Below are positions 1 through 64,000 of a stretch of 64,000 bases of DNA, in pieces. The position numbers and the translations under genes were made by a program. Source of the DNA: Entomortierella parvispora E1425 (taxonomy: Eukaryota; Fungi; Mortierellomycota); assembly GCA_020891255.1 (NCBI GenBank), contig BQFW01000006.1, positions 62,001-126,000 of the forward strand, in the 5' to 3' direction. Within the stretch, counting starts at the first letter, position 1; each line of letters begins with the position of its first letter. Below the pieces are notes generated by a model. The model did no database searches. It worked only from the letters and a program-made list of their open reading frames with translations, and was not told the DNA's origin.

Positions 1-512
1 GGTTCCACGGGTGAGTGGAATCGAGGACAGTCAGAGGCAAGAGTGATCTTGAGCTCAACTCCGTCCTTGCTGTACGTTGCTCCTGTGCCGGACACGGATT
101 GTGCGTCCTCAGTCTCAGAGAGTTTCAGGTCACGCAAGATCAGCTGGAAGGCGGCTATCGCCTCTCGCTTCTCTTTCGCCTCTGCTTCAACTTCTTTGCA
201 GCGGGCGGCTAATCCTGGGGACTTGTCGACCATACTTTTCAACAGCAGTCCGCCGTGAATGCTGGACAAGCGGCCAAGTTGAGTAGACAAGTCGAGGATG
301 GTACGTTCTGCACTCTCCTTGGTGAGTCGTTCCGACTCTGGGATTCCAGGGTCTTCGTTAACGACCTCCATCATCGCATCGTCATCTGGTAGAATTCCTT
401 CCACCGATTGGGGGTCGGTATCTATAGTCAAGTTGCGCATGGCTCCTTCGACTGGTGCAGCCTCTCCGACACGGGGCTGACCATTACCAATGATGTCCGA
501 CAGTTCGGTCAT
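1..512 (-). CDS. Open reading frame running off the left window edge (>=170 aa); hypothetical, possibly retroelement gag/ORF1-like
   Basis: ATG at 512 (MTELSDIIGNGQPRV...KITLASDCPRFHSPVE) stays open to base 1. Absent from the ORF track because it has no stop. The gag-like call rests only on composition and a weak 'xPxF' motif. Confidence 0.35.
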   Translation of the reverse strand, partial: MTELSDIIGNGQPRVGEAAPVEGAMRNLTIDTDPQSVEGILPDDDAMMEVVNEDPGIPESERLTKESAERTILDLSTQLGRLSSIHGGLLLKSMVDKSPGLAARCKEVEAEAKEKREAIAAFQLILRDLKLSETEDAQSVSGTGATYSKDGVELKITLASDCPRFHSPVE

Positions 513-957
513 CTAGGGACAGATGGATGCAATTGTAGTGACGGATGGGTATCAGTTTACCGGCTAGGTCTGTTGATACGCACTGCCGTACTTTACTGTT
601 GTCTACGGTCTTTTCCTAGGATGTCTCCCAAAAAAAATAAAAGTAGCGAGAGAATTTTTTCATCCAGGGTATCTCCCCCGCATTTTGTCCTAGACGGGCG
701 ACCCCTCATGTGGCTTAGCTTCGATCCACATGTGATGCCTTGTTGACACTCCTGGTTCAGTTCAAACTCTCGTTCATTCCTCATCACGCCATCGGCGCAT
801 GATCCCGGGGACCAATCAGCGATGATCTTTGTCGTGGTGATACCCATTGGAGTAGCGATGGAGGAAGTGAATCTCCATTCCTCCTTCCATTCCTTTTTCC
901 TTCGCCCCGACTTTTTTTTTCACCATTCCTTCGTTCATTCTGCACTTTCATCACGTA

Positions 958-1662
958 ATGACCAAAGGACACCCTCGTCGTGCGTCTATGCGACCAACTA
1001 TGGATGGGCCGCTTTCACCTCGCCTGCCTCCTTCCCAGCCTGTTGCTGCTGACACGGTTTTGTCCGCTCATGCAGCAGTCGCTGATTCCGACGATGGTGG
1101 TGAGTCTGACGACAGCACTAAATCTGTCGCTCTCTTCCGACGGTCAAGTTCTGTGCCTCGTTCTCCTCCTCCTGAGGTAGGGACATCGACCTCGCCTTCG
1201 CACTCTATCCTGCCGTTATCGCTGACCTCGTCATCGAGTACTCCACTGTCACAGTCGGTCAGTGAGACCGTTTCATCGACTTTTGTTGCCGAAGACAACA
1301 TGGTACCTGTCGAGAACGACGATCTTACTTTTCCCTCATCTCAGATGGTCAGAGACTGGGGTGAATCGACTACTGCGGCGGCAAGACGTGCCCCCACGGT
1401 GATTGACGATGTGGAGAGTTCGTCTCAGCAGACGTTGGAGGATGTCTCCCTCCAAGCTTTGAGAGACTTGGGTCAACGTGTGGGTACTGCTTTCCACCGC
1501 AGTGCGGAGGAGCACGGCGTCGAGGGTCGTGACCACTGGACAAATGAACACGCAGCGTTAGCTTTCCAGTATTCGGCTCAATTAGCTTTCACCACGCAGC
1601 TCATTGCCAGAGGACGTCAGAAGAGAAACGTCCGTTTCTCTCCTTATACGAAAGCAACCTGA
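958..1662 (+). CDS. Hypothetical Ser-rich protein (234 aa)
   Basis: Uninterrupted ORF with ATG start; low-complexity N-terminus, no recognised domain. Confidence 0.3.
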   Translation: MTKGHPRRASMRPTMDGPLSPRLPPSQPVAADTVLSAHAAVADSDDGGESDDSTKSVALFRRSSSVPRSPPPEVGTSTSPSHSILPLSLTSSSSTPLSQSVSETVSSTFVAEDNMVPVENDDLTFPSSQMVRDWGESTTAAARRAPTVIDDVESSSQQTLEDVSLQALRDLGQRVGTAFHRSAEEHGVEGRDHWTNEHAALAFQYSAQLAFTTQLIARGRQKRNVRFSPYTKAT

Positions 1663-2121
1663 TAGATCTTCCAAGTGCACGATTGTAATAAAATGGGTGT
1701 CTTCATTGCATTTTGACTGTGCAACGTAGATCATCGTGTGGGCGCAACTAGTGCATCGTCGCGTACAGGGTGAACAACTCATTCCCTGAACTGTACTGAA
1801 TATCGACGATATCTCATGCAGCGTGGACTTTCGGGTCCTCCACTGATGGACTGTATTTCCACTACTAGAACGCATCCGTTTCCACGGTGTTTCCGAGTGT
1901 AGATCCTCTCTTTTCAAACTCAATTAAAAAAATGAAATGTTTTGGTACTCACAAGAAGTAATTGGGACAAAGAGAAGGATCTGAACTGACCCCTCTGTCT
2001 CGATCCTATAAGGACGAGCCAGAGTGGCTTAGCACGGCTCCTGTCATCTTGCTTTATTGTGCTATCTGACATGCCCGCTTGACCCAAATATACCACAAGC
2101 ACTTCTTTCAAATTAAACTAG

Positions 2122-3048
2122 GACTATCAACATACAAATACTAACAACCTTGTGGAGTCCTGGCACAAGACATTGAAGAGACGGCATTTGCAAAAGAGGC
2201 GTAATTTACGTGCCGATGACTTGGTGTTTATATTGCAAGGAAAAGTGGATATCGATTTTCAGGACACTTTGTTCAAAATCTCCCGAAATCTTGTTGAGAG
2301 ACCACTGTCGACGTATGACAAAGAAAGAAAGAGTAAAGCGATGGGTCTGGAGCATACCACTGCGATTCAGATGGTTAGATTACAGCTCCCTGCCATCAAG
2401 GTACCTCCACTTGCTGTTGCAAGTTTTTCTTTTGCTCTCATCACGGTCACTTGCTTAACAGCTTCATATTATCACCCTACACTTCCTTAGTTTGATGTTC
2501 AATCCTTTCGATCTGCAGCTACATGGTATTCAATCCGTGTAGATAGAGACTTCAATCTCATCCTTGCATGCACATGCTCTGATTACCGCCAACATCTGTT
2601 GCCATGTAAGCACATGTACCTTGTGGAAAGATTTCACGAAAACATGAAGATATCATACACAGGAGAGCCAGCTGACGACCCCGAGGATGTGCTTGTTGAT
2701 GAGCTTGCTATTGGGGAATCCCTGGAGCAAGCCAACCAAGACCTAGACATCTTTGGTCCCGATCTGGAAGCAGGGATTGGTCCCTTGCTCCGGCTTCAAC
2801 TTGACCAACAGCGGGCCAAGGAGCAAGAAGCTCGTAGGGCTGCCAGAGAACAGGCCGTCCTTGCTGAATTTGAACACAATGAGGCGGAACTGAAAGATAT
2901 GGCGAATCAAATTGTTGCGACTGTGGAGGCGAGAAAGGGGCGAAAATGTACCTTGGAGTATCTCAAAAGTACTGTGGCGGCTTTAAGAAACACTGTGTTG
3001 GAGATCAAGGGTCTTAACTCAGGGAACACCGGGCGGACTTGTCAGTAG
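2122..3048 (+). pseudogene. 5'-truncated Mutator-like (MULE) transposase C-terminus with SWIM zinc finger
   Basis: TNNLVESWHKTLKRRHL..RNLRADDL motif; phase-0 GT-AG intron 2374-2490 joins to ACTCSDYRQHLLPCKH (SWIM CxC..PCKH). No upstream DDE core or start codon. Confidence 0.6.
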
Positions 3049-5098
3049 TGGATGGATCAAATAAAGGGACTTAAAGTCAACGGCGCGTCGATTGACCAGT
3101 TGTCGATTGACCATTGTCCATTGTCCATTGTTCGATTGACGATGGCGGGCCTTGTCGGACTTCGAAGGGGTCAAGCAAGAAGTCACGTTCCGAGCCATAG
3201 AAGCAATTGTGCCATTTCCAGATCCCTCTTGCTACGTCACATCCCCATTTGACAGTCCCCAACCTTTCTCATTCCAACAGAGAGTTGTCACAATACTGGA
3301 TGGTGTGGGCTCTGCTCTGGCGGAGAGGACTGAATTCAAGCGTGTCGGGACGAGATTTTTTTAGTCTCCATTAATCCGAATTCTCTGAATCTAACTCCAC
3401 GGCCTCTTCCTGCGCGCTCTCCCATCGATCGCACTACGAGTAGACATGTATCTCTGTCGCTTCCCTCAATGATCCGGGATTGAAGAGAAGGGCACGCACG
3501 ACAAAGACTGCTGAGCACGCTATCCTCTCTCTGGGCAAGAAAGATGAAGGCTACGACAGAGAGGTGCATCAAGAGAACAGAAGTTATTTCTTTCGAGTTT
3601 CGTGGAACTTCCTAACTCCGGCGCCCAGATAACCGCAGCACAGGATCGTGTACTTTTCCTCTCCTCACTATCCTTTCCCTGCTTGTTGCAGTGGCACTCG
3701 CCTGCCTCAAGATGAAAGGATCTTGATTTAGGCAGTGGTGCTCCAACAGAGAAAGAGGCCACGAAAGCTAGAAGAGGACAATGTAGAGGAACGTTTGGGT
3801 TAGGCAGTCTATCAACAGAAGAGATGGGCTCCACGCGAAACGGGGCACATCAAGAACCAAGACTATAAACCGAAGACAAGCGGCCGAACCTGGCTCAATC
3901 AATGGGTATGTAGTTCATATATCCACTTAGTTGGCGACCGAGTGGAATGCAAGAGGCAAGATGGAAGAAAGATAAAACGAAGGGAGAGACAAAGGCAAGA
4001 AAGAATTGGGAGGAGAGCGATTCTTGAGAAGAAAGCTGGCACGACTTGACTTTGTTCCTCAAGTGTACCTCGAGACGCGCTGTCTCGATTTGCTTTTCCC
4101 ATGACTTATCTGAAGCGCAAGGGATACAAGTCATGATATTGAACGATGTTAGCCAGGACTTCTCGAGGAAACAAAGGGTCGTTGTCATGACCAGACAGGA
4201 CAAGAAGAAGAAAAGGGCCGAAAGGCATGGTTTATTATGAATTGCTAGATGGAGGACAAGGTAAGAAGCCACATTCGTCTGGCGGGTAAGAGTAACAGGC
4301 TAGACCTAAGGATGAGGACGGAGATGTCGACGTGACGAAGGAGAGTAGAACATATGAATTATGACATTTCGGTATTTCTGATAAATAATAAAAATCTTAC
4401 AAAGGAAAGCATGCCAAGTTCGATCCAAGTTCCTGGTGGTTCGATTAGGAGCAGGGACATGCAGCGCCGATATTACGACACAGATCTTGGCGACTTTTGA
4501 AGATCGATCCGTGATAACCATCCGCTCATTTTTATCCTCCTTGCACTTGGTGGATTTCACGCGTACTTGGAGGTGTTGCTTTTGACTGTCGGGTCTACAA
4601 ACAGCTCTGAAGAGTTGGCACTATGGATGACCATAGGCGTTAGTTGCCTTCAGATGGCCTTGCACTCTTCTGGAGTGGCGTGGTATCTGCCATCGGGAGA
4701 ATATCAAGGAGGAAGAATTGCAAAGGCATAGTCAACGGTGACCTCAATGGTATGTCATTATTGTTTTCTTGTCACTCGGCAAGGCCGGGAAATCTATCGA
4801 TATCTAGCACGGTAGTCTATGAGGCGGAATTCAAGGAAGTAGAAGGGAGCGTGGAAGACGTTGATGCTGAACCTACAAAAAAAAAAAAAAATGAAGCGCA
4901 TTGCATGGTCTCCTTATTTCCCTGCAGAGTAGGAAATAACGGTGCAAAAATGAAACTACCCTAGATCGCAAGTGCTGCACACACGCCCCTTAACTCCCAT
5001 GGTGGACTTCCTCTACATAGTCTCGCCACCAGACCTCCAGATCACGTGATCTGAATCCATTCGACTCTACTCCCACTGGAGGTCTGGGTCACAATCTT

Positions 5099-5651
5099 TA
5101 GTCTCGTCACCATCCCCTCCGCCGGTTCACAGGAGAGTCACAAGTGCTGACGCACCTGCCTTTTTAGGCAGCTCTCACTGAAAACCTCTAGAGGGGCTGG
5201 TCGGCAAGTAAGGTTTCCACTATGACCCTGCAGAGCTCTGTCAAAAAAATAACGGCAAAGTCGAAAAACAGCTCAGTTTTGCTCATCCTCCCTTCATCAT
5301 TCACCTCATCTCGCACCATTAATCTATGGTCGCCTTGCCATTCCACTCCCATTCCCCTCCCATTCCCCTGTTTCCATCGCAATCTTCCACTCTCAGTGCG
5401 TTCTCGCTCTCTTGACGACCTTCATACAAAGCGCCTCCGCCGTTCCCCGTCTCTCAGGTTATTTGTTTTCGCTGAGAAAAGTGCTCCAGGTACGCCTTCA
5501 TGGACACGAATATATGAACTAGCACGCTCTGGCCATGGAAACTAACAGCTATTCCCTCTTCTACACCAAAAGCCCAGTCCTCAATTGATCCCCCCGCTCT
5601 TCAATTGATCCCTCCGTCCTCATATCCCGTCCAATTGGTATCACGCTAGTA
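5099..5651 (+). repeat. Left terminal inverted repeat (553 bp)
   Basis: Reverse complement of 10797-11349; the identical 107-aa and 64-aa ORFs appear on opposite strands in the ORF track. Confidence 0.95.
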
Positions 5652-5754
5652 AAGTTCGCGATTTTTTCGCGTTTGATGAAAAAAATCATTGTTCTAACGG
5701 CCGATATCAGTTCTCCCGTCCTGTTGACAGCCCCCCCCCCCACGATAAAAAAAT

Positions 5755-8182
5755 ATGGTCACATCTCTTCATCGTCGCATTCCCCGAAGCCAGTGGGTCA
5801 AACAACCAAAGGAGAGGCCTGTCTCTGAGGACCAAGGCAAAAATCTCGTTGCTATTCTAGAGTATATCAGAGATTGCGGGCTTTCGTTTGGTTCGTTCAT
5901 TGAAGCCTGTCTCAATTCAGATGACATTGTGGTGAAAAGAAAAGTTGATCACTTCCTCGCACATGGATGCCCCGCCCGTTGCTTCGATATCTGGAAGGAC
6001 AGCATCAAGAAGGACCATTCTAAAACTCTATTGACTTCTGCCATGGATTTCGTGCTGAAGTTCGCACGGCCAGAAATCGAACGAGCCAGCCATACCATGA
6101 ATATTGGGCTCCCTGCCACTGCAGTAACCGGGGAAGCTCTGGAACAGTTCCGCCTCGAAAATATCCTGCGAGAAATGGAGGGGCATGCCCCCATATCCCT
6201 AGCCTTGCTGCGTGGTCTCATAAACGACAAGAGGCTTTCACCTTTCGAACCAGAAATCCCCGCCGTCCCTGTAGTCGCCAGTGTCGTCCTCAGGACGTGG
6301 AATAGACGGGCAAATTTCCTCCAAGGTATCTTCAGTCTCTACTTTTATAGCCAGGGTGCTACAAAGTCGTTGGTCAGTGTTCTCCAAAGAGCTGGACTCA
6401 GCAATAGCTTTGACTGGATTATGGAGGGCTTGGATCATCTGACCACGGCACATTTAGAAAAAATCCAGTCAATTTTGAAGGACAGGAAACAACCGTTCAT
6501 GATTGTGTACGATAACATCAACATGGCATTTCGGCGCTACAATCAGAGAACGACAAACAAAGATTCATTCGAAAATGGTGCCACAGCGACGGCAATTCTC
6601 ACTTCTGAGATGCCTGCTGTTGAAGGGGTGCAAGATGCCACGAGGCATATACGTGCCTCCGATTTGTACCCCTCCAAAGAACAGGACAGTCATTTGAAGG
6701 AAACATACCGTTATCATCTGATTGAGGCGCTGCGAAGACGAGGAACCATATCTCTCAAAAACCCTATTCCTGAGCCAGTCAAGAACAAACTCAAAGTGGA
6801 GAGAACCAAAGCTTACCCACTTCCATCCATGCACATTGACCAGTCAACCGTGGAAGGCAACAGGGATATTCTTGACAAGATCATGAAGGTGCTTCAGCTT
6901 TCGCCAGAGACTTTCTTTGATCAGACGCGTCTTGTTGTTGCAGGAGATCAACTCACCTTGGCCAGAATACGAAGTGTAGCAAGATTACGATGGGATGAGG
7001 ACTTGGCGTACTACCGTGTGGAATGGGCAATCCCTGTCCTTCAACTTTTTCATCTTCAGATGGTTCTGGCATCAACAATTTTGAAGACGCACTGGGGCAC
7101 TCGAACAACACCTGGATCGCTCAGCTCCTTCGTCGCGGCCTTGGAAAAAAAGCGGATCAGCCCAGACAAGTCTAGTTTCCATGATCTTGATGAATTTCTT
7201 CGCCATGTTTTTGATGCCATAGTCTTGCTCATTTGGGAAATCAAGCTCAAGAGTGAAGAGGAATTGTCCAGCAAGTCCTCCGGACAGATGCCTCACTCAT
7301 CAATGGATGTCATGGATAAGGTTGACGGTATCATCGGCCAATATTTGACAGCAACAGGCCTTGGTGGCATGGCAAATCAGCAGTCAGTCAACGCCGCGTT
7401 GTTCATTCGGGACATGCTGTTCTACATTGAGCTGGGATCAGCGATCAAAGCAGGGGATATAGGGCGAATTCTGGAGATGATCCGATGGCTTACCTTGACC
7501 TTTCAAGCTGGAGGCAATAGAAACTACGCAAATGAGCTTCTACGACTTCACTGTGGCCTCTTTTATTCTTGGAAGACAGAGGATAGGAATACCATATTAT
7601 CCTCGATGCTAGTTAATACTACTGGACAACCAAACAGATGGATACCCACCGACCTTTATCAAGAGCACAACAATCTTCTTACAAAAATCAGACACGCGGC
7701 AAAAGTCCAGCAATCTGAACTGGGGTATTTTAGAGAAAAAAATTGCGCCAAACGTTCGCACGTTCCAGGAGATTGCGAGGACGGTCGAGAAAATGTTCAA
7801 AACGCCTCATTGTGGAACCAACCACTCAGCTCCATCCTCTGTGGCGGACATCGATATAATTAAGCAGCGGTGCATCGAGGCTGGCTTTTTCACGCATGAC
7901 GATATATCTCCTGATCTTGTGGTTCCTGCTGTGAGAGATCTTTTGGCAGAGGGACGCAATAATATTGTAGATAAGCGTCGAATTGCTGTTTTCAAGAAAT
8001 GCTGTGGTCGCTATTGTAATGAAGACGCTGGTGAGATGGATGTCGAGATGGAGGAGGAGGAGGAAGATGCTGAGATGGACGAGGAACGCCCTACAATTGC
8101 TGATGATGAAGCACTAGAGTTTCCTGAATTCGACATCTCACAATTCGACCTGGACGAGTTCGTTGAAAATAACTTTTGTTAA
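5755..8182 (+). CDS. Academ/DUF6589-type transposase, ~808 aa if one frameshift in an A7 run (7736-7742) is corrected
   Basis: Motifs MIVYDNIN, NGATAT, VVAGDQLT, LQLFHLQM, NYANELL, TDLYQEHNN. ORF 5755-7863 continues as 7793-8182 after removing one A (FREKIAPNVRTFQEIARTVEKMFK). Confidence 0.85.
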
Positions 8183-8764
8183 ATAAAGCAGCACCTCCCT
8201 GCAATGTACATCTAACCGCAGAGCCACACGGCGCCCCTGCCGACAAGTATCTGTCCATTGGATTGGGACCACTCTGTGGTGTACTTCGGTTCTCATTTTT
8301 TTTCGAGGTCGGCGCACATTTTTGGAACCGTGGTTCTAGTGATTTTTTTTTTCCGGAAATTTTTCTCGGTCCATTGCTTTGATCGTACGCAGCCTGAGCT
8401 GAAATACAGATCCCTCTCCTCTCTTTTGCTTCCAATCCTCCAAGGGATGTCACTGGTGTTGGTGACATTGTTTTCTCATACTACTCTTTGAGGTCTCTGT
8501 TTTCTTGTTTCGACCCTTCTCAGCCTCAATAAATTGGTCCAGGGAAAAAATGAAGAAAAAAAATTGAGTGAGAGCAGTGAACCAGTTCGGCGCACTGGCT
8601 TTTTTCTTTTGAGAGACGCAGTGCACCGGTTCCTCTTTTTCGCCCAGTCCCAGTCCCCTTGCCCAACTGCAACGTTTGTGCAGGCTGCCGGTAGTATACC
8701 TCCACCTCCTCGACTTTCATGAGCGAGGTTTTTTTTATTTCTATTTGAAGTGCTGTTATAGTTG

Positions 8765-10797
8765 TCACCGCTTCAGAGCAGAGGGGCCGAAATGTTGAAT
8801 AATTGATATTGTAGGAGGCGTGGAAGTATTGTCTTGAACTTGATTGCTTCTCTGTGGTGATGGCGGAAGAAAATATTGGATTACCTTGAGTTCCTTTTGT
8901 TTAGACGAAGGGTTGTTCTCTGTTGCTGTTCCTCCCTTTTTTCGTATCGCCTTCGTTTTTTTTGGAGGTGTTTTCGGGGGTTTAAGCAGCAATTGCGTGA
9001 GATTTTTGCTTTCCTTGACTTGTTGCGGTGGAAGGTTTTGATCAATCTGCCGCTGGCCATAGCCGTCCTGCAGCGAATGAATCTCCATTTCATCTTCACT
9101 TATTAGTTGGTCTGACTGTTGCTGGTCGCGACTGGCTGTGGAAACGACTTGCATTTCCTGCTGATCCGTTGTGGCACTGATCAAAGGAGGAATTTGAAAA
9201 GATGGGGCCATTCCAAATTGCCGCCGTCGCTCCTTTTCTTGGCGATTTTTTTTTCCTTCTCGTCCTTCTCCTCCAAGAATTGCTTGCCCAAACCCATGAT
9301 GATCTCTAGCACCTGGCTTGGATATGTTTCATTCAGTGGGTCCCAGTATAGCATGTCGATTGATCTGGCAGCAATTATACTCTTGTACTTCTTGACGGTC
9401 TTGTTTAACATGTAGTCGGTCATGACCGTTTGTTCTGTGTCGTGCATGCGGCCCTTAAAGTGCAAGTCATACATATTATCCCTCCATACTATCAGCGCAT
9501 TCCGGACTTGTTCCGCCTCATTCTTATCCCATTTCTCTCGTTTCGATGCCTTGTCTGCTGGCTGAATTGTTGACGACTCGTCCTTGTCATCAGCTTCATC
9601 CGGATTGCAGATATTGCAGCACACGTCCGTAACTGGGACGTGCTCGTTCCCGTAGTAATCGTTAAAATACTTTCGGATACATCCAGGAGAGTTCGCTAGG
9701 TCAATAAGGTCTTTAAGATCTTGCTGAACGGGATCTTTTTTTTTGGGGGTAACTTTTGGTGCCGATTTTGGGACCAAAAATATACCGTATCCTTGGATTG
9801 TGCCGTCCCTTGCAGCTCGTCCAAATCGCTGAAAAAGACAATTTATATCCCGAGGGTAGCCATACTGGACAACACGAGCGATATCCCTAATGTCACATCC
9901 CATACCTGCGGCTTCCGTTGCTAGCAAAATAGGATATTTGCCTTCACGGAACTCCTTCATGCGACGATTCTTGAGATCATCGGTTTTGAAACCATGATAC
10001 ACCCGAACTTGTTCTTGGCCGAACCAAGTGCGTAGAAGGTGTCCAGCTTGCTCTGCTAAATCCCGGTTGTCGAAATAAACGATGGTCTTGGCCTTGTCCT
10101 TCAAGAAAAGGAGATCTTTAAATGATGATACGGCCTCCTTAAATGAAGTGACCTTGTACATGATATTGGGTCGATCGTTACCGATGTTGATGATAGTCGG
10201 GTTCATCATGTCCAGTGATAGTATTGTAGTCTTCAAAATTGATCTGGGAAGTGTAGCCGAGGCAGCTATGAAAGGTGCTCGATTGTTTAGCCTGTAGCGC
10301 AACTTAGCAAGCTCCCCAAAAGCGTGGCGAAATGACGATCCCCAGGCGTGGATGCAATGGGCTTCATCAACAACAACAGCGCGTATGCTTTCAGCCCATT
10401 TGCTGTTTTCCCAAAGACCCTTTAATCGTTTGGATTCAAGAAGCATCTCTGGAGATAGAAAAATTGCCCGATATCCACCTTGGAGGACTTTGGAGGCGTT
10501 GATATCCTTATCATCCTCCGTGATACTGACACATTCGATGTTGAGATTCTTGAGCTTGTCTCTTTGTTCGATGCCAAGAGCCTTAAGAGGTGTTATTACA
10601 AGGATGGCAGCGTCACTCCACAGAAATAGTGGAAGAGTGAAGGCCAGAGTTTTTCCCCAACCTGTGGGGGCAATTAAGACGCAATCTCTCCGATCAATAA
10701 TGGATCGGAGAACGTCCAATTGCTCGGGCTTGGGGATGACGCCGAGTTTGTCTTCGCAGACACTTATGACGCGATCAGTATCAGACAAAGGAGGCAT
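8765..10797 (-). CDS. RecQ-like superfamily-2 helicase of AcademH (538 aa to stop at 9181; probably ~677 aa to 8765 with a slip in an A9 run)
   Basis: APTGWGKT (motif I), VVDEAH (II), SAT (III), ATEAAGMGCD (V), QRFGRAARDG (VI), Cys-rich RQC-like CIRKY..CCNIC. Adding one A at 9246-9254 reads through into ORF 8765-9211. Confidence 0.9.
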
Positions 10798-11349
10798 ACT
10801 AGCGTGATACCAATTGGACGGGATATGAGGACGGAGGGATCAATTGAAGAGCGGGGGGATCAATTGAGGACTGGGCTTTTGGTGTAGAAGAGGGAATAGC
10901 TGTTAGTTTCCATGGCCAGAGCGTGCTAGTTCATATATTCGTGTCCATGAAGGCGTACCTGGAGCACTTTTCTCAGCGAAAACAAATAACCTGAGAGACG
11001 GGGAACGGCGGAGGCGCTTTGTATGAAGGTCGTCAAGAGAGCGAGAACGCACTGAGAGTGGAAGATTGCGATGGAAACAGGGGAATGGGAGGGGAATGGG
11101 AGTGGAATGGCAAGGCGACCATAGATTAATGGTGCGAGATGAGGTGAATGATGAAGGGAGGATGAGCAAAACTGAGCTGTTTTTCGACTTTGCCGTTATT
11201 TTTTTGACAGAGCTCTGCAGGGTCATAGTGGAAACCTTACTTGCCGACCAGCCCCTCTAGAGGTTTTCAGTGAGAGCTGCCTAAAAAGGCAGGTGCGTCA
11301 GCACTTGTGACTCTCCTGTGAACCGGCGGAGGGGATGGTGACGAGACTA
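10797..11349 (-). repeat. Right terminal inverted repeat (553 bp)
   Basis: Mirror of 5099-5651; ends ...GACGAGACTA. Confidence 0.95.
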
Positions 11350-11540
11350 CAATCTTGACATTTTGGCAGGGATTGTCGTAAAAATAAAAAAGGAAATTTT
11401 TAAGGGGCCAACATGCATGTCATGGCCATGTCCAAGCATGCAATGTCGGGCATGGCCATGTCCTCGAGCAAAAATAATGTGCGCGTTCGCCTCTCAATTC
11501 CCACACTCGACGACACTTTTTCTACTCTGGGTCTCCCCTC

Positions 11541-13034
11541 ATGAATTCATTCGCTTTCCAATTCTTCCAAGAGTATGGCACCGTGGACAACAATGGCAAC
11601 GCCTCAATGGCTCCCTCATCACCCAGTTCTCGCGCGCAAGCTCGAAGGACTAACGCACAAATCCAGCAGGACAACGACCAGGCACTTATAAGGGTCTTCA
11701 AAGCACTTCAAGATAACAAATTTACGCTGCGAACGTTTCTACTTGCTGCATTTGAATCGAAACATGAACAGATAAAGAGTCAAGTGAATATATTTTACGC
11801 CAGAGGGGGACCTGCTGCAGTACTTCACGAATGGGGGAACGCTCTATGGTCAAACCAAAGATACGACGAGTCGTTTACGATGGAAGCGATCGACATCGTC
11901 ACCAAACGTACTGAGGCGGACCTGGAGAACGCCATCAAGAATGCATCGTTTAGGCATCCAACAAATTCCATTTCTCGCAAATCCATCAGGAAATTTTCAC
12001 TTGATGGCATCCGATCTTCACTTCAAAACTCGGCACCATACCTCATGAAACTTCTTTCTTCCTTGGTTCCAAAGAAAGAAGGATCTATCAGTGGCTGGCG
12101 CCCATCGTACAACGCCGTCAGCGGTGAAGCTATCCCCAATTCGCTTGGAAGTGAAAGGGTCCGGCCTGAAGGACGAACTCCTCGGAGTAATTATGATTGC
12201 GATTCAGGCGATTCAGATGATTGTTTGGAAGGAAGCTCAAGTGACGATTCGGAGGGTTGTTCTGCTGACAGTCCACAAAGTGGTTCAGACTGCGATCCAC
12301 AGGCAGACTCAGACTGGGAGGAGGAGAAGGCCGAGCAAGTTCATATCGAAGATCCACGCTCGTTCATAGCAACTGCCGGTTGTATGCTTTTGTTTATGAA
12401 GAGCCAAAAGTCCAATTGCTTTCAAATGATGATGGGTAAGCACCATAATGATTGGTATCTCCTGTTGTACTTTAAAAGCATTGCTTGATATTAACTTCGT
12501 TTTATTATCGTTTCTCTAGGGATTCATCTACGAGGCTTATCAACTCCAAAGAAGCTGATACATTTGTTGTCAAAATTGGGATTAAGCATGTCGTACACGT
12601 CAACGACACAGTGCTTAAAAGCACTAGCACGCGATAACCTGAAAGCGACTAGGAGAGCGGCTGCTACAAAACCTGTCATCTTTCTCTATGACAACATTAA
12701 TCGAAAAGTAACCCACCGTCACCAGCGGAAAGACAAGCAGGATTATTTCGAAAACGCAACTACAGGAACAATTGTTATTGGCAAATGTCTGGGTGAGGAT
12801 ATACCTGTTCAACTGAGGACGGCACCGACCATTCAAGACATTACAATTAATACAGAGGATTCAGAATATTACAGACGAGTCATTCTGTCATTACTTGTCG
12901 ACAATATCGACTGTGCCAACAATAGCCCCTTCCAGACAGCATTCAACACTCCAAGATTGAACGCTCTTTGTCCGAAACGAACCAAAGCTTACGAACTGGC
13001 CGCAATGGATATCGATCAGGCCTCAATTATGTAG
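11541..13034 (+). pseudogene. 3'-truncated Academ/DUF6589-type transposase of the outer element
   Basis: Exon 11541-12435, GT-AG intron 12436-12519, exon 12520-13034 with LSKLGLSMSY, IFLYDNIN, NATTG, AMDIDQAS. The ORF is cut off by a TAG inside the residual right TIR, before the GDQLT motif. Confidence 0.8.
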
Positions 13035-16000
13035 AGTCGAATGGATTCAGATCACGTGATCTGGAGGTCTGGTGGCGGACTTCCTCCCTGATTTTACGCT
13101 TCTCCATCGGTTCCAGCACAATCCTGGCTGTTGTTCAGGATTATACAGCTCGACGCTCTCTGTTCTCCCTCAAACTCTCTTCTCCCGCAGGTAAACGTGA
13201 TGTCAGATCCATCAATCGTTTTTTTCGCTTGTCAGGGTGCATGGGGTCGACGCCCTCTCCACATTACTATCGCAGTTGCACCACCAGCAGTTCGAGGCGA
13301 CATAACTTGAGGTTCTATCCATTCATGTTGCTCTGCTGAGCATTGCAACACTGTGCAGGTCTTGTTATTGCAAGAGACTGTTGGCGCAGCAGACTGCCCA
13401 TGGAGCCATGGAGACTCTTGCACTCCCGCAGCTGGGCCTCCAAGAACCATGTAGTTGTCCCACCAAACTGGTGCTGCTCTGCATTTCTGTTGTAGGGCAT
13501 CGCTCGTACGAGTTTCTTACACGCGCGTTGACATGTGCTGTCAACACCGCGCAGGTCTCGTTATCGCGAGAGACTGTTCGCGCGGCTGCCTTCATGAAGC
13601 TCTGGTTAATTCTTGCACGTCCGTAGCGGGGCCTCCAAGAGTCGGGTTCCACCCATTTCTTTTCTTTCTTTCAATTACGTCTTTGTATGATGCAGTTAAT
13701 TGCTGTGCCTGTGAATGACAACACTTTTTTTGAAAAATAGATCAGGCTCGACATCCTCCACAGTAATTGGCACCAGCTTTTCATGATGTCGGTCGATACG
13801 AGCAACCAGGAAGCTCCTCATGCCTCGCGGCCGGCAGGCTCTTGGAAGGACGCCCTGACAAGACTCGACAGGTTGATTCGTGTGTGCCAACGTACATGCG
13901 CAACTGTATTCCCTTGCCCGATATCGACTACGAAGGCTTCCTTTATCAAGCAGACATAACACAGATGGAAAGATGTACACTTGAGCTCTGCCAATCCATC
14001 TGGCATGTGGGAATTACGCAGCTTGCGAATTCGACACACAGCGGCCTACAAAGACAAGGCCGAATACTGCTAAAAAGGTGGTCCAGGAAGGAGTATGTCC
14101 TGATAGAGCGTTCTTTCAAGTTGTATCTGGAGCTAAACGGGGGCTTGATGGGGGGTCGCTCAAGGCTTTAAAAGCGTCGGATATCTACTGGAACGAGCGC
14201 ACTGTCATGGATACGAGCAAGCAGCGGAGGAGCTGAGGCAACAAGGTAATTTCCGGATGCACGAATAACAAAATCTGTTAGATCAGGATCGAGCACTGGA
14301 CTTTAGAGCAAGGGCTCGGAACGCTCTTCATCAGGATGTGGTCGAAGCTCTGTTACGACTTGCATCGCCGATTCCGCCGATCGTATACATTAATGAAGAC
14401 CTGCTTTGGAACAACGATCCGATGACGTGGACGAAGCGCCTCAACGACTTTATGTATCGAATGACAACATATTTATCCCAATCAGCACTATTGACAAGGA
14501 ACTCGCCCACGATGACCTCCGTGCCAAACACGTCGGTGCTGGCCTCGACCGATTCCAACGTGTCAAGGACACATTGGCTTTTGTTATTCAGGGCAGGCTC
14601 TGGACATAGAAGGAAGGGCTCCTGGAGTAGGTGGTGGTTGCATTTGACCTGATTCGAGGATGCATGGACTCAGGCTACTCAGTAAGTGATCTATGGGTGG
14701 TCGTGCTCATGGTAGCAGACCTTTTTTTTTTTTTTTTTTTTTTTTTTTGGAGAACGGATCCTGCGTACTTTCGGCTTGGCACCAGCGTTACGTACAGGCA
14801 AGGTTGTTCTCGGGAGGCTGCTCGTAGGTGGAATCGGGATTTCATTATATCAGCAAACTTGAAAGGGATACTTCATGACAAGGTCGTCTCAAAAGATTTT
14901 TTTAACGGCGCGATTCATCTACAAGAGATGTCCCTCGCAAATCAGATATCATTGGATTTGCACGGTACGGACTTCCAGGATTGAAGCCATGAGCTTGGGA
15001 CAGATTATGAATGTTCATTTCTGTCATGATTTTGGGAACGACGGAGCTATTGTGCCGCCGCTCTTTCCTATGGTATGCGAGTCTAGCTCCGATCTTACTA
15101 GGGCACACAGATCCAGAAACTGATGCTCCGGCAGGCATGATGTTTGCATGGCTTAGCCAAGCTTTTAAGCAAATTATCGTGCAGATGCAAGGAAGGTACG
15201 CTGAAGAGTTCAAGTGTCTAAATAAACAGCCATGGGCATCGACATCAATATCATGAGGCGGACAATTGATGTATCAGCTGCAGCCGAAGTCCCGAGGCAT
15301 CTCAAGGACGAACATCTTACAATGAACCTTGGGGAGTAGGAAGTAGACCTTTGAGACCTCTATTGCAAATTGACGGCAAAAATGTCAGGGAGCTCTTTAC
15401 AGCGGAATTTGAGGGTGGATGATAGAAAAGGGCTGGAGTGCGCTCAACGTTCCAGGGCCTAATTGATTCAGCGCTAGTTGAGTCTTTCTCGACTTGTGAT
15501 AATAAACACCGCACCTTGCCAATGCAATGTAAATCCACGCCAAGTTCTCAAGCCTAGTGACCGAGAAAGCAAAAGAATGAACTGCCAGCTGGGATAGATT
15601 TGAGCCTATAGAGGATTGACAGAGGGGAAGAGGGGGAGAGAAACGGAGGAGAGCGAGCTCGGTCCGTCCTCCATCTGAACGATCAGTCCCAACGGACAAG
15701 CAACAGGAAAAGTTTCCTCTGAGGATTATAACATGAGTTCCATATTATTTCAGCAACCGGGCTGGAGTGGGCATCCCGAAAGGATGCAAGGAGGGTTGCC
15801 TCGGTTGGCGCCAGAGTCATCGTGGTCCACTTCTTTGGCGGGAGAAGCTGGACTCAATCTCGTCAAAATGGGAGAGCAAAGGGTGGTCTCTTCTGTTGCA
15901 GTTTCTATAGGAGGCCATTCACTTTTAACAAGCAAAGGACAAGTGAGTCCCCGTCGACCCACACTTTCTTTCACTTTCATTCCCCCCCCACAGTGGAAGT

Positions 16001-16489
16001 TTGCCCGTAGATATGCCCTTTGTCCCTTTGTCCCTTTTTCATGGGTCCAGGAGTTGAAACAAGGAAGACAAGACAGAGTAAGCCTCGTACTTGGCAAGGT
16101 GGATCAAATGTTGCAAACCCAGACGTGTAATTCCTCGTGAATCAAAACCTGAGAAGTGCCATTGTTGCAGAACGTGATCATGAGCAGGTCATAACCAAAA
16201 GTCTCTTTCGACACCCATCACATCAAAAACAAGCAAACATGCCGTAGAACCGTTCTACAGCTATTAAAGTAGTTCCAGATGCACCGTTCTGTGAGAGGAT
16301 GTATGGCCACGACCTTTGAGTTTCGGTTCCTCCCCCTTTTTTTCTGCTTTTCCGTTTTTCTTTTGACTTCCCTCCCTTTTTTTCCGTATTCCTATATCTT
16401 TTTCTTCTCCGTCTCCAACTATTTTTTTCCGGCATCCCTCCCATTTTTTTCTGCACCCTTTTTCTCTTTCCCCGCCCTGACTCTTCCCT

Positions 16490-16720
16490 GCACTTCTCTT
16501 TTACATCCCTAGTTGCTTATTACTGGTGTTGTCGTTGGTGTTGTGCCTGGAGTTGTCCTTGGCGTTGTCCCTGGTTCTTTCCTTACCCTTTCTCTTGCCT
16601 GCACTTTACTTCTCTTCTACATCCCTAGTTGTTTATTACTGGTGTTGTCGTTGGTGTTGTGCCTGGAGTTGTCCTTGGTGTTGTCCCTGGTTCTTTCCTT
16701 GCCCTTTCTCTTGCCTGCGC
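16490..16720. repeat. Imperfect tandem duplication (~116-bp unit) within a low-complexity pyrimidine-rich tract
   Basis: TACATCCCTAGTTG(C/T)TTATTACTGGTGTTGTCGTTGGTGTTGTGCCTGGAGTTGTCCTTGG starts at 16502 and again at 16618. Confidence 0.85.
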
Positions 16721-17060
16721 TTGCTCTCTTCGGCCTTCTTCATCCGTTAGCTCGCCTTGCGTTTTCCCTCTCTTCCCTGCTCTTGCTCTTCCCTGCCCTT
16801 GCTCTTCCCTGCCCTAGCCTTTTCTGCCCTCGCTTTGGTGTTGTCCCTTCCCTTGCTCTTCTCTGCCCTTGCAATCCTTGCCCTCGCTTTTCCGTGCTCT
16901 CATACATTAAAATGCAAAAGCGAGTGGACAGATCGTGTGTCTGACAGCTACATTATAAAAAGCTGTTGGCTTCACCCCCACTAACATAATCCTGAGCTCC
17001 CTAATCATCCTAAAACCTCACCCTAGAATACTCAACAGCTGGAACTTGCCAATATTGACT

Positions 17061-17591
17061 ATGCACACTACATCGATTTTTTTGCGTAAGGTCACCATTG
17101 CTATGGCCATCATCTTCGGGCTTGGCATTGTTGTGCCTACCCACCAGGCGGTACTCGGAACCCTCATGGTATGTCATGGCACCGAACTCGTCACCTACTC
17201 GCCAAGTCTAACATTGAAGACGGAGAAGACTTCAATTACGATCGAGGGCACGCTGGGGCCCTGTGTGTCATTGGACACATCCATCGTCGGTGGGTCGTAT
17301 AAATCGCAAATCAGCAACCCTGGATTGTCCTGCCTGACCCTGTTGGAGGAAGAGCGTGGAGAAAAGATAATCGTTTGGAACAATGGGAAGAGCAGCACGT
17401 TCTCATTTGCCAAGACCGTTACCAATGTTGGCGGGCAGACCATCACCACCTTCAAGGGTAGCATCACTGCTGGAGAGCTCAAAGGCAGTTCGGTCATTGA
17501 AGTGGTAGTGCACCCAACGCTTAACATCTTGGGATGCATTACTGGTGGGATCTCTTCGGTGAGTGGTGCGGTCACCTTGACAATCCTTTAG
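17061..17591 (+). CDS. Intronless predicted secreted beta-rich protein (176 aa) resembling a bacterial hypothetical family
   Basis: Hydrophobic N-terminal signal (AMAIIFGLGIVVP), four spaced Cys, pattern C.G...TYSP.LT...C.S...SC...I.WNNG..STF...G.IT.G. The bacterial resemblance is recollection, not a search result. Confidence 0.65.
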   Translation: MHTTSIFLRKVTIAMAIIFGLGIVVPTHQAVLGTLMVCHGTELVTYSPSLTLKTEKTSITIEGTLGPCVSLDTSIVGGSYKSQISNPGLSCLTLLEEERGEKIIVWNNGKSSTFSFAKTVTNVGGQTITTFKGSITAGELKGSSVIEVVVHPTLNILGCITGGISSVSGAVTLTIL

Positions 17592-18733
17592 CCAGGGCAA
17601 CAACACACATAGCCTCGGCTGAGTTGATAATGAAAATAGAGGGTAGGTGCTGGGCCGTGCACCTATTACCGAAAATGGCTTCAGCCGTTCGCGTCGTCTT
17701 CTAAGAATAAAGTGTGGTATTATAATTCTCACCGAGAAGACACGAGAGGGATGCGACAGAGGAGAGGGATGCAATTAGATGAAAAGGATGGCATGGCAAG
17801 AGAAGGGACAGACAGGAGAAAAAGAGACAAGTTCAGGACGATCCAACAACAAAAGTTTCTCCCCCTCGACCCTTTTTTTTTGTTTTTTTTTTTTTTTTTT
17901 GGCAAAACGAGGCAGCCATCGCCCCAACCAAAAGAGCAATGATCTTGGGCGGAAAGAGGACAGGCAGAAAGAGAGGGACAGGAGGAAAGAGAAGAGGAGG
18001 ACAAGAGAGAGGAGTAGAGGAGGGACACGCCTACTGATGTTCGTGAATCATAAGCTTGGAGTACCGGGAATCAGTGATTCGTGTAACCACTGGTGGGGGC
18101 GTGAAAATAAACAGTCGCTGGGCGTGAAAATCAGCGTAAGCTTCACAGCTCCCATCAAAAGAGCCAAGGAGACCGTTCTCTCTTTCCCCCATGAAAGAAA
18201 CAATCTGAGATATTGTCAGGCCTCTGTTCCATTTACAGCATTCGCTCATGGGTGGACTGATGGGTAACAACTCGACATTGACTTCTTGAAAACAAATGCC
18301 CTTGAGTTCCAGCCCCAGAGGAAACTTCACGAAAAAAAAAAAAAAAAAAATCACGTCGACCACTGTGTCCTCATGTTCTGACGCGTCGGCGGAGAAATTC
18401 TTGGAGGAGCGGCAGAATGAGCCGCAGAGGGTTCATATTTCCTTTCGTTTGACCAATTAGGAAGGTGTTCACGCTTGGAAAACGAGAGAAAACAAAACGA
18501 GAATCGCACCATTTTTTTATTTGCCTCACCTGTCAGCTGTGGCAAGAATGAACCGGGTCCAATGAACCGCCTCCGGTTCATATTTGAGTGAGATCATATA
18601 CCAACTAGGAAGGTGTCACACTTGAAAATTCAGGTCCCACCATTGCAGTAATAATATGTCACTGTCGCGGTGCTGTGGAAGAACTTGGTCCACCAACGCC
18701 ATGCGCGAGCGCAAAGGAAAAAATCAGCCATTT

Positions 18734-19223
18734 TACCCGTGTAACGTCGGCAATCAATTGGAAGCCGTGCAATCTTGCTACATTTTACACTTCTTCACGC
18801 TGATGAATATGGCTCAGTTTGCAGCATGCTCCATTCATGTGCGTGTGTGGCTGTGTCCAGCGGGACAAATCAGCTTGGCTGCATTATGGAAAACGTTGTC
18901 AACCTTTTTTTCATATTTTTTATGGTCTGCTGGACTCGGTGGAAGAAGCGCATTTTGCCGCGCGATATAACTTCAGATACCCGTGTAACGTCGGCAATCA
19001 ATTGGAAGCCGTGCAATCTTGCTACATTTTACACTTCTTCACGCTGATGAATATGGCTCAGTTTGCAGCATGCTCCATTCATGTGCGTGTGTGGCTGTGT
19101 CCAGCGGGACAAATCAGCTTGGCTGCATTATGGAAAACGTTGTCAACCTTTTTTTCATATTTTTTATGGTCTGCTGGACTCGGTGGAAGAAGCGCATTTT
19201 GCCGCGCGATATAACTTCAGATA
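18734..19223. repeat. Apparently exact 244-bp tandem duplication upstream of the HPP gene
   Basis: TACCCGTGTAACGTCGG... at 18734 and 18978; 2-bp TA microhomology at the junction. Confidence 0.95.
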
Positions 19224-19317
19224 TAAATTTTATGCCACATTCGTCGCCTTTGTTTTCTGTTGCTCACATTCATTCACTCGAATCAGCCCTTCATTCCTTG
19301 TTCATTCCCATTCGGAC

Positions 19318-20552
19318 ATGCTCTCTCCAAAACTTGAAGGTTACTTCTGTCGTATGAAGGGTCAACGTTATGACGCTTCAAATTTCAGAAGAGCCCCTCC
19401 ACCACCGCCGACTCGCTTCGTTGTCTTGTTGTCGTCATTCGTTGGATCCTTTATTGGCATTGCCATTGTTTCATCCCTCACATTCAATTCCCAATGGTTC
19501 CTTGAAAGAAACACTCCTGTCTTGGCAGGTTCCTTTGGTGCCTCGGCTGTTTTAATCTATGGTGCTATTGAATCCCCTCTTGCACAGCCGCGGAACGTCA
19601 GTAAGTTTCTCCCCTCTCCCGCGAATCCGATTTTTTTTTTTGCGCACACCTGGAACAACGTTAAAAACAAAGGCGATAAGATATTAATTGTCCCCTTTTC
19701 TATGTTTTTTACCCACTACTCTCCATGATTACGGTCGGGGGACACATCATATCTGCATTCATCGGTGTCAGTCTTTACAAGTTATTCAATTTACTATCTG
19801 CCGAGATGTTTGCAAGACTTCATTGGCTCGTCTGTGCTTTAGCCGTTTCCATCTCCCTTTTTGTGATGCAATTGACCCAAACGGTTCATCCTCCAGCTTC
19901 TGCAACAGCATTGATTGCGGTTGAAGGAGGATCGAGCATCTATAATTTAGGTTATTGGTATCTCCTTTGTCCCATTGCTTTGGGAATAGCCTTGATGATG
20001 ACCGTTGCTATGTTGGTCAACAACGTGGCAAGACGTTATCCTACTCATTGGTGGAAACCTAAAGATCGTAAGATTGTGGTGGTGGACCAAGATCTATCGA
20101 CAGCTTTAGCAGACTTCACAAACCCGGACGACGAACACGAGGACTGCTGTACAAACGTGGGTGCAGAGGAACCACTTGCCCTCAAATCGGCAAACACGAT
20201 GGTGCAACCTTTGGAGGAAATCACCCCTACCACGGCAAGTCCATCTCTTCACCCTGGTGGGGAACCTCAACTGCAACTGTTGTCGCCTTCGCTATCGCAT
20301 GATTCTCATGCACATCCTTCGACTCCTCATCATGTGCATCCACACCACCACCAGAGTCAATTCGCAGTCTACTATGGAGGGGATCGAGAGGAGGCCCTCA
20401 AGGAAGGGGAAAGATGGCAGCGGAGTAGTTCTCGTATGCGACCCCAATCGGATCTAGAGCCTGGTGAGGGGCACATCGACAGTCCTCGTCCAGCTTCGGT
20501 CGTGATTGAAGTCCGTGGTTCGCCTCATCTTTCCCGGAACTCTTCGACCTAG
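19318..20552 (+). CDS. HPP-family transmembrane protein (2 exons)
   Basis: GSFGASAVLIYGAIESPLAQPRNV|IGGH and HPPASATAL motifs; donor GT at 19601. The expected acceptor reads CGG (19732-19734); the upstream AG at 19679-19680 keeps frame. Confidence 0.85.
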
Positions 20553-20609
20553 ACGCTACCCATGCTATTGAAAGTTCAGTTGCAATCTCAAGAAACAAAC
20601 GGGAGGAGA

Positions 20610-20679
20610 ATGCACGAGCTAAAATGCTGTTTGGAGGTAGGGATGCATTGAACGCCCTTCAGACGCGACTGCAAATTGC

Positions 20680-20715
<36 letters not shown>

Positions 20716-21540
20716 TTCACAACGACCAGTACATGAAAAGCAGTGGTGCCATGATAACTCTACCGCTGAAAACTAAGTCATCCGGGCTTCCTTCGACATC
20801 CGTCGACAGTCCCTTGGCATACAACGGATTAAGACCACCCTTCAGCCATAATTTCTACTGGCTATCTGACAAACAATAATGCAGCTGCGTTGGAAGGACC
20901 CTGTCGTGGCACTGCGAAATCTTTCAGTGGTGCCACTCCTTTAGACCTAACAAACAAAAATAACAATTGGGTGGAATAAAAACCTTTGAAGACCTCCTAA
21001 TAGACAATGGTGCATTCCTCGTTAAGAACCCATCTACTTGATCACCACCATCAATTAGTTTAGCAGCCAGAGTCTTTGTGCACAAGTATAAAAGATAGAG
21101 CGTTACCTTGAATAAACATCAGTTAATTACTCACCAAAATACGATCACCCTGACCCTGTTTCCCTGACCTGACCTCTTCCTCTCCACCCGTCCCAGATAA
21201 ACTTAGCACAAGTTTATTGCTCTTGGTTCTCGCTCTCCTGACAGGGAAAGTTGTTGGACCAGAGAAAGAGCGAGTAATAGTTTTCTCCAGTAAGCAGAAA
21301 TCCATGTTCCTGGTTGATCCATGATATGGGTGAGTCCTGGAAGCCCCGAACGGTGAAATTGGCCCATCCAGGCTCACTACACGTCGTATCCAGAATGGAT
21401 TGAATCAGTGAGGTTGCATCATCTGTAATGACCTTTAAATGACACTCCACACTTTGAAGGGACGGCATCGGTATTCACTATGGAATATACCTGTCAGACT
21501 GCATGCCAGTCATGCCAATCCATTCATAAAGCTCCATGAG
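20610..21540 (-). pseudogene. 3' fragment copy of Rpp40 plus its downstream region
   Basis: Homologous to 24110-25320. Exon 7 and flanking intron sequence are deleted, TVWGF became TVRGF, and the C-terminus is degenerate. Confidence 0.85.
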
Positions 21541-21709
21541 TGGCAATAACGACAGCAGTTAATGTACCAGTCCCCACGGTCTCTCGCTTGGTGAAGATAG
21601 AGAATGCCGTAAAAATCTGGACTTGGTGATCTGAATATGGACAAAGACAAAGGCGGGATGTTTATTCCTGTGTTTTTCATGCGCAAGAAGGTCGAACGTG
21701 CGATCGGTT

Positions 21710-23718
21710 CTAGTTGAGCAGCGATTCCAAAACTTCCATCTCGTGCTGCATCACTGCCTGGTCTTCAGTGAGGAAAGATCTTCCGAAGTCAATGAACGAG
21801 AACCTGGAATGACGACCTTCCTGCTTAACTACAATGTTCTGTCGTCTAACATCACCATGGGCGACTCCATGCCGATGGATTTCCTTCAGTGCCCCTCGGA
21901 TTTTGTTTCGATCAGGCCCGCTTAATATTTTCCGGCTGATGTTCTCTCCAACAAACTCGGTAGCCAAGACCATTTCCACCCCGTATGAAACTCCGGCAAA
22001 TGCAACATGGGGAATAAGCCTTCCTTGCAGGCCTTGAAGTTCCTCGTAGATCATCGCCTCGTGCTGAAGGGCCTTGGCCACTTCTTGCTCATTATGCAGA
22101 TCGCACTTTTTCACAACTATGTCGTGGCCCATGCACAGCACCCTCAACACTTGAGCACCATCATTGTCGTAAGACATCACCTCCAGAATATCATATGGGG
22201 GTAATTGGAACTCGGTCGTGCGACTGGACATTCTGGTTTGAACCCCTCGGAAGATATTCCTAGTACAGTCGAATGAGAAGGCATGTCCTCCATTAATGTA
22301 CGCTCGAGATCATCTTTCTATTCCAATATGATACATCAACTTACTTTAATGCGCCCGTGCCTCCTTTTTTCCCTGGTGGATTGTATTTGGAGTCCTTGTC
22401 TTCCTTTTTGTAGTGTTTCCTTTCTTCATTTGCCCGCATTTTTTTCTGTTGACTTGAATTGGGACGATTTAACTCCCTGTGTGGGTCAGCACTCACGAGT
22501 CTTGTGAAACACAAAAAGGTCCGCAAAAATGTTGGATCGTTGTCATTGATTGCAATAGCTGGCGACACCAGAAGTTCATCGTAGTTCCTCCCCACACGCT
22601 TCATGAACCAGGACTGCTCGTGAGTCGACAGCATACCGTATCGGTATCCATTGGCCCATTGGTAGCCATACTCCTGGCCGAGAGGATGGACCGCGCGGAT
22701 ATCCCCACGGCTGTAGTCCGCCACCAGATCAAGTGACGCCAGAACACTCGGTTTTTTCATCTCAACGGGAAAGAGATAAATCTCTAAACCGTTTTCGTCA
22801 AGCGCTCTGCAAATTAGGTCTGGTTTTCCAACACCAGGTTGACCAAACGAAACATGAACACTTCCTACTTTTATCAAACTTGAATGTGGAGGCATCACGC
22901 TTAAACATCTCAAGTCTCCCCTGAGAAGTTCGTGCAGTCCCTCCTCCAACCAATAGTCTCTGTCGGTTGGAAACGACGGACGACTATATCGAGGGATCTC
23001 GTCCAGGTGCACGTTCAGGATCTCTTCAAAGAAGTTGTTCCATAGTCGAACACTGTGCGGTGATGCGGCAGATGAGCTCCAAGAAGATGGAGGATCAGTG
23101 CGATCATTCCCTCGGAACGTTGTATCTGGTGGAAGGGTGTGCACCAAGTCAAACTCACTGATGTGATCTGTAGCATCACAATGGTCAGTTTCGATGACAA
23201 CAAAAAACATCCAGCATTCAAGAAGAGCGCCAAAACACCAGATTCTTTATACGTACCAGGAAGCGTTCCTTGAGAACCTTGGGCAGAGGAATCTAGGAAC
23301 GGGAGTCGTAGAGTAAAAGATGAGAACAGGCATGAGCAACTTTGAATAGACAAGTCGTTACACAAGGAAAAAATTCTTGGAAAACACGATGACGACTACC
23401 TGACTGCGGGCGCTGAACGATGATGCGAATTGAATTCTCGGACATCTCCAATGGGAGAGCCTGGGATAGTGTGGCAATCGGGTCCAGCTCTGTTGAATTC
23501 TCGCCCAGGAAGATTCGCTTTTGCTTGTTTGCCAAATCGTAGGGAATGGACACGCTCCAGAGTGCAAGGTCTTTTGCCAGCACATTGTCAGAAGGTCTGG
23601 AGATCTTGGGGTTGATTTCGTCCCTGAGTTTAGCGATTGACCAGGTGGGCTCCACGTCGACAAAGAACGCATTTTTCTGGAAGTCACCTTCCACGAGACA
23701 AAGAAGCTTGGTAACCAT
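21710..23718 (-). CDS. Crinkler (CRN) effector-like protein: N-terminal ubiquitin-like CRN domain, restriction-endonuclease-like domain, kinase-like domain (4 exons)
   Basis: LLCLVEGD..AFFVDV..AKDLALWSVSIP..IRIIVQRP header; exon 23718-23400, micro-exon 23292-23257, exon from 23167 (KPDLI..FPVEMK; YGMLSTHEQSWF), last exon with HGVAHGDVRRQN and FIDFGRS. Confidence 0.85.
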
Positions 23719-24685
23719 GGTACTGCGAAGAGAATGCCAAGGGGGATGGAGCGATTGAAGAGCACTGAGAAGGCGAAGCGAAAAATGAAGACAGGAGACT
23801 GAGATGAAGAGAGGAGAGGGAGAGAGCGATGAAAAGAGGATTGAAGGCAGGAGCTGGATCGATTGCAGGAATGACGGTCGGTGATGAAGACAAGAACTGC
23901 ATTGACGCGTTGCAGCTGTTATTTCCTACGCTTGGACCTCAGCAATCAACAAGCCTTATGGCTGCAAACAGAAGACTGACTGGTCTACGTTGACTCAATA
24001 AAGTCATCGTTGCACATGTAGATCATCATCAACCAAGTCGGCGACTGACTGGGATGCAGGAGGCAAGAGATGAGAGTGGAAGAGAAGAACGCCTCAAGAA
24101 ACAAATGGGAGGAGAATGTACGAGCTAAAGGTACTGCTTGGAGGCAGGGATGCATTGAACGCCCTTCAGACGCGATTGCAGTTGTAACTTTTTTCTTTTT
24201 TTTTTTTTTTTTGTTCACATCGACCAGTGCATGAAAAGCAGTGGTGCCATGATAACTCTACCGCTGAAAACTAAGTCATCCGGGCTTCCTTCGATATCCG
24301 TCGACAGTCCCTTGGCATACAACGGATTAAGACCACCCTTCAGCCATAATTTCTACTGGCTATCTGACAAACAATAATGCAGCTGCGTTGGAAGGACCCT
24401 GTCGTGGCACTGCGAAATCTTTCAGTGGTGCCACTCCTTTAGACCTAACAAACAAAAATAACAATTGGGTGGAATAAAAACCTTTGAAGACCTCCTAATA
24501 GACAATGGTGCATTCCTCGTTAAGAACTCATCTACTTGATCACGACCATCAATTTGATCAGCAGTCATCGCTGGGCGATGGTGCTGGAGGGGTAAGTTAT
24601 CTGATCTACACAAACTCCCTGAATGCCTGGTGTGTCCCTTCTTCTTTTCATTTATTTGATGGGGGGGGGGGGTATCGTTTGATGT

Positions 24686-26512
24686 CTATGAGTGAGTGTC
24701 ATGCGCTCCGACGCTCTCCAGCATCACATAAGTTCCTTTGTCTTGGTTCTCGCTGTCCTGACAGGGAAAGTTGTTGGACCAGAGAAAAAACGAGTAGTAG
24801 TTTTCTCCAGTAAGCAGAAACCCATGTTCCTGGTTGATCCATGATATGGGTGAGTCCTGGAAGCCCCAAACGGTGAAATTAGCCCATCCAGGCTCACTAC
24901 ACGTCGTATTCAGCGTAGACCTAATCATTTTTCGAACCAACTGTTAGTTTCAAGCAAGCACTTCTCACTCCAAGATCAAAGCCGGGCAATTCAACAAGAG
25001 CCACGTCTTACCGAAGATCGTCCATGAGCTTACTGATGACGGTGGAGGGTACAAGTCCAGACACCTCGATCAACCATCCTGAACTTGCGACGGAAGTTTC
25101 AGTCTTTTGTGGCGGCGCACTGTACACACAGAGAAATGGATCAATCTTGTTGCCCATGACAATTCTAAATAGAGAGGGTTAAATCCAGGGAGGTTTTAGC
25201 ATCTGTAATGACCTTTAAATGACACTCCACACTTTGAAGGGACGGCATCGCAATTCACTATGGAATATACCTGTCAGACTGCATGCCAGCCATGCCAATC
25301 CATTCATAAAGCTCCATGACCGATGTTCGCCAGTTGAGCTCACTCTTTCCAATAGTTCGTATAGCTGAGGTGTCTGGAACAATGATATTTGGAAGATGTG
25401 TGGACTGAACGTTGAACGACAGACGTGTGGCGCGTGCGGACTCTGGGAAAGACAGTGGTAGCGAAATGCCTAGAAGATACAAAGACGCATAGTAGAAAGC
25501 AAGATGTTGAGGCGGTTTAGTATATCAGCGATATGATGTCGCTGTCCTTTTAGCCAGATCATAAACTTGCCTTGGTCGTCAACACTGCCTAGAACCATGG
25601 GAAACACGGTAACCAAAGTATTCTCAAAACACCACTTTATCCTCTCGAATCCTGGCTTTCCAGGTGTCATGGATGATGCACGCATATCAATCTTGACAGC
25701 TGAGAGATATGAGAATCAGAAAAGGCAATAGATTTGTCAGACCTTTTGAGCTGTTTGCATATCACATATCACCTGTCATAGTGGCGGCTGTCCTCTGTAC
25801 GTACTGTATCGCTGTCTATCAGGATGAAACTTTGAAGGGGTCCCGGAGAGTCCAAGTTGCTCGTATGTATCCTTTGTAAGCGACAAGATCAAGTTGCCTA
25901 TTCAAATTACAAAATCGCCAAGGCATAGGGTGAGATTTACAAACTCATGATCCACATCGAACAACTCTTTTTCAGAAAGCCAGTCTGCTAAGGATACCTT
26001 TCCCATCGAGACAGACCACGTCCTTTGAGTCGATCGTTCCCTGAACCGAGATGGCGATCATACCTAGCAAAGGCAATATGAGGGTGTTAATGCATGGACG
26101 ACGGAATACACTCAGGACAATCGATCAAGGCCGCTCCTGACTGATGTACCGTTGCGGATATGTTGCATGAAGGTTGGGGTCAGAAAGAGGGTCAAAGGCA
26201 CATGGGCATGGTAGTAGTGAGCGTCCTGAAAGAGTCTACTCGCGAGGGTGGTAAGGGCCTGCTCTGAAAGCGCGGCCGGCAAAAAGACTTGGACCTGTTT
26301 TTCCGACAGGGAAGGAAAAAAAGTATTGTTAATTTGGGGCGAGAAAATGGTTCACCACCAAAAAAAACTTTTTATCAAAGGAATGTTACCCGCTGGTTGA
26401 ATGGGTGGTTCTGGATGAGGCGCTGGTGCAGTTGCTTGGGGGAATGGAAAGAGTATTGAGAGATGAACTGGCTGGCGCGAGGCGGGGCAGTCTTTGGGAA
26501 GAAGGTCGACAT
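24686..26512 (-). CDS. RPP40: Ribonuclease P/MRP protein subunit p40 (8 short exons, intact)
   Basis: Hand-spliced in frame: QNHPFNQR|VQVFLP..YHAHVPLTLFLTPTF|GMIAISVQGTIDSKDVVCLDGK|GNLILSLTKDTYEQLGL|..ERIKWCF..|LYEWIG|DPFLCVY|WANFTVWGFQDSPISW..EHG..GENYY; intron 5 has a GC donor. Confidence 0.9.
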
Positions 26513-27309
26513 GAGGGAAAGGAGAGAGAAGGGATGCAGGAAAGAGAAGAAAGAGAGGAGGGATGCAAGAGAGGGTGCCACCAAAAAGGAAGAAACAAGC
26601 AGACAAGTCAAAACTAGGACCACAGCAGCATGGGCAAAGCCACCCACACAGAAGTGAAATTTTTATCCCTTAGTCTGTAAAATATGGCAAATTTGCCCGT
26701 TAAAAATTTATTTTATCTGAGTTTTAATATTATTCTCGAAAAATCACTAGGCCACCCCTCCCCCGTTTCTAAGCTCAGATGAAAGAACGGGCAAAAATGC
26801 ATTAATGTCAGGACTCACCGAAAGGAGCAAGAGGCGCCTGACGAACTAGAGCAAGATGAACAAGAGGGAGATCAGGTGCAGGAGGGAGATCAAGAGGAAG
26901 AGCCTCTATAACGAAGGAGAGGGAGAAAGAAGACGAAGCCCAACATCAAATTGCCTGATCCAATCCTCCAGAGTTCGAGCCTCTGGTCCAGAACATCCGG
27001 CGTGGATATGTCAGTATCCAGAATTCACATTTTTTGGGAACAAGCAATATTCACAGAAATTTATGGTCACGTGTATGTAATTAAGGGCGTACCATAAAGT
27101 CCAGGGGGCGGACTTCGAGGTACGATGAAGCAAATCCATTCTGAAAAAAAATGCAAATCCATTCTGGCCGTTCATCCTGCCAGCCCCCTTTTCTGATAAG
27201 ACAACAGACCAAGAGTGTATTCAAACTAGCGCATGAACTTGAGAGACTGCAGTAGTTAAGTAGTCATTACAGAATTAAAGGGATAACAAGTAGAAAGCCA
27301 GAATGTTGT

Positions 27310-30300
27310 TTATTCAATCGCAGCTGCAGGTTTTTTTTTGATTACTTTTCTGTGGTAAGAACATATACCCCCGGCACGCTCAATTGGTTCCCGAAGACTT
27401 TCAAACGCCAATTGTTTTCGCACATCCAAGTCACGCTCAGCAGGCATCTCATGAATCATACCCAGAACGTGATAGATCACATCCTTGAAGTACTGGTAGT
27501 TTTTCCTATTGGAAACTCCAATATTGCCCCTGCGATATCGCCAATCTTTGCCAAAGGACACATCTAGTTGCCAGATAGGAGGGGTAGCTCCAGAACCTCT
27601 GAACCACCGTCGCCATATCTCATCCAAATCGACGGGTACGGCGTCTTTTCTGTTCCCATCTCGCGCCAGCACAATATTATCAATATTTGGAGTTATCTGA
27701 GGTAGGGTCCATATTCGCTCAGAAAAGCTTGCTGCAAGCGCCGCAAGGTGACCTTCGAGATTTCCCTCCAATTGACGCTGCTGCTGCTGCTGATCGTGCT
27801 CTTGTAAAATTGGCGTTTGCTGTTGCTGTTGCTGTTGCGGTTGCGGTTGCGGTTGCGGCTGCGGTTGCGGTGGTGGTGGTGGTGGTGGTGTTGTTGTTGC
27901 TAGGTGTTGACTTTGTTGTTCTAGATCAAGATCTTCATCAAGTCTGATCTCGAGTCGCCGTTGCTTTGTTCGTTCCCTACGACGATCTATCAAAGTCTCG
28001 TCGTCGTCATCATCAACTTGTTCCTGTTCGTACTCTTCATCCATGATGGACAATGCATGTGGGGAAGGGGGTAGTGAGCGGATAGGAGGTGTTGACGATG
28101 GCACATCCACAACGTCTGGAGCAATACGTGCATTTTGATGAGTTGTCTGGTTCCGCTGCGCTACGCGGGCCTCCTCCCGCCGATGTTTTCTTAAATTCTC
28201 TGCCATGACCATTCCCGAGACTTCTAAGCCGAGCTCCATGCTCTCCATGTTTTTTCGCGTTTGTCGAGGTTGAGTAGAGGTGGGATGGATCTGAGGTTCT
28301 TGCGGTGTTAAAGATGCAGGCCTTCGGACTGCCTGTTGTATTTGCTGGACATGCTGAATGCATTCGATAGGCGCAAAGACTTGAGTGCGCAACGAATTCT
28401 CCAGCTCTGAAGCAGTTCTTGCAAGGCTTATATCATTTGATGCGGATATGCCAGTCATCTGCCTCATTTGTGCTCGAATCTGAAGATCCGCCGCTCGTAA
28501 CATATCAGAGAGCATTGAGAAGATCCCCATTGTGGCGTGTTGGTTTAATTCTCGATGCTGCTTTGCAAGTGAATCCATGACGTTCACGTTCAATTCGCGA
28601 GATGTTGCTGCCTCGTCCCTTAGAATCTTGGGGAGACCTTCAGTGATCGCCTTTAGTTTGTCCAATTTCGACTCCACAACTTGATTGTGATGATGAAGAC
28701 CCGGTAAATTGGCCTTGATACTATCTGACAGAGGCGAGACAGATGTTTCCATGGATTCGATCAGGTTTTTCTGAAATTCTAGGAACTCGATTGATTTGAA
28801 AAGATCGATGTCGAAGATCTCATGTCGATGGTAGGGGCGATCTGGGATTGAGAGAGACATCAAGGCGACTGCGTCCTGCAGCACAACTTTGCGGAGGTGG
28901 GCGAGAAGAAGAAGAAACCGTATGAGCCTAATGTCCCTCTTCTCTATAGGCATGCGACGATCGACTGGTCGATTCAAATACATATCTCGATCCATCATGA
29001 CGTTTTCGACCCATACTGTCCAGTCGGGGTACGTGAAGCATGTCTCTATGAACGGAAAGACTTTTCGCTGCAAGTTGGCGTCTGGAGTAAGAGTGTTCCG
29101 AGCTAACCAAAGGCGTTCTCCAGGCAAAGTACAACCAGCCAGTTTCATAGGAACATCCTTAGGGAAACTGCTGAGGTAGTGAGTGACGACTCGCCTTCCT
29201 GTCTGCCAACGACCATGCTGAGAAATTGCTTCGATATCAGCTCCTGCTTCCTGTGCATGCCGTGCTCCTGATCCACGATGCCCGTGCAGTGGTTTGCTAG
29301 TTTTCACTCCAATGCTATCCAGCCCTGACTTGCCGGCCGCGCGGTGGGTGGAATCATGCATCTGTTTTCTTTCGTCATTTCCAACAAGCAGAAAAATGTC
29401 GACCCAGGAGTTATCTGCGGGGTCAAACTTTTTAAGCTGAAGTGGAAAAAAAAATGGGATAAAGTCACTCAGTTAATTGTATGGCCTTCAACATATCAAC
29501 AAAAACATATGGCACCAATATTTAATGGCTATTACCAAGAAACGTTCGAGAAGATGAAGCGCCAGGCTGCCAACAGGACATATCTGAACATCCTTGTTCC
29601 TGACAACGCTTCCATAGGCCGCCTTTCCATCTCGATTCGTCTTTCCTCGCAACATTTGAAGGATAACTCCCAAAGTGAACTGGTGACCATCCTTCGGATG
29701 TTCATATGCATGAGAGAATATGTCAGACAACCTGGCCATACGCAAGTTTTCGCCTCGAGACATCATGAAGTGCAGCCAGGATCCACTAAGACGACTTCGA
29801 AATCCGACGATCTTCTTTCTCTTTGTTCTTCCGTGGTATCTGTGTTGCCAGCCATCCCACATTAAGGCAGACAACTCTGGTATATCATATCCACTGTCAA
29901 AGTTGAGAGTCGCTGTGTCTTCTGAGGTGAGTTGGGCGGAATACTCCAGAACATATCCCTTCATGAGTGAAGACAGCTCTGGAGATCGTAAACTGATCGT
30001 AGGATGCCCAAACATAACCTTGTTGCTCGGATCTGCCTTTTGCATCTTAAAAAAGATCGAAGCAGGCTTTGACGTATTGCATGACTGTTTCTGGAGCCGG
30101 CAGTTGGCCGTCAGGATCATAGCCATCCTTTGTTTTGCTGACTCGTAGAGGGCGAATCCCTTTTGGCAGCTCAGGGTCGACAGGGTGTTTGGCGACGTTG
30201 TGGGTCATGTAAAGGAGGAAGCGACTGGGAAGTACATTGGGTTTGACATAGCCCATTCGTTTGCACCAGGCCTATTGTCATGGGAGGTAATGGATTACTC

Positions 30301-31260
30301 TGTTATGGTCAATAACGTTTGAAAATGATGAGCCAGTCAACTGTAGCAGCAGCATTCTATTACCACCCAGTGCCTCTGATAGCGGCCATATGTTGCCTGG
30401 GTACTCTTGGCCTGTTGTTGTTTGCCTTGGCGAGCAGCTTGCTGCAGTGCGGAGATCTCCATGTCTGCGAGTTGTTGGTCGAAGTCTTGATCGTCTAAAT
30501 AATCTCGACGAGCGGCAACGTCCTCTGTTCCTTGCATGAGTGGGTCATCGCTAGCATCCAGCTCTTGATCGGCGATAAACTGAACAGGTCCATCATCAAC
30601 CTCCAACTGGGCCCGCTCCTCGTCCTCCGCTCTTTCACGGTCAATTTCTTGCTGGGACCGCATGATTTCTTCTGGCAATGATTCTCGGGAGGACTGAGTC
30701 AGCTTGGCCACAGCCAAACGCTTTTTGGTCTCCATCTTCCTCAATTCCCTAGTCTGGTCATCTTCCTCGTCATATTCCGAGTCAGAGGATCCATCGCTCT
30801 CGTAGTCACTGCCATGGGCCTCGGATGTCCTCAAATCCAACTCCCCCTGTGAATACACACGCTCTGCTCCACCAAAGATATCATCCATGCAGTCTCGGTG
30901 AGGTCTCTGCGTCATATGCGCTTTTGGTAACCGCGAGCTAGCTTCTCCTTCCGACAGATCGCTAGAGTCTTGTGGGATAGCACGCTCTTTCCCCTTGGAG
31001 GCGCTATATGACAGGTCTCTGTCATTATTTTGCTGATTTCTGGGGCCACGTTTCTTGCCTTTGTCGCTCCTGGATTTTCTCTTTTGAGGAACAGCATTGC
31101 TTGCACTCGAACCAGCTTGCGCTCTTTCGTTTTGGTTCTCGTTCATTTCACCCTGTTCAGATAGTGGTAATGCATATGCTGATGAAGATGACCCTGAGGA
31201 GCTAGATCCCGAAGTCGCATGAACTTCATTAGACACCAAAGAAAGCGAATGAACATCCAA
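27310..31260 (-). mobile_element. Crypton tyrosine recombinase gene #1 (NDC10-II-like region plus C-terminal GCR1_C-like domain); one frameshift in an A6 run near 30050
   Basis: Catalytic set SRGENLR (R), GKTN (K), LHGHRG (HxxR), HGRW, THYL (Y); R..LTPDANLQRKVFPFIE; C-terminal LDEIWRRWFRG..PPIWQL..GKDWR. Two GT-AG introns identified; exact start codon uncertain. Confidence 0.85.
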
Positions 31261-31796
31261 TCCTTCTTTCGCTATGCAGCCATGTTTTCCATGCTAAAGC
31301 AGACAGTGCGACAATGTGCAAACATACCCAGCGCATGAAGAGCAGTTGTTGTCGCATTGAAGTCTACATTGGGTTGGGTTGTCCTTGCCGCCCAATGGCT
31401 CTGGGAACTGAACATGCAATCTTCCCTCGTTTGGAGATGAAACGTTGGCTAATGGTTGTCCAGCGTGGGAAAAAATAGTGAGCAGTCGGTAGGGATAGTT
31501 TGGCGAAGGAGGGGGAAGAAAGGAAAGAAACGAGGCGCTCTGGATCTTGAGAATTAGAGTGAGTAAGAAGGAAGGGTGTTAAGAATGGTTGAATGGTTCG
31601 CGGAAAGCATGCAGCGTGCAATGCAGTCGCGCCACCAACTCCAACATAAAAAGCCCAGCCCAAAACCCCTTAAAAGACTTAACTACCCTGTCCCTCGCCC
31701 CGATGCGATTTTCGCCTTCACGGTGTTCACGCACAGAGTGACTTTTCTTAGTTTTTTTTTACTTTAAGCCACCAATTGAATTGACCTTGTGAAACT

Positions 31797-33329
31797 GTGT
31801 TCACGTTAGACCAATACAGTCTGGATCCTGTTTTCCAGGGCATCGTACCACCACCCATCACTCTCTTTCGATTTTTCTTCACAGACTTCATGCTCGATAC
31901 AATCGTTAGGAACACCAATCTTTACGCCGAAAACAAAAGAGCTGAAGCGGGTGCAACTGGTCGTGCTTGGAAATCAATGACCAGAAACGAACTTGTTACC
32001 TGGATCGCCATCACCATTTACATCGGACTTCACAAAATGTCGTCGTTAGTACAACTCTGGAACACAGAGCGAGCGGCACCGACACACTACATATCAAGGT
32101 ACATGAATAAATTTCGATATGAGCAGATCAAGCGTTATTTCCAAGTGTGCGCCCCAGATGCCGTTATTGATGAGTACTGTGATAAAGTCGAGCCACTACT
32201 GTCACATACCCGAGATACCTCAAAGCGACTCTACACGCCAGCATCGAATGTCCCCATCGATGAGATGATGATCCAGTGTTCGGGACGAAGTGCTCATACC
32301 GTTCGTATGAAAAACAAACCGATTACGGAAGGCTTCGAGATATTCTCTCTCTGCGATGCAGGATACACCTACACTTTCATTCCATCATCTAGGGTTCAGT
32401 CAGTCCGAGTTGAAAAAATACCCGGCCTCACTCAAACAGGGAACATTGTCAACCATCTTGTCCAACAGCTACCGAAGAGTCCACATTACCGCGTTTTTAT
32501 GGACAACTACTTCACCAGTGTCAAACTTTTCCAACACTTTCGAAACCTCAGCGTCGGCGCCTGCGGCACTACAAGAAGGCAGGGTGGAGTCCCCAAGGAG
32601 TTATATGTCGACAAGAATGCAAAGCTCGATTGGGATACTAGGTCTGGTGTTGTTGTCGGCGGCGTACTGGTGGTCTTTTGGATGGATAACGGCCCGGTTA
32701 CGATGATGACTACGATTCATGGCAAGATAGGAGATGAATGGGAGGTGATGCGAGTACGACGTCGGCCCAGAGAAACAAGTACTAATGGGACCAAGGTGCG
32801 ATCCATTTTCGGCAATGAACCCAAAAAGGAACTCAAGATCCTCAAAGTCATCGATGACTACAATCTCAACAAGGGTGGGGTTGATATTGCAGACCAACTT
32901 CGGTCATATTACAGCATGCAGCAGACTGCACATCGAAACTGGTGGCCGATCTTTTTCTGGCTCCTGGATACTACGATCATCAACTGTTATCTCATTGCTC
33001 GAAAAAAAGCATCCATTCTCACACACAGAGAGTTCCGCAGCTCTCTTGTCTGGGGCTTGATTGACTCAGTTACCACCACAAACATTACCAAGCGCCGCAA
33101 GGCCGATGATCCCGTTCTAGTTGAGGAGATCGAAGGGGCGACATGGAGACGTCCCCGCGTGACCAAAACGTTCACTCTCCCAAACGACCGGTTTACTGAC
33201 GACAATCACTTTCCTGTTACCAGCAATGAACGATCCACCTGCCTTCTCTGTTCCTGGAAAGCCAAGAACAAGCTCATCTTCATGGATCACAAAAACCCTG
33301 TTCAGTCCAATATATGGGGCCTGGAATAA
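31797..33329 (+). pseudogene. piggyBac-family transposase relic (DDE_Tnp_1_7)
   Basis: PIDEMMI, FMDNYFTS, GGVDIADQL (DDD triad intact). No ATG start; C-terminal Cys-rich domain broken by a stop (WGLE*GVPLC); no right TIR/TTAA found. Confidence 0.85.
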
Positions 33330-33369
33330 GGAGTTCCTCTGTGTAGCAACAAAACGAGGCAATTCCAAT

Positions 33370-34270
33370 CTGTCTACTGTACCCAGCATAGGGGTCCACG
33401 ATTTTTTGGATCTTCCTCTCTAAAACGTCATTCTCAAAGAACTCGAGCATTCAGGGAGGTGAAACAGTGCTGTAGCCATCACAGTTCAAATTACAAAAGG
33501 TCTATAAAATGGTAAGGAAAACAGTTTAGTGCCAAGATACTTATACAGACGCATTACGGGAACCAGCATGGGTTTGCATATACAGGGAATACATACCTCC
33601 CACAGCTTGAAGTAGGTTTTGTACGCTTGAATTGTCTTTGTAGGCGGTCGGGTGAGGATACCTTCAAGGACGACTTGAGCAGACTCCTTTCTTTTGGCAA
33701 GAGCGACTTCTGCTCTAAGTGTGATTGATGGTTGGTCATCAAGTGCACATGGAGAGAACAAGGACTTGTTCCATCTCTTGGCTGAAGAAGGAGGCCCTGT
33801 AGTCACTGTAACCATCGGTTTCTAGGCACGTTTCTCGTTTAGAACAGCATCGTCAGGGTGGGTTTGTTCCTGCCTTCTTTTCCCACGTCCAGTTACCACT
33901 GCAGCTGCAGCTGCAGTCGCTGTCTCTATAGCATCTGGCAAAGCAGACGTTTCCTGCTGCGTTGTCTCGAAAGAAGGCGATGAGGACGCGTGTGCATTTT
34001 GGACTCGTTGCTGGAGGTGTCAACGGGGGGCCATAGGACTGAATCGCGGAGACTGCCTCGGAATAGGATGCACTCAAGGTAGACATGTCAGCGGTGGAGG
34101 CTGCTGTCGCTTCCTTGGTGGGTAACAGGATCATGCGACTCTGCGGACAACAAAGCTCTTCCGATCTTCCGCGGCGCTTGGCTGGAGCGTCGGTGGAGGC
34201 TTGCAGTCGGGATTTATTGCCTACAGGGTTTTTCGTCGTTCAGATTTTCCGGTGTTTTGCTGGGCATGAT
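33370..34270 (-). pseudogene. 5' remnant of a Crypton recombinase gene (#2), divergent from the PIN-Fanzor gene
   Basis: RPPTKTIQAYKTYFKLWE|intron|TFCNLNCDGYSTVSPP*MLEFFENDVL matches the N-terminal motif and intron position of the other Cryptons in the window; in-frame stops; cut off at the piggyBac junction. Confidence 0.6.
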
Positions 34271-34887
34271 GGAGTCAATCAGCAGGGGATGAGCAGGAGC
34301 AGGGAGTTTGTGGAGATTTTTGCGGAGAAGAGAGCAGTGTTGGATAATGAAAGCATGAAGGCGCACCAGACCCAGATTAATAACATTTATAACTGCAGAG
34401 ATCAGATGAGAGATGGAGCGGAGGACTACCACGCCCTGCAACAGAGACAACGACAATAGGATAGTTTGGTAGGATGGTGAGATGTGTTCAGGTACCTTCG
34501 CATTCCATGCTGATGGCCCTCGGGCATGCCTGATTTTGCACTTCTAAGCCACCAGGGACACTGACCTTGTCTTTTTGTGACTGTTTTGAAAGCGTCGCCA
34601 TGCACGCGTTACGCGACAAGTTGCCTCGGCTTTCTTCCTTGCCTCTGCACCTGTCCATGACCCACCCAGCATCGCGCAGAGACAAGCCTCACAAGCCTTA
34701 CCAAGAAGCCCTAGTCCATTAATCTCCAATCACGCATCCAAATTCGACAGCTGAACGTTTCCCCATTCACGGAAAGAGGTGAGCCCTATAGCCACGCACA
34801 CGCATGCAAGCATGCAACCATTGTGGCAGCCATTGCATTGACACACTCCAACATTACTCACATATTTCTATTTTTGGGATATCAGTA

Positions 34888-37800
34888 ATGGGAATCCGCG
34901 GCCTTCCCAAGGCGATGCGAGATAGTGGGGCAATAGCTGGGCAACCCTTGAAGGAGTCATCAAAGCCCGTCCACGTGGATTTCTTGGCCTATTGTTTTCG
35001 TCTTGTGCAAACAAGGGCATTTGGGGTTCTCCAAAATGGCTTGAAGAAAGCCGTGTCAATCTCTGCAAGCTCTGCCCCCGCTCCGGAGTTGGAGTTTGAA
35101 ACCGATATGACCACAGCAAGCTCGCGGAAAAGAAAAAATGTGGCTGAGCACAGCCCTGCCTCCATTCGCAGCGCACCCCCCGATGATCCTGTTCCTTTTG
35201 GTCCCAAGCAGACACTGACTGAATTACTTGAGGATGTCCTCGCCAGCGGTGATCATAAGAACATTTTCATCCACCCTGATGGTCTCTCCGACGTGGAAAG
35301 TAAAAAAGATCAGCAGGTAAGACATGGTCATAGTTGTTCGTCACTGTACCTGAGGCTGCTTTCTTGTCCTTAATTGTGATTGCTTGCATTTAACTATGTA
35401 GAACTTTCGATCCATTGGATACATGTTGGATGACGTTCTCTCCAGCTCATTCAACAAAAATCTCACAGTACTTCACGTTGATGGTGAGGCGTCAGAACAA
35501 AAGAGACAGGAACATCGACGCAGGAATGAGTACCTTCGAAAGGCTCTAGGTGGTCTTCAGTCCAAAGTCAACAACCCTGGATCTAAGCCAAACAAACAAC
35601 TCTTCCGAGCCTGCAGAAACCTCTATCGCCTTCCACGAGAGAATCTCCACCACGATGTCATATCGGTTCTTGAAGAGCTTGGATGGTCGATTGATTACTG
35701 TCAACATCAAGCTGACACCTGTCTAGCTGCCGTATGCCAAAGCAGTGCTCCTGGCTCTATCACTATCGTCACGTCGGACAGTGACCTCATGGTCTACGAA
35801 GGTGTCCAGAGCGTAGTGATGCCGGTTGGCAGGAAAAGGGAACTTCTGACATTTGACAAAAAGAAATTGATGGACCATCTGGATCTCCCGACTGAGCAGC
35901 ACTTACTGCTGGCATGTATCGTCACTACCAACGACTACGTCAAAAATATCCCATACTTTGGGCTATTAACCAATTGCGATATCGTCCGTGGCATGGACCT
36001 TTCAGCTCTGGGACCACTGGGAGAAATGGCCAACAATGCAGAGAGAGCTGAGGCGATCATGCCCTTCGTGCAACGTTATATTGATGAGGTAAATCGTCGA
36101 CTCGTTCAGCGGAAGCTCGAGTCAAAGCGCAAGACGAAAGCTCCAGCTATTCAACAAGGTGGCATTGATGTTGAAGTGTGTCACTACCACCACTCGGTGA
36201 CAGCCTTCGTTGCAAGGGCCGAGACTTCAATGGCTGAGCCACTTCTACAGGAGGACCAGAGCCCTCGTTCCCACTATGTAATCACCGCGTTCCTCCAGCA
36301 AATGTATGCACGCAAAGCCCAGAAGGAGCATTCTCGGCGATTCAAGGCCTCTACGAACGCTTTGATACAGCATCCGTCCACAGACACAGTCTCGACAATG
36401 GAGCTTTCGGCCACAGTGGCTGATTTAGACGTTGAGTCTGTGCTCTCATCAACATCCACGCAGGTTGGTCCCAAAAAGGTCTGTGCGAGTAGCCGAAAGC
36501 GGAAAAGTTCCCAGAAACGGCTGCAGAATCGGAAAGATCGATTCAAGGACAGGCTAGCAGAAAAGAAGCGAAAAAAATGGGAGGATTCACAGTAAGTTTG
36601 GCTATCTACAGAGCTTTGATGTCCTCACACTTTCACTATGCATGGTTCGTCCCTTGCTCATTTATCATCATTTTCTTGTCTACATAGGTTCAGACCACGT
36701 ACACACGATCAGGGACAGTATGTGGTCAGATCCGTCAACATTCTAGACGCTCCTGGTGTTGAAGAGTCGGAGCTTTTGAAAATGACCATACCGGCTCCTC
36801 GCATTAGAAAGGCGACTGGTGACTCAAAGAAGGTCGACTCCAACAACAACGGCAACTCTGCGACCACATCGTCCAACGGTCAAAAATCGAATGCGAAGAA
36901 GAAGAGGAAGAAGCCTAGAAAACCAAAAAAGGCAAAGTCTGGTCCCGCTTCACTAAAGACCGGATTTTCGACCTCGTTTGCAACCTCAACACAGACTTTG
37001 GGTAGCGTCCAAGGGTGCCTACGACGAGCACTTTTACCAGCCGGGGAAAGTGGGAGAATTCAACGCCTGAGCAACAATGACATCAATGCGATTGCCAATA
37101 GGATCGAGGCAGCCGTGTCCACCATCGCAGAGGCTCGCATGTACGTTTGTCGTTTACTTGACATCCTGGTGTACGATGCGCTCTTAAAGCAACAGACTCC
37201 AGAAGCTGCCCCCGAGTTGCACGGAGAAGCCTTTGATGTACTCGACTTGTTGCTGGAAAAATCCACCGGCACTGCGATTATCAGATACTTCTTTGCACTT
37301 GTCCTGAATGGCAAAATCGACGCAAGAGGCAAGAAGATAGTCAAGGAGAAGACTCTGGCAGCCAAAAGAATGGCGGAGGCGACCTATGCACGATTGAAGG
37401 ATATGCTCCCGGGTCTAACAAGTGTGAACAGGAGGCAGATACCCCTCTCGAGAGTAATAGTCCATGCATCGATGGAGATGGGGGTGCAGCTCCGGAAACA
37501 CTTTAAGGAAATCCCGTTCACGATAGGCGGCAGGGTAAGCTCCTATATTTTTCTGCCATTTCTCTCTTGCTCAATCTCTACCCTCACATATTTGTATGCA
37601 GACTATGCATCATACTAACCGGTAGCCCCATTCCACTTTTGCTGAAAAATAGATGAAGAAATGTGGATGGAAGGAAGAAGACATTCCACAAGGGGCGACT
37701 AAGGGCGACAACAACGACGACGATGAGGACGACGAAGACGATGGGGAGGATGAGGTCGAGGAGGATGACGGGGACGAGGAGGGCAATGACGATGATGCCG

Positions 37801-39108
37801 AGTCTTGCTTTAACAAGGGCCACATTCAGCGGTGGTGGAGAGAGGCACGCAGACTGCCGTTGCCAATGATGCCCGTGTTCAGCCTCCGCTATCAGTTCAA
37901 GGATCCCTTTGTGACTTTCGAAGAGAGGGCACTCCCTGCCATTTTGTGGTCAACATCGAAGTCGCGTCCTAATCCAGCTGCGGCAGCTGCGTCGAAAATT
38001 CTTTCTGCGAAGGAAGCCACGAAACTTACTGAAGAGCACTATGGCGAGTTGACCAGGACACTCTTCTATGGGGATCCGGATGAGATCAGGAAAAGCAAGC
38101 GAGTGTGGCAAACACCGTATGGTCGACGTTCAACGACCATGCATGCTTTGGCCAAAAGTTGCGGCGACGTATTTTCATCGACTGCCCTCCACACCTTCCT
38201 GGATCTAAAATTCACCCATGTTGCAAAGACCATCGACTGTCTGGAAAAGGGGATCCCTTGTGACAGTGCACCTCCACCTTTGCCAACTACACGTCTTCCT
38301 CAGGAACTCCGCCCATTCTGTCCTCGCTATGCCATCAACAACATTTTTTCAACAAACGGCACAGAACTCAATATCAATTGCTACGATACGACAAAGCCTC
38401 ATCGAAAACAATCGATGTTCGTGCCGATTTACCGCATCGAGAACAAGTTCCCGACCACAAAGTCTATCCTTGATGAATTTGGCGTTTCTTCCATCGATGA
38501 GATCGAGGTTTGGGGTGTTGATCCGGGCGAGGTGAACACAGCTGCTTTTTGTCGGGTCGTAAGGGAGGAATCAACAACATCAGACACCGCCTCATCCACC
38601 ACAGTCTTCCGACCAGGAGTGGAAGCAAAGAACCTGACAATCAACAGGAAGGCCCTCTATCAGCCCGTTTTTGCACATCGGGAACAAATGAATGCGCTGA
38701 TCTCCAAGAGAATATCCATCTCTCAAGGTCAGCCTATTCAGGGAGCTCTTTGGGCCAAAGATGACAAGACCCTTCGTGATGACAGTGTTTGTCTGCCTAG
38801 TATTTCAGATGTTCAGGACAGACTTCCATCTCGACAACACACGAGCACAGACGACATTGAGCACTCCACAAAGACTTTTTTTCAAAGTCAAGGTTTACTC
38901 CACGGCTTTTACTCAGCGAAGCGGATCAAGCGCATGGCATGGTCGTTGAAGAAAGCCAAGAAAGCAGAGATTGACAGGGCTATTGATTCAATCTTGAAAC
39001 AATGCACCAAGAAGACTCTCTTCTGCTATGGCAACGGATCATTCAGGACGGGGATTAATCTTGCGTCGCCACATGAGACATTCAAGGCGATATTCGCGCA
39101 AAAGGTAG

Positions 39109-39141
<33 letters not shown>

Positions 39142-39551
39142 CGCTTCATATCGATTGCTTTGTCTCCAACTTTTGAAGAAGCTGACTTTTCTATGATTTG
39201 GATATATAGGCCACCGCAGCAGGCCATATCGTCGTGCTTGTTGATGAGTACCTCACCTCTAGCCTATGTCCAAGCTGCCTGGAGACGGGAGTTTCCTCCC
39301 GACTGGCAAAGCCCACCATGCGGTCGTGTGTGTGCCTTGTGTGCGCCAGATGGCTGCACAGAGATGTCATCGGCGCACAAAATATTGCAGTAGCAGGGGA
39401 AGCGTGGCTTCATACTCAAGCCAGACCCCTTCCCCTGTGTCGTCCGATCAGCAGTACCAACCTCCCTAAAACCAATATCTGCGCCGAAAACGCAGTCACA
39501 TTTATCTCAAGTAGTCAGATAGACAGCAACCGTATGACAGTTTACAATTAG
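34888..39551 (+). CDS. XPG/FEN1-type PIN nuclease fused to a Fanzor (TnpB-like RuvC) nuclease, 1419 aa, 5 exons
   Basis: Exons 34888-35316, 35402-36591, 36688-37534, 37653-39104, 39210-39551 (4260 nt, all GT-AG, phases 0/2/0/0, no internal stop). PIN motifs MGIRGL, HVDF, HVDG..K..EHRRR, QAD, TSDSDL, NDYVKNIPYFG. RuvC motifs WGVDPG, YGNGSF, VDEYLTSSLCPSC, CLVC, HRDVIGAQNI. Confidence 0.9.
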
Positions 39552-39700
39552 AGAGGGTCAGCCAATTCTGATGCGAAATCATTGGCTACGAGAATTCTTA
39601 CTCGACCCCAGTGTCCTTTCTCTGTTTTGAGTGAGAAATTGAGAAACAGCCAAAATACAGGCTGGGTGTCAGTTTGACCCCTTTTTCAGAGGTTCACGTC
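39552..39700 (+). ncRNA. Candidate omegaRNA (Fanzor guide scaffold)
   Basis: Closed multibranch fold beginning 3 nt after the Fanzor stop: GGGTCA(39555-60)/TGACCC(39675-80) enclosing three hairpins. Position matches the known 3' location of TnpB/Fanzor omegaRNAs; function is inferred. Confidence 0.55.
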
Positions 39701-39972
39701 CAACGCGCCCCTGCTCGCCTGCATGTTGTTCACATGTCCGCCATGCCATGCCCTTGTCTCCTCCTCATCAAATTACCGGCTTCCGTCCTCTCTCTCCCAC
39801 ATTCCCATCAACTTCACGTCTTTCTCTCTCTTCTTTCTCTTTCTTTCTTTCCATTTTTTTTTTTTTTTTTTTTGGTTCATTTAAGTGGTTCAGCAGCAAC
39901 TAGCCATTGCCTCCATGCCACATGCCAAGTTTCTAACTAATTATTATCAATAAACCAACAATATGAGACTAT

Positions 39973-42900
39973 CTATGACTCCTTCTCCCCTCTTGCAGCC
40001 TTCTGATCTCGGCAGTAGTTGATCAATTGGTTCACAGTCCAAGAATGTTTCTTGAAAAGTGCTTCGAGCTCCATCATTGCATCTTGGAGGGCATCCTCTT
40101 GACTCCGGCCGCCGTCCTTCGCTCTGTTTTGGCTGGCAAGGTACTCGACCTCTTCGATAATCCGCCTTTTGTTGTTGAGCTGTTTCTGATGTTTCCTAGA
40201 GATTCCCAATGATCTTTTCCCAGCCTTTTGACGCTCCTGCTCGAATCCCTGGTACTCTTCCCAGATTGCAGCCACGCTTCCAAGTCTGTAATTGACAGTA
40301 ACGCCACCAGTTGTTACACTGGTGGTGGTCGTAGTAGCCGTGGTGGTAGTTGTGGTTGCGGTGGCGGTTGTTGTCGTGGTCACAGTTGGCTGTGTTTGCA
40401 CGGCGGGCGTGGACTTGAACGGCACGGGTGGACACTGGGGTTGAGACTGGGGCTGATGTTGGGCAGCTTGAGACCATCTCGGAAGCCCAATTGCCAGTAC
40501 CGGCGGCGCTTGTGCAAGTCTTCGAGGACTTGCAGGGATAGGTTGCTCAGATTGGACATTAATGGGAGGGCGCACCGGCAGAGAAGGAGTGAATCCTAAA
40601 GCGGGTTGCCACGATGGCGCTAGATATGGTTGCTGCCAGAAATTGCCAGCAAAGCCAGACGTATTGTGGCCAAGTTGGCGGATCAGATAATCCAACTTGG
40701 ATTCAATACGGGAAGAGGTCTCCTTGAAAATGTGGATGCCATAATCGACGATGGCATCCAGGTACAGCATGGCTTGATCTAGACGCTCAGCTGCTGCCCA
40801 CCGAAGCCCTTGTATTTCACGCTTCATGATCTCGAAGCTCCCTGGTAGCCGTGTCATTATTTCTCCTTGACGAGCGATAAGGCGTTGCTGGTCTTGAAGG
40901 ACCATCTTCACATTGGGGTGCATGTCTGTTGGCAGTACTGCCTCCTTTGTGCTCAATACTGTTGCCACCTGCTCCTTAAAGGCCTGAAAGGCCGGCGTCT
41001 CAAAAACCCCAAAAGCCAGTAACGGCGACTTCACGTTCGAGTGCTTGCACAAGTACTCAGCTGCATCTTGAAGGATTACCCGTCGCAGGCGAAGTAGTGC
41101 TTTCAAAAAACACTTTTTCGCCATTTCGGACTGTCGAGTATTGGCTGATACCATGCCTCGGATGCTTGAATCATACTGCAGAGGAACAACGTTTTGGAGC
41201 TGGGATGCTTCATTGGCGTTTCTCTCCTCCATTTCTTGTATGCACTCCTCTTGCCATTCGTTATAGGCGGGGCTGCCTGGAGGTCCGCATGCTGTCTCGA
41301 TAAAGGGGAAAATTTGTTGTTGCAGGTCGAGGCTCGGTGAGATCTCGTTTCGCTTGAGATGGAATGGAACCTCTCCACCAAGGAATCCAGCCAACTGAAC
41401 TGCAAAATGGTACGAGGGATCATCATCGTAGTACTGGTCCAGTTTGGTGGTGTTTTGTTGCCAACGGCCTGCCTTCCGGATTTCATCTCGTGCGATGAGC
41501 ATCATCCTGGCCTCACTTGAACCACTATGACGGCCAGAATGAGTAATGTGACGGCACGTCACGCGTTGACGTTGGAAACACTTTCTCATGTTTTCTCCTT
41601 GAATCTCATAAGAGACCTCATCATGTACGTTAGGCCAGGTGTGGATGAGCTTAACATCGAGCCAACTGGGGTCATCAAAGTCCGGCAGCGTTTCATGCTT
41701 AACCTAAAACAACGAGAAAGACAAGAAAGACATTAATAACGTAACATAGAACAGTGTCAATCTTGTCAGGGCTTCAACAATTCAAGCCAGAGCTGCAATA
41801 TAATAGGGGAAATAGGGAAATAGAGGAGTCAGAAAACTTACATGAAACAGGTCATAAAAGTAAAATCCAAGCGCACCAACACTGCAGCGGCGTACATCGG
41901 TGTGTCTGCATGATACGCCATACAGCATCTTGCCTCCTTGGTTGTTTTTGCCCTTGTGGAAGTTTGCCATCAAAAATACTAGGTTCTGAGTGCCCCCGAT
42001 CCGATTGATAGAAGGATCCATGAAAATATCCGAGTAATTCAAGCCTCGAAGGTCCTCGTCTCTCAGGAGCATGGCATGCCTTATTGCTAGTGAGAGGTGT
42101 AATCTCATCGAGGAGGAAGTTTCTGACACGGGCTGTTGCCATGCATCCAAAAGACATCTATCAGTACAAGGATATGTAGGTGTGCAGGTGTGCATGTCAA
42201 TATTCCTCAGCGTATGTTGCTTTTGCGCTTTTGCATGGTCTTCTCTCTTTCTTTCTTTCTTCCGTTTTCTAGCACATACCTAATATGCTCGTCGATCGTG
42301 TATGTATTTCTTATTCCACAGGACGCAGACCAATTGCGATGGTTGACGAGCTCACCGATTACAAGATCGTTGTTGTATTTTGAAAGAGTCTCCTTGATCG
42401 CCTTACTCTTTCGTAAATGCTCTGCTTTGTTAGGATCAGTGATACGATTGCTTTGCCGTGTTTGCAAATGGACGATTGCTTTAAGTGCTTGATCCATAGT
42501 TGCACTTTCGCAGAAAACCTGCAGGACCTTGGAGCCATCCTCTGCTGCTGGAATAGATTCCAACACTAGTGGCCGAGTCCAAAAAGATAGAGCATAGAGT
42601 ATAGACGGTGACAAGACAGCACGACGATATGTTAGAGTGAGGTAACCTTGCCAAGGTTAGTACTGGTTCTAATGCAACCAATTCCCATAACACTCACCCT
42701 GACGCAAATCAACAGGTCGACGTTTTGCCTTCGATTCTGGCGCCACCAACGCAAGGGCTACCCTCACATCCTTCGTTTCGTTTGCTCTGAAGACCTTTGG
42801 GATTCTCCTCTTGAACATGAAATCCTTGAAAAATAAAAGGACCTTCTCTTCGTTGACCTCATACCGGGCGTCCTGTTCAGTCATGTAAGTCTTGTCGCAA

Positions 42901-43746
42901 AACTCCTATACGAAATGAGAACCGGTACATGTTCGACCGACGAGTATTATTTTAATAGGTCTGCATTTTTTTTTTACTGCATTATACCCTACGTTTTTAC
43001 CTTGAAGAACTTGAGGTAAGTCAAGTACGCTTCCTTGGTGTTCCGTGCCAAGTTTTCGTGCTCGAGAGCCATGCCCTGAATGCGGAGTGCCGTTGCTCGC
43101 TGATGTAATTCGAGTGCTGTTAAACTACTACCATCTTGAGAAACTTCCTCTTCCACCACAACATGGGTGATGGCAAGTGTCGACAGCTCTTTCATCAGCG
43201 CAGAAAACTCTTCTGGAGAATGGCGTCAGATGTCAACGTGTTGAGACGCAAATAATCCACCTCAATTTCTTGTTTGATTTGATACCTACGTGCAACCTTG
43301 GCGTTGAGGGATGACTTTGGACGTCCTCGCGTTCTTTTTGGGGGCCTTCCCGTTCTTTCTGCGGACCAAGCTTGCACTTGCAGAGCCTGATCTGATTCCG
43401 ATTCGGATGCCGTTTCTTCTTGCAGAGGTAATGCATTAGGTCCTCGCCTTCTCTTCGCTGGCCGATTCTGTGGCGATTGATCCTGTTTTGATTCAGAGGA
43501 CGATGAAGAATTTTCTGCATCTTCTGCATCTTCCGTTAAATGTTTTTCAAAAGTTGATACTGCATTAGGAGGAACGTGAAGCTTGAACCACTTTTGTGAA
43601 GGCGCTGTCCGCTGGGTCCTTTCAGGTGTTAATTGTAGGGATGTCGATCCCGCTGCTGGTTCGAGTGATTGTAGAGATAATGGTGCTTGTTGGACAGGTC
43701 CTTTCTGTCGCGGTTGTTCCAAGGGCTGTGCTTGCGACATTGACAT
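39973..43746 (-). mobile_element. Crypton tyrosine recombinase gene #3, apparently intact (multi-exon), convergent with the PIN-Fanzor gene
   Basis: ARNTKEAY..FFK|EFCDK; LLRDEDLR (R), KGKNN (K), THSGRHSG (HxxR), AGRW, DQYY (Y); ISPSLDLQQQIFPFIE; C-terminal SVAAIWEEY GCR1_C-like. Five GT-AG introns restore one frame; start could be 43746 or 43998. Confidence 0.85.
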
Positions 43747-44839
43747 GGCTTTCTTCTCAGTTGTGTCTGATTTCGAATTGATAGGACGGGGCCTCTGGGT
43801 TGGGTGTTGGCGTGTTATGACGGTACGATGGATATGATGGGGTGATGTGCCGCTGTGTGTGTTGCATGCCTGCATGTGCGAATGTTCGCGTGCCTGCTTG
43901 GGAGGAAGTAGAGTATCGTTGCACGTGACCAAAAAAGCAAAGAAAAGGCTTCTTCCATTCACACCTTGTTCGCCTTTCATAATGGACATAATGGACATTA
44001 CTGTTATTAACCCACATCAGGAACAACAGCATCACCAGCATGGTCAGCACGATGATGTCCTTGTCCCTCAGAGGGGTCGTTGGTGCCCGGTTGGCACTAA
44101 TACCTTCTTACTTACTCACCACCTTTCCCAGCAAACACGCACCACGCATGCTGGTCGCCAGGCTAACCACCACCTGATCATCTCACGCACCACTCACAGT
44201 GGTCGTCGCAGCGTTGGTCACCGCCAGAGTGGCCCTGGCCCTTTGGAATCCCTTCTCTGAACTTGTGGACCTTGCTAGTCTTGACAATTTTATAGTGCAA
44301 GGCTAAAAGAGACAGGTCGCAAGTCTCTCGGAGTATTGTGCTATTGTGTAGATGCGTATTATAAAAACAATCGTCGTTTAATAAATGGCAGTGTTGATTC
44401 TGTCTGTTTGACGTATTCGACTCGATTCCTGGGGTGCTGAGGAGCTCGCGCTCTGTGTTCTTCTGCTTCTGCCTTTTTTCTTTTTTTTGTCACTTTTGTA
44501 TTATTTTTTATTAATTTTATTTTTTTTATTATTTTATTCGAGGAGTGCACAAGGACCGGTGTTATTATTATACGGGGGTGTCAGTCAAAAAGTGGGAGGA
44601 GGGGGGGCCAATCAGATGCTGGCAGTGGTCCATACCTTTGGTATGGTTGTGAGAAATGCTCTCTTTCATAGAGTGAGCTCAAGGATACCAACGGTATCTG
44701 ACTTGAGAAATTTCTCAGCGTGACTGAGAAATTAATTTTCATACAGCTGAAGAGATAGGATAATCTCATGTCTGTCAGAAGTCGACCTTCATTCCTTCAT
44801 TCACTCACCTAAGCAACAAGGAAGCGACCTGCTTACGGG

Positions 44840-47800
44840 ATGTCAAACGCTGATGGTCAGCCTTTTGATCAGACACCATTGCCGTCTCCACCTCGAAACA
44901 AGAGGGCGAAGAACAGGAAGCAGCTCGCAGCAGCGACCGATACCCTTTCGGCGGCTGCTGAAACAAACGACGCGCCCCAGGTACCGAAACACCGCGCTTC
45001 AGTTGATAAAGCAGCTTCGGCTCAGTACCAAGCAGGAAAATCCCCTACAAGGAAGAAGACGCTAGGAGGAACTCGAACGACGTCGTATCGAGTCCGTCAA
45101 CTTTATCACGGACCAGGTCCTGCTGCCTCAGAATCCAGGTGTCACTGTTTTCTGTCACCAAGGTAGAATAGGAGACTGAATGGTAAGCTAGCAGTCTTTA
45201 CATGTGCTTGCTTGCTTGTTTTGTGGAGTGCCTCCTAAACCCCACCCGCCTTTCAATCTAGGACTATTGTATCGAGAAGCATGGAGGAGATACAAGAGTA
45301 AACGCAGTCAAGGTCATCCAGTATCTCAAAGATGTTATCTTCAAAGTCACCATCAAGAAGCTCATTAGCCCCAAGAGAGGATACGACGATGTTATTGGAA
45401 CCTTGACAACAAAATACCCTGCAGATGGAATGGCACCCCAGTAGGAAAAGTAGGTGAGTACTGGCACTGGCAACGTGCCAATCACGATGCTCAAGTGGAG
45501 GGCAACAATGAAATCTGGAGTGATGACGATGGCTCCGAGGAGGAGGAGGAGGATGGACCAATGATGGCTTATGAAGTCGAAAGTCGCCAAGAGAGAGAAG
45601 AGCTGGAAGAACAGGACACGAACTCTCACAGGCGCCTCGTCACACCTGGGTCTCTGTAGACGACGACTCCATGGCTGCGCAGTCCAATCTCACCACCCAT
45701 GAAAAGCCGGTTGCCAACGGACAAAAGCAACCGAAAGCTGTGGTGAATCCTACTTTCCTTCGCTTTCGACCAAATGAGAGGAACCAAGTCCGTACTCCAG
45801 CACACAATGACTCTATTGCAGACAAGGCAAAAGGCAAGAATCGATTTTTTTGGAATGGCATTATACAATGTACTAACCATGAAGCCCCGTGTCTTCCACC
45901 ACAGTCTTCGATGATGCGGAGACTGACAATCATGGACGCAGGGTCATTTATGTTCCGAGGACACTGGGCACCGTACTCAACATCAAGAAAGCCCTAGTTC
46001 ACCTTTGGGAAGAACAACGAGGACAACAGGCACCTTATCCAAACCGTGTGCCGCATCTAGGATTCGACAAGACAGTGAAGACCATTACAAGCAACTATAG
46101 CTTACAACTTGTTAAGGACTCTTTAAACCCTGGCACGTTAAGAGGCGCAGCCTGTTCTCTCCGTGACCCCTACTCAGAGAGAATGTTTATATGAATGTTG
46201 TCCTATCTCGCGCGCAATTTGCCGATCAAAGCAAAATCAATAACGAAACGTCCCTACAGTACTACAAGACGGTACGCTTATCAGGAACGTGTTCTTTGTC
46301 TTCTGGCTCGACACCATATGCTTCTCCGCGACGAGGATATCCGAGGAATTACTCTGTCGGATCTATTTCACATTCAGCGACTCCACAAGGCGCGCCTGGT
46401 TCCAAGATGGCCACCGGTTTAACATTTACGTTGACCCGTGGAAAAACGAATCAAGGAGGTGTTCGACTCTATGGAACGGCTTTTCGTCACAAGGACTATC
46501 GGCAGTGCACTGTTGTTGGATTTGCTTTCTACATGCTGGAGCGCTGGCAGGTTTGAACATCAATTGTACAATTGCAATGTGCTGTGTTTATTGCGAATAT
46601 TGGGTATTTATTCGATTTTTCTCTGGTGGACTTGTTAGGTCGATCAGGAACCTTTACCTGACTTCGCAGATCCGGATGAATGGAGCAACTATACACTCCT
46701 TGTGGATGGCTCTTCTCCTGAGGAAAGAGCGAAAAAAAAGACAGGAAAACACCAATCCATCTCCGGACTCAGATCAACTCGACTGCAGCCATCATGAGGA
46801 CATGCGAGGTTTAGTCCACGAAGGTGACACATGGTGGTAGACATGCTGGCACTTCAGAGGCATACCATCTTGGACTTGAGCTAGAACACATCCGACATCT
46901 TGGGCGGTGGGTAATGGGGCAGATAGAGAACATGCTCCTAAAAATCCCGTCATCGGAGCATTTTATATGGCGCACTTCAACCATATGGATAAGCCATACT
47001 TTATCGAGAGAGACCTAGTTACTCCTCCCCTCGATCTGCAACGGCAAGTATCCCCATGGATCGAGAAGGTTTTTGATGACCCCAGGATAAAGCGACTGGC
47101 ATCGTCATGGATCAAAACCTGCGACGAGGAGATGGAAGGCGGTGATACAAACGTGGCTTCGGAGACAGATGTGTGGTGGAAAATGAATGAGGAGGATGTA
47201 GAGGGTGATCGATGTGACCATGGCCATGTGAGCAATACTTACGAACATGGGTCTATTGTTGACTTGATAGCGTTTCTCAAGCTGATGGTCCGGATGAGGA
47301 GGTTTATTCTTCAAGACTCGGTTATGTTCATGGAAGAGCGAGGTCCTGAGGGTGTTACTATCATGAACAAACTTCTCGCATCCGATCAGATGCAGCAGAT
47401 ATTTATCCGGGATGATATCTCCAGTTTAAGAAGGACCTTCTTGATGATATCAAGAGGCACAAGGAAGAACGTGCTCGCATCAACATCAACGAGGAGCTGA
47501 ACAACACTGTCATTGCAGATGCCGTCAACGGGATGAGTAATGGAACATCAGAGTCGCATGCCAGACAAGAACGCTTGTTGAAAGAGATATTGGTATCAAT
47601 TCAACAATCCCAATGTCAATAGACGGCGTTGGAACATCAACAATATCTTGCGCTCGGGAACCAGTTTGGAATGCGGCAAAACCTCCATGCAACAGCTGCA
47701 ACAGGGATATCAAATGCAACTACAGTTGAGACAGTTTGAACAAAAGCAACATAATCGCATGGACGGCACCCGGATGGCAGAGAATGTCCTCCCTCCACTC

Positions 47801-48300
47801 CGACGCAAACCTGGTAATCAATGGCGTATTCAACGGGAAATTCAGCAGCCGGATCGACAGCAGCAGCACCACCGGCAGCAAGATCGGCAGCAGTATCAAC
47901 AGCAGAGTCAGCAACGGAGTCAGCAACAGGGTCAGCAACTGGATCAACAACGGGGTCAGGGGCAAGACCAGCAGCAGGGTGAGCAACAGATCCAGGGGCA
48001 GGGCCAACAGCAGCAAGAATTCCAATAAGAAGAGGAGGATGAAGATGATGAGCCACTAACAGCATTTGGACGACGGCTGAAGAATGTCCCGCCGGTGCCG
48101 CCACAATTCAAGCAACAATGCTGGAAAGTTAGCTACACACTTGTGCCAGACCGAGGGGCATTGTCAGTTAAAACTGCTTGCTGGCAATTCAACGGTCCAA
48201 TGGCAGCCTCGAAATTGCAAAGACCATATGATAAGTCAGAAAGGAAAGCAGTTGAGGCAGGCGTAGGCTCATTCAAGTGATTGAGGCGGATGCTAAAGCC
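44840..48300 (+). pseudogene. Degenerate Crypton tyrosine recombinase gene #4
   Basis: LLRDEDIR, RGKTNQGG, THGGRHAG, HLGRW, VTPPLDLQRQV, LMVRMRRFILQD spread over several frames with stops; Q-rich C-terminal tract at 47648-48028. Confidence 0.8.
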
Positions 48301-48448
48301 AATGGCCTCTCTTTGGAGAGGCAAGGGATTCCTTGCCCATTGTTAATCAGGGCAAGACTGTGGTTCGTCTTGTCAAAAGTTTACAGTTGCTGTACCCAGA
48401 GATCTTGGGCAATCAAACGCACGACGAGAATGATGAGCATGATGAAAT

Positions 48449-48872
48449 GGGTGTATCGAGTTTGGTTGAGTGTGGTCACAAGTTGAATGAGACAAGTTGC
48501 GTACTGAAGAGCAGGAGCTGCGAGGAGAGGAAGGTGGGCTTGCTTTTATCTAGGGCCGCAGTTGTCGCGGTGGATCGACGAGGTGGGTTCTCTGAAGTGT
48601 GAGCTGAGCGTGCAGACAGCCACCGGTCTCCATGTTCCCGCTTTTGCTTGCGCGTTGCGGAAAACAGGAACAGGGACCCAACAAAGAGCGCTGAAAGGCT
48701 GAGGCACGAGAGAGCCGCTTGGACTAAAGAGATGTTGGAGGTAGATTGCGTCGGACGAGGAACCGTGTGCATGAACAATGCCTCTATCCTGTTAGTGGAC
48801 TCTTCGTTCAGAACGGTTGGTTCACTTGCCGCACTCAACTTGTGGGCACACTCAACGAAATTCGATATACTC
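48449..48872. mobile_element. Non-autonomous TIR element (MITE, MULE- or hAT-like), ~424 bp
   Basis: Ungapped ~46-bp imperfect TIRs GGGTGTATCGAGTTTGGTTGAGTGTGGTCACAAGTTG / rc GAGTATATCGAATTTCGTTGAGTGTGCCCACAAGTTG; flanks GATGAAAT (48441-48) and GATGAAAAT (48873-81). Confidence 0.75.
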
Positions 48873-49423
48873 GATGAAAATGGATGAATTTCAAGTGGGT
48901 CAAGTGTGGTACAGATGCTCTCGCGACGCGTCCCTGGACTCTGTTCTCAGAGATACACTACCACCGTATCTCTGGTGCCCTTGAGGATTCCCTTGGCGAC
49001 CGATAGGCGGCACTACTGGGGGCCTCCTACCCATTGTTCTATCTCGCTATCATGGTCTTCCTTGCCTCTGTCTGCCCGCGCCTCAACAATTCAAAAGAAA
49101 AAAAATTGGTTCCTGTGTCCCAAATTTTTTGGTGTTAGCATCATAGAATGGACTGGCATGAGAAACAGGCATTCCGGTATCAGCGAGATGCCCTTGAGAA
49201 TACGTTCCTGTTGAACTACTTTTCCTGGTTGCAGGTCCCCTGGTTCTTGACAAAAAAGAGGGTAATAGGTCAAGCCATAGGGCATCAAAGAGGGGTTACC
49301 CAACTTTTGACCCATTTTCAAATAACAGAATGATAAAAAATATGGACAAAGACAAAGACCAGATCTTTATTCATTGTTGTGTCCGTCCCCATGCGAAAAC
49401 GCTCGATTGTGCAACTAGTACAA

Positions 49424-51331
49424 TTAGTGCAACAGTGATTCCAACACTTCCATTTCCTGCTGCGTCTCTGTTTGATCTTCTGTGACGAAAGACCTTCCAA
49501 AATCAATGAAGAAGAATTTAGAGTGACCATTTTCTTGCTGCACCACAATATTTTGCAGCCGCAGATCACCGTGCACAACTCCATGTTCGTGGATCGCCTT
49601 CAATGCCTCTCGTATCTTGTTTCGGTCTGCTTCATTCAAACGCCGCTCTTTGATGTTGGCTCCGGCAAACTCGGTCGCCAGGACCATCTCCACCCCATAC
49701 GAAACTCCAGCAAAGACAACATGGGGGATGAATTTTCCTTGCAGCTCTTCAAGTTCTTCATAGATTGCTACTTCATGTAGAAGTTCCTTGGCTATTTCCC
49801 GTTCGTTATGGACATCGCACTTCTTGACCACGACATCCTTGCCAAGGCATGAAACCCTCAGCACCACGGCACCATCGTTATAGTATGACAACACCTTCAA
49901 AACATCGTAGGGAGGGAAGTTCAAGTCAGCAGAGCGAGTCGATCTTTTGTTTGAGCCACCTTGAAAGAAATTCCTAATATATTCGAATAAAGACGCATGT
50001 TTTCCATTAAAACACATATTCGAGATTATGTTTTCTATTCCAGTGGGATGCATCAACTTACTTGAATGACCTTGCACCCCCTTTTCTAACCGCTGGCTCG
50101 TATGAGGGGTCCTTGTCTTTCTTCTTGTAGTGCTTGTTTTCTTGTTTTGTGCGCATCGAACTCACTTCTTCTTCAGTGGGTTGGTGGAGCTGCCTGTGTC
50201 TATCAGACATGACCAGTCTCGTGAAACACAAGAACGTCTGCAAAAACGTTGGATCGTTGTCGTCAAGTGCGACACCAGGCGACACCAGAAGTTCATCATA
50301 GTTCGTGCCAACACGCTTCATAAACCAGGACTGCGCATGCGTAGACAACATGCCATACCGGTATCCATTTCCCCATTGATATCCATACGCTTGCTGAAGA
50401 GGATGGACCGCACGGACAGACCCAGCATTGTAATCCGAAACCAGATCGTCCGACGCCAGGACACTAGGTATTTTCATTTCCATTGGAAAGAGGAAAACAC
50501 TCCTCCCGTTTTCGTCCATCGCCCTGCACAGTAAATCAGGTATGCCTGTCCCTATCCTACCAAACGACGCATGCCTGTTCCCAACTCTTGCCAAAGTTGG
50601 TTGAGGAGGCAACACCCTCAAACAACCCAAGTCCTCTCTGAGCAGGTCAGTGAGTCCCGTGTCCACCCAATAGTCTCTTATGACTGCAAAGGATGGTTGG
50701 TCGTATTGAGGGTGGGCCTCATCCAACTGCACTCCAAGGATTTCCTCAAGGAAGTTCTCCCAGAGGGTTACCTTGAGAGGTGATGCTGAGGATACGCTCC
50801 AGCTAGATGGGATACCCTCACGATCACTACTACCCATGAATATTGCAGCTGGTGGAACATACTGCACAAATTCGAACTCGCTGATGAGATCTGCAGCATC
50901 ACAATAATAACAGTCTTAGCGAATATTTTCAAAAGACCACTTGTCGGCTTTCATACACACAATCATTCTTGTAATTAAATGTCAAACAAGGCTGCATTAC
51001 CTAGTCGCTGGACGATGATGTGGATGGTGTCCTCGGGCAATTCAGCGTCAAAGACCTTGGAAAGCTTTGTAGTGGCCTTGAGCTTCTTCTTATCGGTCTC
51101 CAGTAGGTTGTTAATGTAGATGGGGACCTCGTTGTTGTCGTCATTAGGGACTGGGATCGAGACAAGCCAGAGGGTGAGGTCCTTGGCCTCAATGCCATCA
51201 AAAGTTTTGGGAATCTCGTCCTTGATGGCTTTTTTGAGGTGGTGGACTGTCTTCGATGGGTCAATGTCGACAGAGAATGGAGTAGCTTCAGTATCAACAA
51301 GGCAGAACAGACTGAGAATATTACTGGTCAT
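49424..51331 (-). CDS. Crinkler effector-like protein #2 (CRN header, REase-like domain, kinase-like domain; 3 exons)
   Basis: LSLFCLVD..PFSVDI..LKKAIK..AKDLTLWLVSIP..IHIIVQR; exon 51331-51001, exon from 50890 (PDLLC..FPMEMK), last exon with HGVVHGDLRLQN and FIDFGRS; paralogous to 21710-23718. Confidence 0.88.
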
Positions 51332-52104
51332 TGTGTTGCGAAGTATGGGAGAGGTTAGGCGTGGCAGTAGTGGCAAAGGAAGTGCGGGTGATGGCAAGGG
51401 TGGAAGTTGGGCTGAATGGAGTAAGCGAAAAATGACCAAAGGCAGAGTATTATTGTTTTTGTCCACAGGAATTGGTCAAGGCCATGTATAGACTTTTTTT
51501 TTAAATATTTTTTGCTAATTGTGTTGGGCAAAGAAAAGACCGAGAACGAGTGGGGGATGGGGCACATCAGCAACTTAGTTTGAGTCGTTGCGAGAGTCAT
51601 CTCCATCGTCGTATCAACGATGCTTTGTTGCAGGTTCATCCATGACGGATACTCGCTGCCTTGTCCCCCCTCAGTCTGGTCCAGCTGTCGCTTGACTCCT
51701 TACAGTAGATCCAGCGCCCGCATATGATTTTCGGGGAAGAGGTCGTGTATATTGTTCTTGTCAATTCTCAGCGAAATGCACTCGGGTCTGCCTCCTTGTG
51801 CCGCACGGTCACGAATTCGTTCACTTTCGTATGGTCACCGGAAATGTACCCTCGACACCTGCAAGCTCTGCTGGATAAGCAATAACAACCCCAAAGAAGC
51901 TTAGGATGGCCAGTACAATACTTCTCAAGCATTGACTCTTCAAGATGACCCTGCACTGCTTCAGGCTTGGCCGTAGAGAACGCATCAAGGTTATCTTTCT
52001 TTGTCATCTTGTGTTGCATCTTCAACTGAACGAAAACAGAACAGTAGCCATGACTGTTGAGATGAAGAACGAACACAATATCCGGCCCTGAGGGTGTCTC
52101 GGCT

Positions 52105-52629
52105 GATCCACATCGAACGGCGTCTTTTCAGAAAGCCAGTCTGCTAAGGCTACCTTTCCCATCGAGACAGACCACGTCCTGTGAGTCGATCGTTCCCTGA
52201 ACCGAGATGGCGATCATACCTAGCAAAGGCAATATGAGGGTATTAATACATGGACGACGGAATACACTCAGGACAATCGATCGACGATCCTGACTGATGT
52301 GCCACTGCGGATATGTTGCATGAAGGTTGGGGTCAGAAAAACGGTCAGAGGCACATGGGCATGGTAGTAGTGAGCGTCCTGAAAGAGTCTAGCGCGACCG
52401 GCAAACAGACTTGGACCTGTTTTTCCGACAGGGAAGGAAAAAAAGTATTGTTAATTTGGGCCGAGAAAATGGTCACCAAAAAAACTTTTTATCCAAGGAA
52501 TGTTACCCGCTGGTTGAATGGGTGGTTCTGGATGAGACGCTGGTGCAGTTGCTTGGGGGAATGGAAAGAGTATTGAGAGATGAACTGGCTGGCGCGAGGC
52601 GGGGCAGTCTTTGGGAAGAAGGTCGACAT
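52105..52629 (-). pseudogene. 5' fragment copy of Rpp40 (exons 1-3)
   Basis: Homologous to 25949-26512; 31-bp frameshifting deletion in exon 2, intron-2 donor GT changed to GC, homology ends inside intron 3. Confidence 0.85.
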
Positions 52630-52989
52630 GAGGGAAAGGAGAGAGGAGGGATGCAGGAAGACAGGCAGGCAGACAAGTCAAAAGGCAAGCACAGGCACAT
52701 ATGTACACACATACACGGGCAAAGCCACCCAAGAGACAGGGACAGACACAGGGACAGGGACAGACAGGGCAAAAGGAAAGCAGACTAAAATAATCGTGAA
52801 TACTTGTCGCGTCTGTCCTTTTGTTTGTTGTTGTCATTCGTTGCTGTCATTCCTTGCCGTCATTATTAACCATTGCCATTGCCATTCATCACCTTCTCCC
52901 TTCTCCCTTCTCCCTTCTCCCTTCTCCTTTCTCGCTGCACACTCTTCTTTCACCCGCACTCTCACTCTCTCTCAAACACTCCTTCAGAC

Positions 52990-55953
52990 ATGGACCCGCT
53001 TAATCGTTCGGTAAACACTCCTCTCTCGTCCCCGCTGCCCTCGCCCGGCCTGGGAATCGAAAACAAACAGCGCCTCCCACATGAAGAGAAAAGCGCGTCA
53101 TGGATGCCCATTGCTAACCCCCACCATGCCTCCTCCTCATTAGATCTCAAAGTTGAAGCCGCCCTCAAAGATTGTCCCAACTACCACGCCGTCGTCTGCT
53201 CTTTCGACCGCCCTGGCCGTGGCTGCCTCATACAGCGGCGACGAAAACAAGTCGACAGCGTACTCACAACTACCCAACACCACCACAATGTCCTCTGGAA
53301 TGAATGGCACAAAGAGAAAGGCAGAGGAAACCGCTCTCAATAAGCGCGCAAAGGGCACCGTCTCGGCACCCTCCAAGCCCGCCCCTCTTACCTCGACAAA
53401 TACTCAGAACCAACCCATGACGCGGAGAGCAGCAGCTCCAGCACCCACCAGGACCACCGCCCCACAAAAAGGGACTGGCCCCACAGGGGTATCTTTGACA
53501 CGCGTTGAAGCTCGAAGCACAGCAGGCAGGATCGTCCCTGGCTCCTCTGCCACTTCTGCGCGTAGACCCAATGCGATGCCTGCAAGAGCCGCAAAGACCA
53601 CTGGTCCATCAACGTCTAGAACTCCATCAGGAAATAGTACAAGAATCTCCTCTTCTAGGCCGGGAGTTGCTTCAAGGCAACAACAACCTAGTCCCTCACC
53701 CAGCTCATCATCATTGGCCTCAGATGCCAAAGGAGGACCATCGAGCGCCACAGCACTCAACAATGCAGACATTTTGGACGTCCTTGCTCTCCCTAAAAAG
53801 AAGAAGCGACCTGCATGGGATACCAAGGGCCGCTTGGAGGATATGGAGGAACTCACAGGAACCTTACATCAGCTCTTGCACACCTCCACTACAAACATGA
53901 GCGACCTGACTAGCAAACTGGAATCGAGCGAAAGCAAAAGTATGCCCCACGTTTTTTTCTCCTGAATGCCGCTGGATTGTATGTTACTGGATATGTTTCT
54001 GACATCCGCATACCTTGCCTTTAGTTTCCGAGCTGGAAAGCTTTAGACAGACTCTTCAGAGCAAGGTGGCTGTCAAAGAGATTGAAAACAAGGATATTCT
54101 CCAGAAAATGCACCACGTCGAGCAGGATTTACAGGTACAGAAACGCTTCATTGAAAGTTGCATTTTTCTACACTTCTCCTACTGACACCCATCTTCATCT
54201 AACAGATGACGGCTCGTCAGCACGCGGACGAAATTCGCTCACTAAAAGCACAACACTCCTTGGAAATGGAGCAACTCAAGATGACTCAAACCAGATTGAA
54301 GCAAGAGATGGATATGTTGGAGAACAAGCTGCGGTCTACCAATACGCAATTGGAGAGTCAGATGCAAGAGAACATGAGCCTACGTTCCACAATCTCTACC
54401 CAGTCTTCCAATTGTTTAGCATTAGAGAGCGACAATAGGGCAGCAAAATTGAAAATCGAGGTAATGGAGAATGCTCTGGACAGTGACCTTAGCCCAAGTA
54501 CTCTGCAGATTAGGTGTGTATGTCGCTGACTTGCTGGAATTTGTTTGTTGATGTAGAGGACCGAGAAGACTCTTGCTCAGCGTGAGTCCACCATTGAGAC
54601 GTTGGAGCGTCAGCTCTCAGAATCGCAACTTCTTGTCAAGGACTTGGAGCAGCGGATCCGAAACGAAGAGTCCATTAGACGTCGTCTTCACAATACAATT
54701 CAGGAGCTCAAGGGCAACATTCGCGTTTTCTGTAGAGTCCGACCCGCCACTACCTCCAAAACGACAAAATCAGAGTCAACAGTGGCTCTGATCAAGTATC
54801 CAGACCAGGAGGGCCGCGAGATTGAGTTCGCTCATGCGACAGAGTCGGCCACTGGGAATCAGACAGAGAAGCGCTACCCATTCACCTTTGACAAGGTCTT
54901 TCAGCCATCGTCAAAGCAGGAGGACGTATTCGAAGAGATTTCCCAGCTTGTGCAGTCGGCACTGGATGGCTACAATGTCTGCATTTTCGCATACGGTCAG
55001 ACTGGCAGTGGAAAGACTCATACTATGGAAGGGCCACTAAACGCAAGTGGAGAATCCATGGGTATGATTCCTCGATCAGTCCTTCAGATCTACCAAAATG
55101 CCAAAGCGCTCGAGGAGAAGGGTTGGAAGTACACCATGGAGGGGCAATACGTTGAGATTTACAACGAGACCATTATTGATTTGTTGGGGAACGATGGCAT
55201 TGATTCGTCCAAGAAGCATGAGATCCGACATGGACCTAATGGCAAGACAACTATCACCGATGTGACAACAGAGATTCTCACATCTCCTCAGCGCGTGGCA
55301 ACCTTGCTCAAAAAAGCCGCCCATAATCGGACTGTTGGATCTACCCAGATGAACGAGCGATCTTCTAGAAGTCATTGGTAAGACAGAACAGGTTGAAATA
55401 TCTGGATGTTCATGATGGGCGCTAACAAGATGTCCATGATGAAATTGATCTTGTAGCGTATTCACTCTTCGACTGGCAGGAAAGAACTCCATTACGGATG
55501 AGTCAAGTGAGGGTGTCCTGAACTTGATTGATCTGGCGGGCTCCGAGAGATTGTCGCAATCTGGAGCAACCGGGGATCGTCTCAGAGAAACTCAGGCCAT
55601 CAACAAGAGCCTGAGCTGTCTAGGAGATGTCATTTACGCCATCTCAAACAAAGATCAGCATATTCCTTATAGGAACTCCAAGGTATGCGGCTGAAAAAAT
55701 ATCAGCAACACTGCCTTAAAAGCTGCAAGGGCCAATTCGCTTCTTTTTATTAACATGATCATTTCGCTTTAAACCATAGTTGACGTATCTGCTCCAGAAC
55801 TCACTTGGGGGCAACAGCAAGACGCTCATGTTTGTGAACGTGTCCCCGTTGATGAGCAATTTTAACGAGACGTTGTGTTCGCTACGATTTGCAACCAAGG
55901 TCAATGCTTGCACGATAGGCACGGCGACCAAACGGGCTGTGAAGGCACAATGA
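52990..55953 (+). CDS. KAR3: Kinesin-14 (Kar3/KIFC1-like, C-terminal motor), 7 exons
   Basis: [20 protein letters not shown] neck, [57 protein letters not shown]; exon 1 is MDPLNRS (52990-53010). Confidence 0.93.
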
Positions 55954-56334
55954 CGGCGTAGGCGATAGACGTAGACGGACTGATACCCCCTTGCCCTTTT
56001 GTTTGAATCTCTGTCTGCAAAATATATCGATTGTTATTTTTTTTTCTTTTTTTGTGAATTATGTTGTTTAGTTTATAAACTACCCGATGAATTTTAATCC
56101 CACTTTCCCCATCCATCCATCTCATCATCCCATTCCATCCATCCGCCTCATCGCTCACTTTTTTTCATCTTGTCCTTCATCTTCCTCTGTCCGATGCTGT
56201 GCTGATTCCTCTGCCCTCCTGCCTCCCCCTCTCGTTCCTTCCTTTTTTCTTCCCTCCTTTACACACATTGTGTCCCGCCTTCCCTTCTCCCTTCATCCCT
56301 CTTCCCCTCTGTATACCCAGCACTTCATCTCCAC

Positions 56335-59300
56335 ATGGGAAATAAGCAATCCTCCGAGCACCAACGTCCTTATCAGGGCCGCAATGGGTCTCGCCCCGAG
56401 GATTGGTATCTCCCCAACAACAGGACCCATGGCAATCTCAATCAGCATGGCAGCCACTCACAGTCGTCGCCCAGCAGTTCCACCACAGGCCACTTTCAAG
56501 GCTATCCCCGTGGCCGGGCCTCGTCCTTGACTGCCAACAGGAATGTCTCGACCACATCTTTTACCAGTAACGCACCGGCACCTCCACGAGGACCCGCCTA
56601 TCTCCATGCCAATCAGTCCACCTCCAGCATTGCACAGTGGTCACCTGGTCGCAAGAGTCATCCAAAAAAGATTGTCAGCATTGGTGAACCAACTGATGTG
56701 GAGCATGGGATCCACGTCGAATACAACGCCGAGCGGCGAAAATTCATGGGTATCCCCGACGTGTGGCAGAACGAGGTCCCAACGGACGATCCTCTCGACA
56801 CTACCTGTATTAGCCCGCATCTTGTGCCCATGGCGCCTGAAGGTAAGGTCCCACGTCCGTGCATATCCACGCTGTTGTTTTGGAAGGAGCTACAAGCTGA
56901 CAAATATCTTTTGATTCAAACAATGCCGTGTCTGTAGAGCGCAAGATTGGATGGCCATATAATGTGCAGCACAAGGCACACGTCGACATTGATATCTCTG
57001 ACTCTGGCAAAGTGGGCCTCAAGGTAAGGATGACCCACCCCACCACGGGTGCTTGCCAGCAGGTTGTCGTGGCTCGGGCGTTTAATCCGTCGGCGTCTGT
57101 GTGATGTCTGTGCCTAACTCGTATTCTTGTTTGTTGTTCTGACCTTGCAGGGACTCCCGACAGAGTGGAAGGCGGTACTGGAGTCTCAGGGTATCAGCGA
57201 GCAGGAGATCAAGCAGCATCCGCAGGCACTCAGGAAACTTATGCAGCTGCAGCTTCATGATCTAGAGTTGCCACCACCCTCTCGCCCACCTCCACCCCCA
57301 CCAAAGCCGCAAAACAAGCTGCAGCTGGCTGCCGTAACGGAATCATCAGGGCAAAGAACATCGCGCCTTCCCGAGCCCCGGCCACGTCAGGATCTTCAAT
57401 ATGTTTCAACACCAAAAGATGGCTCAGTAAACCCTCGCCGCACCTCCAGTCTCAATCCTGCAGGTCGCAACCCACTAGAGTCGCCACAGTTCCCAAAAGC
57501 ATCCATGCATCATATCAGACCATCGCCCGCACCACGGAGCAACAGCGACAGCTGGGATTCAAAGTCAGTGATCAGTTCGACCCCAAAGACACCAACTTAT
57601 CCAATGGGGCCCGTTCGCGAGGTGGACGAGTCTGCCCAGTCATACCCAAGGATGCGAAACCATTCTGCAGGTTCATCCCCTGTAGATTCCAGACAGAGTT
57701 GGAGACCCAGAGCAAGGGAAAGTGAAGAGTCCATGGTATCTTCCAGAACACGTGCTACCGAACCATCATCTGCAGCGCCGACAGGATCCCTGCTTTCCCC
57801 TGCATCTGCAACGGGATCTTTAACTGGATCGGTAACCACTGGATCGGCTAATACAAGCGATTATGGAGGCTCTCCGACGCCCTATACCTCCTCGTCCACC
57901 AAACCTCACGGAATGAGCACAAAGTCAGCACAAGAGGCAGCGCCTACCCCAACAGCCCCTAGCCCTCAACAGCCCACTGTAATTCTCTCTAAAATCACGC
58001 CACCAACGACCGTACGGTCGCCCACGGACTCTAACCCTTTACCAATATCATCGTACTTCAAGGAGCGTTCTCCCGCCGCTTCATCAAAGTCCACCAATTC
58101 CAATACTTTGCCTGAAAAGTCTGCAGCCTCCGCCCCAACCTCAGCCACGAATTCTCAAAGCATCCTCACGCCTCACCACTTGCGGCGAAAATCCGTCAAG
58201 AGCATGTACGTCAACATACCCATGCCATCCAATGGAGACGCGAGTGCCGAAGCAGGAGAGAAGGCAGTCGACGGGACTGCGGATGACACAAACAGGGAAG
58301 GCGCCTACGCTGAGGACGAGGCTGAAGAACGGCAAAAACTTATGCCGACTCTTTCGGATGACTTGCTGCGAAAGTATGCAATTGCCACTTCCAATGCACC
58401 CCTGGATGGGACATCCTTGCCAAAGAGCAAATCCGTTGTCTCTAATAATGACGCTGCTGGATCAACTGCGAGTTCAGAGCCAGTGGTGGCACCTGTTCAG
58501 GAAACAAAGCCAGAGTTGACCTATGACCAGTCAGTAGAGGACGAGAATGATATTGCGTTTATTGAAGAATATGGTCTCAAGGATATTTTGAGTCGACCCA
58601 GGCCGTTGGATCCCAATCAACTTTACGCGGACCTTGTCAAGATTGCGGAAGGAGAGTCTGGATTCTTGTTTTCAGCGACAGACATTGCGACAGGAGGGCT
58701 TGTGGCGGTCAAGATGATTGCCAATACAGTGACGACAAAAATGAAGACGATCCGGAACGAGCTCCAGCTCATGAAGTCAAGCCACCATCCCAACATTGTT
58801 GCATTCATTGCATGCCATTTGACCAGGTCGGATCTCTGGATGGTCATGGAGCGGATGGATATTTCGCTGGCGGATGTCATTGCTATCAATCCCTACCAGG
58901 GCCAGCGCCATCCCGACCAAGGATTGATGCAGGAATGCCATATGGCGCGCGTGGCCAAAGATGCTTTGGAGGCCATTGCTTTTCTTCATCAGCACGACCG
59001 TATTCACCGTGATATTCGCAGCGACAATATTCTCCTGGATGCGCAAGGAAGAATCAAGTTGGCCGATTTTGGCCATTCAGTACAGCTGACAAAGGAGATC
59101 CCACGGAGAAACTCTGTGGTGGGCACCCCCTATTGGATGGCGCCAGAGGTGATTCGAGGATTCAACTATGGCACTCAAGTCGATGTCTGGAGTTTGGGTG
59201 TGGTCATGCGAGAGATGCTGGAAGGAGAGCCTCCCTATCTACACGAGCCTCCTCTTCGAGTAAGTCGGACAAGAAAATGATCGTAGCCCTGTTTCAAAGA

Positions 59301-59944
59301 TGCTGGATGGATTTTTGCTGAACATGTTTTTTTCACTATCTGACCATCTTTTATTTTCCGGTTTTTTTCAGGCCATGTTTTTAATTGCCAGTGGAGACCT
59401 TCCTAACATCAAGCATCGAGGACTGGCTTCCAAGAGATGCCTTTCGTTTGTGGCGGCATGCACGGCTGGTGAAGACGATCGACCTCAAGCCAAGGACCTT
59501 CTTCAGCACCCGTTCTTGGGATTGGCCTGCGAACCTTCTGTCATGTCGCAGCTGCTGACTCGAACATATGAGCTCGAAGCCAATGCCGATGACGACGAGG
59601 ACGACGAGGAAGGGCAACAAGAATCCAATGCTCATGCACCCGTCGGCCTGGAATCCACACCCGAAACAGAAGAGACCAAAAAGGAAGCCGGTCCACCTAT
59701 CCCCGCCGCTGCCCCTGTCGTTGCTGCCACAGCAGAATCACCTCGTTCAGATCCACCACGATCAAGCGATTCAACAGATCATGACCGGTCCTCCGAGACC
59801 AAGAGCACAAGTTCTAAGGAAGCCGGAATTTTAAAAGAAGACACGTCAATAGGAGATGACTTGGAAGAGTCGGTCGTGGTCGTCGCAACAAAAGTCGCTC
59901 GCCCAGCCATGGGCCGCGCTTTTTCACCCACCCAACTGCCCTAG
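56335..59944 (+). CDS. p21-activated (PAK/Ste20-family) Ser/Thr kinase with two CRIB motifs, 4 exons
   Basis: MGNKQSS N-terminus; IGEPTDVEHGIHV and IGWPYNVQHKAHV; kinase AEGESG, VAVK, HRDIRSDN, DFG, GTPYWMAPE; exons 56335-56842, 56938-57023, 57151-59259, 59372-59944. Confidence 0.92.
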
Positions 59945-60045
59945 TACACAGGGCTGAGTGCAGTTGCGCATCCAATAAACGATCCTTCCGCAACTTTCAT
60001 GTCTTTTTTTTTCCCTCTTTATTTTCAGGAGATAATGTACGAATC

Positions 60046-63000
60046 CTAGAACAATTTCTTTTTACGACTGCCAATGGCGAGGACCATGCGCGAAGGAGTT
60101 TGACTGGCCTGGCTTGGCTGGCTCCTGGTAGCTGTCGTGGTGCGTGGTGCGCTTGCACTGGTCCCGGCAGCGGCAGCAGCGGGAGCTGCAGACTTTTTTG
60201 GAGAGGCGGCACGTTTTGGAGCTGCTTTTGGTGCTGGCTTGGCCTTTGCCTTGGCAGGGCTATGGAAGTAGAGCGTATAACAGTCAAAGGTCAACGGTCA
60301 ATTGTCAATAGTTATTTTCAGAGTTAAGTCTCAAGGCTCACAAAGGCAGGAAATGCACTTTACCTTTTGGCGCGTCCTTTTCCTTTGGCAGCGGCACCTC
60401 TCCGTGGTGCTACAAATTCTTCCTCGCTTTCCCCATCTTGGCCCACTTGATTGTCCTCTTCTTCATCCGTGTCCAGCACCACCGCAGCTGCACGGCCACG
60501 AACAGGTCGACTGGGACTGCTACGTTTGCTGGAACTGCCCTGAGCCTCATCCACATCGAACAAATCATCATCATCTCCCTCATCCTGCGAGTCTGCTGCC
60601 AGGACTTTGTCCTTTCTGGCTCGAGAATTGGCTGCAGCTTTTGAAACAGACCTGCTGGATGTTGTGGCGGCGGCAACGGCAGCAGCAGCGGCAGCAGCAG
60701 AGGTGGCTGCTTTTGAAGCGCCTCGCCCAACAGCTTTCTTTGGCTTGGGCTTTGACTTTGCTCCTACTCGATCCTCCTCGCTTTCGTCGTTGACATTGGC
60801 ATCGTCATCCTCATCGTCAACATCCATACTGACGTCTGGGTCCTGAGTGTTGCTGCGTTTCTATAAACAATAAAATGCAAAGGTGTTGGTCACTCGCTTT
60901 TGGGACGGTGATTACCCATACGACATTACAACTATCTTACATGGTTCAACAGTCCACCATTTGGATTCTCCCGAGCATACTTGGCAGCCTGGCTATCCTT
61001 TTCTTTGTTGATCTAGACAATACGCATATTTGTTATGTAAACATGTATTTCGGAAAACTTCAAATGAAGTTGGCATTTTTTGTAAAAGACTTACTTCCTT
61101 CAGGAGTGCCTCCTCGAGCTCAATATTCTGTTTGGTTTGCATGACGGACCTCATGCGTCCAAGGGATGTGGAAACAAAACTAATCGCAAGATAGTCGTCG
61201 TTAGATCTCAAACACACGCCTTGAGCACTTGGCGGACAAAAACATCCTCGGCACTTACTCCTTCACGGCATCCTTTTCGTCTTTTTCGACATAAACGCGG
61301 ACTGCATCAGCAAGTTCAATTTCTGCCAGGATGCTAAGGTTCTGCGCCGAGAGATACTTTTGGACCAGATTCTCTACCCTCATCGTGTCCAGCTTTTCTT
61401 CCACATCGACCTTGTCCATCTCTGCAGCAGGTTTGGATGCTAGGAATGATCATCCAAAAAAAAAAAAAAAAAAAAAAAAGTTTAATCCGACCTGAACCAC
61501 TGAGCCTGACTCTCCATAAACTCCGGAACAAAGAGATCCTTACCATTCTTGACAGTTCCTGATTTCTTTCTGTAAAACTGCACGAGCTCTCGCGGATTAG
61601 CGACCATGTCCACAAACTCCATTCCAAAGCGTTGTGGGTTGAAGATCTCAAAGCCTCCGCTGTACTCGACCTAAGTGAGGAGGGCAATTCCTTAGTCATC
61701 TTCGTGCCATATAAAGGTGTCATACATTTGGGCAGATTCGGATTTTACCCTGAGGCGAACCAATGGCTTTGGAATCTCTGGTGTTTCCGGTGCGCTACCA
61801 TCATGCATGGCCTCTTCCTCATCGCTATCGTTTTCACTGTACATTCGTCGCTTCCGACTCGTTTGCGAATTTTTGGCAACCCACTCCTCTTTTGCTTTCT
61901 CAATCAGAGCTTTGACCTAGCGGATAAAAAGGCAGAGGCAGTCTGTCAATACGGTGCGGATAACTCCAGCATGGTACTCAGGTTCCAGATGATGACTTTG
62001 CTTACCCTTCTGGAAATGAAGCTATTCACTTTTTGCTGGTCGTTAGGATCCAGCTGATGATCAGCTAGAGTCACATCCGACATGATGAATGGCCGAACAC
62101 TCTGTAGTCGCATCTTTTGAATGTTGAATTTTGTCTTGCAGATCTTGAGAATCGCAACATGCTTGTCTTTCGACTCGCCCTCGGAGAGACTGGTAGCAAC
62201 GGAAGAGCCTGGTTGACTCACGTGAAACTGCTGCTGGGGGTTGTACATGGGGTCGATCAAGCATTCGTGCTCGTGTCCCCAAATAACCAGGTCAATGAAC
62301 TCGTCCAAAAATGCCTCTGGGATATAACTCTTTGGGCCATGCATCACTCTATGTTGCATCCAAATCAAGTTAACGGACTCGAATCATACGTTGAGGCGAG
62401 GGCATATCTTGCAGCATTGCGAGTTGCTTACCGGTTCTGGTGCAGGACTAGCAAGTTGTACCAACGCTCCTTGTCTTCTTCTTCAACGGGCCTCATCATT
62501 TTTACATTCCGTCGCAGAAAGGTCTGATGGAGTCGCTCGTCCCGAATATTGCCAATACCAAAGAGAGCCAGCCGCGTTTCGCCCTTTTGCAGAAGAATGG
62601 GTTTGACAACCACGTTATCAATCTCTTGGGAGCGGCCAAAATAATTGACCAATCCATTCATCGCCAAAAGATCCAGAGCACACAAGTTTCCATCTCCTGA
62701 AGGATCGTCATGGTTTCCATGAATCGAAAATACGGGTAGTGAAACGTTCAAGTTTGGATCCATATAATTCACCGATTCAACACTAGTAAAAGAGTGGGTC
62801 AAAGATAAGTAAGGCAATCCAGTTCATATTTCTGTCAATAGCACCATGGACTTACCCTTCTGGAAAGTTTTCAGAGGGATCACTCAGGAACTCTATACTG
62901 ACAGGCCTGTCACCGAGGCAATACTTGCGCAACAATTTGGACGTGATGTGCATAGTCTTGCGAGAAGGCTTGTTCTCGTGGAAGAGGTCCCCCCCAAGGA

Positions 63001-63389
63001 GGACCATATCGACCTAATTCCCGAATCAGTGTCAGTATCCATGTACTTTTCATCAGACAGCGAAAGATTACCTAGCGCATAAAAGATCCCAGTACCTCGG
63101 ACTCGGCCGCCAGGGCGAGGATTTCCTCGAAAGCAGCAAAAGAGTCGTTGCCTCGAACGGGGTCCCGCTCCAAGTATCCGAGATGGTTATCAGTTGCAAC
63201 CAAGATGGTCAAGGTGTCTCTGTCATCGCCTTCACCCTCGAGTAACTGCGACGCGCTTGTTTGCTCCTGACTATAAAGAAGACAGCCTTCATGTCAATTC
63301 GGGCTGGATCGTGACCTCGGACTGGACATGCATGCAAAAGGGAGTGATGAATCGACTTACGACGATGGCACAGACTCTTGACTGTCCAT
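60046..63389 (-). CDS. MRE11: Double-strand break repair nuclease Mre11 (multi-exon)
   Basis: [63 protein letters not shown]; acidic and Gly/Arg-rich C-terminal tail. Confidence 0.96.
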
Positions 63390-63784
63390 GCTGAGTATGC
63401 TGTTATGCAGTGAAAAAGAGCTGAAGAGACAAGGAGGAGGAAGGAGGAAGAAGGAAGAGAAAAGGAAGAGGAATGCGATGTGGCCACCAAAAGAAAGAGA
63501 AAAGAAAGAGAAAAGAAGTAGATGCATGCGACCCACCATTCTGGTGATTTGGTGGCAAAACAGGGACGATGTCTTTGCTGTTTGTACGCCGTGAATGTGA
63601 TCCGTGAATGTGATCCGTGTGTGTGATCCGTGTGTGTGCCTGGCTTGCTGCCATGCGCCCTCGCTTGCAGCCGCTCCTTTCCTTTCCCCTCTTTTTTCTT
63701 CCTTCTTTCCTTTCTTCCCTACACCCACGCCCGCACTTGCTTCTCTGCATTCTCGGCTTGATCAACTCCTTCTCACTCTTGACA

Positions 63785-64000
63785 ATGACCCTCGCTGCAT
63801 TGGCCTCACGATCTGCAAGATCCCTCCAGAATCCCCTTCGCAGGGCCGCCTGCATTCATCTCGCAGCGCCCATCACTCGCTCGTTCCATGCATTGGCTCC
63901 TCAGCAGACCATGCACCCTACCTCCTCGGGTGACCTCCTGCCCTACTGTGAGCGGAACTCTACCCGTCTACTTGGTAAGTTTGACGAGTTACACGCCAAC
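63785..64000 (+). CDS. 5' part of a probable class I SAM-dependent O-methyltransferase (CCoAOMT/COMTD1-like) with a mitochondrial-type presequence
   Basis: MTLAALASRSARSLQNPLRRAA...LLPYCERNSTRLLGKFDELHA runs off the window edge; divergent from MRE11. Confidence 0.5.
   Translation, partial: MTLAALASRSARSLQNPLRRAACIHLAAPITRSFHALAPQQTMHPTSSGDLLPYCERNSTRLLGKFDELHAN

Follow-up and report, generated by a model that had tools for sequence, protein, structure and literature searches.

A gene within a 64,000-nt stretch of DNA from the soil fungus Entomortierella parvispora E1425 (hereafter the window) encodes a predicted Fanzor1 RNA-guided endonuclease that bears an N-terminal FEN1/EXO1-type nuclease and is carried as cargo by a transposon with terminal inverted repeats (TIRs). 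We give about an even chance to this reading as a whole, including its last element, that the flap nuclease processes the cut made by the same protein. What sequence comparison demonstrates is the architecture, the transposon context and the retention of both active sites throughout a large family in Mortierellomycota. The fusion family was not described in the literature searched, and the TIR/piggyBac-type transposon context and the double Crypton-like disruption are additional findings of this analysis; Fanzor1 and the FEN superfamily are known.

We know of no eukaryotic RNA-guided DNA nucleases other than Fanzors, which are being investigated both as compact tools for genome editing and for the help they give to transposon survival. 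A literature search found no paper with a Fanzor-flap nuclease fusion, and the main Fanzor papers and a 2026 review are silent on one. The claim that no characterised Fanzor has this fusion architecture was thus borne out within the literature searched.

Gene model and the two nuclease halves

The reading frame runs on the forward strand through five exons. Exon 1 (34888..35316; aa 1-143) has the MGIRGL start and the first active-site Asp, D31 (34978-34980); exon 2 (35402..36591; aa 144-540) holds the remainder of the FEN/EXO1-type domain; exon 3 (36688..37534; aa 541-822) encodes linker and a helical region conserved in the family; exon 4 (37653..39104; aa 823-1306) has an acidic tract followed by the Fanzor REC/WED part and RuvC-I; and exon 5, as read in the window, spans 39210..39551. 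All four introns (85, 96, 118 and 105 nt) begin with GT and end with AG; a TACTAAC branch site lies in intron 3. A 97%-identical paralogue (E. parvispora EMPS_07492) has an annotated protein, P0160, that matched spliced residues 300-1412 without gaps at 97.8%, indicating that the paralogue uses the same introns 2-4. The exon 1/exon 2 junction lies at the identical point in annotated homologues P0003, P0004 and P0072, and intron 4 falls at the same codon in locus L004. The intron-free contig L005, a 40%-identical homologue, keeps one frame across all four junctions. Contigs from four runs with the same species label yielded only short, unspliced DNA paralogues of 85-95% similarity. The original prediction, five fragments joined through four GT-AG introns into a stop-free frame of 4260 nt (1419 codons plus stop), therefore agrees with the paralogue and homologue junctions. 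The length of 1419 aa holds for the window frame but not for the native protein. The final 24 nt (39528-39551; 7 codons plus stop) are part of a Crypton-like insertion missing from the paralogue, and the native frame closes with TGA directly after 39527, so that native exon 5 is 39210..39527 (aa 1307-1412) and the native protein has 1412 aa.

The N-terminal ~385 aa (34888..36127, + strand, split by intron 1) are a FEN1/EXO1/XPG-type 5'-nuclease (PIN-like) domain, as indicated by sequence, profile and predicted fold. This domain shares with FEN1, EXO1 and Rad2-XPG proteins (XPG_N, XPG_I, XPG_I_2) the MG(I/V)xGL N-terminus, acidic metal ligands, gateway Lys/Arg, DSD and NDY motifs and overall predicted fold. 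Six of the seven conserved acidic positions are kept (D31, D170, D248, D269, D271 and D321), and the seventh is Q246; exon 2 holds D170 (35480), K177, R184, Q246 (35708), D248, D269, D271 and D321 (35933). The gateway residues K177 and R184 follow the second Asp at +7 and +14, the spacing found in FEN1 (K93/R100) and EXO1; each is kept in 105 of 108 sequences, and homologues also retain the MG[IV]xGL start and the hVDh Asp. Unlike the known proteins, the window domain has Gln for one Glu, a ~90-residue disordered insert after the first helix and a degenerate helix-two-turn-helix glycine motif; it is also transposon-borne and fused to an RNA-guided nuclease, and its own piece falls under the Pfam cut-off (exon 2 alone against XPG_I_2, E 0.35).

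When exon 2 was compared with PDB sequences by phmmer, it matched human EXO1 (E 0.0016), with D78, E150-D152, D171-D173 and D225 aligned. Family members P0127 and P0134 exceeded the Pfam cut-offs for the FEN-type domain. A family profile searched against PDB matched RAD2 (8e-14), FEN1 (1e-13) and EXO1 (5e-13), and 34 of 34 matches belonged to the FEN superfamily. The fold was modelled with AF2 on P0003, which is 62% identical, and not on the window's own spliced protein (pLDDT 82.5, pTM 0.77). The top Foldseek matches of this model in PDB were nearly all EXO1, FEN1, Rad2 or XPG (best E 1.5e-8), with a single XRN-type match, Rat1, at rank 41; against Swiss-Prot models, the best 30 were all FEN1 or EXO1 (TM ~0.5). 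The EXO1 match, the family profile and the P0003 fold thus confirmed an XPG/FEN1-type domain with Q at one acidic position, as had been proposed.

The halves are joined by a basic, NLS-like, partly helical linker, with an NLS-like basic tract in exon 2 (~36485-36577) and a second basic tract in exon 3 (~36893-36940). A phmmer search with exon 3 found the matching region in P0001, P0005, P0016, P0063, P0041 and others.

The C-terminal ~500 aa are a Fanzor1 core with the bilobed predicted fold of TnpB/Cas12. RuvC-I D1112 (38520-38522) lies in GVDPGE and is followed by the YGNGS segment; in alignment A3, conservation of the Gly and of the Asp is 90% or higher. RuvC-II E1319 (39246) stands six residues ahead of the zinc finger (E1319-YLTSSL-C1326), the CxxC..CxxC zinc ribbon consists of C1326/C1329 and C1348/C1351 (39267-39344), and RuvC-III is R1357-D1358 (39360-39365). 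The RuvC-II, zinc ribbon and RuvC-III motifs are kept in all related loci, and the predicted codon positions 38520 (D1112), 39246 (E1319) and 39363 (D1358) were correct on recheck. The relocated Glu with [TS][TS]xxC4..RD has been given as the defining motif (PMC3627910, PMC13565253). Pfam Cas12f1-like_TNB (PF07282) was matched with E 4e-7 and 30.5 bits, above the curated cut-off of 26.3. Because exon 4 gave no PDB match by sequence, with a single sequence or a profile, the Fanzor assignment needed the exon 5 Pfam match and a fold search. An AF2 model of P0160:523-1113 (98% identical; pLDDT 68.8, thus only moderately confident) matched SpuFz, PpFz and GtFz first (E 1.7e-8 to 7e-7; TM only ~0.3), followed by Cas12j, TnpB and Cas12f. 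The predicted Fanzor with three RuvC residues and a zinc ribbon stood, with PF07282 above its cut-off and Fanzor1 folds on top.

The window protein is like characterised Fanzor1 proteins (SpuFz1, PDB 8GKH; PpFz; GtFz) in its RuvC D/E/D residues, the Glu six before CxxC..CxxC, the RD motif, NLS-like basic tracts and position at the 3' end of a DNA transposon, and solved Fanzor1 structures are its first predicted-fold matches. It differs from them in having ~880 extra N-terminal residues that include a complete FEN/EXO1-type domain. Its 1412 aa are roughly double the length of characterised Fanzors (~600-730 residues in solved chains), and its RNA guidance is predicted.

A fusion family in Mortierellomycota

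Both halves were present in every related Mortierellomycota locus examined (Mortierella, Entomortierella, Linnemannia, Gamsiella and others), including loci L001-L005 and L009. Annotated proteins P0005, P0026, P0063, P0041, P0012, P0117, P0134 and P0156 span both halves, and P0184 aligns along nearly the entire L005 frame. A word-based search with P0005:1-400 returned three proteins only. By these comparisons the fusion is a large Mortierellomycota family, not a singular gene, whose public entries are unnamed or automatically named; the two-domain architecture that was sought in fungal proteomes was found there, in more than eight annotated proteins.

Many database entries carry just one half, and in L005 the halves are separated by an in-frame TAG, as might be expected if two separate neighbouring genes had been wrongly joined by the splice model. 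However, the short entries are annotation fragments; in L009, for example, a 356-aa "PIN" protein is annotated, and the Fanzor half follows downstream without annotation. The two L005 halves are nonetheless in the same frame, more than eight annotated proteins cover both halves, the linker exon is conserved, and in the window neither a stop nor a start signal separates the halves. We consider two wrongly joined genes extremely improbable.

The catalytic Asp residues (five in the Gln branch) and the gateway Lys/Arg are kept in 95-99% of ~150 sequence clusters. Position 246 is E in 73 clusters and Q in 56. The Gln, equivalent to EXO1 E150, is conserved throughout the branch of the window gene, where the change from Glu to Gln at a metal-binding position may weaken catalysis. 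It is quite unlikely that the FEN-type domain of this branch is a non- or weakly catalytic module that binds DNA structures at flaps, nicks or ends. The branch-wide Gln would suit such a module, and so would the frameshift that a near-identical paralogue tolerates inside its FEN domain; but the conservation of the other catalytic residues is hard to explain without catalysis, and the sister branch that retains Glu is likewise fused to Fanzor (P0117, P0134).

Divergence of the window gene from its paralogue indicates purifying selection on the encoded protein, with an overall dN/dS of 0.35 and a value of 0.22 for the Fanzor part. The FEN domain alone gave 0.59, a value that comes from 21 changes and is not significantly below 1.

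Host transposon, Crypton-like insertions and the 3' end

Comparison with related loci indicates that the fusion gene is carried as cargo at the right end of a TIR transposon, the autonomous form of which has a piggyBac-type transposase gene as well. The left TIR (26664..26703, + strand; TATCCCTTAGTCTGTA ... GGCAAATTTGCCCGTTAAAA) marks the point at which similarity with the paralogue L003 begins; its sequence, inverted, closes the L002 element, and a degenerate copy opens that element. TIRs beginning (TAT)CCCTTAG were found at the left ends of the window and L003 elements and at both L002 ends. The piggyBac-type transposase ORF (DDE_Tnp_1_7; 31817..33329, + strand; PF13843, E 5.6e-57) is also present, split over three frames, in L003. 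In the window its 5' end is cut off by Crypton-like insertion C1 (27016..31816, - strand), which lies within the 5' part of the transposase gene, has CAGT..CAGT flanks and is missing from L003. ORFs of C1 match NDC10_II and GCR1_C.

A second Crypton-like insertion, C2 (39528..44746, - strand; CAGC..CAGC flanks), is also missing from L003 and carries a tyrosine-recombinase gene whose ORF matches NDC10_II. C2 provides the last 7 codons and stop of the window frame, plus the whole 3' flank; the earlier proposal to co-express this flank as guide region is therefore not borne out. The displaced true right end (44747..44757, + strand; CTGAAGAGATA) matches the L003 right end exactly and is similar to the ends of L004 (ACAGTCGAAGGGATA) and L002 (ACAGACTAAGGGATA), and the native guide-side flank begins past it, displaced to ~44758. 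A right end at 39527, where L003 similarity stops, was rejected: the missing 12-mer CTGAAGAGATAG, which follows GACAG in L003, recurs at 44747 behind the insertion. No right TIR was found in the window with the left-end sequence as query; this subfamily has a degenerate right end, whose TIR became recognisable only by way of L002 and L004. In the few available ends, no TTAA or other target-site duplication and no TAM were readable. Two 538-aa ORFs (at 9181 and 39973), considered as a related pair, proved unrelated.

The window element is like the piggyBac- and Crypton-associated Fanzors in Repbase (PMC13565253) and MCi-2 of Mucor (PMC3627910) in having Fanzor1 cargo in an early-diverging fungus, a piggyBac-type transposase in the same element and adjoining Crypton sequences. 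Unlike in those elements, the Cryptons here are secondary insertions into the transposon, not its carrier, and the cargo is a two-nuclease fusion.

With one Crypton-like insertion in its transposase gene and another at its scaffold-guide junction, this copy could at best supply protein in trans. The window copy might even be an inert relic whose protein is not made and whose frame is open only through recent Crypton insertions and duplication, a possibility we regard as somewhat doubtful. The interrupted transposase gene and right end point in that direction, as do the other samples with the same species label, which are without the window copy. Against a relic, the 4.26-kb frame keeps every motif in five exons with no stop, and divergence from the paralogue bears the mark of purifying selection. 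Inertness would concern the window copy only and not the family.

A 28-nt block (39479..39506, + strand) with nucleotide-level conservation of a non-coding type lies 21 nt before the insertion point and consists of a CTGCG/CGCAG hairpin with loop CCGAAAA followed by TCACATTTATC. It is 26-28/28 identical in L003, L004 and L006-8 and follows the stop codon in L004 and L006-8. In L002 the stem of the hairpin differs, the loop is similar and the AUUUAUC tail is unchanged; covariation rests on that one divergent sequence. The block is a candidate for the 3' part of the omegaRNA scaffold or for a subterminal transposon site. The reading frame reaches to a few bases from the transposon end, so a guide RNA scaffold would have to overlap the last exon; as with TnpB and Fanzor systems, the guide is predicted to come from the flank. 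An Rfam search of 33-44 kb gave no match, and the 3' region folded no better than shuffled sequences (z -1.5). A long-range pairing of the RD codons with the 28-nt block proposed by RNAalifold was not adopted because it showed no compensatory changes.

Possible roles of the tethered nuclease

When the transposon leaves a site, the Fanzor half would cut the empty site. The tethered flap/5' exonuclease would then act on the 5' strand or flap at the cut, and from the 3' tail so exposed, repair would proceed through homologous recombination rather than end joining, by which the transposon would be restored. The protein might accordingly be a natural "self-resecting" RNA-guided homing nuclease that turns a Fanzor cut into a recombination-ready end, with the transposon steering its own repair in the eukaryotic nucleus; we hold this stronger form only tentatively.

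The FEN superfamily includes 5'-3' exoribonucleases, and bacterial TnpB processes its own guide RNA with RuvC. The FEN-type domain could instead act on RNA, trimming the guide RNA or freeing it from the 3' portion of the Pol II transcript of the gene itself, in substitution for that self-processing. Trimming from its own transcript would follow from the overlap of the scaffold with the last exon: the coding 3' end and the scaffold candidate share sequence, and the frame reaches the transposon end. The conserved Gln might be suited to another substrate, and Rat1 is found among the fold matches (rank 41). Over the whole core, however, it is DNA enzymes (FEN1, EXO1 and Rad2) that give the best matches in sequence and fold, and the DNA-gateway Lys and Arg are conserved. 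We consider a role on RNA rather unlikely.

Engineered fusions bear on the action of the domain at the DNA cut. Fusion of 5' exonucleases to CRISPR/OMEGA effectors has been reported to increase editing efficiency, and a T5 exonuclease-SpuFz1 fusion decreased editing, which counts against the end-processing reading (PMC13434818). The latter construct likewise couples an RNA-guided RuvC nuclease with a tethered 5' nuclease that belongs to the same superfamily. The engineered fusions are man-made with short linkers, whereas the architecture described here is natural and conserved and has a 500-residue linker.

If the conserved fusion carries end-processing activity, it would be the first such case for an RNA-guided DNA nuclease in eukaryotes. 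It would bear on how a nuclear transposon secures recombinational repair of its donor site where end joining competes, and would offer an evolution-tested design for comparison with man-made exonuclease fusions. Should the self-resecting form be true, the protein would be a ready starting point for designing editors that favour homology-directed repair or defined deletions. The size and diversity of the family, which is divided into Glu-bearing and Gln-bearing branches, provide many natural variants for comparison.

Gene model and splicing

The + strand of region 34888-39551 contained five open segments (34888-35316, 35402-36591, 36688-37534, 37653-39104 and 39210-39551). The joins 35316/35402, 36591/36688, 37534/37653 and 39104/39210 remove introns of 85, 96, 118 and 105 nt, and all four introns begin with GT and end with AG. 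Joining gave the stop-free reading frame of the original prediction: 4260 nt, 0 internal stops and 1419 aa. P0160 (Entomortierella parvispora EMPS_07492), the annotated protein of a close paralogue, was 97.8% identical to spliced residues 300-1412 with 0 gaps; introns 2-4 are therefore the same in its annotation. The exon 1/exon 2 join fell at the same residue in annotated homologues, and intron 4 at the identical codon position in a Mortierella sp. locus (L004). An in-frame ATG was found 28 codons upstream of MGIRGL (34804-34887). Because homologues begin at MG(I/V)xGL, transcription probably starts between this ATG and MGIRGL.

A 40%-identical homologue lies on L005, a public-run contig of 4.5 kb, where one reading frame passes through all four junctions and is broken by just one in-frame TAG; judged by its sequence, this intron-free contig looks like spliced RNA. 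A look-up of RNA runs for the window gene itself gave none. Contigs from other samples that matched the window gene were paralogous, unspliced DNA. L005-L008 are Logan contigs of SRR6256856, SRR6256858, SRR6256859 and SRR6256860; all are intron-free versions of the 40%-identical homologue, with the in-frame TAG between the two halves at a Trp codon position. Three of these contigs terminated at one shared base near the expected right end of the transposon. The intron-free contigs represent either transcripts or the edge of a multi-copy repeat. Runs X3, X4 and X10 gave short contigs with 85-95% similarity to the gene promoter and start (34756-35007), which had very high word depth in another sample with the same species label. 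The fusion family is multi-copy in that sample, and the window's exact copy is absent from it. Intron 4 contains a run of ~30 T (39113-39142) whose length differs from that in L003, the ~97%-identical paralogue locus on a different contig of E. parvispora (6-nt and 2-nt gaps). The annotated proteins of several species end at intron 4, without the last exon.

Two nuclease domains in one protein

The C-terminal half had been read as a catalytically complete Fanzor RuvC nuclease, and residues, Pfam and predicted fold all pointed to a Fanzor core with the three RuvC residues in place. Fanzors are defined by D-x(125-275)-[TS][TS]-x-x-C4-x(5-50)-RD (PMC3627910), with the catalytic Glu six residues ahead of the zinc finger (PMC13565253). 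The window sequence satisfied this definition (D1112, C1326/C1329, C1348/C1351, R1357-D1358), and E1319 was likewise six residues N-terminal to the zinc finger. On re-check, the codon coordinates first read for the three RuvC residues proved exact. Against the Pfam model of the Cas12f1-like TNB zinc ribbon, exon 5 scored E 4e-7, above the cut-off. The fold was modelled on P0160:523-1113 (98% identical; pLDDT 68.8). Its best PDB matches were the Fanzor1 structures SpuFz, PpFz and GtFz (E 1.7e-8 to 7e-7), followed by Cas12j, TnpB, Cas12f and Fanzor2; no other fold family appeared among its matches with E up to 0.001. TM was low (~0.3), as would be expected for a flexible multi-domain model.

The XPG/FEN1-type assignment of the N-terminal half was supported by an EXO1 alignment, a family profile and a predicted fold. 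Exon 2 alone gave a weak Pfam match to XPG_I_2 (E 0.35). In phmmer against PDB, exon 2 aligned with human EXO1 residues 77-243 (E 0.0016), which placed VDG at D78, QAD at E150/D152, DSD at D171/D173 and NDY at D225. With 300 exon 2 residues as query, exhaustive searching returned 334 cluster representatives, and every one looked up came from Mortierellomycota. A profile of 36 representatives matched only FEN-superfamily structures in PDB: RAD2 (E 8e-14), FEN1 (1e-13, residues 1-256), EXO1 (5e-13) and XPG. The AlphaFold model of P0003, a homologous protein 62% identical to the window's domain (pLDDT 82.5, pTM 0.77), matched EXO1, FEN1 and Rad2/XPG in PDB (best E 1.5e-8), and FEN1 and EXO1 among Swiss-Prot models. 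Its top PDB matches were nearly all FEN-superfamily DNA enzymes, with one Rat1 at rank 41. D31, D170, D248, D269, D271, D321 and the gateway residues K177 and R184 were kept in 95-99% of ~150 clusters. Counted from the second Asp, the gateway Lys is at +7 and the Arg at +14, the same spacing as in FEN1 (K93/R100) and EXO1 (K85/R92). One acidic position had been reported to read Q, and this is correct: at the position equivalent to EXO1 E150, 73 clusters had Glu and 56 had Gln, among them the window copy and its entire branch. The Gln is a conserved alternative state rather than decay.

Both halves were present in annotated proteins of Mortierella alpina (P0005), other Mortierella spp. (P0026, P0134, P0156), E. 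parvispora (P0063, P0117), Gryganskiella (P0041) and Linnemannia gamsii (P0012), so that the proposed search of other fungi recovered the same architecture across several Mortierellomycota. P0184 (Linnemannia hyalina) could be aligned to nearly the entire L005 frame. At L001 and L002 the annotation ends early, yet the last exon is present in the DNA. At L009 (Gamsiella), a "stand-alone" 356-aa PIN protein is followed 1.7 kb downstream on the same strand by an unannotated Fanzor part. P0117 and P0134, which belong to the Glu branch and are distant in the FEN part, diverged furthest in the Fanzor part too; the fusion therefore predates the split between Glu and Gln branches. An isolated second Fanzor C-terminus fragment (zinc ribbon to RD) was found at L001 299-397, 3.6 kb upstream of the Mortierella alpina gene.

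The window copy has an intact frame; L003 is frameshifted in the FEN domain by an 11-nt deletion. The divergence between them shows purifying selection: dN/dS was 0.35 for the whole gene (32 synonymous and 38 non-synonymous changes), 0.22 for the Fanzor part (26 changes) and 0.59 for the FEN part (21 changes; not significantly <1).

In public databases these proteins carry only automatically assigned names ("PIN domain-like protein", "Cas12f1-like TNB domain-containing protein", "putative transposase"). The original prediction knew of no characterised Fanzor with such an architecture, and we likewise found no description of a Fanzor or TnpB fused to an XPG, FEN or PIN domain in the searchable, incomplete literature; the primary Fanzor papers describe only NLSs and N-termini that are variable or disordered. 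Fanzors in transposons are already known; what is new is the architecture with two nucleases and how widely it occurs.

Possible role of the FEN-type domain and a 3' hairpin

The analysis established two nuclease domains in one protein, family-wide constraint on both active sites, and a position at a DNA-transposon end. The substrates of FEN1 and EXO1 are 5' flaps and 5' ends, and 5' resection commits a break to recombination. Where the Fanzor cuts, a tethered FEN-type domain would work on the 5' strand or flap, favouring recombinational repair. We infer such processing, with repair biased to recombination, at about an even chance. Fanzor1 enzymes are endonucleases that cut both DNA strands under RNA guidance (PMC10432273, PMC10530073), and TnpB-type nucleases cleave a donor site once it is empty, which lets recombination put the element back (reviewed in PMC13565253). 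A close man-made parallel exists in 5'-exonucleases fused by engineering to related effectors; one such fusion, to SpuFz1, lowered editing (PMC13434818). A mainly binding role for the FEN-type domain is improbable.

A 28-nt block (39479-39506) was near-identical in L003, L004 and L006-8, loci with an overall protein identity of just 40-58%. Its position in L004 and L006-8 is 3' of the stop codon; it is therefore conserved as nucleic acid rather than protein. The block folds into a hairpin (5-bp stem, CCGAAAA loop). The L002 counterpart ends in the same AUUUAUC tail; its loop is AUCGAAA and its 6-bp stem is wholly different. This would fit a 3' part of the guide-RNA scaffold or a subterminal transposase site. 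The main rival to processing of the DNA cut is that the FEN-type domain acts on RNA, releasing or trimming the guide from the mRNA; we regard this as rather unlikely, and prefer action at the cut.

Transposon context and Crypton-like insertions

L003 shares window 26660-27015 and 31817-39527 at ~97%. The left edge of the window element reads TATCCCTTAGTCTGTA...GGCAAATTTGCCCGTTAAAA. The same left-end sequence, inverted, closes the P0063 element (L002 8602-8617), and a degenerate copy opens it (L002 3337). At a length of 5.3 kb, the P0063 element has the fusion as its sole gene; the window/L003 version also carries a piggyBac-type transposase (DDE_Tnp_1_7, E 5.6e-57).

Relative to L003, the window copy has an insertion, C1 (27016-31816), which is flanked by CAGT repeats and interrupts the 5' part of the transposase gene. 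A second, C2 (39528-44746), is flanked by CAGC repeats and lies 8 nt before the right end; the right end absent at the C2 junction, CTGAAGAGATAG, was found again exactly at 44747. Both carry minus-strand Crypton-type tyrosine-recombinase genes (NDC10_II, GCR1_C) that are mutually related. As in L003, the native frame stops at the TGA that arises across GACAGC|TGA. The open frame of the predicted 1419-aa protein is real, and its last seven codons derive from C2; the native protein has 1412 aa. The insertions disable the window copy's transposon at both the transposase gene and the putative scaffold-guide junction. Both insertions occurred at CAGY sites of one Fanzor transposon, with 4-nt direct repeats (CAGT, CAGC) and ends ...ATA; CAGY may be a target preference of these Cryptons.

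The window is transposon-rich. A perfect 553-nt inverted repeat (5099-5651 / 10797-11349) encloses DUF6589 (5755-7863) and DEAD/Helicase_C (9181-10797) ORFs, and this unit has the appearance of a different kind of TIR element, large and young. An exact 246-nt tandem duplication occupies 18734-19223 (18734-18979, 18978-19223). Dispersed repeats were found at 20587-21539/24093-25319, 25948-26542/52104-52659 and 21719-22961/49433-50678, with 93-96% and 72% identity.
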